Assembly (NCBI GenBank): GCA_950097015.1
Contig: CATNEN010000031.1
Location: forward strand, 682,001 to 746,000
Length of the DNA: 64,000 bases
Origin: Macrostomum hystrix
Taxonomy: Eukaryota; Animalia; Platyhelminthes
Reading direction: 5' to 3'
Shown: one piece after another, positions 1 through 64,000 of the stretch
Position numbering within the stretch: the first letter of the stretch is position 1
Layout: each line of letters opens with the position of its first letter
Position numbers and translations under genes: made by a program
The notes under the pieces: generated by a model
Database searches by the model: none
Told to the model about the DNA's origin: nothing
The model's input: only the letters and a program-made list of their open reading frames with translations

Positions 1-484
1 TTATTTACTGTGTTAAGAAAACGTGAACGACCCGAAAACATAAAACTACAATTATCTTCTAGAGAACATATGAATATATGCAGCGTTTGCTTAAGCTACT
101 CACCTATACCCACCAGTAGCAGTAGAAGCACTGGCAATCTAAAATTTTTCTATGTCCCATGCACATTAAAGATGAAAGGACAAAAATGCACAGCTTTTTT
201 GTTTTTATTGCTAGAAAAAAATATTTAGTTTCCAGTCTGTACATTCAGTTCGTATAGTAAAAAGTTTAACTGAAATTCTAATGAATGATTCTAATGAACT
301 CTAATTTTAAGGATTTCAGACGTGATCCTTGGGGGAGGAACGAAGTAACAGTTTATCCCCCAAAAAATGTGGGAGGGCATATCCTCAAAATTACAAGTCG
401 CAGGAATCGCAGTTTTAAGCTGTGGAGGAGGGAATCACATAGACATTGTAATTAGAACAATTCAAACACAAGAGCTATTGCATA

Positions 485-1428
485 CGAGGGGTCTTTCAAA
501 GGATCGTAGAAAAGCCATCTCCGCTTAAACATATGCCCTTGAAAATTTTCTCAAGTATTATTTTATATATCTACAGCCTACATCTAAATTTTCAGCCAAA
601 TTGACTTAAAAAGCCGCGAGAAATCTGCGATCAAACTCTGAACCCCCATTGCATTTCCTGCATTATCCAAGGAGCAGTCAAGAGCCATAATGCTATTCCT
701 CTTTCGCCGAGGCTCTAGTGCCAGTGAAGCTGCTGCTGAGATGAATACCGTACTGCATGATGAAGCTCCATCCCTCAGCACTGTGCACAAGTGGTTTGGC
801 CGCTTCAGAAGTGGCCATTTCGATTTGGTTGACGAGCCAAGAGAAGGTCGTCCAAGAACATCAACGGACTCCTTGAATGTGGCTGCTGTGCAGTCTGCTC
901 TGAACGAGGATGCGAGACTGACCATCGAGAGGATGGAGGAGAGTCTGGGCATTGATGCCACATCGATCTGGAGGATTCTGCACGAAGATCTTGGTCTCAC
1001 CAAGAAAGCTGCCAAATGGGTGCCACGAATCCTCTCGCCAGAACAGAAGCAGCAGAGGATCGAATTCTGCAGGAATTTCCTCGAACAATTCAAAGATGGA
1101 GAATCTGCGAACTTCCAGAACATCGTCACAGGTGATGAAGCCTGCAGGTTCCATCAGTACGACCCGCCAACTAAATCACAGTCGATGGTTTAGTCTCTGA
1201 AAGGAGCCCCATCTCCCCAAAAGGCGAAGCGGGTGAGGTCAGCTGGGAAAATCACGTTCGCGATTTTCTTCTCTTCTAGAGGCATTGTGGCCTCGGTGCC
1301 AGTTGAGCAAGGCTGCACTGTGAACTTTGATTGGTACGTGACCATCTGCTTGCCCGCTGTGTTCAATTCCATCGCAGCTGGTCGCGGCAAAGCGGAGCTA
1401 CGCCGCTACTTCCTGCATCACGACAACG
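485..1428 (+). mobile_element. Decayed, 3'-truncated Tc1/mariner (mariner-type) DNA transposon
   Basis: TA at 483-484 is followed by a mariner-like left TIR (CGAGGGGTCTTTCAAA...). Transposase frame 690-1428 has an HTH N-terminus (LSTVHKWFGRF...DEPREGRP), WVPR, IVTGDE and HDN motifs. An in-frame TAG at 1191-1193 stands where Trp (TGG) is expected. Homology stops after HDN: no YSPDLAP, third Asp or right TIR seen. Confidence 0.9.
690..1428 (+). pseudogene. mariner transposase pseudogene (nonsense codon plus 3' truncation)
   Basis: ORFs 690..1193 and 1233..1496 are in the same frame and separated by one stop; together they give the HTH and the first two catalytic Asp motifs. Confidence 0.88.
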
Positions 1429-1939
1429 AAAATATGGCATTCACTATCCTCTTAAAATCCAAAAACAAGCCCAGTTTAAACAACATAGGATTATAACTCT
1501 GAAACATATAGCAACATTACTAATATTGCCTATGTATATAAACTGTGTGGGCATTATTAATATTCCTCATTTGGCTAATGCTTAAGCGATCCAGTTCAGG
1601 TCCTGTTTAAGATTGCTCGATTCGCGCAGCTAATTCATTGTTTCACAGTCACTGTGCTATGCATTCGAAACGATTGTGATACTTATGATACAAAGGTGAA
1701 GTCAATCATTTTTTTGCGAAAAAATTCTTGGAGCACCAGGCTTTAAAACATCATACATTAAGCTTGCCCTCGGATGTTTAGATAATAAGAAGTCCAAAAA
1801 TATACTGTTAATAATAATAAGGGTGAAGCCAGAGCTAATTATTGATCCCGCAGTTTGAGCCACGAGCTACTGCAATCGCCAAAAATGCGCACATTCAAGA
1901 ACAGTGTGAAGTCACGGGGAGCCTAAAATAGGAAAGAAG

Positions 1940-2279
1940 TCAATCTCGATCAGCTTCGGTCGCAGAAGTCGCAGCTGCAGCGCTCCCACAATCGTCTGCA
2001 CTTGGCAGGGACTGGCACTTGGCAGCTGATTGGTTCGCAAGCTGCGCGAGCTCTGGCAAGCTGTAGTAGGGGTAGTGAGCCCGGCCCCAGTCAGCGGGCT
2101 TGCGGGCGATGGCGAGGCCGCGGGTTGTGCAAGCGCCGCTGAGGATGGTCTCGTCAATTAGCTTCACTCGTCGTTCGTAGGGACGACACAGTCGGGGCGC
2201 CCAGTCGCTAGTGAGAGCGCAGCGATAACCGGAGCCCGCAATGGTGGACTCAGTTTCCTTTGGGTAGCCGAATGGCATA
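1940..2279 (-). CDS. PAN2: PAN2 exon 4 (post-WD40 linker); 3' end uncertain
   Basis: Acceptor ccgcag| at 2281-2280 joins exon 3 in phase 2 (AG+T=Ser). LTSDWAPRLCRPYERRVKLIDETIL...HYPY aligns with the PAN2 linker LLSDWP...RRAPPVDAEIL...QIPY. Frame stops at 1940-1942; no strong donor seen. Confidence 0.7.
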
Positions 2280-2339
2280 CTGCGGATGGAATACAGACAG
2301 ATAGGCATATTAGAGTCACACACACAATACAGTATCTTT

Positions 2340-2620
2340 GTACGAGCCACCGAGTCTTAAAGATCAGGGGTTCGATTCCCGACTCCGCTGGAACAATTTG
2401 TGTCATTTAGCAAGACACGTAACTCTGAAATGCTTCAGTTCACCCAGCTGTAAAATGGGTACCAGCATTAGCTGGGGTAATTGAGGGTGGGTGTGGCGTC
2501 CCTCCAGTCCATGGACTGAACAGCCGTACGCAGTCTTCAGATGCGCCGCGCAATAGCTGCGGCTGTGCTATCGGCTGCACATCTGACCCAATTGGGCAGG
2601 TGTAATAATAATTATTATAA
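2340..2620 (+). mobile_element. tRNA-derived SINE with CORE/MIR-like central domain (family A), antisense in PAN2 intron 3
   Basis: B-box GGTTCGATTCC, then TGTGTCATTTAGCAAGACACGTAACTCTG...CTTCAGTTCACCCAGCTGTAAAATGGGTACC, resembling the MIR/CORE consensus; (TAA)n-like tail. The segment ATTAGCTGGGGTAATTGA..GGTGGGTGTGG recurs at ~17236. Confidence 0.65.
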
Positions 2621-3322
2621 TACTTGGAAGATTTGGAAGATATTTAGAAGACTCAAAAATAATTATTATTATCATTTTTATACTCTTTTATCACTGTCAC
2701 TAACTTAATATTTTAATGTCTGCATCTGACTAACGGGTCGCATTTGCCAGTTAATAGTCTCGATGGCGTTAAATCAAACAGTATACGCCAAGTGTTACAT
2801 AACTCATCGTGGAGCTTTCAATACATCGCTAAGGTTTTAATGTGGATAAAGAAAAAATCGTATTTTGTTCTGGCCCGTGGCACTGGCCTCTAGCTCTAAC
2901 CGGCCCGCACTGATAAGAAGTTTTCTGACCCCTCATCCAGCTTATCCGTTCTTTTGCGTTCGGGCAAGTATTAGGCTTTTTATTACGTCAAAGTTGCTGA
3001 TGAATCTAATTTCGCGATTGATCATCTGGCTGCCGATCTAAATAAAACTGGTTGGTTACTTCGATTGCTCGACTAGAGAGCGGTTTAAGAATGAATTAAT
3101 GCACACATCCTGTATTTCCTAGGAGAACAATTCAATTAGAGGTGGTCATGAGCATCTCTAAGTGTTTCATTACTATGCAGACGTTGCTGTTTCTCTGTAC
3201 GAGAAACAGAGAAACTATGCCACAATATTTGCTGTAGGAAAACTATGCCACAAATCTAGTTGCATTCTGGAATCGAAGAATCTCCGTCAAAACAGAAGAG
3301 AAAAGCCTTTGATAAATTTTAC

Positions 3323-3708
3323 CTGGTGAAATAGAAAGACTCGTTGCCGAGCGCGATGGGATTCGGCGAATAGACGGGATCGTCCGGGAAAACTGTCGGC
3401 AAGGGAGACACATTGAACCGCGGCCCAGTCACATCGGCCGAGTCGGCGCTCAACAAGTAGACGCCACCGGCTCCGTCACCGACAGCGATGCAGCGGGAGC
3501 TAGCGCTGATATCCACATCGGTCACTCCTACGCCCAGCTGATAAACAGGACTGGCAGGCATGGACTGGCCAAGCTGCAAGAACTGGAATTCGCCCAGTGA
3601 GTTACCCACTAGCAGTCGGTCGTGCATGGCTGGCAGGAAGCGAACGAAGTGCGGATCAAGCTGTACGCAGAATGGCTGAACAGGCCGCAAAACCCTCAGA
3701 TCAAAGGT
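3323..3708 (-). CDS. PAN2: PAN2 exon 3 (WD40)
   Basis: ccatcag| acceptor and AG|GTAAAA donor. TFDLRVLRPVQP...DPHFVRFLP...DISASSRCIAVGD matches PAN2 YDLRMMR...DPAFLRFIP...DVSASKQALAFGD. Confidence 0.92.
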
Positions 3709-4192
3709 CTGATGGCAGTGTGTGCGTGAAAGGCAAAACTCTTATTTATCTTTGATTTATCTAGTTAAAACGTGATTGATTTAAATGTTTTGTAGCTAAA
3801 TGTTCTAATAAAATTATTAAACTGTATCAAATTATGATATGATAATATTGAAGGGGCGAGCTAAGGACATTGATTTTACTACTGAGTCTTAAGTGCAATA
3901 AACTGAGTGTACTTTGACTCATAACTTGAAATCTTGCTTGCCTCAGATGGAACAAGACTATTTTACTAATTTTACTAAGGCTATTTATTTGGGTTGTGTA
4001 CAAATATCATGTAATTAACTTTTAATTTTGGTAATCGATAAAAGTCATTTGATTAATACATTTTTATAACGATACCTGAAAAGTGCCAGTCAAAACTTTT
4101 TTTTGCCTGAGAATATACGCTCGTAATAAGTAAGCGGAAATGTACAACATAAAAGAATAAACCACTGTGACCTAACAATTTGGAAGACTCAC

Positions 4193-4604
4193 CTGTAGCA
4201 GCCTATCAGGCATTACATTGCCATCATGTCGCACTGACCAGCCGCAGGTGACAAGCAAACTATCCTGCACAGCCACGTCGGCAAGCTGACCAGTGACAGT
4301 GTTAAGACTGTGTTCCTTTCGCCCGGTAACTCTGTCCAGCAAGCTAACAGTGCCCCTCGCACTTGCAGCACAGATGAACCGGCCATTGTGCCGAAGGAAT
4401 TCGCAACCCTCTGGACCCATATCCACACACTTCACTAAACGCCCAGTGCCCGAGTCCAATTGCAGGACCCGATCTTGCCGACCGCCTAGAGTCAATCGGC
4501 CGGCCTCAGGGTCGTGAAGCATAGCGGCTAGATCCACAGTCATTCCTGGACAGGTGTAGGACCAGCGGCGCTGACCAAACTTTGAGTAGCAGGCGACGCC
4601 AGTT
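4193..4604 (-). CDS. PAN2: PAN2 exon 2 (WD40)
   Basis: gttcag| acceptor and CAG|GTGAGT donor. GTVSLLD...GQLADVAVQDSLLVTCGWS matches PAN2 GKVSLRD...GSLSDFDVHGNLLAACGFS. Confidence 0.92.
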
Positions 4605-5456
4605 CTGAACATGAACAAAAGAGATGCTAGTTTTTGGTACGAGTGTATGGGATGGCATCTCAGTAGCTGGCAAATAAAAGTGCAATGGCATGAATTGGAA
4701 ACTATGTGTGATGTAGAGATGTAATTCAATATGGCCATTTGTACGAGAGCATAACAAGTCGGTAACAAGAGCGGTAAAAACTACTTAAAAAACATTGCGC
4801 ATGAACCCTGCAGAGCAGAAAAAAGCAAAAAAACCAATGTCTGGACAGTCTGGACACAGTTCATCGGCTTTGACTTCATTGGTAGTTGAGGAAATTCGAC
4901 TCAATTTCCGCTATGGTCGCTAAAATGATGTTCTAAGATGCCTGGCATCGAAGGAAAAGCAAGAGATGTACCATTCTTGGCATTTTCCATGCATTACATT
5001 ACACTATATCTATCTAAAACTAGTGTTTCTAGCATCTATACAAACAGATCTTTGACTTCTCACTCGCTAGCTGTGTCTCAATTGATCATTCATACAGAAT
5101 CATGAATGAAAGTTGTTGAAACCAAATTTGAGGTTTGCTTCAAAGCTTTAATTTCCACCTAGACAAGGTACTATGAGTGAGGAACTGCTTACGTTGAATA
5201 TCAGCAGTCAAAAACTACAGATGAATTTAATTTTGAGTAACTTAAAAAAGTAAAACTGAAAGTAAAAAAGTTTCGAAACCTTATGATTGCACCGTCGCAG
5301 TCTTTCTTATTTTATATAAATTGCCTCGCAGATTCTTTTCTTGAATGAAAAAATGTGCAGTAGAAGTGATTGCTGAGTGTAGCAAAGAAGACTACCCAAA
5401 TCCAAAGTAAAAAAACAATCAAATAATAATTTTTAAACTGCTTTTGCAGTACTTAC

Positions 5457-5854
5457 TTGGTCATGGTGAATACACCAGCTTCGACTAGTGGGCTGGCAGC
5501 ACACACCTGGCGGAGATCTCTTTGCACATGGAGTGAAACATACTTGCTAAGCTGTGGCCCATAGTATCCAGTGAGATGACCACCACTGTTTACACACCAG
5601 AGCAGGTCTTCGTATTTGTCAAAGTGAACACCAGTCACCACCTGCTCTGTGCCGTCCATGACCACCCAGTTGTACATAAGGTACTCGCCAATAGCAGGCA
5701 CACTAGACAACTGGCTAGCTGGCTGGGAGGGGGAGTGCTGATTTGGAAAAAATGTTGCCCCAACATCCATTGCACTACTAGCAATTCCTGCAGAATTAGA
5801 TGTACTAGGCGAGAAAAACTGGGGCTGATGAGAATGATACATTAGTGCCTGCAT
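5457..5854 (-). CDS. PAN2: PAN2 first coding exon (PAN2-PAN3 deadenylation complex subunit, WD40 N-terminus)
   Basis: HFDKYEDLLWCVNSGGHLTGYYGPQLSKY matches PAN2 HFDLHEEMLWVGSHGGHATSFFGPALERY; donor AA|GTAAGT. Start is ATG 5854 or 5842, just after an acceptor, so a 5' UTR exon lies upstream. The model 5854-5457, 4604-4193, 3708-3323, 2279-1940 is phase-consistent and gives 511 aa. Confidence 0.9.
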
Positions 5855-6024
5855 GCTGTGGGAGAATGTAACAATTTTGACAAAGCTGTAGAAACAAAAC
5901 AATAAATAAATATACCCCACATAATTGAAATGGGTGTTAGTATATGTTGTCATTCCAATTTATTCACCCTGCTAGGCAGTAGCAAACAGAATACATACCA
6001 TAATAATAAAAATAATAATAATTG

Positions 6025-7210
6025 CAGGAAGGCTGCGGGCAATGGCACATTATTTAGTGACACTAGACCTGTAGCCAGTGAGGAGGCAATTCTGCCTATT
6101 TTGCTGAATCCTGAGCATGTACACATACAGATAAGATAACGTACACAGGCATATGCTCACATACAGTACTGGGCAAGTTAATCATGTTTTTACTCTTTAA
6201 AAGTTAAAAAGTTAATTCAATTAACTCCAAAAAATTAACTGTAACTAGTTAAATATTAAACTTTTGCCTAAAATTTAACTTCGGAAAAGTTAAAAAGAAA
6301 AAATCTAGTCAATCCCAATTAAGGTGGCATTTGTCCTGTGAACTGACTGCATTTTTTATCTAATTGTTGTACGGGCAGCTGTGCAGCTTGCAAAGTTAAT
6401 AATACCAATTTAATTTGAAACATTCATTGCATGCTTAAATTACTACATACATTACATTCGACTACATTACATTATGACAAAACAAAAGTAAAGTATGTGG
6501 AGTTCTAGATTCCCTGGCCAGGCACAAACATAAATAAAATTGTCAAATCTTAACAAAACTGAATATCCTTACTAAGTAATGCTAGGCAAATACTCAGAGT
6601 CATTGTCACTGATCATTGATCATGATCTAAGATTTATATTCAGGAATACTGGAATAGTCAAACAGTGAGACAGGTACAGGTAGATATTCAGATTAAATTA
6701 AATAGAATTTTTATAGATAGGTCAATATGCAATGTACTAGGCTAGGCCTAATTAATTAACAAAAAAATATTGACTAAAAAGTTATCTTCCTAGAAAAAAA
6801 TATAGAAAAAAAACATGAAAAAAATAATTACAAATAACTTTTGTCATTTAACTTAAACTTACAGAAAAAAAGTAATGATCTTTGTTAACTAGTTCATACA
6901 TAAAAAATTAAACGAAATTTTACAATTTTTTAAAAAATAATTAACTAGTTAATTAACTAGTTAAACAATTAACTAGTTAACGCCCAGCACTGCTCACAAA
7001 GGTGTGCAAATCTCCCTGAATTTCTAATTGTCAGCCAGTGTACATTTCACTGTGAATTGGAAGTTGGCCCTCAAGGGTCTAAATTGCACAAGCCCTTAAG
7101 CCTTCTCTCTGCGGCTGTGCCCCAAATAAATGTGGCCTTGCCATAGAATCAAACTTAGGGACCGTGGTACAAGAGGCAAACATAATTAATAACTGCTCTG
7201 CCACCGACCC
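6025..7210 (-). mobile_element. tRNA-derived SINE (family B), split by an hAT MITE into 6025-6163 and 6993-7210
   Basis: The two halves are collinear with the intact copy at 9980-10322. Confidence 0.85.
6164..6992. mobile_element. Non-autonomous hAT-type element (829 bp)
   Basis: TIRs CAGTACTGGGC... / ...GCCCAGCACTG; 8-bp TSD CTCACATA (6156-6163) / CTCACAAA (6993-7000), 7/8 match; subterminal AACTAGTTAA repeats; AT-rich, no ORF. Confidence 0.85.
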
Positions 7211-9979
7211 CCTGAATATATACCATGCTTCTTGTTTACTTTTTTGTCTATCAGGAAAGGCTTGAGGATAAAAATTTAAATGTTGTACATTTATAACCTA
7301 TTTGGCTAGGATAGGCAAAATAAACTAATTAAAACAATGAACCATGGACTTATTTAGAGAGGCTAAATTGGATAATATTTGAGGATTATATAGAACTTTT
7401 TATCTTATTAGAAACGAATCATTTAGGCCTATATAAAAACTTAAATTGATATTTTAAAGAAAGTTTATTTTTTGCTTCTTTATTATGGATTATGATTAAA
7501 AGTTATGAATATGCCATTTACTATTTAGGACATAATACAAACTAAATCTAAAAAGAACATACATGTAGGAAATATAATTTAAGACAGCATTTAACCCCTA
7601 GTGCCATAATTTGCTGCAGCAACATTACTTCTGTTTATGTTGATATGTGGTTTTCAACATAGATATTTATTAGGCTAGGCCTAGTTGCAGAAATTTTTCT
7701 ATGATTAGGATTAGAATTTGATCCTAGAAGTTTCATTGTTTGAAGAATAGTTCCAGATTTTTTAAACTGTTTAGATAGGCCTAGTTCAAATCTTAAATTC
7801 ATGATTAGGCCTATGCAATGGCCAATCTTAGGGGCTGGGCAACTGTTCCTCATTTAACGATAAGTGTCAGTATCACTAACTGATATCTTTCAAATTAAAT
7901 GTTGTAAAAGGGCAGTGGACCAGTTTCAGACTTCTCCTTATTGTATTTGTATATATATTGTATCCTTATTGTAATACTCTTTGGAAAGCTGACTAGGCCT
8001 ATCCTCCAGAATCGTTCGTTAAATTGTTTTCTCATTTGAATTCCCACAGTAACGTCAAAAGTGCTACACCGGTGGTGTCTCCATTTTGAATATTCTCTCT
8101 CTCATGCTATATGGAATGAAACGCTGACGCTAAAGTGTAGCTTCTAATTTGTAGGACTAAATTTTACAGTGCATGACTACGACTTTTAGCTTCGCTTTCA
8201 GCCATAGACAACAAAATATTCAAATAGAATCGAGAACTTTATGGATTCGTGGATTCTTGTCTTCTATAATCGTAAAAATTCAATTGGCGCTCGCAAAACA
8301 ATCGTTGTCACGCGCTGGGGCCGATGATTATTTATACATTGTGCTGAGCTATGGCTGGCAGATTTTAAATAGAAATATGAATGAAACAATTAGCAGTTGT
8401 TGCTTGCTTTAAGTAAATTTGAATCTCCTATCAATTTATCACGTGATAGGATTTCTTGTCATTTATTAAAACAAAATCGAAGGAGCTTCCAAAAGCAGCT
8501 TTAAAGTACATTGCTATCGCTTGTAGTACATAAAGAGTTGGTGTGACTCAAACTAATATGCTTGATTGTCACTGAATCGTGGTCATAATAAAGTCTTAAC
8601 AGTAGGTTTCATAGAGCAAAGCAGCATGCACGAAATGGAAAGTGTGATGAAGTAAATCTGCGTGATTTGTATTTGCAGATCGGTTTGAAATCAAGTATTA
8701 CAAGTTTTATGGCAAGTTTTTAGCTCGATAATAATACCAATAATAATGTGCGCTTTCAGAAAATTAAATCGTGTCACGAGTCGTAAGCAAACTTGTACAA
8801 ATTTGTGTAATAACTTGTAACCACTCAGTACCAACAAAAAAGTTATTGCTCTACTACTTACTTTAAGTAGTGCAATGTTCTAAGATAGCATGTCACTGTT
8901 CTGTAAGCTGATTAAAACAGATTAAATGTAAATCCTTTTTGGGGCTTTTCATTGGTAGAGGTGACAAGAACAGGAGAAGAAGAGAAGCGGAGGAGAAGGG
9001 GGAGAAAGTGAAGAGAGGAGGAGGAGGATGGAAGAGGTGCAAATGGAGATGGATGAGGAACTATAAGAAGAACGGGAAGTGATTAAGATAATGTTGAAGA
9101 ACTGGCACATGTGTTAGCTACAGTCGGAGTTAGAAACGGGGCGGAGCACATGCATTTAGCCTAATCCCTTCACTCGCAATAATATTCTTGTGTTTGTCAT
9201 CTTTACCAGCTGGGATGCATTTTATTCGGCGATCCACTGTCGCCATCGTTAGTATTTTCCCACCGGATTATCCCATACTCCTTGGCATTCGATCCCCGAT
9301 CCTCTTTGATATCACCGGCCCGAGCTGGCTTGAAGCGGATTCCGGGATGGAATATAATGTTAGTGGAAGCCGCAAACAAATGACCGAGCCTGGCCTAATG
9401 ATTCAATGCGGCCGATTTCTCCCTATCACGCACCCAGCTTCAATCGGTAGAAGATCTGGCAGTGCGGGCTGTGAGGGGATCGCCTTTTAAAGCTTGACAT
9501 GACATGCGTCTGGAACTGCCAGAATTCTGGCAGCGACATTGCCTCTCGGCCCCAACAACAAACTGGAACAGGGGGGTGATTCGGGCCCGGTGCTTGAGTG
9601 CCAGGCAGGTCGGATGCGCCTTGAAACCATGCAGCAGACAGAATCAGATGCCCGGCAAATATCGCAAGACAATGCTGCACTTTGCCTCCCAGTTTAATTA
9701 GTCATTACGCGCGGAAGTTCTTTCTGCCCGACTGTCAGATGCTCCACAGACAAGTTCAAATGCTTCCGCTAAGACAACTGGCCCGACAAAAAATGTTTTC
9801 GAAACAGGCGCAACTGCCCCAGATTGTTTTCCTTGCGAGTCGGTCAGAAATTTTTCCCACAGGCCTTACAATGGAGATAACTTTTTAACTCGGACTTCTA
9901 GAAGTGACTGCGGCGAGAATGACAATTACATGGTCTGCAATCAGTCTGGCCAGCAGCTAATAATAATTATAATAATTGA

Positions 9980-10322
9980 AGGAGGGCTGCGGGCAATGGC
10001 ACGTCATTCAGTGACACTAGACCCGCAGCCAGCGAGGAGGCAATTCTGCCCATTTCGCTGACTCCTGAGCACACACGCACTCAGATAACGTAGGCTAGCA
10101 TACGCTCACACAGGTGTGTACATCTGCCCTGACTTTCTCATCGTCAGGCAGTGTACATTTCACTGTGCCTTGGAGGTTGGCCCTCAAGGGCTTAAATTGC
10201 ACGACAAGCCCTCAAGCCTTCTCTCCGCAGCTGCGCCCCAAATAAATGTGGCCCCGTCGTGGAATCGGGCTCAGGGACCGTAGTGCGAAAGGCAAACGCG
10301 TTAACGGCTCTGCCACCGACCC
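9980..10322 (-). mobile_element. tRNA-derived SINE (family B), full-length copy
   Basis: Minus strand starts GGGTCGGTGGCAGAGCCGTTAA (A box), has GAGCCCGATTCC (B-box-like), a ~340-bp body and a (TTA)n tail; homologous copies at 6025, 15655 and 46279. Confidence 0.85.
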
Positions 10323-10429
10323 GGGCCCTGCCACAGCAGCTAAGGAAATATTATTTTAAGTGTGCATTGTGACTACGAAAATCACATTTTTAAACGAAGC
10401 TCTAGATCCTTAATAATAAAACTCTCAAA

Positions 10430-10777
10430 TCCTGCACTATCAAACTCTAAGATCCCACACTATCAAACTCTAAGATCCCACACTATCAATCTCCAAGATC
10501 CCACACTATCAATCTCCAAGATCCCACACTATCAATCTCCAAGATCCCACACTATCAATCTCCAAGATCCCACACTATCAATCTCCAAGATCCCACACTA
10601 TCAATCTCCAAGATCCCACACTATCAATCTCCAAGATCCCACACTATCAATATCCAAGATCCCACACTATCAATCTCTAAGATCCCACACTATCAATCTC
10701 CAAGATCCCACACTATCAATCTCCAAGATCCCACACTATCAATCTCCAAGATCCCACACTATCAATCTCCAAGATTT
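10430..10777. repeat. 23-bp minisatellite (CTCCAAGATCCCACACTATCAAT)n
   Basis: Direct tandem copies; 23-aa periodicity in the overlapping ORF equals three 23-bp units. Confidence 0.95.
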
Positions 10778-11516
10778 TAACATTATCTCCCTATCTTATC
10801 CCAACGGACAACTTTAAGATTTCCAAAAGTTGTCCCGTTTTTTCGATGAATAAGCCTTTCAGCTCTCAAAATAGTTCCCTCTCAGATTACAGATAACCCC
10901 TGTTTAGATTTCAAATCTCGCTGGATGATGTGATTCTCGATAATGCATTCGCTTCAGATTATATGAGATTCTGACAGATTCAATAGCTCTATCGGACAAT
11001 CAAAATAATTATCAAATCCTCAAAAACTCCCACAGAAGCATCCAATGCCTATAGCGTGTCATTGCCTACTTCCCAGTCTCCAGCACTGCGGCTCTGGCAT
11101 TTCTAAACACCAATTTATCGGTTCATTACTATCGATTGATTTTCTTTTTTCTGCAAACGCACACCAATTAAGCGAAAAAAAATCCGGAAGCCTATAGCCT
11201 GACATTGTTAGTGTCCTTCAGCATAATTAGAAGCGGGCGCGAGGCCCACACACCTCCGCTACCAGCCCCCCCCGCCTGACAACGGTTTCCAAGTATCTGA
11301 GTGCTGTCCCGACTGCTCCGTTTCCACCTAAGCCTCCCATCGCGCTGGCCCATTAATGAGGCCACGAATAGGGACTCTTCAGTCTAGGAGCGGCTTCCTG
11401 TCCAGGTGCCAGAAAGCAATAGATGAGAGGAAAAATGGGATAACAGAAGGGAGACTCAAACTGGACTCGCAGAGAAGCTAACGCAGGTCTGTGACGGCGC
11501 CCTTACAAAGGAGCGG

Positions 11517-13337
11517 CTACAGTCGCGATGACCTTTGCTGCAGCTGGTGCCTCTGCTCCAACAACTCATCCTGATCGCCCACGTTTCCCACCGAAGTCGG
11601 AGCCGATCCCGGCAGCATCACGACTCTCTGGCCGCGGGCGCCACCGCTTGTTTCGCTGCCTCCGCCGCCGCCGCCTCCGCTGTTAGCAGCAACCGTCCCC
11701 GGCTGCCCATTAGTCCTGAAGGCTGTCAGGTAAATGTAGAAAAATTCCACAACCTCAACAATGCACGCGCAGGTGAGGCCGATGGTCAACGAGCAGAGAC
11801 CGCCAATCTGGGACATTAGAGCATTCAATGTCAGGACCTGCTTCTCTTGTTTCAGGATCAAATTCTCGCCTTTCCGCTTGAGAACAACGTACGCAAAGTT
11901 TTTAGACTCAACCATCTGGTCGGCTGATTCCTGTATCGAGGTCAAGTTGTCCTTTGTCAGGTAGTGCATCAGTCGTTCCTTCACGACGTCGAATTGGGGC
12001 GCTAGGCCCTCGAGTGCCTCCTGTGGCCCGTCGTCGCGTCGATTCATCAGCCGCTGAAGCTCTTCGATGTCGTTCAAGTACTTTCCCGACCAGTACACCT
12101 GCCAGTCCGTGGCTCCCCACTCTGTCACCGACAGTTTGGTCTCGTACTCGGAGAACACGCACCTGGACAGGCAAGGAGCTGGCTGCTCCTCGCTTGACTG
12201 TACTTTTTGGACGAAGCAGTCGGAGTAGTGCAGAAAGTCGTCCAGCGTGCGGTTGAAGGCGTCCGTGAAGGTACCGCAGTAGGCAACGTCGGTGCCAGGC
12301 ATGCTGGGGCGCGGATGTCCCGGCAGGCAGATAATGCAGCCGCAACGATCTATGGCCGCCCGCTGTGTCCTCAACCTGGTGCACTCGCGCTGCGTGTACT
12401 CAAAGCGTCGGCCAAGGTCCTCGAATGACTCGGCGTCGCCCTCGATGCACGGCTTCATCGGCGTGTTGCTGCGATTCCAGATTGTCGGCGTGTAGGCCAG
12501 CTCCGTCATTTTGCCGGCCTCGATGTTTTTTCCGAATTGTTCAACATCGGGGTATCGGTTCGGCTCGTGCACGACCACGCGCAGGCCGGTAGCCTGGTCG
12601 AACACGTCGTTAAGAAAGCCCTGCTGCATGTTCAAATAATCAGGCTTCGGGCCGAGGTCAACTGCCAAGCCTAAAAAGTTCGTGTCCAGCGAGGAGGTCT
12701 CATTGTTCGGCTCCACAGTGTAGCAATTGAAGTGCTTCGGATGCGAGAACAGCTTGATGCTGAACTGATGGTCGGTGAGGTTGCAAGGGTCCTTGAAGTG
12801 GCTCATGCCCTGCTTGGTAACAATGATGCACTTGCGAATCACGCTAGGTTCGTGGCTGAGTAGCGTGATGTCTTCATAGCGCACATTCTGATAGTACATT
12901 TCCAGCATGTCGTAATAGAGTGCGTAGAAAATCGGCAGGGCGTCTCCCTGCTTGATGCGAGAAAATTTTTCTCCGGTCTTGTTGATGGCGTCCTGGGCCC
13001 AGCGGCGCAGGCGCCTGTTGTAGTCTCTGGGCGACATGACGGTGCCGTTGGCCCACAGACTGAACGCTCTTTGGGAGAATGGCCGGTGCAAGCAGATTGT
13101 GATGGCCGGAAACTTGGACGGAAACTCGGGAATGTCGGACGTGTGAACGATGACGTCATATTGCAGGTAGCTGCGCACAGCTAATGAGGACGAGATGACG
13201 AGCACAAGAGTCATGCCGATGATGAAGGAGAGCCACATCCGCCTGAGGAAGCTGGACGAGGATCTTGCAATCTTAGGCATGCCGCGAATGGAGCTGCACT
13301 CGCAGAACAGCATCGCGCTTGTCTTGCGGCCCTCCAT
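11517..13337 (-). CDS. DEG/ENaC (amiloride-sensitive sodium channel family) subunit, 606 aa, channel encoded in one exon
   Basis: TM1 (MWLSFIIGMTLVLVISSSLAV), FPAITIC, GLRVVVHEP, Cys-rich thumb (CTRL...RCGC...YC...C...CLSRC), TM2 LMSQIGGLCSLTIGLTCACIVEVVEF. Acceptor ctttcag| at 13353-13352 implies an upstream exon, possibly coding. Confidence 0.95.
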   Translation of the reverse strand: MEGRKTSAMLFCECSSIRGMPKIARSSSSFLRRMWLSFIIGMTLVLVISSSLAVRSYLQYDVIVHTSDIPEFPSKFPAITICLHRPFSQRAFSLWANGTVMSPRDYNRRLRRWAQDAINKTGEKFSRIKQGDALPIFYALYYDMLEMYYQNVRYEDITLLSHEPSVIRKCIIVTKQGMSHFKDPCNLTDHQFSIKLFSHPKHFNCYTVEPNNETSSLDTNFLGLAVDLGPKPDYLNMQQGFLNDVFDQATGLRVVVHEPNRYPDVEQFGKNIEAGKMTELAYTPTIWNRSNTPMKPCIEGDAESFEDLGRRFEYTQRECTRLRTQRAAIDRCGCIICLPGHPRPSMPGTDVAYCGTFTDAFNRTLDDFLHYSDCFVQKVQSSEEQPAPCLSRCVFSEYETKLSVTEWGATDWQVYWSGKYLNDIEELQRLMNRRDDGPQEALEGLAPQFDVVKERLMHYLTKDNLTSIQESADQMVESKNFAYVVLKRKGENLILKQEKQVLTLNALMSQIGGLCSLTIGLTCACIVEVVEFFYIYLTAFRTNGQPGTVAANSGGGGGGGSETSGGARGQRVVMLPGSAPTSVGNVGDQDELLEQRHQLQQRSSRL

Positions 13338-14315
13338 GTCGGATGACGTCTCTGAAAGGGCAATTGAAGACAGTTCTCATAAATCAACGACAGGGCATTG
13401 CGCTTGGCTTAACAGAGCGCACAATCTGCTGCACAGCTACTGCCCGCATTTGCCACAGGCCTGATTCTCAGGTCTGAGGTCTCGGATTCCGCTGCAAGCC
13501 AAGCTTTGCAGCATCCCGGGCATTTTAGCGGTCGCTATGATAGATGAGCCGCTGCGAAGCTTATCGCCACCTTGAAGCAGGGAATGTCAAGAAAGCCCAT
13601 GAAGGTGCCTGCCAACCAGACAAATTCTGACGCAAAGAAACGGGCAGGCTGCTGCTTTAACAGCTAGCTAAAGTTGAAGATCAATCAGCTGCTGATTGAT
13701 TGACCGAAGGCGGCAGGGATGATGCAAATGCCAGGCCCGATCGTGTGTGTCTGGGGAGTTTTGGGGAATTTTGCGGAGTGGCAAAGGTCGATAGCCGACT
13801 TCATCAGTTGGTCGAGCGCGGGGGCTAGGAGAGTGAGATTGGGAAGATGAAACTGCAAGCTTTATTGTTGAGCCGCGTCAGAATTGATCTGCCAGCTGAT
13901 AAAGATATCCCATGACTATTCTCCACGCCGCGGCTGTCAATCCCATCTCAGCTTGCTAGGCGCTGGAGAATCGTAGCAAGCGAGATTTGAGCCGATCGAT
14001 AAAATGCCGGCCAAGGTGACGACTGCGCAGGTCAAGTCCGTGTCTGCACTGCCTGCCGCGCGCATGTCATCAATATGGCAGACTTCTGCACTTTTTTTCA
14101 CAGCCTCTATAATGACTTCTAATGGACGAGTGACCCGTGATAGGGATTCTCTTCCTACTTGGATCTTTACCAGATAGGGGATCTGTTAGTTTCGCAAAAG
14201 TGCACTCAGGACTCAGCTCGATAAGACAGCTTATTGAAGCACTCACGTTTAGATTTAGTCAAGCCAGTGGCGCTGGTTCCAGGAGCCGCTGAAGATACAG
14301 ATTTGCGAAATCTGG

Positions 14316-14316
<1 letters not shown>

Positions 14317-14350
<34 letters not shown>

Positions 14351-14352
14351 TG
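14317..14352. repeat. (CTG)n microsatellite
   Basis: Direct reading. Confidence 0.95.
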
Positions 14353-15654
14353 TTCTAACTCGTCCTCTAGAAAAGCTTTCCTGCAATCTTCGTCGACGCT
14401 TTCTAAAAAAACAATTTTTTATGTTGTTTTCACTGTAATTTTTTGGAAATTAGCTTTGCCGGGGTACAAGAAATCACCTTCGGGAGGAAAGACTGTGAAA
14501 TTGAAGCGGAAAAGAAGGATTAACCGGACCCCTATCCTAACTGGACTTGCGTAGAAATTCAATATCGCCATTTATTTGCTCGGAGCTGATTCGTCCACAG
14601 CGGAGGGATGGGTGGCGACTGAGACAGCAAGGCAAATCGTCATTGGGAAAAGCCAGTCTGAGGGGATCCTTCAGTCGATGGGAACAAGGCCGCGGGAGAG
14701 GAGACGAAGGGACAGACACGCCCTTCGGATGGTCCCCGGAGACAGCTGGGCCGGCGCATCATTAAATTTAATTACCGAAAACGAAAAATACACAAACATG
14801 TGGAGTGAAGCAACGGCACCGGTGCCAGTGCTGCAAAATGCTCAGGCGGAACCTAAAATAATAAAAAGAGACCAAGAGCTGCCGGATCCACATCATCCCA
14901 TTTTCTCCGATTCCCCCAGGAAGTGGACCGCTGCGATGGCTTGAGATGCTGTCATTCCGTTCAAGAATGTAGCTTACAAGTGAGCTGTTAGTGAAGGACT
15001 GTATTACACGGTGTTTAGGCAATTTAGGCATTACGAAATTGGTCAATAGAGGATTTCTAATAACAACTGCCATTCGAAGTAAAAGTGCATCTAGATCGTA
15101 TGTTTCTTTGTCGAGCTCCCGTGCGAGAGCCAAGTCCATGCTTCAGATTTCCCCAGATTTTTTCTTGCTCTATTTCAAACAAAAGCTCGGAATTGACCTC
15201 TCTAAAACAGAATCTCAGGCGTTGGGATCTGCATAAAATTTGCATAAGCGTTGCTGCTAATTGAACTGCTCATATTCAACGACTGGCAGTTCCAATCAAT
15301 TTCGATATGAGGCACTTGAGTTTAACACAGGCGGACTTGTGTGAGCCACTTGGCCATAAAGAGGCCAGCTACGAGCTGGCGGAGGGCGTGCGACCTAGTG
15401 CGTCCATTGCACATGCGTAGGCTGTGTAATCGATTACACGAGTTATTCTCGTTGTAAATGATTGGCCGATTTATTATTTAAGGTATTATCTCAGCCTCCC
15501 TGAGCATTTCCTAGCGCTTTTATCTTGAATAATATTTTTTCCTTCTTCAATTCTGAAAATTTATTGCGGAACCTGCGAACTGGGAATAAAGCTTTGTGTC
15601 CGAAACGTTCGACCCACGAGCCAAGGGTCGTAAAATTCGTGACTCACATCCAAT

Positions 15655-15893
15655 GGGTCTGAGCACACACCGCACAGATACACAGGCATACTCATACAGG
15701 TGTGTCTCATCGTCAGTCAGTTAACACTTTCACTGCGAGTTGGAGGTTGGCCCTCAATGGCGTAAATTGCGCGACAAGCCGCCAAGCCTTCTCTCCGCGA
15801 CCGGGACCGAAAAGAATGTGGCCTCAGCGCGGAATCGAGCGCAGGACCTTGGTGCGAAAGGCAAAAGCGTTAGACCGCTCTGCCACTCACCCC
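15655..15893 (-). mobile_element. tRNA-derived SINE (family B), partial copy (5' part)
   Basis: Shares GGAGGTTGGCCCTCAA, AAGCCTTCTCTCCGC, GTGCGAAAGGCAAA and CTCTGCCAC blocks with the copy at 9980-10322. Confidence 0.8.
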
Positions 15894-16395
15894 CCGTTTG
15901 CTTGTGTTAGGCGTGTCACAATGTCCTGACTAAACTCAGAACCTTTTCGGACTTATTCGTAGGTCAATTTTTACTCACGCATTTCGAAATCTTCAGCCGC
16001 GTTGCTTCCAGTGGTGGAGGACAAGCGAAATCTGTTGGCCCTCATTCCAGCTGAGGGTGATTGCTTCTATTATTAGATGCTAAATGTGCCAAAAAATAAT
16101 CAGTCTATAATTACCACGGAAGTGGGATCAGAAGGGAAGAAAATATAATTTAACACGCGGATATAACTTTCCGCCAGTGGGTTCAAGCCGGCAGAGGCAA
16201 CCGTTTGCTGGTTGGCCGCCCAACCCAAATTGAAGAATGGAATACGAAAATGGACTGCGACATTGGGGCGGCTGGGATCTGGGAGCGAATTGTCTGGTTG
16301 CAGCTTTGGGGTGTAGCAGGGAATGGGATTTTAAATTTCCGTATTGTGCAGCCCAGAAGGGGAGCGACTCTTATGCCCTATGACTGAAATCTATC

Positions 16396-16975
16396 TGTCT
16401 ATCTATCATCTATCATCTATCATCTATCATCTATCATCTATCATCTATCATCTGTCATCTGTCATCTATCATCTATCATCTATCATCTATCATCTGTCAT
16501 CTATCATCTATCATCTATCATCTGTCATCTATCATCTGTCATCTATCATCTATCATCTATCATCTGTCATCTGTCATCTATCATCTATCATCTGTCATCT
16601 GTCATCTATCATCTATCATCTGTCATCTATCATCTGTCATCTGTCATCTATAATCTATCATCTGTCATCTATCATCTATCATCTATCATCTATCATCTAT
16701 CATCTATCATCTGTCATCTATCATCTGTCATCTATCATCTATCATCTATCATCTATCATCTGTCATCTATCATCTATCATCTCTCATCTATCATCTATCA
16801 TCTATCATCTATCATCTATCATCTATCATCTGTCATCTATCATCTATCATCTATCATCTATCATCTATCATCTGTCATCTATCATCTATCATCTATCATC
16901 TATCATCTATCATCTATCATCTATCATCTATCATCTATCATCTATCATCTATCATCTATCATCTATCATCTATCA
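16396..16975. repeat. 7-bp microsatellite (ATCTATC/ATCTGTC)n
   Basis: Direct tandem copies; explains the spurious IYHLSS ORF. Confidence 0.97.
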
Positions 16976-17994
16976 AATTAATAACCTGAAAATTACATAC
17001 AAGTGTGCCAAGTAATGTATTGCAGTTGGCCTCGGGGCCTCAAAAACACATTACCAATATCTCTACAACATGTTTTCACTAATATTCAATAAATTACTGG
17101 CCAAACCCCATAGGACTGGAAATAATTATTTTGAGCAGGACTCCGACACAGACCTGCAGTTCGGGAATTGGCGTCCTGTTTCCACTGCAAAAATTTGTGT
17201 CCTTATCCAGAACTCTTAACTCTGCATTATTTCATTAGCTGGGGTAATTGAAGGTGGGTGTGGGGCCCCCTCCTCACGCACACAGATACTGTACGTGAAC
17301 ATCTGCCCTGCCATGACTCAAAATTGATATATAAAAATTCAGTAACCAGTGAGGACGTGCGCTTGATCTAACCCAATAAAAATAATGTCTTAGTACATTT
17401 CTACTAATAGCAATAAGGTAATGTGTTCAGTCGGCCAAAGCATGTCTCAAATAGTTTTCTGTTTATTTAGCTGAAAGTTGCCAGAAGCAAATAAGACTTC
17501 AGAGTTTGTCAGCTTGAGTACTGTCTACTCCACAGCATCCGAGAGTAAATGGTTGAATCGGATATTCCAGTTATAGCAGTTATCCCACAGCCATCAACCG
17601 GTCCAGTCGCACGGATACGGGCGCAAAATTTACCCAGCAGACTATTTCCCTCCGTTATATACAATGTTCCGCGTAATACTATTAGCTGCGCTTGGTAACT
17701 AGGCAAATTCTGGCTGCACTTTATGTTAGACCTGGCTCCTATTCCATAGTGGGACTCTAACTTATCTGCTTATAGCTTAATGCGGGGTCGCTTCGCTGAA
17801 TTCACAATCGTCTGCGCGTCGGGAGGGTTCAGTCTAAGGCTTCGGTCAATTAAATGAAAATGAATTTGCACTTCTATGCCATGTTGCAGTTCAAATCTAA
17901 TTTATATGGAGACTCTATAGACAAGATATTTAGGTATCAAATTAATGTTTCGCTATATAGCAGGTAGATTTTCTGTCTCGTTTTGTCAAATCTC

Positions 17995-18400
17995 TTTGGG
18001 ATCAGGAAGGCTTGGGATTCACAAATCTGGGAGGTTTGGGATACTCCGATCTGGAAAGTTTGGGATTCTACGATCTAGAAAGTTAGGGATTCTCCCACCT
18101 GGGAAGTATGGGATTCTCCCATCTGGGAAGTATGGGATTCTCCCATCTCGAAGGTTTGGGATTCTCCCATCTAGGAGGTTTGGGATACTCCGTTCTGGAA
18201 GGTTTGTGATTCTCCCATCGCAAGGGTTTTGGATTCTCCCATCTGCGAAGTATGGGATTGTCCCATCTGGGAGGTCTGGGATTCTCCCACCTGGGAAGCA
18301 TGGGATTCTCCCACCTGGGAAGTATGGGATTCTCCCATCTAGAAGGTTTGGGATTCTCCCACCTGGGAGGTTTGGGATACTCCGATCTGGATGGTTTGGG
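17995..18400. repeat. 24-bp degenerate minisatellite (GGGATTCTCCCACCTGGGAAGTAT)n
   Basis: Direct tandem copies with variants. Confidence 0.9.
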
Positions 18401-19268
18401 ATTTTCTTAGTTTTAGGGACTTGGGATTTTGTTAAGTTTTGTTGTTTGGGTTTTTTGTTGGTTTGGGATTATCCTAATCCTTGACTTAGATTTCCCTAAA
18501 TTTCGAGTTATCTAAAATTTGCGTAGGAAAATTCTCCCATCTAGCCAATTTTCTTCCCAAAGCAACCATCGAGTACTTGGGTATTCGATGCTAGTCGAAC
18601 AATTATCTAAGAAGATAGCATTCAGCTGGCCCTCAGAACTCACCTGGGAGATAGGGGCCCAGCTGTTTTGCTATGTGTTATATGGTTCTTGCTTTTCCAA
18701 TTTTTTCTTTCGGACAAAATGGAGAAAGAAAAATTTCACTAAACAATAAAAAATTCACGAGCGGTTTTCCTCGAGACAGAAGCCTAATTGAATCTGCAGC
18801 GGATCAGCTGTTACTGCTGCGGCTGTCCACTTTAATTATCCAAATTTAAGGTGCCGCCGATGAAATCGTCAATAATTAATAAAAGAGCGAGATTAGTTTT
18901 TAAGCTACTTGCAGTAGTTAGGAAATTATCGCAAGTGCTGATGTAGCTGTTCATTCGAAGAAAAATGTGCATCTAAAAAATCTGTTAAAAAATCATCTGT
19001 CTGATCAACCCCAGAGTCCTGAGCTCCATCACGGAGCACTCTACTCGATGAACGCTGACACGAAATCTCGTATGGATTCTATGCACGAATGCCATCAGTA
19101 TTCGTTCCGTTTTTATTTCATCCTCACAAGCAGATCCCATTGATTAGCTTCCTGCCTCCTCTCTCGCACTATTTTCCGTCTTTCTGCTGCTTTTAAAAGA
19201 AAAATATTCCCCCAAAACGCTTTAGCAAAGTAATATTGCTTTTCTGGTTTTTCTGGTCAGAATGCTAA

Positions 19269-19269
<1 letters not shown>

Positions 19270-19322
<53 letters not shown>

Positions 19323-19323
19323 A
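19270..19323. repeat. (CTG)n microsatellite
   Basis: Direct reading. Confidence 0.97.
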
Positions 19324-19734
19324 TGGGATTTTTTTTCAACCATCCTGTCAGTGAGTCGTCAGCTCATTTGGGGATTATGAAGGCCCGTCTGTCAATTTTA
19401 AGCTCGTGTCCACAGCCAGCAGTCATTGACACTGACAATGCCTAATGAAATACAATTGAATTACTAATTAACCTTCAGGCTGCTCACTGAGTGCTCAACA
19501 GTGACTTCTTGGCACAGGCATTTTAGACTAAAAAAGAGTTTACCAGCATAGAGTGCCCCCAGCATTCCTAGGTGATTTTTCCGAGGAATTTTTCTCGTAC
19601 TATGCAAAAAACTAACAATTCTACACAGTATTAACTCAAGAATAGCAGATAGGCCTGACCGACTGTGTCTTCGGTTCAGGCAGGCTCAATCTCACTCTTC
19701 TTGAGCACTGATAATGGCATTATCTCACTTTAGG

Positions 19735-20375
19735 CTATTGTCACTCTGCAGGCTAATTATCACTCTGCAGGTTAATTGTCACTCTGCAGGTTAATTGTCA
19801 CTCTGCAGGTTAATTGTCACTCTGCAGGCTAATTGTCACTCTGTAGCCTACTGTCACTCTGTAGGCTAATTGTCACTCTGCAGGTTAATTGTCACTCTGT
19901 AGCCTATTGTCACTCTGTAGGCTAATTATCACTCTGTAGCCTATTGTCACTCTGCAGGTTAATTGTCACTCTGTAGCCTATTGTCACTCTGTAGGCTAAT
20001 TATCACTCTGTAGCCTACTGTCACTCTGCAGGTTAATTGTCACTCTGTAGCCTATTGTCACTCTGTAGGCTAATTATCACTCTGTAGCCTACTGTCACTC
20101 TCCAGGTTAATTGTCACTCTGTAGCCTATTGTCACTCTGAAGGCTAATTGTCACACTATAGACTAATTGTCACTCTGCAGGCTAATTGTCATACCGCAGG
20201 CCATTGTCATACCGCAGGCTATTGTCATACCGCAGGCTATTGTCATACCGCAGGCCATTGTCATACCGCAGGCCATTGTCATACCGCAGGCCATTGTCAT
20301 ACCGCAGGCCATTGTCATACCGCTGGCCATTGTCATACCGCAGGCTATTGTCATACTACAGGCTATTGTCATAGC
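19735..20375. repeat. Compound 18/19-bp minisatellite (ATTGTCACTCTGCAGGTTA / ATTGTCACTCTGTAGCCT) grading into (ATTGTCATACCGCAGGCC)n
   Basis: Direct tandem copies; shared ATTGTCA core. Confidence 0.9.
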
Positions 20376-20507
20376 GCAGTTAATTATTATTATTATTTTT
20401 GTTATTATTATCGTAGCACAAGCGATTGAGGTGCTGATTTTTTACGCAGCGAAAAATATTTCTTATCGAAATTGTCAACGAAATTGTAAGGAGTTAAAAG
20501 GAATAAT

Positions 20508-20944
20508 CACACTATACCACTATACCACTATACCACTATACCACTATACCACTATACCACTATACCACTATACCACTATACCACTATACCACTATACCAC
20601 TATACCACTATACCACTATACCACTATACCACTATACCACTATACCACTATACCACTATACCACTATACCACTATACCACTATACCACTATACCACTATA
20701 CCACTATACCACTATACCACTATACCACTATACCACTATACCACTATACCACTATACCACTATACCACTATACCACTATACCACTATACCACTATACCAC
20801 TATACCACTATACCACTATACCACTATACCACTATACCACTATACCACTATACCACTATACCACTATACCACTATACCACTATACCACTATACCACTATA
20901 CCACTATACCACTATACCACTATACCACTATACCACTATACCAC
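20508..20944. repeat. Perfect 8-bp array (CCACTATA)n
   Basis: Direct reading; no variant units seen. Confidence 0.97.
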
Positions 20945-21531
20945 TGACCAGAATTGCGTTAAAATCGTCTTAAAAATCATCAGTTCTTTTACTTGACAAG
21001 TATGAATTATATTTCATTGTAGTAATCATAGTATATTTGAACCACATGATGCTAGTAACATGCGCAAGTTGCTACTATCAGGAAAGCAGATCGCAAATGT
21101 AAGCTTATTTAATTTTACACAAGCACAAAGTTAAATAAAAAAATTGGGCTGCGTGCAATAAGGCCGCATTTTACCAGTACCACAGGACGTATTTTACTGT
21201 AGATGCCTTAACAAACTACTTACAGCGGAACCGATGAGATTTTTAGTGAATGCTATTTACAGTTATTTTCGAACAACGAATCCTTTAATTGCCTTTTTAA
21301 TCCAAGTTTCCCTATGCATAAAAAGACCAACTCAGAAAAAAAAATTTTCTGCCTTTCAAAGTCTACCAATTGGCTAGCCAACCGTTTTTTGGACAATATG
21401 GCACAGGTAACTATTAACTATTAGCACAAGAAAAATGTCATCGTAAAGGCTATTGTGTTTTATGTGTAATTACTGGTGGGTTATTAGGGGTTACGGATGT
21501 ATTAGGCTCTAATTTACCAGCTGAATTTTAA

Positions 21532-21795
21532 GGTGTACTATAAGGGCACAGGTGTACTATAAGGGCACAGGTGTACTATAAGGGCACAGGTGTATTATAA
21601 GGGCACAGGTGTATTATAAGGGCACAGGTGTATTATAAGGGCACATGTGTATTATAAGGGCACAGGTGTATTATAAGGGCACAGGTGTATTATAAGGGCA
21701 CAGGTGTATTATAAGGGCACATGTGTATTATAAGGGCACAGGTGTATTATAAGGGCACAGGTGTATTATAAGGGCACAGGTGTATTATAAGGGCA
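21532..21795. repeat. 19-bp minisatellite (TATAAGGGCACAGGTGTAT)n
   Basis: Direct tandem copies. Confidence 0.95.
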
Positions 21796-22022
21796 CTTGT
21801 GTCTTATTAGGGTCCAGATAAAAGATTAGAGCCGAGATGAGGCTATGGTGTGCAAAAAGACTAAATATTTTAATTACATTATTCACCTTGTTCTCAGCAA
21901 GTCAATAGTCCCAAAATATCTCTGTACTTTCCTTTATTTACGAATCGCATAAGTCTTATCTGCTTAGTTAATTCTATTATGATAATAAAATATTCTCCAT
22001 CTACGTAATAGTTGAATGCGAA

Positions 22023-22211
22023 CTACAAGAACTTCTTCGATGAGCCGGAAGCTAGCACCGAGGCTGGAGGCAGCGGCTTCGATGGCGTCAATGACTCGTC
22101 GTGCATCGGCGACCCGGGCAGCGGAGCCAGCCGACCCTTGCCTTTCAGCGAGCTGCTGGAGCTGGCCGCTGATTGGCTGGGAGACTCGGTCAGCGAATTG
22201 CGCTTCTTCTG
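22023..22211 (-). CDS. FAM184A: FAM184A/B-like, exon 9 (last)
   Basis: catgcag|CAG acceptor; RLAPLPGSPMHDESLTPSKPLP...KKFL* resembles FAM184A RLDPIPNSPVHD...SKPLP...KTFL. Confidence 0.85.
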   Translation of the reverse strand, partial: QKKRNSLTESPSQSAASSSSSLKGKGRLAPLPGSPMHDESLTPSKPLPPASVLASGSSKKFL

Positions 22212-22247
22212 CTGCATGCGATTGGACAGAGGGGAACGAAAAGTTAT

Positions 22248-22620
22248 CGATTGCTTATCTAACCCCTCAGAATAAAATGGATTGCTTATCTAACCCCTCA
22301 GAATAAAATGGATTGCTTATCTAACCCCTCAGAATAAAATGGATTGCTTATCTAACCCCACAGAATAGAATGGATTGCTAATCTAACCCCACAGAATAGA
22401 ATGTATTGCTTATCTAACCCCACAGAATAGAATGGATTGCTAATCTAACCCCACAGAATAGAATGGATTGCTTATCTAACCCCACAGAATAGAATGGATT
22501 GCTAATCTAACCCCACAGAATAGAATGGATTGCTAATCTAACCCCACAGAATAGAATGGATTGCTAATCTAACCCCACAGAATAGAATGTATTGCTAATC
22601 TAACCCCACAGAATAGAATG
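22248..22620. repeat. 31-bp minisatellite (ATGGATTGCTTATCTAACCCCACAGAATAGA)n filling FAM184 intron 8
   Basis: Direct tandem copies. Confidence 0.95.
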
Positions 22621-22646
22621 GAAACAATGAGATTATCAAATCGCAC

Positions 22647-22760
22647 CTTGACGGCCAGTGGATTAACGAATCCCACCTGAGGCGCATTGCTGCTATTGAA
22701 CACTTTGTTATAGTTGGTCTCACGGTTGATGAGTTCATTTTTGTAAAACCGCATGTCCTC
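22647..22760 (-). CDS. FAM184A: FAM184A/B-like, exon 8
   Basis: cttcag| ... AAG|GTGCGA; EDMRFYKNELINRETNYNKVF matches FAM184A EDNKFYQLELVNRETNFNKVF. Confidence 0.93.
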
Positions 22761-23199
22761 CTGAAGAATTGAGGGACAAATAAAAAAGTGCACTGCAGAT
22801 ACCATTTTAGTAACGAAGAAAAGTCTAGAAAAATGACTAAACTTTGTAGTAAAACATTCAAGAAGCTTATACTTAAAATACCAGTAAATCTGACACAAAA
22901 TCCTATTATTTAATCTGATTTATTAAAAAAAGTTGTCACTGCCAATCAATTTTAAGTCGATCTTTTCAAGATAATCCACTTTACCAGATCCACTTATAAT
23001 GTGGGAGCTTATAAATCACTGAGTCTTAGCAGATCAAGAAAGCATTTATAATATCCGGAAAAGTTTCACTTCTTTATACATTTCCAAGAAAGGCGAAAAT
23101 CTAATTTGGCGAAGCAAGCAAGAAAACAATAATTTGCTACCTATTCTACTCATAGTAGCTCGTAGAATGTTAGTGGTATGAGAGAAATGCGAACATTCC

Positions 23200-23861
23200 A
23201 CACATCCGCCTCCCCAGGAACTCACTACCAGTTTGGCCACATCCGCCCCCACCCCCAGGAACTCACCACCAGCTTGGCCACATCCGCCCCCTCCCCCAGG
23301 AACTCACCACCAGCTTGGTCACTTCCGCCCCCTCCCCCAGGAACTCACCACCAGCTTGGCCACTTCCGCCCCCTCCCCCAGGAACTCACTACCAGCTTGG
23401 CCACATCCGCCCCCTCCCCCAGGAACTCACTACGAGCTTGGCCACATCCGCCCCCTCCCCCGGGAACTCACCACCAGCTTGGCCACTTCCGCCCCCTCCC
23501 CCAGGAACTCACTACCAGCTTGGCCACATCCGCCCCCTCCCCCAGGAACTCACTACCAGCTTGGCCATATCCGCCCCCTCCCCCAGGAACTCACCACCAG
23601 CTTGGCCACATCCGCCCCCTCCCCCAGGAACTCACCACCAGGTTGGCCACATCCGCCCTCTCCCCCAGGAACTCACCACCAGCTTGGCCACATCCGCCCC
23701 ATCCCCCAGGAACTCACCACCAGCTTGGCCACATCCGCCCCCTCCCCCAGGAACTCACCACCAGCTTGGCCACTTCCGCCCCCACCCCCAGGAACTCACC
23801 ACCAGCTTGGCCACTTCCGCCCCCTCCCCCAGGAACTCACCACCAGTTTGGCCACTTCCGC
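23200..23861. repeat. 41-bp minisatellite made of the exon 7 end plus 5' splice site (16 copies including the real junction)
   Basis: Minus-strand unit GGGGGAGGGGGCGGA(A/T)GTGGCCAAGCTGGTG|GTGAGTTCCT; copies at 23216, 23257, 23298, 23339, 23380...23831. Confidence 0.93.
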
Positions 23862-24105
23862 CTCTCGCTCGCTAAGCCTGGCCCGCAGGCTCTGAATGGC
23901 TTCAACGTCCTCCGGTCGCGGATCCCGCTTCTTCAACCGGTCCTCGCTGTCTTCAAGCCGCTGCTTATAGTCCAAAATCTTCATCTTCAGCAGCTCCTGC
24001 GCCTTGGAGAACTCAGTGATGACGCGCTGCTTCTCGACTGCGGCCTCCTCCCGAACCTTCAGCAGCCTCGCCTCGTATTGTATTGAGATTTCTTCTTCTC
24101 GTTTT
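23841..24105 (-). CDS. FAM184A: FAM184A/B-like, exon 7
   Basis: ttcccag| (73-nt intron, phase 2) ... GTG|GTGAGT; EFSKAQELLK...RDPRPEDVEAI matches FAM184 DFNKAQEVLK...RESKPEDIQMI. Confidence 0.9.
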
Positions 24106-24178
24106 CTGGGAATTCGGCGGAGAATGAGTCAGAGGCGGGCCAGCGAAAATACCCCAATTTGCAGCTCCCTTCACTCAC

Positions 24179-25641
24179 CTGATTCCATCCTCAAATTCGG
24201 CCTTGGCCGCCGTCGTCTCGCGACCCTTCGCATCCAGGCTTCGCCGCAGCACCATCGCCTCCTCGCGGGCGGCCTCAGCGTCCCTCAGCAGCTTATCGAT
24301 CTTGCGCTCGCGCTCGGCACAGTCGGCCCGCAATGAATCGGCGCGCTGCGCAAGCGCCCGCTCGCGCGCCTCCGCTTCCGCCTTGGCCTGCTCCAGAGCC
24401 GCCTGCATCGCCGTCAGCTGCTGACGGTAGCTCGACGAATGGCCGTCAAGTTCGGCGGCGAATCGTCCAACCATCTCGCTGCGCGCCTGCTCCTTCTCCC
24501 GCTCCATTCGGCTGGTCAGCTCGTCCAGCGATCGCTGCTTGGCCTGCTCCAGCTCCAGCCGAAGCTTCTCCAGTTCGGCGCGTGCTTCCAGCTCCGCTCG
24601 ACGCTTCGCCTCGGCGGCGAGGCCGCTACCCGCCGACTGCAGCTCCAGCAGCTGCCTGTTCAGGCTGTCCCGCGTCGACGCCAGCTCGCTGTCTTTCTCC
24701 CGGCGCAGCCGGTCCAGCTCGCTGGCTGCGCGACCCTCCGCCGCCTGCAGCTCCCTGCGAAGCGCTGACGCCTGCTTTTCGGCTTCAACGCACGCCTCCT
24801 CCAGCCGCGCCTGCCAGGCCGCCTCGGCCGTTACGGCCGCGTCCCGCAATGCATCGATTTCAGCTTTGAGCTTCCGCTCGCGCGCCTCAGCCAGACGCGC
24901 CGCCTCCGCTGCCTCCTCCTCCTTGAGCTTCTTGAAGGCTTTGAGTCCGGCCTGGCTGTCGGCCTTGCTCTGAATATCGTACTCCTGACGCAGCTTGGCC
25001 GTCTCGCGGCGCAGCGTGTCAGCCCACTTCTTGTCCAGCTCGGCTGACAGCTCGTTCATCTTCTGGTTGAGATCTTTCTTGGACTCTTTCAGCCGCTGCT
25101 CGTACACGCCCCGCAACCGCTCCAGCTCTTGCCGCAGCCGAGCCGCCTCCGCTGATTCCGCCTTGGCGCGGCCGACTGCCTCGTCCGTCTCCGCCTGCAG
25201 GCGCGCCTTCTCCGCCTTCAGCGCCTCCAGCGTCTCCGAGGCGGAGCCAAGGCCCGACTCCTTGTCTCGCAGGAGGCCCTCCAGCTCGCGCAGCCTCTCG
25301 TCGCGCGCCTTCACCAACGCCTCCAGCTCACGCCTGAACCTGGTCAGCTCTTTCTGCGCCTCTTTCTTATCCTTCTCCGCGGCGCCACGCGCCAACTCGA
25401 GCTTCGCGGCGTTCTCCTGATTGAGCAGCTCCACCTCCGAGTCGAAGCCGGCCTTCTGCTTCTTCAACTCATCCTGATACTTCTTTAGCGCCAGCTTGGC
25501 CTCTTTATCTTGCTTCTGGAGCAGGGTGCGCTCCTTAGAGTCCATCTCGGCCAGCAGTCGCTGCTTCTCCTCCTCGGCCTGCCGCTCCGCCTGCAGCTTC
25601 TCCTCGCGCAGCTGCTGCAGTTGCTGCTCCAGCTTCTGGAC
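24179..25641 (-). CDS. FAM184A: FAM184A/B-like, exon 6 (long coiled coil)
   Basis: ttcgcag| ... AG|GTGAGT; heptad-rich E/K/L/A ORF 24175..25545 extended to the acceptor in frame. Confidence 0.9.
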
Positions 25642-25769
25642 CTGCGAAGCCGAGGCAGAGAAAAATAAGCGAGCTAAATTCCTAAAATCTATGAAAAATG
25701 TGATTTCACAAATTTCACATGAAAATTTTCACATGAAATAAAATGTGAAAAATCTTCGAAGAGCCTTAG

Positions 25770-25937
25770 AAAGAGGAGCCTGAGGAAGAGGAGCCTGAGG
25801 AAGAGGAGCCTGAGGAAGAGGAGCCTGAGGAAGAGGAGCCTGAGGAAGAGGAGCCTGAGGAAGAGGAGCCTGAGGAAGAGGAGCCTGAGGAAGAGGAGCC
25901 TGAGGAAGAGGAGCCTGAGGAAGAGGAGCCTGAGGAA
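25770..25937. repeat. 15-bp minisatellite (GAGGAGCCTGAGGAA)n in FAM184 intron 5
   Basis: Direct tandem copies. Confidence 0.95.
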
Positions 25938-26007
25938 AAGGAGTTTGAGTAAAGGAGCTTGAGAAGGAGGAGTCTGAGGATGAGAAGCCTGATCACTCAT
26001 CACGCAC

Positions 26008-26171
26008 CTGCTTCTCGGCCTGCCGCAGCAGCCCATCTTGCTCTCGTCCCTTATCGCTCTGCTGTCGCTCCAGCTCGTCGCAGCGCCGTTGCAGCTGGGC
26101 CAGCTCGTCCACCTGACGCCGGATGGTGCCCTCATGCTGCAGCACTGACGCCTGCAGCTCGCCTATTGACT
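26008..26171 (-). CDS. FAM184A: FAM184A/B-like, exon 5
   Basis: ttcgcag| (phase 1) ... CAG|GTGCGT; open coiled-coil frame ESIGELQASV...QAEKQ. Confidence 0.85.
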
Positions 26172-26315
26172 CTGCGAATGGACATTGTTGGTTTTGGATG
26201 AATTATGAGATTAAGCATCTAGGCTGAGGTTATCGAATCTTCTGGGATTTTTGAGGGCCACTAGGACCTTTCACATAGCAGGGAACTAAATCCTGGACCT
26301 CAATTTTAAACTTAC

Positions 26316-26436
26316 CGGACTTCTTCACAATGTCCTTGAGCTGTTGCTCACACTTGTCTGTAGCAGTCTGCAGCTCGATGCGCAAGCTTCTAACAGACTC
26401 CTGCTGAGTCTTCAGGTCGTCTAAAGAAGTCTTCAG
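26316..26436 (-). CDS. FAM184A: FAM184A/B-like, exon 4
   Basis: aacttcag| ... G|GTAAGT; LKTSLDDLKTQQE...IVKKS. Confidence 0.85.
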
Positions 26437-26483
26437 CTGAAGTTTGAGAAAATTTAAGCAGGTCAATCAGATTTGGTAACATT

Positions 26484-26778
26484 GTGACAGTCAGATGGGG
26501 TGACAGTCAGATGGGGTGACAGTCAGATGGGGTGACAGTCAGATGGGGTGACAGTCAGATGGGGTGACAGTCAGATGGGGTGACAGTCAGATGGGGTGAC
26601 AGTCAGATGGGGTGACAGTCAGATGGGGTGACAGTCAGATGGGGTGACAGTCAGATGGGGTGACAGTCAGATGGGGTGACAGTCAGGTGGGGTGACAGTC
26701 AGATGGTGTGACAGTCAGATGGGGTGACAGTCAGATGGGGTGACAGTCAGATGGGGTGACAGTCAGATGGGGTGACAG
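26484..26778. repeat. 16-bp minisatellite (GTGACAGTCAGATGGG)n in FAM184 intron 3
   Basis: Direct tandem copies. Confidence 0.95.
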
Positions 26779-26814
26779 TGTGACAGCTCAATCCTAGCCA
26801 GCGTGCAGACAGAC

Positions 26815-27396
26815 CTCTGCTGCCAGCCGGGCGATCTCGGCGTCCTTGGCCGAGTCAGATTGGCCGACGCTGCTGAGCTCCAGTCGCAGCCGCTCGGCCA
26901 CATCCTCAGCCTTGGCGAGCTTTTCGATAAGTCCCTGACGCTCCTTCCTGGCGTCGGCCTGGTGCGTCAGGTGCTCTTTGCGCAGCTCGTCGTGCTGCCG
27001 CTTTAGTCGTTCGAGTTCTTCGGTCTTGCCAGACTCCATCTGAGTCCGGATGGCTTCCAGTTCCTTCTGATGAAACTGCTGCTGCTTCTTCAGCTTGTCC
27101 TCGTAGTCCTGGGCGTCCTTGCTGCGGCCGGCCTGCTCCTGCTCCAGTCGGCTGCGCAGGCCGTCGATTTCAGCCTTGTAGTTTTCGTGCACCTTCTGGG
27201 TGGCGCCATTCAGCGACGCCTCGATGTCGCGCTGGCTGCGGTTCACCTCGTCCAGCTTCTTCTCGTAGGCGGATTTCTGCTCGTCCAGCGCTCGCTGCCT
27301 AGCAGTTTTGGCCTCGCTCAGCAGGCCCTGGAATCGCTCGATTGCTCTGTCGTAGGCCTCCTGAAGATCTGCCACCTGCTTGGTCATGTCTTTGGC
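26815..27396 (-). CDS. FAM184A: FAM184A/B-like, exon 3
   Basis: ttggtag| ... GAG|GTCTGT; coiled-coil ORF 26794..27387. Confidence 0.87.
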
Positions 27397-27731
27397 CTAC
27401 CAAATTTGAATTCGGAAATTCGACCGACTTTTTTTGGTTTCTTGCTTATTACGGAAATAAAGGATGACTGAATTAACGTATACGCTCGTAAACAGGACTC
27501 ATATTTTATGGGAAAACTTTTTCTCGAAAATGAAGTTGCAAATCAAAATTATAAATTTACCCCATTATATTATTATATACTAAGGTGAGATAATTTTTAA
27601 AGATCCCAGTGAAAATTTATTTCTTTTTAAATGAAGCCATTTTTGTCAAATTCCATAGGCTCCGAGTGTTGCATCCTTTTACTTTCTCGATGAAAATATT
27701 TCTCAAACCCCGCAGTTTTCAGGTGACGCAC

Positions 27732-28022
27732 CTTCTGAGCCTGCTGCTGAGCCAACTCACGCTCCCGACTCTCTACGCGCACTTTGAAGTCGGCGAATTC
27801 GCGCAGACTGGCTGCCTGTCGGTCCTGGGCCTCGGCTAGCGAGCCCTCTAGTTGGCCGATGCGCCGCCTGTACTCGCTGTCCTGCCCGATGAGGCTCTGG
27901 CAGCGGGCCAGCTTCTCACGGCTGCTGGCTAGCACGCGCTCGAGCTCCGCAGCGTGCTGCTTCTTTAGCGCGTCGACCAGCGCTTCGTGTTCGTCGTTTT
28001 TAGTGTTAAGCGCGTAAATCAC
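27732..28022 (-). CDS. FAM184A: FAM184A/B-like, exon 2
   Basis: ttaacag|VIYALNTKNDEHE... is a diagnostic FAM184 N-terminal motif; donor AAG|GTGCGT. Confidence 0.95.
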
Positions 28023-28905
28023 CTGTTAAATGACAATGAGAGGGGAGGATGGGAGTTACTCCTGCAGGTGCGGCATTTAAGACGCGCGCATTTTTAATTT
28101 TCTTTGAAGTTTCGAATAAAAAGTTTTTAATTGTGAGGTAAACAAGAAATATATACAGCTTTGCTCAGTTGAGTACGAAACGCAAGAATGTTTGTGCGCC
28201 AGTGATAAGGACAGTTGGACCGTTGTGGACTTAAAAATTTTTTTTATTATGAAAAATGCTAAATAATGTACTCATGATTTGAGCCCGAAAAATCATATTC
28301 ATAAACATGAGAAGATGGGTGACGTACAAAAGTACACACTGATGCCTCCCTGATATTAGTTAAGCATTAGTTGTACAAGGAAAGAGTTGTGTTAAAATTT
28401 TACTAGGCGAGCAGTTTTACATGTCGAAACTTGAGATTTAAATTCTCATTCTCACTTTCTGTTCTTTGAGTTTCTAAAAACCTACCCATGCATGACAAAA
28501 AATACTCTCCGAATCCATTTTGAATCTGAAATTTGGGAAATTCAACATAACTTTATACTGCCCTTTTGTCTACCGTTGCAGATATAAGGCCTTACTTATT
28601 TCAAATTCAGCTATCTAAGCATAATTACCTTTTTTTCAATGGTATTTAATGGGAAAAAAGGATGCAATGACATACAATGATAAATTTAGCGTATGTATTT
28701 GGTTGGGTGTGTTTTATGCGCCATAAAATATTTTGTCAATCTTTCATTTAACCCGAAAAGCAGGTTCCGGTATTCAGTTATTGACATTTGTGAAAACCAA
28801 CAATATTGGTAAATATAATGACTTTATTTTTCAACAAAAAATAATGCAAATAAAATACTCCAGCAGCTTTCTTATGTGGGAAAACGAAACAGCAAAACTT
28901 CATAC

Positions 28906-29031
28906 CTTAGTGAGTTGCGCTATTTTCTTGCTCATTTTTACATGTATCTCGTGCGGTACTTCATCGCTAGTAAAGTTACCGCTTACATACTGCTTATCTG
29001 TCATTTTGAAGCCGGCAGTTGCAGCCGACAT
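28906..29031 (-). CDS. FAM184A: FAM184A/B-like, first coding exon (not in ORF track)
   Basis: MSAATAGFKM...EIHVKMSKKIAQLTK|gtatga matches FAM184 MHLKMSKKIAQLTK. The nine-exon model is phase-consistent: 3315 nt, 1104 aa. Confidence 0.92.
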
Positions 29032-30680
29032 GTTGCTACTACAGGGCTTAACAAAATAAATATAATAGTGAGAAATGACAAACTACATTTGCGCGCGGTA
29101 TCTACTGTAAGCAAATTACCCAAACTATGTAAAGCTTCCATTTATTAGTCTTACGAAAAAGTATAAGTATCTGGCAATCGATCGACATTTTATACATTAT
29201 CACGATTTGCCTACGATTTACTTAGTTATAACTAATGCGGCGGAGATCGATGTAGCACTTTTTTAAAATGCAATAATATTACCAAATTGACACCTAGAGC
29301 TCGTCCGTTATCCATAGTGCAGATTAGATGCAGTTTAAAATGTCTTGTTTATTTCTTTCTATCCCTACTCTGTCTTAATATAATTTAACTAAATACTAAT
29401 ACATTCAAAATAATGTTTTAACATATTTATTTTTTAAAGATTAAAAAAATAACTGATTCTCACTAGGATATATCTTGAAAGTATTGAGAGTATCACTTAT
29501 AACATAAACTAAATCTATAGGTAGATGTAGAGTTATAAATTTTATAATCACTGCATGTGAAATATTCGCATCTAATTTTTAATGGCCGTAGTTTTTATTG
29601 TTAGTAATGATTTTATTAAATAAAATTATAAAGTTAAATTATCAAGAATAGATGAAACAAAAGAATCATAGATTGATCTCATGCTAGAATCGCTGCTAGC
29701 TAGATCCGAAGCTATTTAGAATTGAGTCTGAGTTTATGTAAAGACGTTATAACCAAGAGTAAAATAAGTTTTGAATACATATTGCATTATTAAAGTACAT
29801 TTTACCCATTTTGTTTGATTCATCTTTGTTCACCATTCATCTAAATGTATCTTCATAATTCGATGAAATGAGAGTCATAAAAATCTAACTCATTCTAGCT
29901 ATTGTCTTGAAAGCTAGACAAAATAAGGCAAAATTCAAGTTCATATTGATACTGTATACTATTGAACTTCACTAATGTAAAATGTATCATTGTGTCAAAA
30001 TTCACAAAAAGCTTATTAACTGAAAAATAAAACTCCTACAATATTTGAGGATTTAAAATCTAAAGATTAAGAACTAAATAGGTCTCCTTCATTTAGCCTG
30101 AGTTAGTATAGGCTTGAGTGGCAATGAATAGTCATTCCTATCATTCTCTCCAACAGATCCTCATTGTTTAGCTGTCTTTCTGTCTGTCAGATCTTGATTG
30201 TATTGCTGTCATTCTGACAGATTCTGGAAAAAAGAGAACAATTATTTAAGAAATATATTTTATATGCTTAATTTATCTGACTTAAATTGTGTTTTTTGTC
30301 TCAAAATTTTACTAAAAAGTCATCTGAAGTCATGGTCTAGTTTAAAGAAATATCCATTTGTATAAAAATTACTTCCTTATTCAATGGAAGTAAATATGTA
30401 TGATTCGTAGCATAATTTTTGCAGTATTGTCACATTGTGTTTTTAGAATAATGTAAAATATGTAATTTATGCAGTAACAAATCATTGGCGAAACTATTCG
30501 TCGCACATATCATTTTAAAGCATAGTTTGGCATCAGAGTCGGGCATACACTCTGGCTTGAGAGTTCGTGTTTTTGTTTTAATTTTCGCTTAAAGTGGAAA
30601 ATGTCTGTCGGGGAACGCATGCATTAAAACATCCATCTGTCACCCGAAAACAACTGCAGCCACATGTGCCTGCCTAGCAG

Positions 30681-30992
30681 ATGGGCCAGCGCTACTCCAA
30701 GCATCGTCATAAGCCGCAGATCTCCAAGCAGCAGATACCCTGGCTGCTACGTGGCGCTATTCGATCTAACAATGTCGAAACCCTCACCTACCTGTTCTCA
30801 TATCCCAACGACGTTGATCCCAGCATGGTAATTGACGGCGTGTGCCCGCTCAACCTGGCCGTTGAGCTCGGCCACGTCCAGATGGTGAAACTGCTACTCA
30901 AAGCCGGCGCCAATATTCACGTGTATGACGCGCCCACCTACCCACTACTGCAGGCCGCCACCTATGGCCGGACTGAGATTATCGAGCTACTA
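30681..30992 (+). CDS. Ankyrin repeat and SOCS box protein (ASB-like), exon 1
   Basis: Ankyrin motifs (GVCPLNLAVELGHVQMVKLLLKAGAN; YPLLQAATYGRTEIIELL); donor CTA|GTAAGT. ATG follows an acceptor-like cctagcag. Model 30681-30992, 31213-31725, 33712-34473 gives 528 aa. Confidence 0.88.
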
Positions 30993-31212
30993 GTAAGTAG
31001 CGCCTGTGATCACAGGTTGCACCTGTGATCACCTGCACAGCTCTTTGTTAATATTTGAAACTCCTTTATTATACCGTCCTGAACTGTCACCTTCTCAAAG
31101 CTTTACTTTCCTGAACTGCTGTCACCCTCCCAAAGCTTTACTGTCCTGAACTGTCACTCTCTCGAAACAGATTTCAGTTTCTTAGAAACAATGCCATTTT
31201 CTCGCCCTACAG

Positions 31213-31725
31213 GTGAAATCCAACGCCGATGTGAACATGCGCAATCAGCACCTGCAAACTGGGCTGCACCTCATAGCTACACAGACCTCTGAGAAGTACA
31301 GGGCCACCTGTCGCGCATTGCTGCAGAACGACTGCAATCCCAACCTACTGGACACGGACGGCCTGGCGCCGCTGCATCGCGCCAGCGCCCAGATCGCAGC
31401 CGAGATGGTCCAGTTCCCCAGCGTCGATGTCAATCTCAAAAGTGAAAGCGGCGACACCGCACTCACCTCGGCTGTGAAAGACCGTCGAGAGGCTGTGGTC
31501 GGCGCTCTGCTGAAGTCTGAGTCGCTCAGGCTGGAGGACACTGACCAGATAGGCATGACTCCGCTCATGATTGCCGCCGAGCTGGGCGCCAGCGGCGTTG
31601 GCCTTGCCGCCCTCCTGCTGGCTGCGGGCAGTTCGGCCAGCAAAACTGATAAGCAGGGCATGACTGCACTGCATCATGCTGCTTATACTGGCTGCCTGTC
31701 CATGACTCAGCTTCTGCTGAGCCAG
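31213..31725 (+). CDS. ASB-like, exon 2 (ankyrin repeats)
   Basis: cctacag| ... CAG|GTAGGC; TGLHLIA, APLHRA, TPLMIAAE, TALHHAA ankyrin motifs. Confidence 0.92.
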
Positions 31726-31764
31726 GTAGGCTTACCTGTTATGCATTAATGGTTAGGTCTGGAG

Positions 31765-32985
31765 TTTAAAGATAGGCTCTGGGGTTTAAGAATAGGCTCT
31801 GGGGTTTAAGAATAGGCTCTGGGGTTTAAGAATAGGCTCTGGGGTTTAAGAATAGGCTCTGGGGTTTAAGAATAGGCTCTGGGGTTTAAGAATAGGCTCT
31901 GGGGTTTAAGAATAGGCTCTGGGGTTTAAGAATAGGCTCTGGGGTTTAAGAATATGCTCTGGGGTTTAAAGATAGGCTCTGGGGTTTAAGAATAGGCTCT
32001 GGGGTTTAAGAATAGGCTCTGGGGTTTAAGAATAGGCTCTGGGGTTTAAGAATAGGCTCTGGGGTTTAAGAATATGCTCTGGGGTTTAAAGATAGGCTCT
32101 GTGGTTTAAGAATAGGCTCTGGGGTTTAAGAATATGCTCTGGGGTTTAAAGATAGGCTCTGGGGTTTAAGAATATGCTCTGGGGTTTAAAGATAGGCTCT
32201 GGGGTTTAAGAATAGGCTCTGTGGTTTAAGAATAGGCTCTGGGGTTTTAAGATAGTCTCTGTGGTTTAAGAATAGGCTCTGGGGTTTAAGAATAGGCTCT
32301 GGGGTTTAAGAATAGGCTCTGGGGTTTAAAGATAGGCTCTGTGGTTTAAGAATAGGCTCTGGGGTTTAAGAATAGGCTCTGGGGTTTAAGAATAGGCTCT
32401 GGGGTTTAAGAATAGGCTCTGGGGTTTAAGAATAGGCTCTGGGGTTTAAGAATAGGCTCTGGGGTTTAAGAATAGGCTCTGGGGTTTAAGAATATGCTCT
32501 GGGGTTTAAAGATAGGCTCTGTGGTTTAAGAATAGGCTCTGGGGTTTAAGAATATGCTCTGGGGTTTAAAGATAGGCTCTGGGGTTTAAGAATATGCTCT
32601 GGGGTTTAAAGATAGGCTCTGGGGTTTAAGAATAGGCTCTGTGGTTTAAGAATAGGCTCTGGGGTTTTAAGATAGTCTCTGTGGTTTAAGAATAGGCTCT
32701 GGGGTTTAAGAATAGGCTCTGGGGTTTAAGAATAGGCTCTGGGGTTTAAAGATAGGCTCTGTGGTTTAAGAATAGGCTCTGGGGTTTAAGAATAGGCTCT
32801 GGGGTTTAAGAATAGGCTCTGGGGTTTAAGAATAGGCTCCGGGGTTTAAGAATAGGCTCTGTGGTTTACGGATAGGCTCTGTGGTTTAAGAATAGGCTCT
32901 GGGGTTTAAGAATAGGCTCTGTGGTTTAAGAATAGGCTCTGGGGTTTAAGAGTAGGCTCCTTGGTTTAAAGATAGGCTATGGGGT
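31765..32985. repeat. 20-bp minisatellite (ATAGGCTCTGGGGTTTAAGA)n in ASB intron 2, with a 420-bp higher-order period
   Basis: Direct tandem copies; the variant block GGGGTTTTAAGATAGTCTCT occurs at 32241 and 32661. Confidence 0.95.
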
Positions 32986-33002
32986 TTATAGATAGCTCTT
33001 CA

Positions 33003-33520
33003 GGATTTGAGGATAGCTAGTCTAGTATCTGGGATTTGAGGATAGCTAATCTAGTATCTTGGATTTGAGGATAGCTAGTCTAGTATCTGGGATTTGAGGA
33101 TAGCTAATCTAGTATCTTGGATTTGAGGATAGCTAATCTAGTATCTGGGATTTGAGTATAGCTAGTCTAGTATCTGGGATTTGAGGATAGCTAGTCTAGT
33201 ATCTGGGATTTGAGGATAGCTAATCTAGTGTCTGGGATTTGAGGATAGCTAGTCTAGTATCTGGGATTTGAGGATAGCTAATCTAGTATCTGGGATTTGA
33301 GGATAGCTAGTCTAGTATCTGGGATTTGAGGATAGCTAATCTAGTATCTGGGATTTGAGGATAGCTAATCTAGTATCTGGGATTTGAGGATAGCTTTGGG
33401 GTTTGAGGTTTGAGGTATCTGGGATTTGAGGATAGCTAATCTAGTATCTGGGATTTGAGGATAGCTAATCTAGTATCTGGGATATGAGGATAGCTAGTCT
33501 AGTCTCAGGAATTTGAGGAT
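33003..33520. repeat. 29-bp minisatellite (GGGATTTGAGGATAGCTAATCTAGTATCT)n in ASB intron 2
   Basis: Direct tandem copies. Confidence 0.95.
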
Positions 33521-33711
33521 AAACTGTGATTTGAAAATAGTGTCTTGGACATGCATTAAGACACGCATTGGTCGTTATGGATTTATTATTCTAGCTATTC
33601 TACTATTGTATTCTAGCTAACCTTCTCCGATCAATAGCTCCTTAGCTTCAATTTAACATTTACCTTTGAGTCCAGAATAATCCTAGGGCGTTTTCTCCCT
33701 CTCACACGCAG

Positions 33712-34473
33712 GGCAACGCTTCAATCAATAGCACGGATTCCTACGGCCGGTCACCGCTGTACCTGGCCACTAGTCGGGGCCACGTTGAACTAGTGAATTA
33801 TTTCTTATCCAAGGGAGCCGATGTACACCTGCCCAACAAGGAGCTGAAGTCTCCAATGTACATTGCCGCCTACTTTGGCCACCTGGAGATTGTCCAAGCT
33901 CTGCTGCGCTCCGAGGCCGATGTTGACCAGCCGGACACGCACAAGAAGACACCGCTTTATGTGGCTACCTATCACGGCCGCACGGACATTGTGGACTTGC
34001 TGCTCCGCCACGGCTCTGATGTGAACGCAGCCGATCGCAATGGTAAAACTCCTCTATACATTGCCGTACTGCACGGTCACCTGGCCATAGCCGACAAGCT
34101 AATTAGACACGGCGCCCAGGTTAACCGCTGCGACAAGGACGGCCTGGCGCCGCTGCATATGGCTGTCAAGTTTCCTAAGCTGGACATCCCAATGGTAAAG
34201 CTGCTGCTGTCGCATGGCTGCGACCCACTCAATCTGCACGCATTCACCCGCTGGCTGCTGGAGAATCAGATCATACCGGATAAGATCATTCATGCCGATC
34301 AGGACTTCTCAGACTGGCTGCACAGGGAGGAGTGCAATGTGCGCTCTCTGAAGCGACTCTGCCGCAACGAGATTCAGCGAGCCCTTGGACACACGGATTC
34401 AATGAAGCACAAGGTGAATAAGCTGCCACTGCCCAATCAGCTGCAGAGCTACGTTTCACTTAAGGCACTCTGA
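33712..34473 (+). CDS. ASB-like, exon 3 (ankyrin repeats plus C-terminal SOCS box)
   Basis: cacgcag|GNASINSTDSYGRSPLYLA...; repeated TPLY(I/V)A ankyrins; SOCS box RSLKRLCRNEIQRAL...KLPLPNQLQSYV*. Confidence 0.94.
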   Translation, partial: GNASINSTDSYGRSPLYLATSRGHVELVNYFLSKGADVHLPNKELKSPMYIAAYFGHLEIVQALLRSEADVDQPDTHKKTPLYVATYHGRTDIVDLLLRHGSDVNAADRNGKTPLYIAVLHGHLAIADKLIRHGAQVNRCDKDGLAPLHMAVKFPKLDIPMVKLLLSHGCDPLNLHAFTRWLLENQIIPDKIIHADQDFSDWLHREECNVRSLKRLCRNEIQRALGHTDSMKHKVNKLPLPNQLQSYVSLKAL

Positions 34474-34614
34474 CATTCCACACTCAAAGCTGTAGCAGAT
34501 GTTTTACTGAGATTATGATGCTCTTCTGGTCTGTAGAGATTGTGAATTAACTAAATAGTTTCTGTGCGACATTCATCAAATTATGGCATAAACTATGGAT
34601 CAAAAGCTATATTC

Positions 34615-36915
34615 GTAGCTAGATCCGAAGCTAAAATCACAGCTAGATCCGAAGCTAGAATCGTAGCTGGATCCGAAGCTAGAATCACAGCTGGATCCGA
34701 AGCTAGAATCACAGCTGGATCCGAAGCTAGAATCGTAGCTGGATCCGAAGCTAGAATCACAGCTGGATCCGAAGCTAGAATCACAGCTAGATCCGAAGCT
34801 AGAATCACAGCTGGATCCGAAGCTAGAATCACAGCTAGATCCGAAGCTAGAATCGTAGCTGGATCCGAAGCTAGAATCACAGCTACATCCGAAGCTAGAA
34901 TCGTAGCTAGATCCGAAGCTAGAATCACAGCTGGATCCGAAGCTAGAATCGTAGCTAGATCCGAAGCTAGAATCACAGCTGGATCCGAAGCTAGAATCGT
35001 AGCTAGATCCGAAGCTAGAATCACAGCTGGATCCGAAGCTAGAATCACAGCTGGATCCGAAGCTAGAATCGCAGCTAGATCCGAAGCTAGAATCACAGCT
35101 GGATCCGAAGCTAGAATCACAGCTAGATCCGAAGCTAGAATCACAGCTGGATCCGAAGCTAGAATCACAGCTGGATCCGAAGCTAGAATCGTAGCTGGAT
35201 CCGAAGCTAGAATCACAGCTGGATCCGAAGCTAGAATCACAGCTAGATCCGAAGCTAGAATCACAGCTGGATCCGAAGCTAGAATCACAGCTAGATCCGA
35301 AGCTAGAATCGTAGCTGGATCCGAAGCTAGAATCACAGCTACATCCGAAGCTAGAATCGTAGCTAGATCCGAAGCTAGAATCACAGCTGGATCCGAAGCT
35401 AGAATCGTAGCTAGATCCGAAGCTAGAATCACAGCTGGATCCGAAGCTAGAATCGTAGCTAGATCCGAAGCTAGAATCACAGCTGGATCCGAAGCTAGAA
35501 TCACAGCTGGATCCGAAGCTAGAATCGCAGCTAGATCCGAAGCTAGAATCACAGCTGGATCCGAAGCTAGAATCACAGCTAGATCCGAAGCTAGAATCGT
35601 AGCTGGATCCGAAGCTAGAATCACAGCTGGATCCGAAGCTAGAATCACAGCTGGATCCGAAGCTAGAATCGTAGCTGGATCCGAAGCTAGAATCACAGCT
35701 GGATCCGAAGCTAGAATCACAGCTAGATCCGAAGCTAGAATCACAGCTGGATCCGAAGCTAGAATCACAGCTAGATCCGAAGCTAGAATCGTAGCTGGAT
35801 CCGAAGCTAGAATCACAGCTACATCCGAAGCTAGAATCGTAGCTAGATCCGAAGCTAGAATCACAGCTGGATCCGAAGCTAGAATCGTAGCTAGATCCGA
35901 AGCTAGAATCACAGCTGGATCCGAAGCTAGAATCGTAGCTAGATCCGAAGCTAGAATCACAGCTGGATCCGAAGCTAGAATCACAGCTGGATCCGAAGCT
36001 AGAATCGCAGCTAGATCCGAAGCTAGAATCACAGCTGGATCCGAAGCTAGAATCACAGCTAGATCCGAAGCTAGAATCACAGCTGGATCCGAAGCTAGAA
36101 TCACAGCTGGATCCGAAGCTAGAATCGTAGCTGGATCCGAAGCTAGAATCACAGCTGGATCCGAAGCTAGAATCACAGCTAGATCCGAAGCTAGAATCAC
36201 AGCTGGATCCGAAGCTAGAATCACAGCTAGATCCGAAGCTAGAATCGTAGCTGGATCCGAAGCTAGAATCACAGCTACATCCGAAGCTAGAATCGTAGCT
36301 AGATCCGAAGCTAGAATCACAGCTGGATCCGAAGCTAGAATCGTAGCTAGATCCGAAGCTAGAATCACAGCTGGATCCGAAGCTAGAATCGTAGCTAGAT
36401 CCGAAGCTAGAATCACAGCTGGATCCGAAGCTAGAATCACAGCTGGATCCGAAGCTAGAATCGCAGCTAGATCCGAAGCTAGAATCACAGCTGGATCCGA
36501 AGCTAGAATCACAGCTAGATCCGAAGCTAGAATCACAGCTAGATCCGAAGCTAGAATCACAGCTAGATCCGAAGCTAGAATCACAGCTAGATCCGAAGCT
36601 AGAGTCACAGCTAGATCCGAAGCTAGAGTCACAGCTAGATCCGAAGCTAGAATCACAGCTGGATCCGAAGCTAGAATCACAGCTAGATCCGAAGCTAGAA
36701 TCACAGCTAGATCCGAAGCTAGAATCACAGCTAGATCCGAAGCTAGAATCGTAGCTGGATCCGAAGCTAGAATCGTAGCTAGATCCAAAGCTAGAGTCAC
36801 AGCTAGATCTGAAGCTAGAGTCACAGCTAGATCCGAAGCTAGAATCGTAGCTGGATCCGAAGCTAGAGTCAGAGCTAGATCTACAGCTAGAGTCACAGCT
36901 AGATCTACAGCTAGA
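34615..36915. repeat. 24-bp satellite (GCTGGATCCGAAGCTAGAATCACA)n with 19-20-monomer higher-order repeat
   Basis: Direct tandem copies; the rare ACATCC variant occurs at 34885, 35341, 35821 and 36277. Confidence 0.96.
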
Positions 36916-37429
36916 ATTAATGGCGAATCCACTTATACTATAAATAGTATATACCGAAAGAGCGTGAAGTCCTGAGCACAGCTATCCAGGCCAACCGCTA
37001 GTTGCAGGTGGAATTTTAATTAACATGTAACCATTTGCTATATGCTTGTGTTTTTTTCTTTTTAGCATCGTTGTAATGATTTTATCCCATGCTCCATCAT
37101 CTATTGTCAATTTTACAAGTAGAGCCTAAGAGATTCGCCACGCGAAACCGCAGTCAATGTTTTACCTTCACCCTTGCTAAATACATAGTACTGACTATGA
37201 ATACGAATAAATTATTGATTCATTCACCGACGCCGAGCTGTCAAACTTACTGTGCAATTCTAACCTGCAATCAATGTGTTCTGCTATGCTCCCTGTCCGT
37301 GCAGCTGAGACAGTGTTTGTTAACTCATGTGTTGTCACATATTCAATAGAACTGCGCAGATGTGTGTTTCAGTTCAGCAATACAGCCATGCGTGTGGTAA
37401 CTGGCTGTACTTGATATCTGATTTTGGGG

Positions 37430-38280
37430 ACTCTAGTCGCATTTGATGTCCGAATTCGGGGATTCTAGTTGCAGTTCATGTCCGAATTCGGGGATTCTAG
37501 TTGCAATTGATGTCCGAATTCGGGGATTCTAGTTGCAGTTCATGTCCGAATTCGGGGATTCTAGTTGCAATTGATGTCCGAATTCGGGGATTCTAGTTGC
37601 AGTTGATGTCCGAATTCGGGGATTCTAGTTGCAGTTGATGTCCGAATTCGGGGATTCTAGTTGCAATTGATGTCCGAATTCGGGGATTCTAGTTGCAGTT
37701 GATGTCCGAATTCGGGGATTCTAGTTGCAGTTCATGTCCGAATTCGGGGATTCTAGTTGCAGTTGATGTCCGAATTCGGGGATTCTAGTTGCAATTGATG
37801 TCCGAATTAGGGGATTCTAGTTGCAGTTCATGTCCGAATTCGGGGATTCTAGTTGCAGTTGATGTCCGAATTAGGGGATTCTAGTTGCAGTTGATGTCCG
37901 AATTCGGGGATTCTAGTTGCAGTTGATGTCCGAATTCGGGGATTCTAGTTGCAATTGATGTCCGAATTAGGGGATTCTAGTTGCAGTTGATGTCCGAATT
38001 CGGGGATTCTAGTTGCAGTTCATGTCCGAATTAGGGGATTCTAGTTGCAGTTGATGTCTGAATTAGGGGATTCTAGTTGCAGTTGATGTCTGAATTAGGG
38101 GATTCTAGTTGCAATTGATGTCCGAATTAGGGGATTCTAGTTGCAGTTGATGTCCGAATTCGGGGATTCTAGTTGCAGTTGATGTCCGAATTCGGGGATT
38201 CTAGTTGCAATTGATGTCCGAATTAGGGGATTCTAGTTGCAATTGATGTCCGAATTAGGGGATTCTAGTTGCAATTGATG
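37430..38280. repeat. 32-bp minisatellite (GTTGATGTCCGAATTCGGGGATTCTAGTTGCA)n
   Basis: Direct tandem copies. Confidence 0.96.
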
Positions 38281-39059
38281 CCTTGCTGTATGCCACTCAC
38301 AGCATGGAATTTAGGTGTGCATTGTTGTTAACTAAAGCTTATTAGTGTCAGAGAACAACATTGATTTGAGGCATTTCTTTCGAAATTATGTTTTGATTCA
38401 TGGCACTGCAGGTGTTTTAGTGTGGTTATTATTCCAATATTAAATATTTTGCAAGCAAAACTGCATTCTCTTACTATTAGTAGGCATATTTGCGCGCAAA
38501 TTCCACTTTCTTTAACTTGGCTTTTATCGACACAAAACTCGCAGTCCGCAATGAGTTGTTTTGCTAATTCTCTACTGAACATAGAGACATTTATCTGCAA
38601 TTCTTTCTATTGAAGTTGTACTGCGCATCTCTTGCAGTCCCGCTAACCGTACGCTTATCTTACCTGTGTTTTATTTTTAATTACTAAATACGGGTATAAT
38701 ACCCAGCATCGGCTATATAAATTGATATGATTTCTCTTACGTAACTTGGAGCAGTGCGTCTGTCTCTGTGAGATTATCACGGACCTATTTTGAAGCATTG
38801 TTTTATTAGCCAGTACGCGCAGTAAAGATTTCCCTTTTGATGCACAGAATTCCTAGTTTATAGACTGTACAAAAGGGCTTCTTTGCAATTCAGTAGGTCC
38901 GGAATCCGTCAAGATTCGATACTTTCTGACTTTCTGAAATCCCAATAATCCCTATCTCACCTCATTACATTTGAATCCCAGTTCGTTGGTTTCCAATTCT
39001 CAAATCCTCGATATAAATATCCCAATATTCATCAATTTGAGTCACGGTTGATTGACTTC

Positions 39060-40780
39060 CCATTTTCAAATCCTCATTCTAAAAATCCCCCATATTAATC
39101 AATTAGAATCCTACTTGATTGGCTCCCTATTCTCAAATCCTCATTCTAAAAACCCCCCATATTAATCAATTAGAATCCCACTTGATTGGCTCCTAATTCT
39201 CAAATCCTCATTCTGAAAATCCCCCATATAAATCAATTAGAATCCCACTTGATTGGCTCCCTATTCTCAAATCCTCATTCTGAAAACCCCCCTATATTAA
39301 TCAATTAGAATCCCACTTGATTGGCTCCCTATTCTCAAATCCTCATTCTAAAACTCCCCCCATATTAATCAATTAGAATCCCACTTGATTGGCTCCCTAT
39401 TCTCAAATCCTCATTCTAAAACCCCCCCATATTAATCAATTAGAATCCCACTTGATTGGCTCCCTATTCTCAAATCCTCATTCTAAAACCCCCCCATATT
39501 AATCAATTAGAATCCCACTTGATTGGCTCCCTATTCTCAAATCCTCATTCTAAAACCCCCCCATATTAATCAATTAGAATCCTACTTGATTGGCTCCCTA
39601 TTCTCAAATCCTCATTCTAAAACTCCCCCCATATTAATCAATTAGAATCCCACTTGATTGGCTCCCTATTCTCAAATCCTCATTCTAAAACCCCCCCATA
39701 TTAATCAATTAGAATCCCACTTGATTGGCTCCCTATTCTCAAATCCTCATTCTAAAACCCCCCCATATTAATCAATTAGAATCCTACTTGATTGGCTCCC
39801 TATTCTCAAATCCTCATTCTAAAACTCCCCCCATATTAATCAATTAGAATCCCACTTGATTGGCTCCCTATTCTCAAATCCTCATTCTAAAACTCCCCCC
39901 ATATTAATCAATTAGAATCCCACTTGATTGGCTCCCTATTCTCAAATCCTCATTCTAAAACCCCCCCATATTAATCAATTAGAATCCCACTTGATTGGCT
40001 CCCTATTCTCAAATCCTCATTCTAAAACCCCCCCATATTAATCAATTAGAATCCCACTTGATTGGCTCCCTATTCTCAAATCCTCATTCTAAAACCCCCC
40101 CATATTAATCAATTAGAATCCCACTTGATTGGCTCCCTATTCTCAAATCCTCATTCTGAAAATCCCCCATATTAATCAATTAGAATCCCACTTGATTGGC
40201 TCCCTATTCTCAAATCCTCATTCTAAAACTCCCCCATATTAATCAATTAGAATCCCACTTGATTGGCTCCCTAATCTCAAATCCTCATTCTAAAACTCAC
40301 CCCATATTAATCAATTAGAATCCCACTTGATTGGCTCCCTATTCTCAAATCCTCATTCTAAAACCCCCCCATATTAATCAATTAGAATCCCACTTGATTG
40401 GCTCCCTATTCTCAAATCCTCATTCTAAAACCCCCCCATATTAATCAATTAGAATCCCACTTGATTGGCTCCCTATTCTCAAATCCTCATTCTGAAAATC
40501 CCCCATATTAATCAATTAGAATCCTACTTGATTGGCTCCTAATTCTCAAATCCTCATTCTGAAAATCCCCCATATTAATCAAGTAGAATCCCAGTTGATT
40601 GGCTCCCAATTCTCAAATCCTCATTCTGAAAATCCCCCATATTAATCAATTAGAATCCCACTTGATTGGCTCCCTATTCTCAAATCCTCATTATAAATAT
40701 TCCCATATTCGTCTAACAGAATCCCACTTAATTGGCTCCTAATTCTCAAATCCTCATTATATAAATCCCATATTTACCTA
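39060..40780. repeat. ~67-bp minisatellite, one CCAAT box per unit
   Basis: Unit AATCAATTAGAATCCCACTTGATTGGCTCCCTATTCTCAAATCCTCATTCTAAAACCCCCCCATATT; period 67 measured from 39501 to 39568; variable C-run. Confidence 0.95.
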
Positions 40781-41799
40781 ATAAAAGCCTCCCAGTGAAG
40801 CGTTTTTCTTGAAGTTTTTTTTCGTGGGACCTTACGGAAGATGGTTAATGGACCAGTTTTTTTCCTTAAATTTCTATTTTTGCAGAGCACTTTGTAGAAT
40901 ATATTTTGCTAGTTCTTATTTAGCCTTTCGGCTGTCAGCTGCAGATATTTTGGCATATTGTGTGATATTGCTTGTCAGTTTGTCTGTTGCTGCGAGCCAG
41001 TTGTGCTGGATTTCCTATTATTTTTTAACTCTAAAAGACTTGCAAAGCCAAGCTTATAACCAGCTTGTGTCCCAACGTTATCCACTGAGCGCACGAAGCT
41101 TCTTCTCTCTATCCTATCTAAAAGCATTGTTGTCCCGTGTTATTAATACAATTATAATAATTATTATTTCTATTGCTACAACTTACAATTTCCTCTGCAA
41201 GATTATCCGTGTTTCTAAAGGTTAAGCAAGTCAGTTTTTTCTGTATTTTATCTGATTCCCTGACAATTGACACTTGCAGGTAGAGTCTACTTCAACATCT
41301 GAACCTGACGTGTCTCCTGGCCTATGAAAATTAGTGCATCGATTATGCGTATATACGATGCCATAATATACCCGCAGTGTGATTCTATATATATGCATAT
41401 ATTAATTGAAGCTATACAACTGAATATTTAGTTGCTAACTAAGTCTTAATTAATTTAATTCTAATCGATCCAACAGTTCTCAAAGAAGGCCCTGCGTGAC
41501 CTTCTGTTTAATAATAAACAATCCAATATTGATTGCTACTCACTACCGGAGTCCATGCGAACTAGTTTCCTAAGTAAAAAAGCGACTATACAGTTCTATA
41601 TATGCTAGCAATACTTAATTAGACGTAATTTATAATGTAAACAAACCCCAATCTCTACCACCTCGGCGATGACTCATTGATTTCTTATCTCGGCGCGCAC
41701 ATTTCTACCCTGCTTGTGGGCAGGAACGAAATGTACACTGGCTGCCTCAGTCCAGCTGCTGCCTTGGCCCACCTTCTCTTCACCCGCCACCTCACTCCT

Positions 41800-42030
41800 C
41801 ACGCTGCGATTGGCTGTTCGCTCTGTCAAATGAAAAATGTCTAAAAGCCGAGTCTCTTCATTTGAAACCTTTGCTCGACTGCGTGAAGCTTCGGTCAGAG
41901 TAAAATTGAAAACGATACAAAGTTACAAGTTACTGCAAAGTTACACCGGCCAATCACTGATGTGTTCGATGAGTATTTAGGTCACATCATTCCGCTCTAT
42001 CCCTCGGGCCTTCTGATTGGCTAATGAACG
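41800..42030 (+). promoter_or_regulatory. Candidate CCAAT-box proximal promoter of the secreted mosaic-protein gene
   Basis: GATTGGCT at 41808 and 42015 and GGCCAATC at 41948, 200-430 bp upstream of ATG 42238; the TSS is not known. Confidence 0.35.
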
Positions 42031-42237
42031 TCGGTCGGGGGTTGCGTCTGATCGCTTGACAGATGGGCTAAGTCTGACACCAATTTAATTTAGCAATGTC
42101 AATGTTAGAAAAAATCTAATAAAACTGAATCTTACGGCGGCTACAGTAACACTCAACGCTGTTAACGAATTAAAAAAACGCGCAAGCAACAGAAAAGAGG
42201 ATACAATTTAGCTCATACAAGTCCCACTCGAGTAACC

Positions 42238-43333
42238 ATGCCGCCTAGACTGCGGTTTGTCGCCACCTGCTCTCATTGGCTGGCCTGCCTAGCCCTGTAT
42301 CAGCTGGTCTGGCCAGCTCTCGGCCAGCTCACCACAGCCACCAACGGAATCCACTCTGCCCTGCCCACACAGCCACCGTCCCTGAATCCCGGCTTATCCA
42401 TCCCAGCTGCCCCAGCTATCCAGCCATGCGGAGCCTTCCGCGCCGTCGACTGCTCCATAGGCGACTTTCACCAGGTGGGCTTTGATGCCGGCGGCTGCCC
42501 AGTGGACTCCTGCCAGCCTTGCGGCCTGAAATCCGGCCAGCAGACCGAGTGCCAGGGCCAGACCTGTCCGCCAGTGGCACCGCCTGCTGGCTGGAGCGGC
42601 CTCTGTCCGGCCGGCCAGTTTCTGGGTGATCCGGGGCCAGAGACCGCTGGCTGTGCCTCACTGGCCTGCCTGCCCTGCCAGCCAAATCTGATGGGCCTTC
42701 GCCGCGGCTGCCGCTGCCCTCCTGAGGCCTCCCAGCCGACAGCCTGCCCCAGCGGCAAGTACCTTCACCGATTCAACGACAGCCTCGGCTGCCAGGTTTC
42801 TGCCTGCGTTGACTGTCCGCTGTTGTCTGTACCAGTCTGTCCTCCTGGCGAGTATGTGCGTTCTTACTCCAGCCCGGACACCGGCTGCCCGGTGGCCGAC
42901 TGCTCCAACTGCACTGCGGACACCGCCGACCGGCCCGGCTGCCGCCCCGCTGCCGGCTGCACCAATGCGAACAAGCCCGACTGCCCGCCAGGCCGGCAGC
43001 CCGTTCAGCAGCTGCTGCAGGGAGGAGCCGGTGGCACCGTCACCTGCCACTGGATCTGCCAGGCCTGTCCGAATGACACCCGGCCGATCGCCTGTCCGGT
43101 TGGCCAGTTTAGGCAGGACAATCCGCCGGGACACTGCCAGCCTTGGAGCTGCCGCGACTGCGACTTCAATCACCGAGACCTGCCCAGCTGCCGGCCCGCC
43201 GAGACCTGCGCCAGCCAGCCCGACTGGGCCGTCACCTGCGCCGCTGGCCACTATCGCCGGGCCGTTGCCGTAGCAACCACCGGCTGCCTCACTGTGGAAT
43301 GCGCGAGCTGCCAACAGGCTGCCAATGCCACTG
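42238..43333 (+). CDS. Secreted mosaic protein, exon 1 (signal peptide plus Cys-rich antistasin-like repeats)
   Basis: Hydrophobic N-terminus (WLACLALYQLVWPALG); repeats of C-P-x-G-x(8-14)-GC-x4-C-x2-C; donor G|GTAAAT. The six-exon model 42238-43333, 43864-44267, 44482-45225, 45513-46168, 46728-47252, 47984-50108 is phase-consistent: 5550 nt, 1849 aa. Confidence 0.88.
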
Positions 43334-43347
43334 GTAAATATGCTCTT

Positions 43348-43625
43348 GGGATTTGCGAGGTCGAGATTTCCGAGGTTGGGATTTCCGAGGTTGGGATTTC
43401 CGAGGTTGGGATTTCCGAGGTTGGGATTTCCGAGGTTGGGATTTCCGAGGTTGGGATTTCCGAGGTTGGGATTTCCGAGGTTGGGATTTCCGAGGTTGGG
43501 ATTTCCGAGGTTGGGATTTCCGAGGTTGGGATTTCCGAGGTTGGAATTTCCGAGGTTGGAATTTCCGAGGTTAGGATTTCCGAGGTTGGGATTTCCGAGG
43601 TTGGGATTTCCAAGGTTGGGATTTA
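43348..43625. repeat. 15-bp minisatellite (GGGATTTCCGAGGTT)n in intron 1, decaying to ~43780
   Basis: Direct tandem copies right after the donor; explains the EVGIS ORF tail. Confidence 0.95.
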
Positions 43626-43863
43626 ACACTACGATTTCACATATCGGGATTTCATCTATCGGGATTTCACATATTGGGATTTCAAGTATTAGGATTTCAT
43701 AAATTAGGATTTCATATATTGGGAATTTACATATTTGGATTTCAGAGATTTAGATTTAAGCGATTGGGATTTTAGAAATTGCGATTTTGAAAATTTGCAT
43801 GTGGCAAGTAATTCTGAGTTCCCCTATTGAAAAGTGTGCTCCGATTCCACCCAGCCAACCCAG

Positions 43864-44267
43864 GCCATTCCGAAGCTGCCCCAGCTGAGCTGCCTGCCGA
43901 ATGCCGCCGCTCCTGCCCTGAGCCACTGGTGCTCTGCGGCCCCGGCGCCATCGCTGAATTCAGCCTGGACGCCGACGGCTGCCGGAAGGCCACATGTCGG
44001 CCCTGCCGCGACCAGGAGGCCTGCGCCGCCAGACCCGGCTGCGGCCAGCTTGGCCGTTTGGACTTTGAAATCACTGACTGCCGGGCCGGCTACTTCCACC
44101 TGGCCAACATCAGCATCGACGGCTGCTCGGCGCGCGTCTGCCTGCCCTGCCCGGCCAGCGGGCAGCTGCCGCCCAGCTGCGGCGAACTGCCGTCCGCCTG
44201 CGTCTCGTCCGCCTTCTCGGCTGCCAGCTTGCCCAACTGCACAGCCGGAGCTCAGCAGGTGCAACAG
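43864..44267 (+). CDS. Secreted mosaic protein, exon 2 (Cys-rich repeats)
   Basis: aacccag| (phase 1) ... CAG|GTGAGT; DADGCRKATCRPC, IDGCSARVCLPC. Confidence 0.88.
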
Positions 44268-44481
44268 GTGAGTGCCAACACAATTGAACTGCGCTTTGTT
44301 GCCTCCTATGATTTTTCTGACTATTCTGATTCGTTTATTTCGTCAGTGCAGTCGTCTCTGCTTTCTAGATGTCACATTTTTATCTTCTGTCTCACGCCAT
44401 GTAACCTTCGCCATGTAGCCCTCGCCCTGTAGCCCTCGCATTTGCCGTCTTAGCTTCATCTCTCACCCTCTCCGGCTACAG

Positions 44482-45225
44482 AGCAAGTGCCTGATTTACC
44501 CGCAGGTGATCGACTCTAACGGCTGCCCCAGCCTGGCCTGCGCCGATTGTCCAGCCGACCGTCCAGCCTGTCCTGCCGGCCATCGCGAAACGCCGCGGCC
44601 AATAAAATGGCTTCAGTGCGAGCAGTTCGAATGCCGCCAGATTGCCATGTCTGACACAGCGGTCTCATCTTCGGCCTCCGCTTCATCAGCAGCGTCAGCC
44701 TCATCAGCCGCATCCGCTGCTGCGTCCTCTGCGTCCGCCGCGTCTTCCTCTTCTGCTGCGTCTTCGTCCTCTGCTGCAGCAGCAGCAGCAGCAGCGGCAG
44801 CAGCTTCTTCCTCATCCTCTTCTTCGTCATCCTCTTCTTCCTCAACTAGCACTTCGTCGGGTTCTTCAGCTGCAGCTGCAGGCGCTTCATCCGCCGCATC
44901 GTCAGGCGCGTCATCCGGTATCTCGACGATCCCTCTTGACTCGGCTGGATGTCCAGTTCAGCCGTGGCGCCAGTCCCCGATTGAGTTCAGCGCCGAATGG
45001 CTCCAGCTCGATGGCGGCTGCCGCCTGCGCCGCTACCACACCTGCCCGGCCCCAGCTGTCGTCTGTCGTCACGGCGAGCTGCCTCAGCTGACTGACGGCT
45101 GCCAGTACGCCTGCCGGCAGCAGAATTGGACCAGCAGCCCGACTGCCTGCTTTCCAGGCCAGCACTACATCATCTTTGTTGTAGACACGAACCGGGCCAA
45201 GTCGCCATTCCAGATCAGATTCCAG
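44482..45225 (+). CDS. Secreted mosaic protein, exon 3 (Cys repeats, Ser/Ala linker, VWA start)
   Basis: Acceptor ggctacag| at 44481 (in-frame alternative at 44505); donor CAG|GTGCGG; HYIIFVVDT is the VWA first strand. Confidence 0.83.
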
Positions 45226-45324
45226 GTGCGGCGCCTGCGCTTCAAATCTTCTGAATCATCAAAGCAGCTGGCCTCTTGAAAATTGAATCTAATTTCACGC
45301 AATCCCAGTCTCATATTTTCTCTT

Positions 45325-45505
45325 CTAATCTCAGGTGTTCCACTTTCATCTAATCTCAGGTGTTCCACTGTCATCTAATCTGAGGTGTTCCACTGTCATC
45401 TAATCTGAGGTGTTCCACTGTTGTCTAATCTCAGGTGTTCCACTTTCATCTAATCTCAGGTGTTCCACTGTCATCTAATCTGAGGTGTTCCACTGTTGTC
45501 TAATC
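45325..45505. repeat. 25-bp minisatellite (CTAATCTCAGGTGTTCCACTGTCAT)n ending at the exon 4 acceptor
   Basis: About 7 units; each resembles the real acceptor CTAATCTCCGCAG|GTG. Confidence 0.9.
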
Positions 45506-45512
45506 TCCGCAG

Positions 45513-46168
45513 GTGGCCTCATTCATCGCTCGTCTGTCCGGCCAGCTGGCCTACGGCGCCAGCGCTGTGCAGATCGGCGCCATCTGCTATAGCGGCCGCG
45601 TCATCAGAGTCATCAGCCCGGACGAGTGCCCCACAGCCGACGCCTTCTTCCGCCAGCTGCTGCTTCTGCGCTACGATGAGGACTCGGCGACGGCAACTGG
45701 CGACGCTGTAGCCGCGGCGGCGGCTCTACTTCGCCGGCTTCAACGGACTGAGGCGCGTCGCAGCATCGTTGTGATCACCGACAGCGTCACGAATAGCGGC
45801 CTCAGCCTGAAGTCTGCATCGGCGCTGCTGCCAAACAACACCGAGAACTACTTCGTGACCATCAGCCCCGTCTGGAACCCGGCGCTGCGTGCCGAGGCTG
45901 CCAGCTTCGTGTCCGAAGCCGACAATCTTGTTGAACTGGACTCCTACTACCTGCTGTCCACCAGCGGAGTGCAGCAGATGTTCCCGCAGTGCTACCGCGC
46001 ATGCGACTCTGCCAGGAACAGCCTGGCCGTGCGGCAGAGCTTCCTGCGCTACCTGCAGGACTCGGTGCACCAGTATGAGGCCTGGCTGTACACCGTGTAC
46101 TCCAGCATCACCCGGCTGCAGGAGGGCCTCGAGACAATGCAGTACCAGTTCGAGAGCAAGCAGATTCG
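45513..46168 (+). CDS. Secreted mosaic protein, exon 4 (VWA domain plus coiled-coil start)
   Basis: ccgcag| ... CG|GTGAGT; VASFIARL...AVQIGAICYSG...RRSIVVITDS follows the VWA pattern. Confidence 0.88.
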
Positions 46169-46278
46169 GTGAGTTAAATTCTTCCACTGACTCCTGCATC
46201 AAAGGTCGCGAGTTCGCTCCGCAACGAAGCCTGAAGAAACTTCGCCTTCTTTACCTTCTCCTTCTAAGCCCCGAATCG

Positions 46279-46605
46279 GGGTATGAGTGGCAGAGCGTTT
46301 AACGCTTTTGCCTCTCGCACCAATTCGTCCCTGAGCTCGATTCCGTGGCGAAGCCACATTCACTTGGGCGCGCAGTCACGGAGAGAAGGCTTGGTGGCTT
46401 GTCGTGCAATTTACGCCATTGAGGGCCAACCTCCAAGACACAGTGGGAGTGTGCACTGCCTGACGATGAGAAAGTCAGGGCAGACGTACACAGCTGTGTG
46501 CGTATGTGCTCAGGAGTCAGTGAAATGGTCAGAATTGCCTCCTCACTGGTCTAGTGTCACCAAATGATGTGCTATTGCCCGCAGCCCTCCTGCAATTATA
46601 TTATT
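46279..46605 (+). mobile_element. tRNA-derived SINE (family B), full-length copy in intron 4
   Basis: GAGTGGCAGAGCGTTTAA (A box), GAGCTCGATTCC (B box), body collinear with the reverse complement of 9980-10322, ATT-type tail. Confidence 0.85.
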
Positions 46606-46727
46606 TTCATTCAGCCCCGACTCGATTGTTACGAAATGAAGCCTCCTGCTACGAGCGTACATTGACCTGGGGCTTGTGAAAGCGCCTAACTAATTACCCA
46701 AGCTCAACTACCCACCTTACTTGGCAG

Positions 46728-47252
46728 TCTGGAGCTCTGCAGCCGGATGCTGTCGCATTACAAAGCCACCGTGCAGCGGCTGCAGGACCAGCTGGACAGT
46801 CTGCAGTCCATGCGCAGCCAGGCGGTCAACGCCGCCGACTACGAGAGCAGCCTGGCCCAGGTGCGCCAGCTCGAGAAGCAGGTCGAGAGCCTGACGGTGA
46901 AGAAGAGCCAGCTGGTGTCGCAGCTGCAGGAAATCCTGGTGCGCATCGGCACCGCCGAGGACCGATTGTCGGCGATGCGCCGCGACCAGGAGGCCAAGGT
47001 GGCGGCCGAGAGTGCCCAGATTGCGTCCCTGGAGACTCGCATCGCCTCCTCCTGGCAGTCGCTGCAGACGCTGACCCAGCAGCTGCTGCTGAAGCGAATG
47101 TCCGCCAGCAACGCCGAGTCAATGGTGCAGGAGAAGGAGGCGCGCATTCAGGATGTCCTTCTGCTCAACGCAGACATGGCCACACGGATCACTTCGCTGA
47201 GAACTCAAATTGAGGCGCTCAAGGCCAATACCAACAGCTCGCAGGTGGCCGG
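46728..47252 (+). CDS. Secreted mosaic protein, exon 5 (coiled coil)
   Basis: ttggcag| (phase 2) ... GG|GTGAGA; heptad-rich ORF 46747..47256. Confidence 0.88.
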
Positions 47253-47299
47253 GTGAGATTCCCCCTTCCCTTGTGACAATGCATTGTGCACAATTCCAT

Positions 47300-47910
47300 T
47301 CCATTCATTCATGCTCCTTCCATTGTGCACATTCCACTGCTCCTACCATTGTGCACATTCCACTGCTCCTTCCATTGTGCACATTCCACTGCTCCTTCCA
47401 TTGTGCACATTCTACTGCTCCTTCCATTGTGCACATTCTACTGCTCCTTCCATTGTGCACATTCCACTGCTCCTTCCATTGCGCACATTCCACTGCTCCT
47501 TCCATTGTGCACATTCCACTGCTCCTTCCATTGTGCACATTCCACTGCTCCTACCATTGTGCACATTCCACTGCTCCTTCCATTGTGCACATTCCACTGC
47601 TCCTACCATTGTGCACATTCCACTGCTCCTTCCATTGTGCACATTCCACTGCTCCTTCCATTGTGCACATTCCACTGCTCCTACCATTGTGCACATTCCA
47701 CTGCTCCTACCATTGTGCACATTCCACTGCTCCTACCATTGTGCACATTCCACTGCTCCTACCATTGTGCACATTCCACTGCTCCTTCCATTGTGCACAT
47801 TCCACTGCTCCTTCCATTGTGCACATTCTACTGCTCCTTCCATTGTGCACATTCTACTGCTCCTTCCATTGTGCACATTCCACTGCTCCTTCCATTGTGC
47901 ACATTCCACT
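47300..47910. repeat. 26-bp minisatellite (CCATTGTGCACATTCCACTGCTCCTT)n in intron 5
   Basis: Direct tandem copies between the donor at 47253 and the acceptor at 47983. Confidence 0.95.
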
Positions 47911-47983
47911 TACTCCCCATTCTGTGCATCCAATTAAAAACGTGTGCCATGCAGATGACCGAGTTGCTCGCACCCTTTCGCAG

Positions 47984-50108
47984 CTTCATCAGCACCCAGG
48001 AGGCCCTGACTAGTTGCCAGTCCGCTGCGGCCCTAGATGGCTTCAAGCCGCTCCTGACTATTCGCGCTGGCTCCGCTGTTCGCTTCCAGGAGGTCGTCGA
48101 CTCGCTACTTCGCGGCGCCGCCTACTCCTGGATGTCGGCAGCAGAGTCCGCCGAGATGCGCCAGTTTGTCGGCCTCAGCAACTTCACTGTTGGCGCCTAC
48201 AGCCAGGTGAAGCTGGTGTTCCGCAACTCGGTCGGCCTGGCCCGGGCACACCTCACCTTCCAAGCCTCCGCGTTTGACTTCACCAACTTCTTCAGCTCGG
48301 CGAATCTCATCTCCAGCTTTCCCTGGCGACTGGAGTACGTGAAGGAGACGCTCGACCTGAGCTGGAGCCTCCGCAGCGACCGCTTCCCCAGCCTCCTGTT
48401 CTCCATCCTGACACACTCGGCTGCAGCCTCTTCCGCATCGGCGAAAGCCTCTGCCACCGCAGTCGCTGCCGCGGCCGACTCCCAGTGCGCTGGTCGCAGC
48501 GGCCTCCTGGCTGTTCTGACCGATAAGGACGGCTGCGAGGACCTGCCGGGTCCGTATCCCCGCTTCCGCTTCTCCCCCTCTGGCCGGCCAGCCGCTCTAG
48601 CCGAGATGGAGGACCTGGAATCTCTCCAGCTGCTCGCCAGGCCACTCGCAACGGACGCTGACGGCTGGCTGCCCGGCCTCATCGCGTCTGCCGACATGCC
48701 GGTGACGCTAAGCGAGTTGCTTAGCAACGGCATGCTCGCCTACCCGGCCGAGGCCGCCCCTGCTGGCGCCCTGCGTCCTGGCCTGTTCTACAAGTCCGTG
48801 CTGCTCCGCTCCCGCCCGCTGGCCTTCCCCCTGATCCGCCTCCGCCTCACGGCCGCCTCCGCAAAAGTTCAGCAGATTATCTACAACGGCACCTTTGATC
48901 GCGACCGCATTGTGCAATCCACCTGGACCAGCCGGATACTGACCTCCGCCCGACTCTTCGCTGCCGATCCACCGTTCGCCTACGCCATCGGCGACGCCGC
49001 CCCCTGCCAGCTAGGCAATGCCACCGGCGTCCTCTACTTCAACCTGGACAACATCTGCCCGATTGTGGCCGACGCCAGGCGCGGCTGGTCCGTCCTAATG
49101 TCCACCGAGACCGATCGCATGGTCGACTGGAGCCAGGCCCAGCGTGCGGTCTACATAGAAATCTCTCTGAAGCGGCGAACCACTTTGGACACCGCTGCCG
49201 CCGCGCTTGCTGCCTTTGCCACCTCATCCGCAGCTGGAGCCTCAGCCGGTGCTGGAGCCTCGGCCGGTGCTGGAGCCTCAGCCGGTGCTGGAGCCTCGGC
49301 CGGTGCTGGAGCCTCAGCCGGTGCTGGAGCCTCAGCCGGTGCTGGAGCCTCGGCCGGTGCTGGAGCCTCAGCCGGTGCTGGAGCCTCGGCCGGTGCTGGA
49401 GCCTCAGCCGGTGCTGGAGCCTCGGCCGGTGCTGGAGCTTCATCTGGTTCTGGAGCCTCAGCCGGTGCTGGAGCCTCGGCCGGTGCTGGAGCCTCATCTG
49501 GTGCTGGAGCCTCGGCCGGTGCTGGAGCCTCATCTGGTGCTGGAGCCTCAGCCGGTTCTGGAGCCTCGGCCGGTGCTGGATCCTTGGCCGGTGCTGGAGC
49601 CTCAGCCGGTGCTGGAGCCTCGGCCGGTGCTGGAGCCTCATCTGGTGCTGGAGCCTCGGCCGGTGCTGGAGCCTCATCTGGTGCTGGAGCCTCAGCCGGT
49701 TCTGGAGCCTCGGCCGGTGCTGGATCCTTGGCCGGTGCTGGAGCCTCATCTGGTGCTGGAGCCTCGGCCGGTGCTGGAGCCTTGGCCGGTGCTGGAGCCT
49801 CGGCCGGTACTGGAGCCTCATCTGGTGCTGGAGCCTCATCTGGTGCTGGAGCCTCATCTGGTGCTGGAGCCTCATCTGGTGCTGGAGCCTCGGCCGGTGC
49901 TGGAGCCTCGGCCGGTGCTGGAGCCTCATCTGGTGCTGGAACCGGTGCTGGAGCCGTTGCTGGTGCTTCAGCTGCTTCCGGTGCATCCGCAGCCTCTGGA
50001 GCCTCGGCAGCTTCCGGTGCCTCCGGTGCTTCTGGTACTTCCGGTGCTTCTGGCTCTTCGTCAGCTTCCGCTGCCTCCGCAGCTTCCGCTGGCAGTCTCA
50101 GCGGTTAA
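47984..50108 (+). CDS. Secreted mosaic protein, exon 6 (two related globular domains plus (AGAGAS)n silk-like tail)
   Basis: ccctttcgcag| (phase 2); open to TAA at 50106-50108; 18-bp coding repeat GCCGGTGCTGGAGCCTC(A/G) from ~49225, then a non-repetitive Ala/Ser/Gly end written with mixed synonymous codons. Confidence 0.85.
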
Positions 50109-50764
50109 GCTTACTGTCGTTGAAATTGTATGCTCTGTTGTTGCAAGCGCTGTTCCGTTTCTCTAACTTATTTGTTTCGTTTCAACAAATACATCTTGTT
50201 ACCTGAATTAGCATTCCATTTTTGCGCCTTTGACTTCATCGCCTGTGACAGTTCTAGATTTACTTGCTAACAACAATTCGCTAGCGCGGATTCGATAATA
50301 GCCAAATGAAGTGCGCTAGAAAAAGAACTCATTATTTTATTTGTCACGCAAATTTCCCTGGAGGCCATCTGTTAGTGGAGCCATGGCTCTTCAATCAATG
50401 TCATAGAGTGGCATTCTGAACGCGGCGATGGCTAACGACTGTTATCGGACTTTTGAATTTCACTGATGCTTCTCGGCATGATTCGGATGACACCTCTGAC
50501 ACCGCTTTAGTTTATTAAGATTTTGAGTAGGCCAGCCTACTTAAGCCTACTCAATAATATTCTATCTGGTGAAATTTGATCCGATGCGATCCGGGCGAAC
50601 TGAACGATTTTAGACGAAATTTGAGACTCGTGTGAATAGCTTCAATAATAGCTTGGCAGAGATTGCACATAACCTTTGCTGAGCACTTTGTCAGATCTGG
50701 CTGTTTGTTAGCATACTAACCGTATTAATAATACTGAGCCCCAGCCCACATCCGAAATATTTTA

Positions 50765-51120
50765 AGGGATAGCTTCAGCCTAACTGAGGATTTGGGAGAG
50801 GGATAGCTTCAGCCTAACTGAGGATTTGGGGGAGGGATAGCTTCAGCCTAACTGAGGATTTGGGGGAGGGATAGCTTCAGCCTAACTGAGGATTTGGGAC
50901 AGGGATAGCTTCAGCCTAACTGAGGATTTGGGGCAGGGATAGCTTCAGCCTAACTGAGGATTTGGGACAGGGATAGCTTCAGCCTAACTGAGGATTTGGG
51001 GCAGGGATAGCTTCAGCCTAACTGGGGATTCAGGGAGGGGTAGCTTTAGCCTAACTGGGGATTCAGGGAGGGATATCTTCAGCCTAAATCTGGGGATTTG
51101 GAAGAGGGATAGCTTCAGCG
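50765..51120. repeat. 34-bp minisatellite (GGGATAGCTTCAGCCTAACTGAGGATTTGGGGGA)n
   Basis: Direct tandem copies; period measured from 50801 to 50835. Confidence 0.92.
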
Positions 51121-52564
51121 TGGTACAGGTCTGAGTTCCTGAAACTAAAGCACTCGCAACACTGTCCAGCATGTGTAATTGAGCAAGCTCTCACAGTTGC
51201 CCTTAAAAGGCATGCCTGCAATGCATGAATTCATGAATTTAAACATTGGAGTGACGGATTTCACACTCCAGCCCCACCCTTCTGATTACCCATTAGCCAA
51301 GACTGTGAAAAGCAGGGATGATGAAATGATGGGAATTTTATCCTCGCATGCTGATTACGCAATCATTCAGCAGCCACCCTGCCAAGGCAATTCTTGTCCG
51401 CAAACTTCAGTTGCAGCATTGGTTCAATTCTGCCTGCGAGAGCCCCAATGCCTTCTTGAGGCTCTTAATTTATTGGACAAACTTGTGATGCTGCTGCTGC
51501 TGCTGCTGCTGCTTCAACACGCCCGCTAATAGCATGGCAGTGTGTGTGCGTGACTCACTCTCGCCCCGTTTTGACTGAGAACAGGCACCGACTGCATTCC
51601 GATGACGCAACTTGAAGGTGCAGCACGAGTTTGATTTTGTGACTGTGCTCACAGGCTGGGGTCAGCTGGCCTGCTGTAGTAGAGCTGCTTGCTCACAGGG
51701 TATTCTAGATACTCTACCAACCGTAAATTCTATACCCAGGTTTAAGTCTTGTACTTTAAAGAAATCGGTAGAAACAGCGGTACAAAATGCTTGCAATACA
51801 AATTTGCCTGCCATTCACACTAGCGTGACTAATTGCCAATGGACTGTGCAGTGGAGGAAGGGGTGGGCGAACTTCAAGGAACTTCTGCCGTGTCTGCATT
51901 GCGCATGGTTCCCGGCTATGCCTAATTTGGAGTGCAATTTCCTGCTGCACGGCGACCCCCGCTGTCAATTCTCCCCATTCTTCACACCCAGACTTTGCGG
52001 GCCATAACCTCCAGGGGGCTGACTGTCTGTCAAGCCGGTGCAGGTGCACTTGTTTGTCTCCCAGTTGGGAGGGTATGACTCAACTCCCCAGTTACTACTG
52101 TTGTTGAGCACTTCCCCATTCTCTTTCTTCGCTTGTCACTTACCTTCCTCTCTACCTGGCATGCTCAGTACGCCAGCGCGCTCTCGCTCTGTCTCCTTCT
52201 ATGTCTCCAGTACGCCTGCCCCGATCCTCAAGGCAGCTCAGCGCTCTGATTGGCTAGTCCGTCTCCTCCTTTCCCCCTATCTGGGTCTTACCCTCTTTCC
52301 CGCCACTCTCTCTTCTTTCTTAGCCGCTGAGCTGGCCAAGCTGAGAAGGCTTCCCTGCGCGGGTTCGGACTGATCTCCAGGTATTTGAGCCGGCTGGGGA
52401 CGCCACGCCCCTCGTTGCGCACCGTTGAGCCGCTTCAGTTTCTCCTCCGAGCCGAACACCGCCTGACTAAACCGATTGCACCTGCTGTGAACTCGAGCAT
52501 TTTGAGAATTTCGGGAGCCAGTCCAGGTGAGTGCAGCGCGCATCGCTTTTTACCTGGATTGCGA

Positions 52565-52710
52565 TCCCGCAATTTAAATAGACACTCGGGCGGTTGTAAT
52601 CACCGAGACGTCGGGAGTTCGAAGCTCAGCAAGGAAACTAGTCTAGTCATCGAGCAAGACACATAATGTCCCATTATATTAAGTCCACTCTGTTGTAAAA
52701 TGGCTCCATG
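52565..52710 (+). mobile_element. Degenerate CORE-like tRNA SINE fragment
   Basis: GAGTTCGAAGC B-box-like, then GAGCAAGACACATAA...AGTCCACTCTGTTGTAAAATGG, parallel to the element at 2340-2620. Confidence 0.5.
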
Positions 52711-52734
52711 TTTAGCATTCTAGTAGGCTTAGAT

Positions 52735-53329
52735 CAGAGATCAGCAAACTCCGGCCGGCGGTCCAGATGCGGCCCTCGTAGCTCCCAAATCCGGCTCGTT
52801 GCCCCTTCCAACACCTATAGTATCCTGTCTCATCTTTCCCTTGTCCCTCATCTGGAGATGGAGAGTCTCGTCTCTCCCCTGTCTCATCTCACCCCTGTCT
52901 CGTCTCTCCCCTGTCTCATCTCTTCCCTGTCTCATCTCACCCCTGTCTCATCTCTCTCCCGTCTCGTCTCTCCCCTGTCTCATCTCACCCCTGTCTCGTC
53001 TCTCCCCTGTCTCATCTCACCCCTGTCTCATCTCACCCCTGTCTCATCTCTCTCCCGTCTCGTCTCTCCCCTGTCTCATCTCACCCCTGTCTCGTCTCTC
53101 CCCTGTCTCATCTCTTCCCTGTCTCATCTCTCCCCTGTCTCATCTCTTCCCTGTCTCATCTCACCCCTGTCTCATCTCTCTCCCGTCTCATCTCACCCCT
53201 GTCTCATCTCTCTCCCGTCTCATCTCTCCCCTGTCTTATTTCTCTCCTTTCTCATATTCCTAAAGTCAATGCTTTCGTCTTTTTAGTTTCTCTCCGTGGC
53301 CCGCTAGCTAATAAGTTTGCCGACCCCTG
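52735..53329. mobile_element. Non-autonomous hAT (Charlie-like) element, 595 bp, with an internal CT-rich minisatellite
   Basis: Left end CAGAGATCAGCAAACTCCGGCC..., right end ...AAGTTTGCCGACCCCTG (CAGGGGTCGGCAAAC type TIR); TSD GCTTAGAT (52727-52734) / GGTTAGAT (53330-53337); (CCCTGTCTCATCTC..)n at 52860-53240. Confidence 0.85.
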
Positions 53330-55459
53330 GGTTAGATTTTTGTGTCCATGGACTGTAAAGTTGTACGCAGCCTTCACATTGGTTGTACATCTGGCCCAAA
53401 TGCCATCTACCCACTATGAAGTGTCTAGTCGATTCCACTGCCTCATTAAAAATATGCGATGGGGAGACTAAAACTGGACCTATTCACACCGAAATCGAAT
53501 TTTTTAAGTTTCTTAAAAATTGATCGCTGGTCCTAATGGATCCTTTCCGCTTGGCCAGCCACCGCAATCACTGAGCTCTCATTAACTCTGGACTCAAACT
53601 TTCACACTGAGAGCCTTTGCTAAGGAGCAAGAGAGAGCAGCTGGGAGGCCCGGGTTACATGAGATCGCACTCAGCTGAGCTGCTGTTGCACCCGTCACCC
53701 TCTTGTGAGCTAGTTTCTAGTATATAGACTCATCGATTGCTGCTACATAGCTGCAGTCGGGGGTGTCACAGAAGCTCCAGCAGCTCGCGGCATGCAAATG
53801 AGTCCGCGACCCGGCCTTGCAATGTATTGAGTTATTAAAAAAATCCAGCCAGCCTCGCAGAAGATGGCAGCCGGCCCTCCCGCATCCAAGTCTGCTAGAA
53901 GGTATGAGATTACCTGAATAACTGCCCCCTCCCAAATCCGTGAAGTGGAGTGGAAATACCCCAGCTCCGCTTCCTTGAATGCCTAGTACTAAAGTACATT
54001 TCAGCACTGGATCTTGTGCTGCCTTGTTTTCTGCTGCTTTGCGTGCAGATTTCTATCTGGGTGGGGATTTTCTCCCAATGAATTTTGCCATTCCCCCTGT
54101 GTCAGGCCTGAAACAAAAGCAATTATTGTGGTCTACAGGCCCGCCTTGGTGCACTTTCAGGCTGCTGTTTCAATTACTGGCAGCAAAGGCATTCAGTGCA
54201 CCAAAATGGAGAAAGTTTTCCAATTCCAAAGCAAAAACTCATTGGTCTTGTTGGTGTTGAAGCCAAAGTGTCCATTCTTGCTCTGTTTGTTTTTCATTTC
54301 TTTCGCCGAAAGACCACGAGCCAAAAGTGCAACGACAAGAGGTCCGGGTTGCCAACTGTTGCTGATAGAGGACATAAGCTTAGCCAGGTAGATGGACAGA
54401 CTGGGCACACACTTTTGCGGCCGTGTCTTTCGCTCCTCCAACCTTCTCGCTTTCTCTCTCTCTCTCTCTCTCTATATTTTAGGCGAGGGCGAAACGGCGA
54501 TGAAAAAAAATGAGCGAAAGAAAAAAGGCCCACAGGCACTGAGCCCCGCGTAACTAATAGGTTTCGGGGGCTACAGGGGAAATCGGCGCTAATGAGGGAG
54601 ATTTTGCACACCTGGCCACTGGCGCACCTGTTTATCGTCGGCGAGGATTCCTCCCCCCCGCCGATGGGAACAAGGCCACCGGGTTAGATTTTTTCCTCTC
54701 TAAACTTTTAGACGCATCCGCTGCGCATTTTCGGCCGCCGCTCCAACGAGATGGTGCCTACAAATCATGGGATGGACAGGTCACCGAGACTAGCCGAGTT
54801 ATTATCTATTAGTTCGACTTCCTTTAGTCTGTCGGCCTCTTTAACTCTCTTTTTTTACTGTCAGTTGGTTTCAGCCACTCACCAATTCTTTCCTAGAAAC
54901 TTTATACATTTTATATAATAAGTTTTCAAAGAAGTGTGATCTATCTTTCGTTGCCTTTTTGGCCAGCCTATGCTCATAGTTACTTCCCCTCACAATTGAT
55001 CGCTGATTCTTGTTGGCAGCCTCACCGCCAACTGTCAATCCTGTGTGGTATGTGAGATGCGCCCCTCTTGCCAGCTGTCTTGCTCTGCTGTCTCTTCTAC
55101 CTCAGCTCCGCGACCTGCCCGGCCTTCCCCATCGGAATCCGACTCCCTGCTGGTCCAGAATGCATGGCCAGCGCATCCCACAAATATCCCCCTTTGGCGC
55201 ACAACAAGGCAGCGGAGTGGGAGGAAGGGAGACAGGCAGAGGCGGGGGATGACAAGCCGGAGGACAGGTCGAAGGGGATAGGAAGAGCCTCCGAGGGAAG
55301 AGCTGAATGGCTAGCTATCAGGTTGCAGGAGCAGAGCGCAGCACACAGGCAGGGCCTCTTCGTAGTTGAGGCTATAACTAGTTAGGCACAGCAGCCTCCC
55401 GAGATACCAGGGTTCCACCAATACCAGCTTCAACTCCCGCAGCATCTCCCAAACCAAGA

Positions 55460-57154
55460 ATGCGCTGGAAGTTTTGGAAGAAGGCGGCACAGCCTGAGCT
55501 GCAGCAGCAGCTGCCGTCAGACACCCAGGCAGATAGAAGCCTTAACCGTCAGAAGAAGCGGCGGCACTTTGAAGCCTCGTGCATTGCCGGCGCTGACACT
55601 GGCGACGAAGATTTCATCTTCGAGAGCTTCGAACGTCGGACAGCGCTCCCCGACCAGCGGGCAAATCTTCAACCGCCGCAACCACCGTCTCCGCCGCTAC
55701 CACCGACGCCGCCTCCGCCGAGGAAGAAGGAGAGCCACACTCTGCCGCGGTTCCTTCGCAGGGCGGCGAGCGTCGGGCGAAGCAAGGGTGCCCAGGCCGA
55801 AGGGACAAACGGCGCCGCGTCGGGGTCCCAGGCCATGGCCGGTAAGAAGGCAGCCGCCAGCTCTGATGAGGGCTTCCCGTCTGCCTCGTCGGGCGATCTG
55901 CTCAGCGCCGAGGACGACTCGCCCCTGGCTTACTGCCCGCACTGCAGGGCCGTGGTGCAGCCGCTGACGGTGAAGAAGCGGTCCCAGATCCGCACCAACC
56001 CCTGGCTCAAGGAGCGCAAGCGGCCGCGCATCCAGGACGACGGTGTGATGCAGAAGAGCCTGGACTCCGGCATCTCCGGCCTAGAAGATGCCAGCGCTCG
56101 GACTCCACAGTCCGCGGAGCCAGTGGAACTAACAGCGACGGCAGCGCAGACCGACGAGCTGGGCGTTGACGAGCCGGGCGAGTTCGACGAATCTCCTGGC
56201 AGCGCAGTCAACAGTGACAGCGATGGCAGCTCCACGCCCATCCTGAACCTGCGCCAGTTCCAGCCAAAGCGGAAAGTGCTCAGGAAGCGGCGACATCGTC
56301 GACGTCAACTGTCACCTGAGCAGCTGCGGCAGCAGCAGCAGCAGCAAGAACACATGCAGCAGCAGCAGTGCTGGGAAGCTGCCTACCTCTCAAGTGACGA
56401 CGAGGACCTCGCCGCTGACGCGGAGGTTTTAGCGATACATGCCTCGGCGTACACCGCCGCCTCCCAGCCGTTGTCCATAATGGCCGAGGGCATCGCCAGC
56501 GCGGGCTTCGTGCCCGAGGAGCAGAAGCTGACTGCAGTGGCCGAGGTGACGCCTGTCAGCATGAGCAGCGGCGGCGACTCCAGCAGCCTCTGGTGGGACA
56601 TGGATCGGCGTTACCTGCGCCTAATGATGGCGCCGCCGCCAGACACGAGCAGCTGCAGCAGCAGCCTCAACCTGACCGAGGCGGCCGCCTGCCAGACTCC
56701 GGTGCTCCGCTCCGACTCGGAGGGCACCGAGTTCGACTCGCCAGCCGACTCCGACTCCGAGATGGAGTTCGAACTGCCGCCTCAGTCGATGCCGCTGAAG
56801 TCAACAGAGGAGTCGCTCGCGGATGCCGTTCGGCGCCTCGCTGCCCAGAGGGACAGCCTGGATCGGCGCTTCCGTGACATTGGCGAACAGTCGCGCCGCA
56901 GCAGCACAGCCGGCGGTCGCGGCAGCCTCTTCGCTCGCGAACTGGAGCTGTACAGGAGGGAGCTGCTTCTGAGGGCCCTGGCCTCGGTGCGCGACCAGCT
57001 GGACTACCAGATGCTGCGGCTAGAGCAGCGGCCGCCGCCGGCGCCGTCGCCGCCACCGCAGCAGACAAGCTGCCTGCGACAGGCGTCAGATCCGAACGGT
57101 CGCCGCTTGTCCATTGTTCGCTGCGGCCCTGGAGAACGGATGTCCTACCACTGA
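55460..57154 (+). CDS. Intronless 564-aa uncharacterized, largely low-complexity protein
   Basis: Long GC-rich ORF with ATG and stop, codon style like the other exons; Pro, Gln and acidic tracts; C-terminal coiled-coil-like helix. No family recognised. Confidence 0.75.
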   Translation: MRWKFWKKAAQPELQQQLPSDTQADRSLNRQKKRRHFEASCIAGADTGDEDFIFESFERRTALPDQRANLQPPQPPSPPLPPTPPPPRKKESHTLPRFLRRAASVGRSKGAQAEGTNGAASGSQAMAGKKAAASSDEGFPSASSGDLLSAEDDSPLAYCPHCRAVVQPLTVKKRSQIRTNPWLKERKRPRIQDDGVMQKSLDSGISGLEDASARTPQSAEPVELTATAAQTDELGVDEPGEFDESPGSAVNSDSDGSSTPILNLRQFQPKRKVLRKRRHRRRQLSPEQLRQQQQQQEHMQQQQCWEAAYLSSDDEDLAADAEVLAIHASAYTAASQPLSIMAEGIASAGFVPEEQKLTAVAEVTPVSMSSGGDSSSLWWDMDRRYLRLMMAPPPDTSSCSSSLNLTEAAACQTPVLRSDSEGTEFDSPADSDSEMEFELPPQSMPLKSTEESLADAVRRLAAQRDSLDRRFRDIGEQSRRSSTAGGRGSLFARELELYRRELLLRALASVRDQLDYQMLRLEQRPPPAPSPPPQQTSCLRQASDPNGRRLSIVRCGPGERMSYH

Positions 57155-57559
57155 GCACCCTTCTGCCCGCCACGGTGGAGGTAAAATTATTTCTAAGAAA
57201 AAGTGAAATAACCCTACCCCCTGGAAATCATTCGTTGGTGACGAAATCTCATTTGAAAGATCCATTTTAATGCACGATTAAAGGAAATAAGATCCAAAGA
57301 GTCATATAAGATTTATTGCGGAGTTCAGATTATCGAAATCTGAATCGGCCTGTGGTGGGACAGGAAATCCATTTAAAAGAGCTTCTGCGCAGTAAAATCG
57401 ATTTGATCTTTTTCTGAAACTGGCCAAAACAATTCTGGCTGATGGAAGATGTAAAACACACTACAGACAGCTAGAACGCCCAGGGGTAGAAAATAGATTA
57501 TGAGAACACATTGAGGTTGTAGATTAATCTGTGGAGCACCCAAAATCTTATATAAATCA

Positions 57560-57800
57560 GTAGAACACCACAGAGTGTTAGATAGATCAGTAGAACACCA
57601 CAGAGTGTTAGATAGATCAGTAGAACACCACAGAGTGTTAGATAGATCAGTAGAACACCACAGAGTGTTAGATAGATCAGTAGAACACCACAGAGTGTTA
57701 GATAGATCAGTAGAACACCGCAAAGTGTTAGATAGATCAGTAGAACACCGCAAAAGTGTTAGATAGATCAGTAGAACACGACAAAGTGTTAGATAGATTA
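57560..57800. repeat. 30-bp minisatellite (CAGAGTGTTAGATAGATCAGTAGAACACCA)n
   Basis: Direct tandem copies. Confidence 0.93.
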
Positions 57801-59044
57801 GCACAACACACTCAAGTGGTAGATGAATGCCAGATAAAGGTGACACAGAACTGCACGCCCCACCACCTGCCTCAAACTCTAGATGGCTACCTCGGCAACA
57901 TCCCCATTCGCTGCTAATTAAACGTGGCGGCACTCTTCCACCAGAGTCGGGTGTCGACTGCCATATCGCATGGTAATCTGTCATCTAGCATCTGTCATCT
58001 TTGTGACATTATTAGTCCAGCCTCTTTTAACTGATTGTTTGATTCAGTCATCGTTCATCTGTTTGTGTTTATCTGTTGCACATCCTGTTATATATTCAAG
58101 CAGCTCTGCATAGAAAGATTCCTAATCGAGCTTTGGCTGTTTGAGTCGATTAAAGTCTTAATTTTTTCTTTCAACATTTTCCTATTTTTGTTTTCTTTCG
58201 TTGTCGTTTTGTTTTCATCCCGCTTCTGTTCGACAATCCTAATGCTTTGATGTTTTCTAAGTTTTTCATTGGTCATACATTTTCATCTCCTAGACCATGT
58301 TGTGCCCTAGGAGATGATCAAAATTTACTCGGACTAAACCAACATTTATCTAGTCACCACCCGCCCCATTTTGTCAGTTCACCGCGAGTTTCAATTTTCG
58401 TCCACCCTTATTTCGCTAGATGTTCTTAGCAACGGCGTCGGCGTCCTCGGCAACAGTTGTTTGTCTAGCGTTTTTTCGAAGCGACTGAACTGTAAAAAAT
58501 GGGTTGGAGTACCCGCCTCCCTAGTCAAACTGCACCGCAATGCATAAACACTTTTTTCAGTTATTTTTGTTATTCTATTGTTATGTTACTGTTTTTCTAA
58601 ACATAGTCATTGAATTTGTTCTAACTGTTTTTAGTTTGATTGGCTCTTCGATACTAAAGCAACAGTTTCTGTGTCTAGGTGTTCCCGTTTGTATTTAAAA
58701 GCGAATTTCAAAATCAATCCAAGACTGGCATCCTTATGAAGATGACAATAGAAGACTAATTAATTGGTCTGACAGATCCCCGTACTGTTATCTGCATTGC
58801 TGCTTTTGTTATCCTCTAATCAATGGTCAGTCAATCTGGTGTGATAAAAGCTTACAAAGCACTCTGGTACACATTGCCTGACTAAATTTAGGCTGATAAA
58901 TACATTTTCGTTCAGTAAAACTCTTTTTTCGATTTCATGTGTAAGCATTTTTTAGTTTATTGAGATGCACACCTGCCTGTGACTGGATCAGTAAAGAGGC
59001 GGACATTTGTTTGTAATTGAACTAGTACAGAGGTGGAATGAGGA

Positions 59045-59950
59045 GGGAGAGGTGTGCAGAGATGTGCAGAGGTTGACAGAGGTGTACAGAGGCGTACAGA
59101 AGTGTAAAGAGGTGTACAGAGGTGGACAGAGGTGCTCAGAGGTGGACAGAAGTGCTCAGAGGTGGACAGAGGAGTACAGAGGTGGACAAAGGTGTTTAGA
59201 GGTGGACAGAGGAGTACAGAGGTGGACAAAGGTGCTCAGAGGTGGACAGAAGTGCTCAGAGGTGGACAGAGGAGTACAGAGGTGGACAAAGGTGCTCAGA
59301 GGTGGACAGAGGAGTACAGAGGTGGACAAATGTGCTCAGAGGTGGACAGAAGTGCTCAGAGGTGGACAGAGGAGTACAGAGGTGGACAAATGTGCTCAGA
59401 GGTGGACAGAGGAGTACAGAGGTGGACAAATGTGCTCAGAGGTGGACAGAGGAGTACAGAGGTGGACAAATGTGCTCAGAGGTGGACAGAAGTGCTCAGA
59501 GGTGGACAGAGGAGTACAGAGGTGGACAAATGTGCTCAGAGGTGGACAGAGGAGTACAGAGGTGGACAAATGTGCTCAGAGGTGGACAGAGGAGTACAGA
59601 GGTGGACAAATGTGCTCAGAGGTGGACAGAGGAGTACAGAGGTGGACAAATGTGCTCAGAGGTGGACAGAAGTGCTCAGAGGTGGACAGAGGAGTACAGA
59701 GGTGGACAAATGTGCTCAGAGGTGGACAGAGGAGTACAGAGGTGGACAAATGTGCTCAGAGGTGGACAGAGGAGTACAGAGGTGGACAAATGTGCTCAGA
59801 GGTGGACAGAGGAGTACAGAGGTGGACAAATGTGCTCAGAGGTGGACAGAAGTGCTCAGAGGTGGACAGAGGAGTACAGAGGTGGACAAATGTGCTCAGA
59901 GGTGGACAGAAGTGCTCAGAGGTGGACAGAGGAGTACAGGGGTGGACATG
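59045..59950. repeat. 20-bp composite minisatellite (GAGGTGGACA plus one of three 10-bp halves) with 180-bp higher-order period
   Basis: Direct tandem copies; lines starting at 59461, 59641 and 59821 begin identically. Confidence 0.95.
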
Positions 59951-60884
59951 TGTGGACACCTCCTGACCTAAAGGCGGGTCAAAGGCTTGGCTTATACTTC
60001 TATTCTGTTTAACCTATATTTTCAACTGTAAATCCAAAAAGCTGTCTGTTTGTGGCGATCTGCAGCATGCAAAATACTTAACGCAGAGAAACCCAGTTCG
60101 GAATGTTTCACAAAGGCCCTGGAAACCACGGAAGACCAGCAAAAAATAATTTTCTTAACAGACAGAACTGCGCATGCGGGGTGAAGGCCAGCTGACTTAG
60201 TCAAAGATAATCTGACTTTGGCAAATCGGATTACTGGCCCTCGATTTCTTAAAGCAATTCTATCTTCTAAAGGCAATTTTCGCCGTAAATTCGGAAAGGA
60301 GGAGACTCGGGGCAAAGCACGCTCGCTAGACTTTGTGGGAATGAAACGAAAGGGGAAGTCCCATTCTAACCCTTGTCCCCTAATCCCCTGCTCGCTGCAA
60401 TGACTCAGCGACGGACGATACCACAGAGTGAAAGTAGGGGGAGAGCAGTGCATTGGGTGGAGAAGCGAGTGGCGTGTGCCCAGAAACCCTTCCGCAGCTC
60501 CTCGGTTGTCCTCGGGAGGCTCCGCTTTGACCCCGGTGCGTCCTGCAGGTCGCATATTGAAGGTGGGTGGCAGCGGCGAACAAACAGAAATTGATTTCAT
60601 TTTTCCTTTCAGCTCAAACCTAATTTCAAGGCTCACTTGGAAGCTATGAAAATAAACAAGCAAAATTCAAAGAGAATTAAGAATGCCTTGGCGATCTATG
60701 TACTGCTTTCAAAACTTCTTTGAATGATAGAGACTTAGGTATTGATTCATATTGAATTAGATAGCACTAATGCCTGTGGACTACTACTCGCCTATTTTAT
60801 TAGTAGTATGGGAAATTTAAAGTTGACATTTCGTCTTAGTAAATGATTTATAATTAATACTGAAACTCACCATGGACACAATTT

Positions 60885-62890
60885 CTAGTCTCTGTGATCC
60901 CACACAATCTCTACTCTCTCTGATCCCACACAATCTCTACTCTCTGATGCCAGACAATTTCTACTCTCTTTCAGTCTCTGATCCCACACAATCTCTACTC
61001 TCTCTGATCCCACACAATCTCTACTCTCTCTGATCCCACACAATCTCTACTCTCTCTGATCCCACACAATCTCTACTCTCTCTGATCCCACACAATCTCT
61101 ACTCTCTCTGATCCCACACAATCTCTACTCTCTCTGATCCCACACAATCTCTACTCTCTCTGATCCCACACAATCTCTACTCTCTCTGATCCCACACAAT
61201 CTCTACTCTCAATTATCCTAAATAATCTCTACTCTCTATTATCCTACACAATCTCTACTCTCTCTGATCCCAGACAATCGCTACTCTCTATTATCCTAAA
61301 TAATCTCTACTCTCTCTGATCCCACACAATCTCTACTCTCAATTATCCTAAATAATCTCTACTCTCTATTATCCTACACAATCTCTACTCTCTCTGATCC
61401 CACACAATCTTTACTCTCTCTGATCCCCCACAATCTCTACTCTCTCTGATCCCAGACAATCTCTACTCTCTCTGATCCCACACAATCTCTACTCTCTCTG
61501 ATCCCACACAATCTCTACTCTCTCTGATCCCAGACAATCTCTACTCTCTCTGATCCCAGACAATCTCTACTCTCAATTATCCTACACAATCTCTACTCTC
61601 TATGACCCCACACAATCTCTACTCTCTATGATCCCACACAATCTCTACTCTCTATGATCCCACACAATCTCTACTCTCTATGACACCACACAATCTCTAC
61701 TCTCTCTGATCCCAGACAATCTCTACTCTCAATTATCCTACATAATCTCTACTCTCTATTATCCTACACAATCTCTACTCTCTATGACCCCACACAATCT
61801 CTACTCTCTCTGATCCCAGACAATCTCTACTCTCAATTATCCTACACAATCTCTACTCTCTATGACCCCACACAATCTCTACTCTCTATGATCCCACACA
61901 ATCTCTACTCTCTATGATCCCACACAATCTCTACTCTCTATGACACCACACAATCTCTACTCTCTCTGATCCCAGACAATCTCTACTCTCAATTATCCTA
62001 CATAATCTCTACTCTCTATTATCCTACACAATCTCTACTCTCTATGACCCCACACAATCTCTACTCTCTCTGATCCCAGACAATCTCTACTCTCAATTAT
62101 CCTACATAATCTCTACTCTCTATTATCCCACACAATCTCTACTCTCTCTGATCCCAGACAATCTTTACTCTCCCTGATCCCACACAATCTCTACTCTCTC
62201 TGATCCCAGGCAATCTCTGCTCTCAATTATCCTACATAATCTCTACTCTCTATTATCCCACACAATCTCTACTCTCTCTGATCCCAGACAATCTTTACTC
62301 TCCCTGATCCCACACAATCTCTACTCTCTCTGATCCCACACAATCTCTACTCTCTCTGATCCCCCACAATCTCTACTCTCTCTGATCCCACACAATCTCT
62401 ACTCTCTCTGATCCCACACAATCTCTACTCTCTCTGATCCCACACAATCTCTACTCTCTCTGATCCCAGACAATCTCTACTCTCCCTGATCCCACACAAT
62501 CTCTACTCTCTCTGATCCCACACAATCTCTACTCTCTCTGATCCCAGACAATCTCTACTCTCTCTGATCCCAGACAATCTCTACTCTCTCTGATCCCACA
62601 CAATCTCTACTCTCTCTGATCCCAGACAATCTCTACTCTCTCTGATCCCAGACAATCTCTACTCTCTCTGATCCCAGACAATCTCTACTCTCTCTGATCC
62701 CAGACAATCTCTACTCTCTATTATCCTACACAATCTCTACTCTCTATTATCCTACACAATCTCTACTCTCTATTATCCTACACAATCTCTACTCTCTATG
62801 ATCCCAGACAATCTCTACTCTCTCTGATCCCAGACAATCTCTACTCTCTATTATCCTACACAATCTCTACTCTCTATGATCCCACACAAT
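60885..62890. repeat. 26-bp minisatellite (GATCCCACACAATCTCTACTCTCTCT)n
   Basis: Direct tandem copies with variant blocks. Confidence 0.96.
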
Positions 62891-63314
62891 CCCTATTCTC
62901 AAAGAGTGTTCAATCTCTATTCATTTGTTATTTGGCTAGTTTAGTTGGTTTTGTCTCCTGGATGTAGAGCAGAAAATGACCTAGCAACCGACTAAATTCG
63001 CAAATGAAGACATCCCACTGACCAAATAGGTGACAGTCTGCGGACGCGGCTCAGTGAATCCACCAGTGCAGCGAAATTGCTTAATTCTCTCTTCAAAAGG
63101 CAGCCTTGATAAGCAGGGTTACGCAACTCAGCCACGGGCGATAGCGGGCAATCGGTGGGGCTTATTATTTTAATTGCCCAATCTACTAAGCGATTTCTAC
63201 CAGTCCTCATCACCCAATCAGTCACTTCCGTATTTAGCATCTAAATCTTGAGTCTCACGGTTCTATGCTCAAAATGGTTAAATCTGTCCAGTCAAGGAAA
63301 TTCTGCGTATTATG

Positions 63315-63361
63315 CAGGGACAACTAAAACCCTCTAAAACCCAGGGTTTTAGTTGTCCCTG
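63315..63361. mobile_element. 47-bp hAT-type mini-element (perfect 19-bp TIRs, perfect 8-bp TSD)
   Basis: GTATTATG (63307-63314) | CAGGGACAACTAAAACCCT - CTAAAACCC - AGGGTTTTAGTTGTCCCTG | GTATTATG (63362-63369). Confidence 0.85.
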
Positions 63362-64000
63362 GTATTATGTTGAACGTACAACTTTGACCATAGAACCCCA
63401 TAAACACCTAAACACCATTCACACCCAATTTATGGCACCCAGTAGTATTATTCATTTATTAGTTTCATGGTAAGCTCATTCCTACATCATAGCATCTATA
63501 TCTACGCGCATCTCTATCTCTTGCCATCTCTCACCACTACATAGATGACAGATTTAGAAGTCCCTGTAGCAAACTATGTTATACTCGCACTCACACTTGA
63601 AACTCGTGTGCGAATCTTTAGGACTTGCAGCTGGAACCATTTGTTGCTGGGGTCATCGAGCTCACTCCACGCGGGCGGTCTGGTTTATTACTTCTCTTGA
63701 GAACAGGTCTGCTACTCTCAGCTCGGGTCACCGCCGGCTGCCCAGATGGCGGAGACTCCAGAGGAAAGCCTTGTTGCTGAGGCACGCGTTTGTGGTTCGA
63801 GGCAGCTGCCGACGCTGAGGGACCGTCTGCTCCCCTCCATGCGGACTGCGAACCCAGCGTGAGAATCCCTCCACCCCAAGGGAGAGAAAGACTCACCCAC
63901 GTGCGGGCGCGGACTGCGGGGTTGGCAGGGGAGGCTCGTGGCGTCCGACGCGACCTCCACCCCCTCCGCCCAGGTGACGCCGGTCCTATGGGAGCGATAG

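What the first reader, a model, noticed from the sequence alone, without database searches (positions are those of the whole stretch)
42238..50108. ~1849-aa secreted mosaic protein ending in a silk-fibroin-like (AGAGAS)n tail: candidate structural, adhesive or cocoon material
Seen in sequence: six exons join in phase to give signal peptide > ~11 Cys-rich repeats (C-P-x-G...GC-x4-C-x2-C, antistasin-like) > Ser/Ala linker > VWA domain > ~230-aa coiled coil > two related globular domains > ~290-aa Ala/Gly/Ser tail, with no TM or GPI tail. Established: alternating Gly/Ala-Ser hexapeptides form beta-sheet crystallites in Bombyx fibroin (GAGAGS), and VWA plus coiled coil is the matrilin-type oligomerising ECM layout. 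Inference: this protein could oligomerise through the coiled coil, cross-link through disulfides and polymerise into fibres through the tail. I know no described protein with this combination. The ORF track hides it because the frames run on into intronic minisatellites.
Basis: partly seen in the sequence, partly recalled or inferred. Interest (0 to 1): 0.82.

Follow-up and report, generated by a model that had tools for sequence, protein, structure and literature searches.

The report
Flatworm secreted protein with silk-like tail
The flatworm Macrostomum hystrix really transcribes a single-copy gene for a roughly 1,840-residue secreted protein, built by adding cysteine-rich repeats and an alanine/glycine/serine silk-like tail to an older VWA–coiled-coil protein; it is a good candidate for a secreted structural material, but the tail is not the fibroin repeat and nothing yet shows it forms fibres.

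Summary
The gene is real. The genome is Macrostomum hystrix (size and contig count match PMC10468722). RNA contigs show four of five introns spliced, and one 4,783-nt contig runs from the 5' region into the tail. The protein is 1,841-1,844 aa, not 1,849. Confirmed: signal peptide (by eye), 11 Cys repeats, Ser/Ala linker, VWA with a broken MIDAS, 237-aa coiled coil, ~390-aa globular region, 309-aa tail, no TM. Corrections: the tail is (ASAGAG)n with Ala, not Gly, at every second position and no GAGAGS; the Cys repeats are not Pfam antistasin; the two globular domains are not significantly alike. New: a 924-aa paralog on contig 3 has the core (signal, VWA with intact MIDAS, coiled coil, two orphan domains) without Cys repeats or tail, so both are probably add-ons. 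A possible KRR cleavage site precedes the tail. No relatives were found outside this genome. It meets the published 'silk-like structural protein' criteria, a common, repeatedly evolved class, and is not adhesive ap1/ap2. Tissue, fibre formation and selection on the tail are untested, and the stop codon was not seen in RNA. The scan had not noted this or the paralog before.

The parts
42238..43333 (+). Exon 1: ATG, signal peptide, Cys repeats 1-7
   Evidence: Open frame; donor G|GTAAAT. The 1,603 nt of contig upstream of 44506 fit exons 1+2 plus ~95-105 nt of UTR.
42238..42324 (+). Signal peptide, aa 1-29 (basic N-region, hydrophobic core, A-L-G|Q cleavage)
   Evidence: Read from sequence by the -3/-1 rule; SignalP not available
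42427..44634 (+). 11 Cys-rich repeats, C-P-x-G-x(10-17)-C-x4-C-x2-C, over exons 1-3 (aa 64-546)
   Evidence: Alignment A2; HMM finds 11 plus traces of 2 decayed copies; no Pfam hit; no other copy in the genome
43346..43624 (.). 15-bp minisatellite in intron 1; the exon-1 ORF runs on into it
43855..44267 (+). Exon 2 (acceptor 43855 or 43864): Cys repeats 8-9 and the start of 10
   Evidence: In phase; donor seen in RNA contigs
44506..45225 (+). Exon 3: repeats 10-11, Ser/Ala linker, decayed repeats, first VWA strand
   Evidence: Both ends seen in RNA contigs
44665..44916 (+). Ser/Ala linker, aa 557-640 (45 Ser, 34 Ala, mixed codons)
45157..45992 (+). VWA domain, aa ~721-903, split by intron 3; MIDAS D-x-S-x-S replaced by D-T-N-R-A
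   Evidence: PF00092 E 2.1e-9; alignment to the paralog's intact MIDAS
45513..46168 (+). Exon 4: VWA and start of the coiled coil
   Evidence: Both ends seen in RNA contigs
46285..46605 (.). ~320-bp interspersed repeat (SINE-like) in intron 4
   Evidence: 3,572 candidate places in the genome, 84-89% identity; high contig depth
45996..47247 (+). Coiled coil, aa ~904-1140, Pro-free, split by intron 4
   Evidence: a/d heptad bias and zero Pro; many weak coiled-coil Pfam hits
46728..47252 (+). Exon 5: coiled coil
   Evidence: Both ends seen in RNA contigs
47312..47910 (.). 26-bp minisatellite in intron 5; fuses with exon 6 into the apparent 940-aa ORF
   Evidence: essentially no RNA contig coverage
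47984..50108 (+). Exon 6: orphan domains D1 and D2, KRR, tail, stop
   Evidence: Acceptor in RNA contigs; X1 and X5 contigs run to 49262; pieces to 49839 in X2; stop not covered
48012..48641 (+). Orphan globular domain D1 (aa 1147-1356), homologous to D1 of the contig-3 paralog
   Evidence: BLASTP E 4e-6; Smith-Waterman 90 vs 33±5 shuffled; reciprocal genome hits
48642..49169 (+). Orphan globular region D2 (aa 1357-1532), probably a diverged second copy
   Evidence: Shares YKS-x-LL and C-x15/16-C with the paralog, but not significant; Atlas feature score 0.94 to unnamed cnidarian and phage clusters, 0.90 to a cluster with 29% Fibrinogen_C
49170..49178 (+). K-R-R at the domain/tail boundary: possible convertase site
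   Evidence: Sequence; cleavage is inference
49179..50105 (+). 309-aa Ala/Gly/Ser tail; no Cys, Tyr or Pro, almost uncharged
49239..49940 (+). Core of 39 18-bp units encoding ASAGAG (22), ASSGAG (10) and variants; no indels; unique in the genome

Best explanation
A lineage-restricted secreted structural protein of Macrostomum hystrix, most likely a gland or extracellular-material component. SHOWN: it is transcribed and spliced as one gene, and its core (VWA, coiled coil, orphan domain pair) is shared with a simpler paralog. INFERRED: the Cys repeats, linker and tail were added in this copy. It enters the secretory pathway and forms a parallel rod-shaped oligomer through the ~237-aa coiled coil, with the Cys-repeat arm (disulfide-stabilised) and a metal-independent VWA at one end and the D1-D2 heads at the other. 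This bundles several uncharged (Ala-X)n tails. Once concentrated or released, perhaps after cleavage at KRR, the tails stack into small-residue beta-sheets that act as physical cross-links of a film, gel or fibril. It works like a silk-like structural protein; it is not a fibroin.
For: Spliced contig across the domains into the tail. Signal peptide, no TM, and 35% Gly in an 80-aa window meet the SilkSlider definition (PMC4944945), whose hits are often biological-material proteins, including Gly-rich tails grafted onto other domains. Two-residue alternation over 240 aa with only small residues and no Pro. Ala/Ser/Gly bias with mixed codons in the linker and the last 55 aa points to composition kept at protein level. 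The paralog lacks the tail and Cys arm. The paralog's VWA best matches collagen VI and mussel byssal PTMP1 among solved structures.
Against: No tissue, proteomic or biophysical data. The core is codon-homogeneous, like the many non-coding minisatellites nearby. Its few changes do not show significant purifying selection (2 of 8 events leave Gly/Ala/Ser against 48% expected, p = 0.17). No ortholog was found, so tail conservation is untested. Ser on the Gly face departs from the fibroin pattern. The tail is only 17% of the chain. Contig depth cannot show high expression. The 3' end was not seen in RNA.
Confidence: 0.5

Rival explanations
1. An ordinary matrix or basement-membrane adaptor of the VWA plus coiled-coil type. 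Its short Ala/Ser/Gly C-terminus was inflated by a young, tolerated 18-bp coding minisatellite; the tail is a disordered or O-glycosylated spacer, or is clipped off, and forms no material.
For: Minisatellites are everywhere in this window, including three introns of this gene. The core uses near-fixed codons. No significant selection signal. The paralog does without the tail.
Against: Five of the six non-synonymous or paired change types stay among small residues or are rare; the Gly codons never vary in 39 units; there are no indels; flanks and linker have the same composition with mixed codons.
Confidence: 0.27
2. A reproduction-related secretion (prostate or seminal fluid, or female cement gland) that evolves fast. 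In this hypodermically inseminating species it could form a plug, sperm matrix or egg-attachment coat. This can overlap with the best explanation.
For: Tail-region and prostate genes in Macrostomum are enriched for signal peptides and often lack homologues (PMC7336406; PMC5977470).
Against: No positional or stage-specific expression could be read. The tail has no Tyr or His, so it is not a tanned eggshell precursor type (own knowledge).
Confidence: 0.12
3. A soluble recognition or defence protein of the coiled coil plus fibrinogen-like head type, with protease-inhibitor-like Cys repeats.
For: Atlas feature neighbours of D2 include Fibrinogen_C and COLFI clusters at 0.87-0.90. The Cys repeats share the CPxG..DxxGC core with antistasin (hhalign probability 41%, above 100 of 100 column shuffles).
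Against: No PF00147 hit; hhalign against 21 M. hystrix fibrinogen domains is at shuffle level. No PF02822 hit and different Cys spacing. It does not explain the tail.
Confidence: 0.07
4. The 3' end of the model is wrong: transcripts end or splice inside the tail, or the array is much shorter in most animals.
For: No contig in four runs covers 50010-50200, and X1/X5 coverage fades after ~49450.
Against: Short-read contigs break in perfect repeats, and the tool warns that holes prove nothing. X2 holds exact pieces at 49521-49637 and 49755-49839. The frame is open to 50108.
Confidence: 0.04

Closest known systems
Silk-like structural proteins (SLSPs; McDougall, Woodcroft and Degnan 2016, PMC4944945)
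   Same: Signal peptide, no TM, at least 25% Gly in 80 aa (35% here), modular, lineage-restricted, Gly-rich part joined to other domains.
   Different: An operational class, not a family. The paper's main text does not mention flatworms by that word. This domain set was not found elsewhere.
Bombyx mori fibroin heavy chain (GAGAGS)n (own knowledge)
   Same: Hexapeptide of only Gly, Ala and Ser with two-residue alternation, 18-bp DNA unit, no Pro.
   Different: Ala, not Gly, fills every second position; zero GAGAGS; 240 aa of repeat rather than thousands; no Tyr-rich blocks or fibroin terminal domains; most of the chain is other domains.
Matrilins, collagen VI and mussel PTMP1 (VWA matrix adaptors)
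   Same: Secreted VWA; VWA followed by a coiled coil; the paralog's VWA matches collagen VI alpha-3 and PTMP1.
   Different: One VWA with a broken MIDAS; no EGF repeats or collagen triplets; the coiled coil is long (237 aa) and internal, followed by globular domains and a tail.
Macrostomum adhesive proteins ap1 and ap2 (PMC6410801, PMC8621496)
   Same: Same genus; large, secreted, Cys-rich region plus low-complexity repeats.
   Different: No vWD, C8, TIL, EGF, C-lectin, LDL or TSP1 domain; no Gly-Arg-Lys region; net charge near neutral; VWA is a different domain from vWD.
Antistasin repeats (PF02822)
   Same: C-P-x-G-aromatic ... D-x-x-G-C core.
   Different: Longer loop; C-x4-C-x2-C instead of C-x2-C-x-C; no Pfam hit.
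M. hystrix paralog at G000:C3:7631226-7634429 (undescribed)
   Same: Signal, VWA, coiled coil, two orphan domains in the same order; D1 and VWA significantly alike.
   Different: 924 aa, three exons, intact MIDAS, no Cys repeats, no linker, no tail.

Membership tests
Silk-like structural protein (SilkSlider definition) | At least 25% Gly in an 80-aa window | tested here: met
   Maximum 35%; 232 windows pass, all overlapping the tail
Silk-like structural protein (SilkSlider definition) | Signal peptide and no TM helix | tested here: met
   By inspection and hydropathy only, maximum 1.46; SignalP and TMHMM not available
Silk-like structural protein (SilkSlider definition) | Component of a biological material | not testable with these tools
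   Needs localisation and proteomics
Bombyx-type fibroin heavy chain | (Gly-X)n with Gly at every second residue; GAGAGS | tested here: not met
   0 GAGAGS; odd positions Ala 101/120, even positions Gly 79 and Ser 37
Bombyx-type fibroin heavy chain | Fibroin terminal domains; chain dominated by repeats | tested here: not met
   No Pfam hit on any exon but VWA; tail is 309 of 1,844 aa
Bombyx-type fibroin heavy chain | Antiparallel beta-sheet crystallites in a fibre | not testable with these tools
   Needs FTIR, CD or X-ray diffraction
VWA domain (PF00092) | Score over the Pfam cut-off | tested here: met
   38.3 bits against a cut-off of 23.8
VWA domain (PF00092) | Complete MIDAS (DxSxS..T..D) | tested here: not met
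   D-T-N-R-A against the paralog's D-G-S-E-S; later Thr and Asp kept
Matrilin | VWA, EGF repeats, short C-terminal coiled coil | tested here: not met
   No EGF hit; coiled coil long and internal
Macrostomum ap1/ap2 | vWD-C8-TIL with EGF or TSP1 domains; GRK or 220-255-aa repeats | tested here: not met
Antistasin (PF02822) | Pfam match and C-x2-C-x-C ending | tested here: not met
   Locus absent among 10 genome matches at E<=10; spacing x4/x2
Antistasin (PF02822) | Serine-protease inhibition | not testable with these tools
   Assay needed
Fibrinogen-related domain (PF00147) for D1/D2 | Sequence or profile match | tested here: not met
Fibrinogen-related domain (PF00147) for D1/D2 | Fibrinogen-like fold | tested here: inconclusive
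   AlphaFold2 models at pLDDT ~30; Atlas lead 0.86-0.90 with a low recognition value

The most novel reading that the evidence does not exclude
The first fibre- or film-forming silk-like protein of a free-living flatworm. An 'inverted fibroin' hexapeptide (one Ala face, one Gly/Gly/Ser face) was grafted onto a VWA-coiled-coil chassis with an undescribed domain pair; the coiled coil pre-aligns the tails, and cleavage at KRR releases a 22-kDa self-assembling peptide. The tail-less paralog would make its origin directly traceable.
Probability: 0.2. Interest if true: 0.72.

Novelty: new variant of a known kind. Interest (0 to 1): 0.46.

Why it matters
The characterised Macrostomum glues are charged, vWD/EGF-type proteins; the materials of its other secretions (rhabdites, mucus, cement, prostate) are much less known at protein level. 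This gene gives a named, single-copy RNAi and in situ target in a tractable species. If the tail assembles, it is a natural test of how swapping the Gly and Ala faces of the fibroin hexapeptide changes beta-sheet packing. The tail-less paralog shows how such a protein can be built, and it supplies a second copy of an unclassified domain pair. If the tail is only a tolerated minisatellite, the value drops to an odd lineage-specific matrix protein.

Tried and rejected
Word searches with exon-6 D1-D2, D1 alone and the paralog's domains found nothing; their length windows exclude full-length relatives. The big phmmer search was used once because the claim rests on absence of relatives. Its single hit, P0001, is a bacterial DUF285/InlB-B-repeat protein matched through six summed weak repeats and was rejected as chance. 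AlphaFold2 on exon 6 and on D2 gave pLDDT ~30, so no fold search was run. NCBIfam, PHROGs, PDB sequence, phage tblastn, metagenome and viral scans gave nothing useful. Rfam found nothing. Acceptors 44454, 44482, 45460, 45546, 46615, 46743, 47955 and 47993 were rejected by frame or by RNA contigs. Run X2 is not an ortholog source: its pieces are ~100% identical at low depth, and its loose ends at 49841/49882 come from an unrelated Ala/Gly-rich transcript. The tail is unlike a Tyr/DOPA eggshell precursor (no Tyr). One search exceeded the pattern-size limit and was re-sent within the limit. The joined protein was translated only inside scripts (phase, composition, local comparison with the paralog) and never sent to a search or fold tool.
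Full report
Organism. The assembly has 220,453,370 bases in 42 contigs. These are exactly the figures published for Macrostomum hystrix (PMC10468722), a brackish-water, hypodermically inseminating free-living flatworm.

Gene structure. Six exons join without stops from ATG 42238 to TAA 50108. Laying four public runs on 44210-50200 showed GT..AG joints 44267>44506, 45225>45513, 46168>46728 and 47252>47984 in runs X1 and X5, from two studies. The joint 45225>45513 also appears in X2 and in a sediment metatranscriptome. One 4,783-nt contig in X5 carries all four joints and ends at 49262, 40 nt into the repeat. It has 1,603 nt upstream of 44506, which fits exons 1 and 2 (1,500-1,509 nt) plus about 95-105 nt of UTR. 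A retained intron 1 would force a short-read contig through a 280-bp near-perfect minisatellite, so splicing of intron 1 is likely but inferred. The RNA status of X1, X2 and X5 is not on record, but their contigs lack the introns. The protein is 1,844 aa (acceptor 43855) or 1,841 aa (43864), about 182 kDa mature. Exact pieces of the tail interior occur in X2, but nothing covers 50010-50200, so the stop is not confirmed in RNA.

Anatomy. A signal peptide (aa 1-29, by inspection) is followed by 11 repeats of C-P-x-G...C-x4-C-x2-C. They share the CPxG..DxxGC core with this genome's antistasin repeats (hhalign probability 41%, above all 100 column shuffles). But PF02822 does not hit the locus and the spacing differs, so this is a resemblance, not membership. 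Next come an 84-aa Ser/Ala linker and a VWA domain (PF00092, E 2e-9) whose MIDAS is broken (D-T-N-R-A). A 237-aa Pro-free heptad region follows, then about 390 aa of globular sequence with no family hit, a K-R-R triplet, and a 309-aa tail. There is no TM or GPI-type segment.

The tail. Its core is 39 units of 18 bp without indels: 22 ASAGAG, 10 ASSGAG and seven variants. The pattern occurs nowhere else in the genome. It alternates strictly, but the other way round from fibroin: odd positions are Ala (101/120), even positions Gly or Ser (79 and 37 of 120), and GAGAGS never occurs. From general knowledge of silk structure, such a strand could still form beta-sheets, but it lacks the all-Gly face that packs tightly in Bombyx silk. 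Codons in the core are nearly fixed, as in a recent expansion, and this window is full of non-coding minisatellites. Of eight distinct changes, three are silent, three are Ala to Ser and two leave Gly/Ala/Ser; this leans towards constraint but is not significant (p = 0.17). The last 55 aa and the linker have the same composition with mixed codons, which suggests an older protein-level bias.

A paralog. A profile of the two globular halves found one other place in the genome, and that place finds this gene back. The locus on contig 3 gives a three-exon, 924-aa model: signal peptide, VWA with intact MIDAS (E 6.5e-23), coiled coil, two tandem domains; its splicing was not checked in RNA. D1 matches the paralog's D1 (BLASTP E 4e-6; Smith-Waterman 90 against 33±5), and the VWA domains match at 83 against 30±5. 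A profile of both D1 copies recognises the paralog's D2 (6 of 2,000 shuffles reach it). D2 of the query is not significantly matched by anything, though it keeps YKS-x-LL and a C-x16-C pair in the same position. So 'two related domains' is probable but only indirectly supported. The paralog has no Cys repeats, linker or tail. The simplest reading is that these were added in this copy; loss in the paralog is not excluded without outgroups.

Relatives elsewhere. None were found in three word searches, in phmmer of D1-D2 against 1.84 billion representatives (one chance bacterial hit), or in metagenome, viral, phage and PDB searches. The word searches cannot see full-length kin, and only D1-D2 went through the unrestricted search. 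The ESM Atlas places D2 near unnamed 170-190-aa cnidarian and phage clusters (0.94) and a partly Fibrinogen_C cluster (0.90), with a low recognition value. Direct comparison with 21 M. hystrix fibrinogen domains was at shuffle level and AlphaFold2 models were unusable. A diverged fibrinogen-like fold is a lead only.

How it most likely works. Shown: one secreted-type transcript with this domain order. Inferred: a rod-shaped oligomer through the coiled coil, a disulfide-stabilised N-terminal arm, metal-independent binding by the VWA, and several uncharged tails held side by side that stack into beta-sheet cross-links of a film, gel or fibril, possibly after cleavage at KRR (confidence 0.5). The main rival is a VWA/coiled-coil matrix adaptor with a tolerated minisatellite tail (0.27). 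A reproductive secretion (0.12), a recognition or inhibitor protein (0.07) and a wrong 3' end (0.04) are weaker.

Comparison with what is known. It meets the SilkSlider definition of a silk-like structural protein (35% Gly in 80 aa). That class is widespread, repeatedly evolved and often joins a Gly-rich part to other domains (PMC4944945); mussel preCol-D and barnacle cement proteins are marine examples. It is not a fibroin, a matrilin or Macrostomum ap1/ap2. Literature searches found no flatworm protein with this layout, within the limits of an open-access library.

Verdict. A real, expressed, single-copy, undescribed mosaic gene with a traceable tail-less paralog: a new variant of a known kind. 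The silk function is plausible and easy to test but rests on composition alone. Interest 0.46.

Noticed in passing
L070:226-3429 (G000:C3:7631226-7634429, +): Undescribed 924-aa three-exon paralog: signal, VWA with intact MIDAS, coiled coil, two orphan domains; the best seed for identifying the domain family.
   Followed up: partly
window 46285-46605: ~320-bp SINE-like interspersed repeat in intron 4; 3,572 candidate places in the genome at 84-89% identity, abundant in RNA contigs.
   Followed up: partly
whole genome G000: At least 161 Fibrinogen_C matches, with clusters on contigs 2, 15, 38 and 39: a large expansion of fibrinogen-related genes.
   Followed up: no
window 11517-13337 (-): Intronless 606-aa amiloride-sensitive sodium channel (ENaC/ASIC, PF00858, E 5e-48).
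   Followed up: no
window 26794-27387 (-): FAM184 exon (PF15665), part of the neighbouring gene on the minus strand.
   Followed up: no
window 34596-36917: 2.3-kb array of 24/48-bp units that is open in frames on both strands (803 and 779 aa); its Pfam hits look like repeat artefacts; coding status unchecked.
   Followed up: no
window 55460-57154 (+): Single-ORF 564-aa low-complexity protein with no Pfam hit and a short C-terminal coiled-coil-like segment; likely intracellular.
   Followed up: no
window 44968-45639 and 46842-47069, run X3: A sediment metatranscriptome from an unrelated study holds spliced pieces of this gene with one difference each, so wild animals express it.
   Followed up: partly
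window 48417-48476 (inside D1): An Ala/Ser-rich insert of about 20 aa in D1 that the paralog lacks: a third place where the same composition has expanded in this gene.
   Followed up: no
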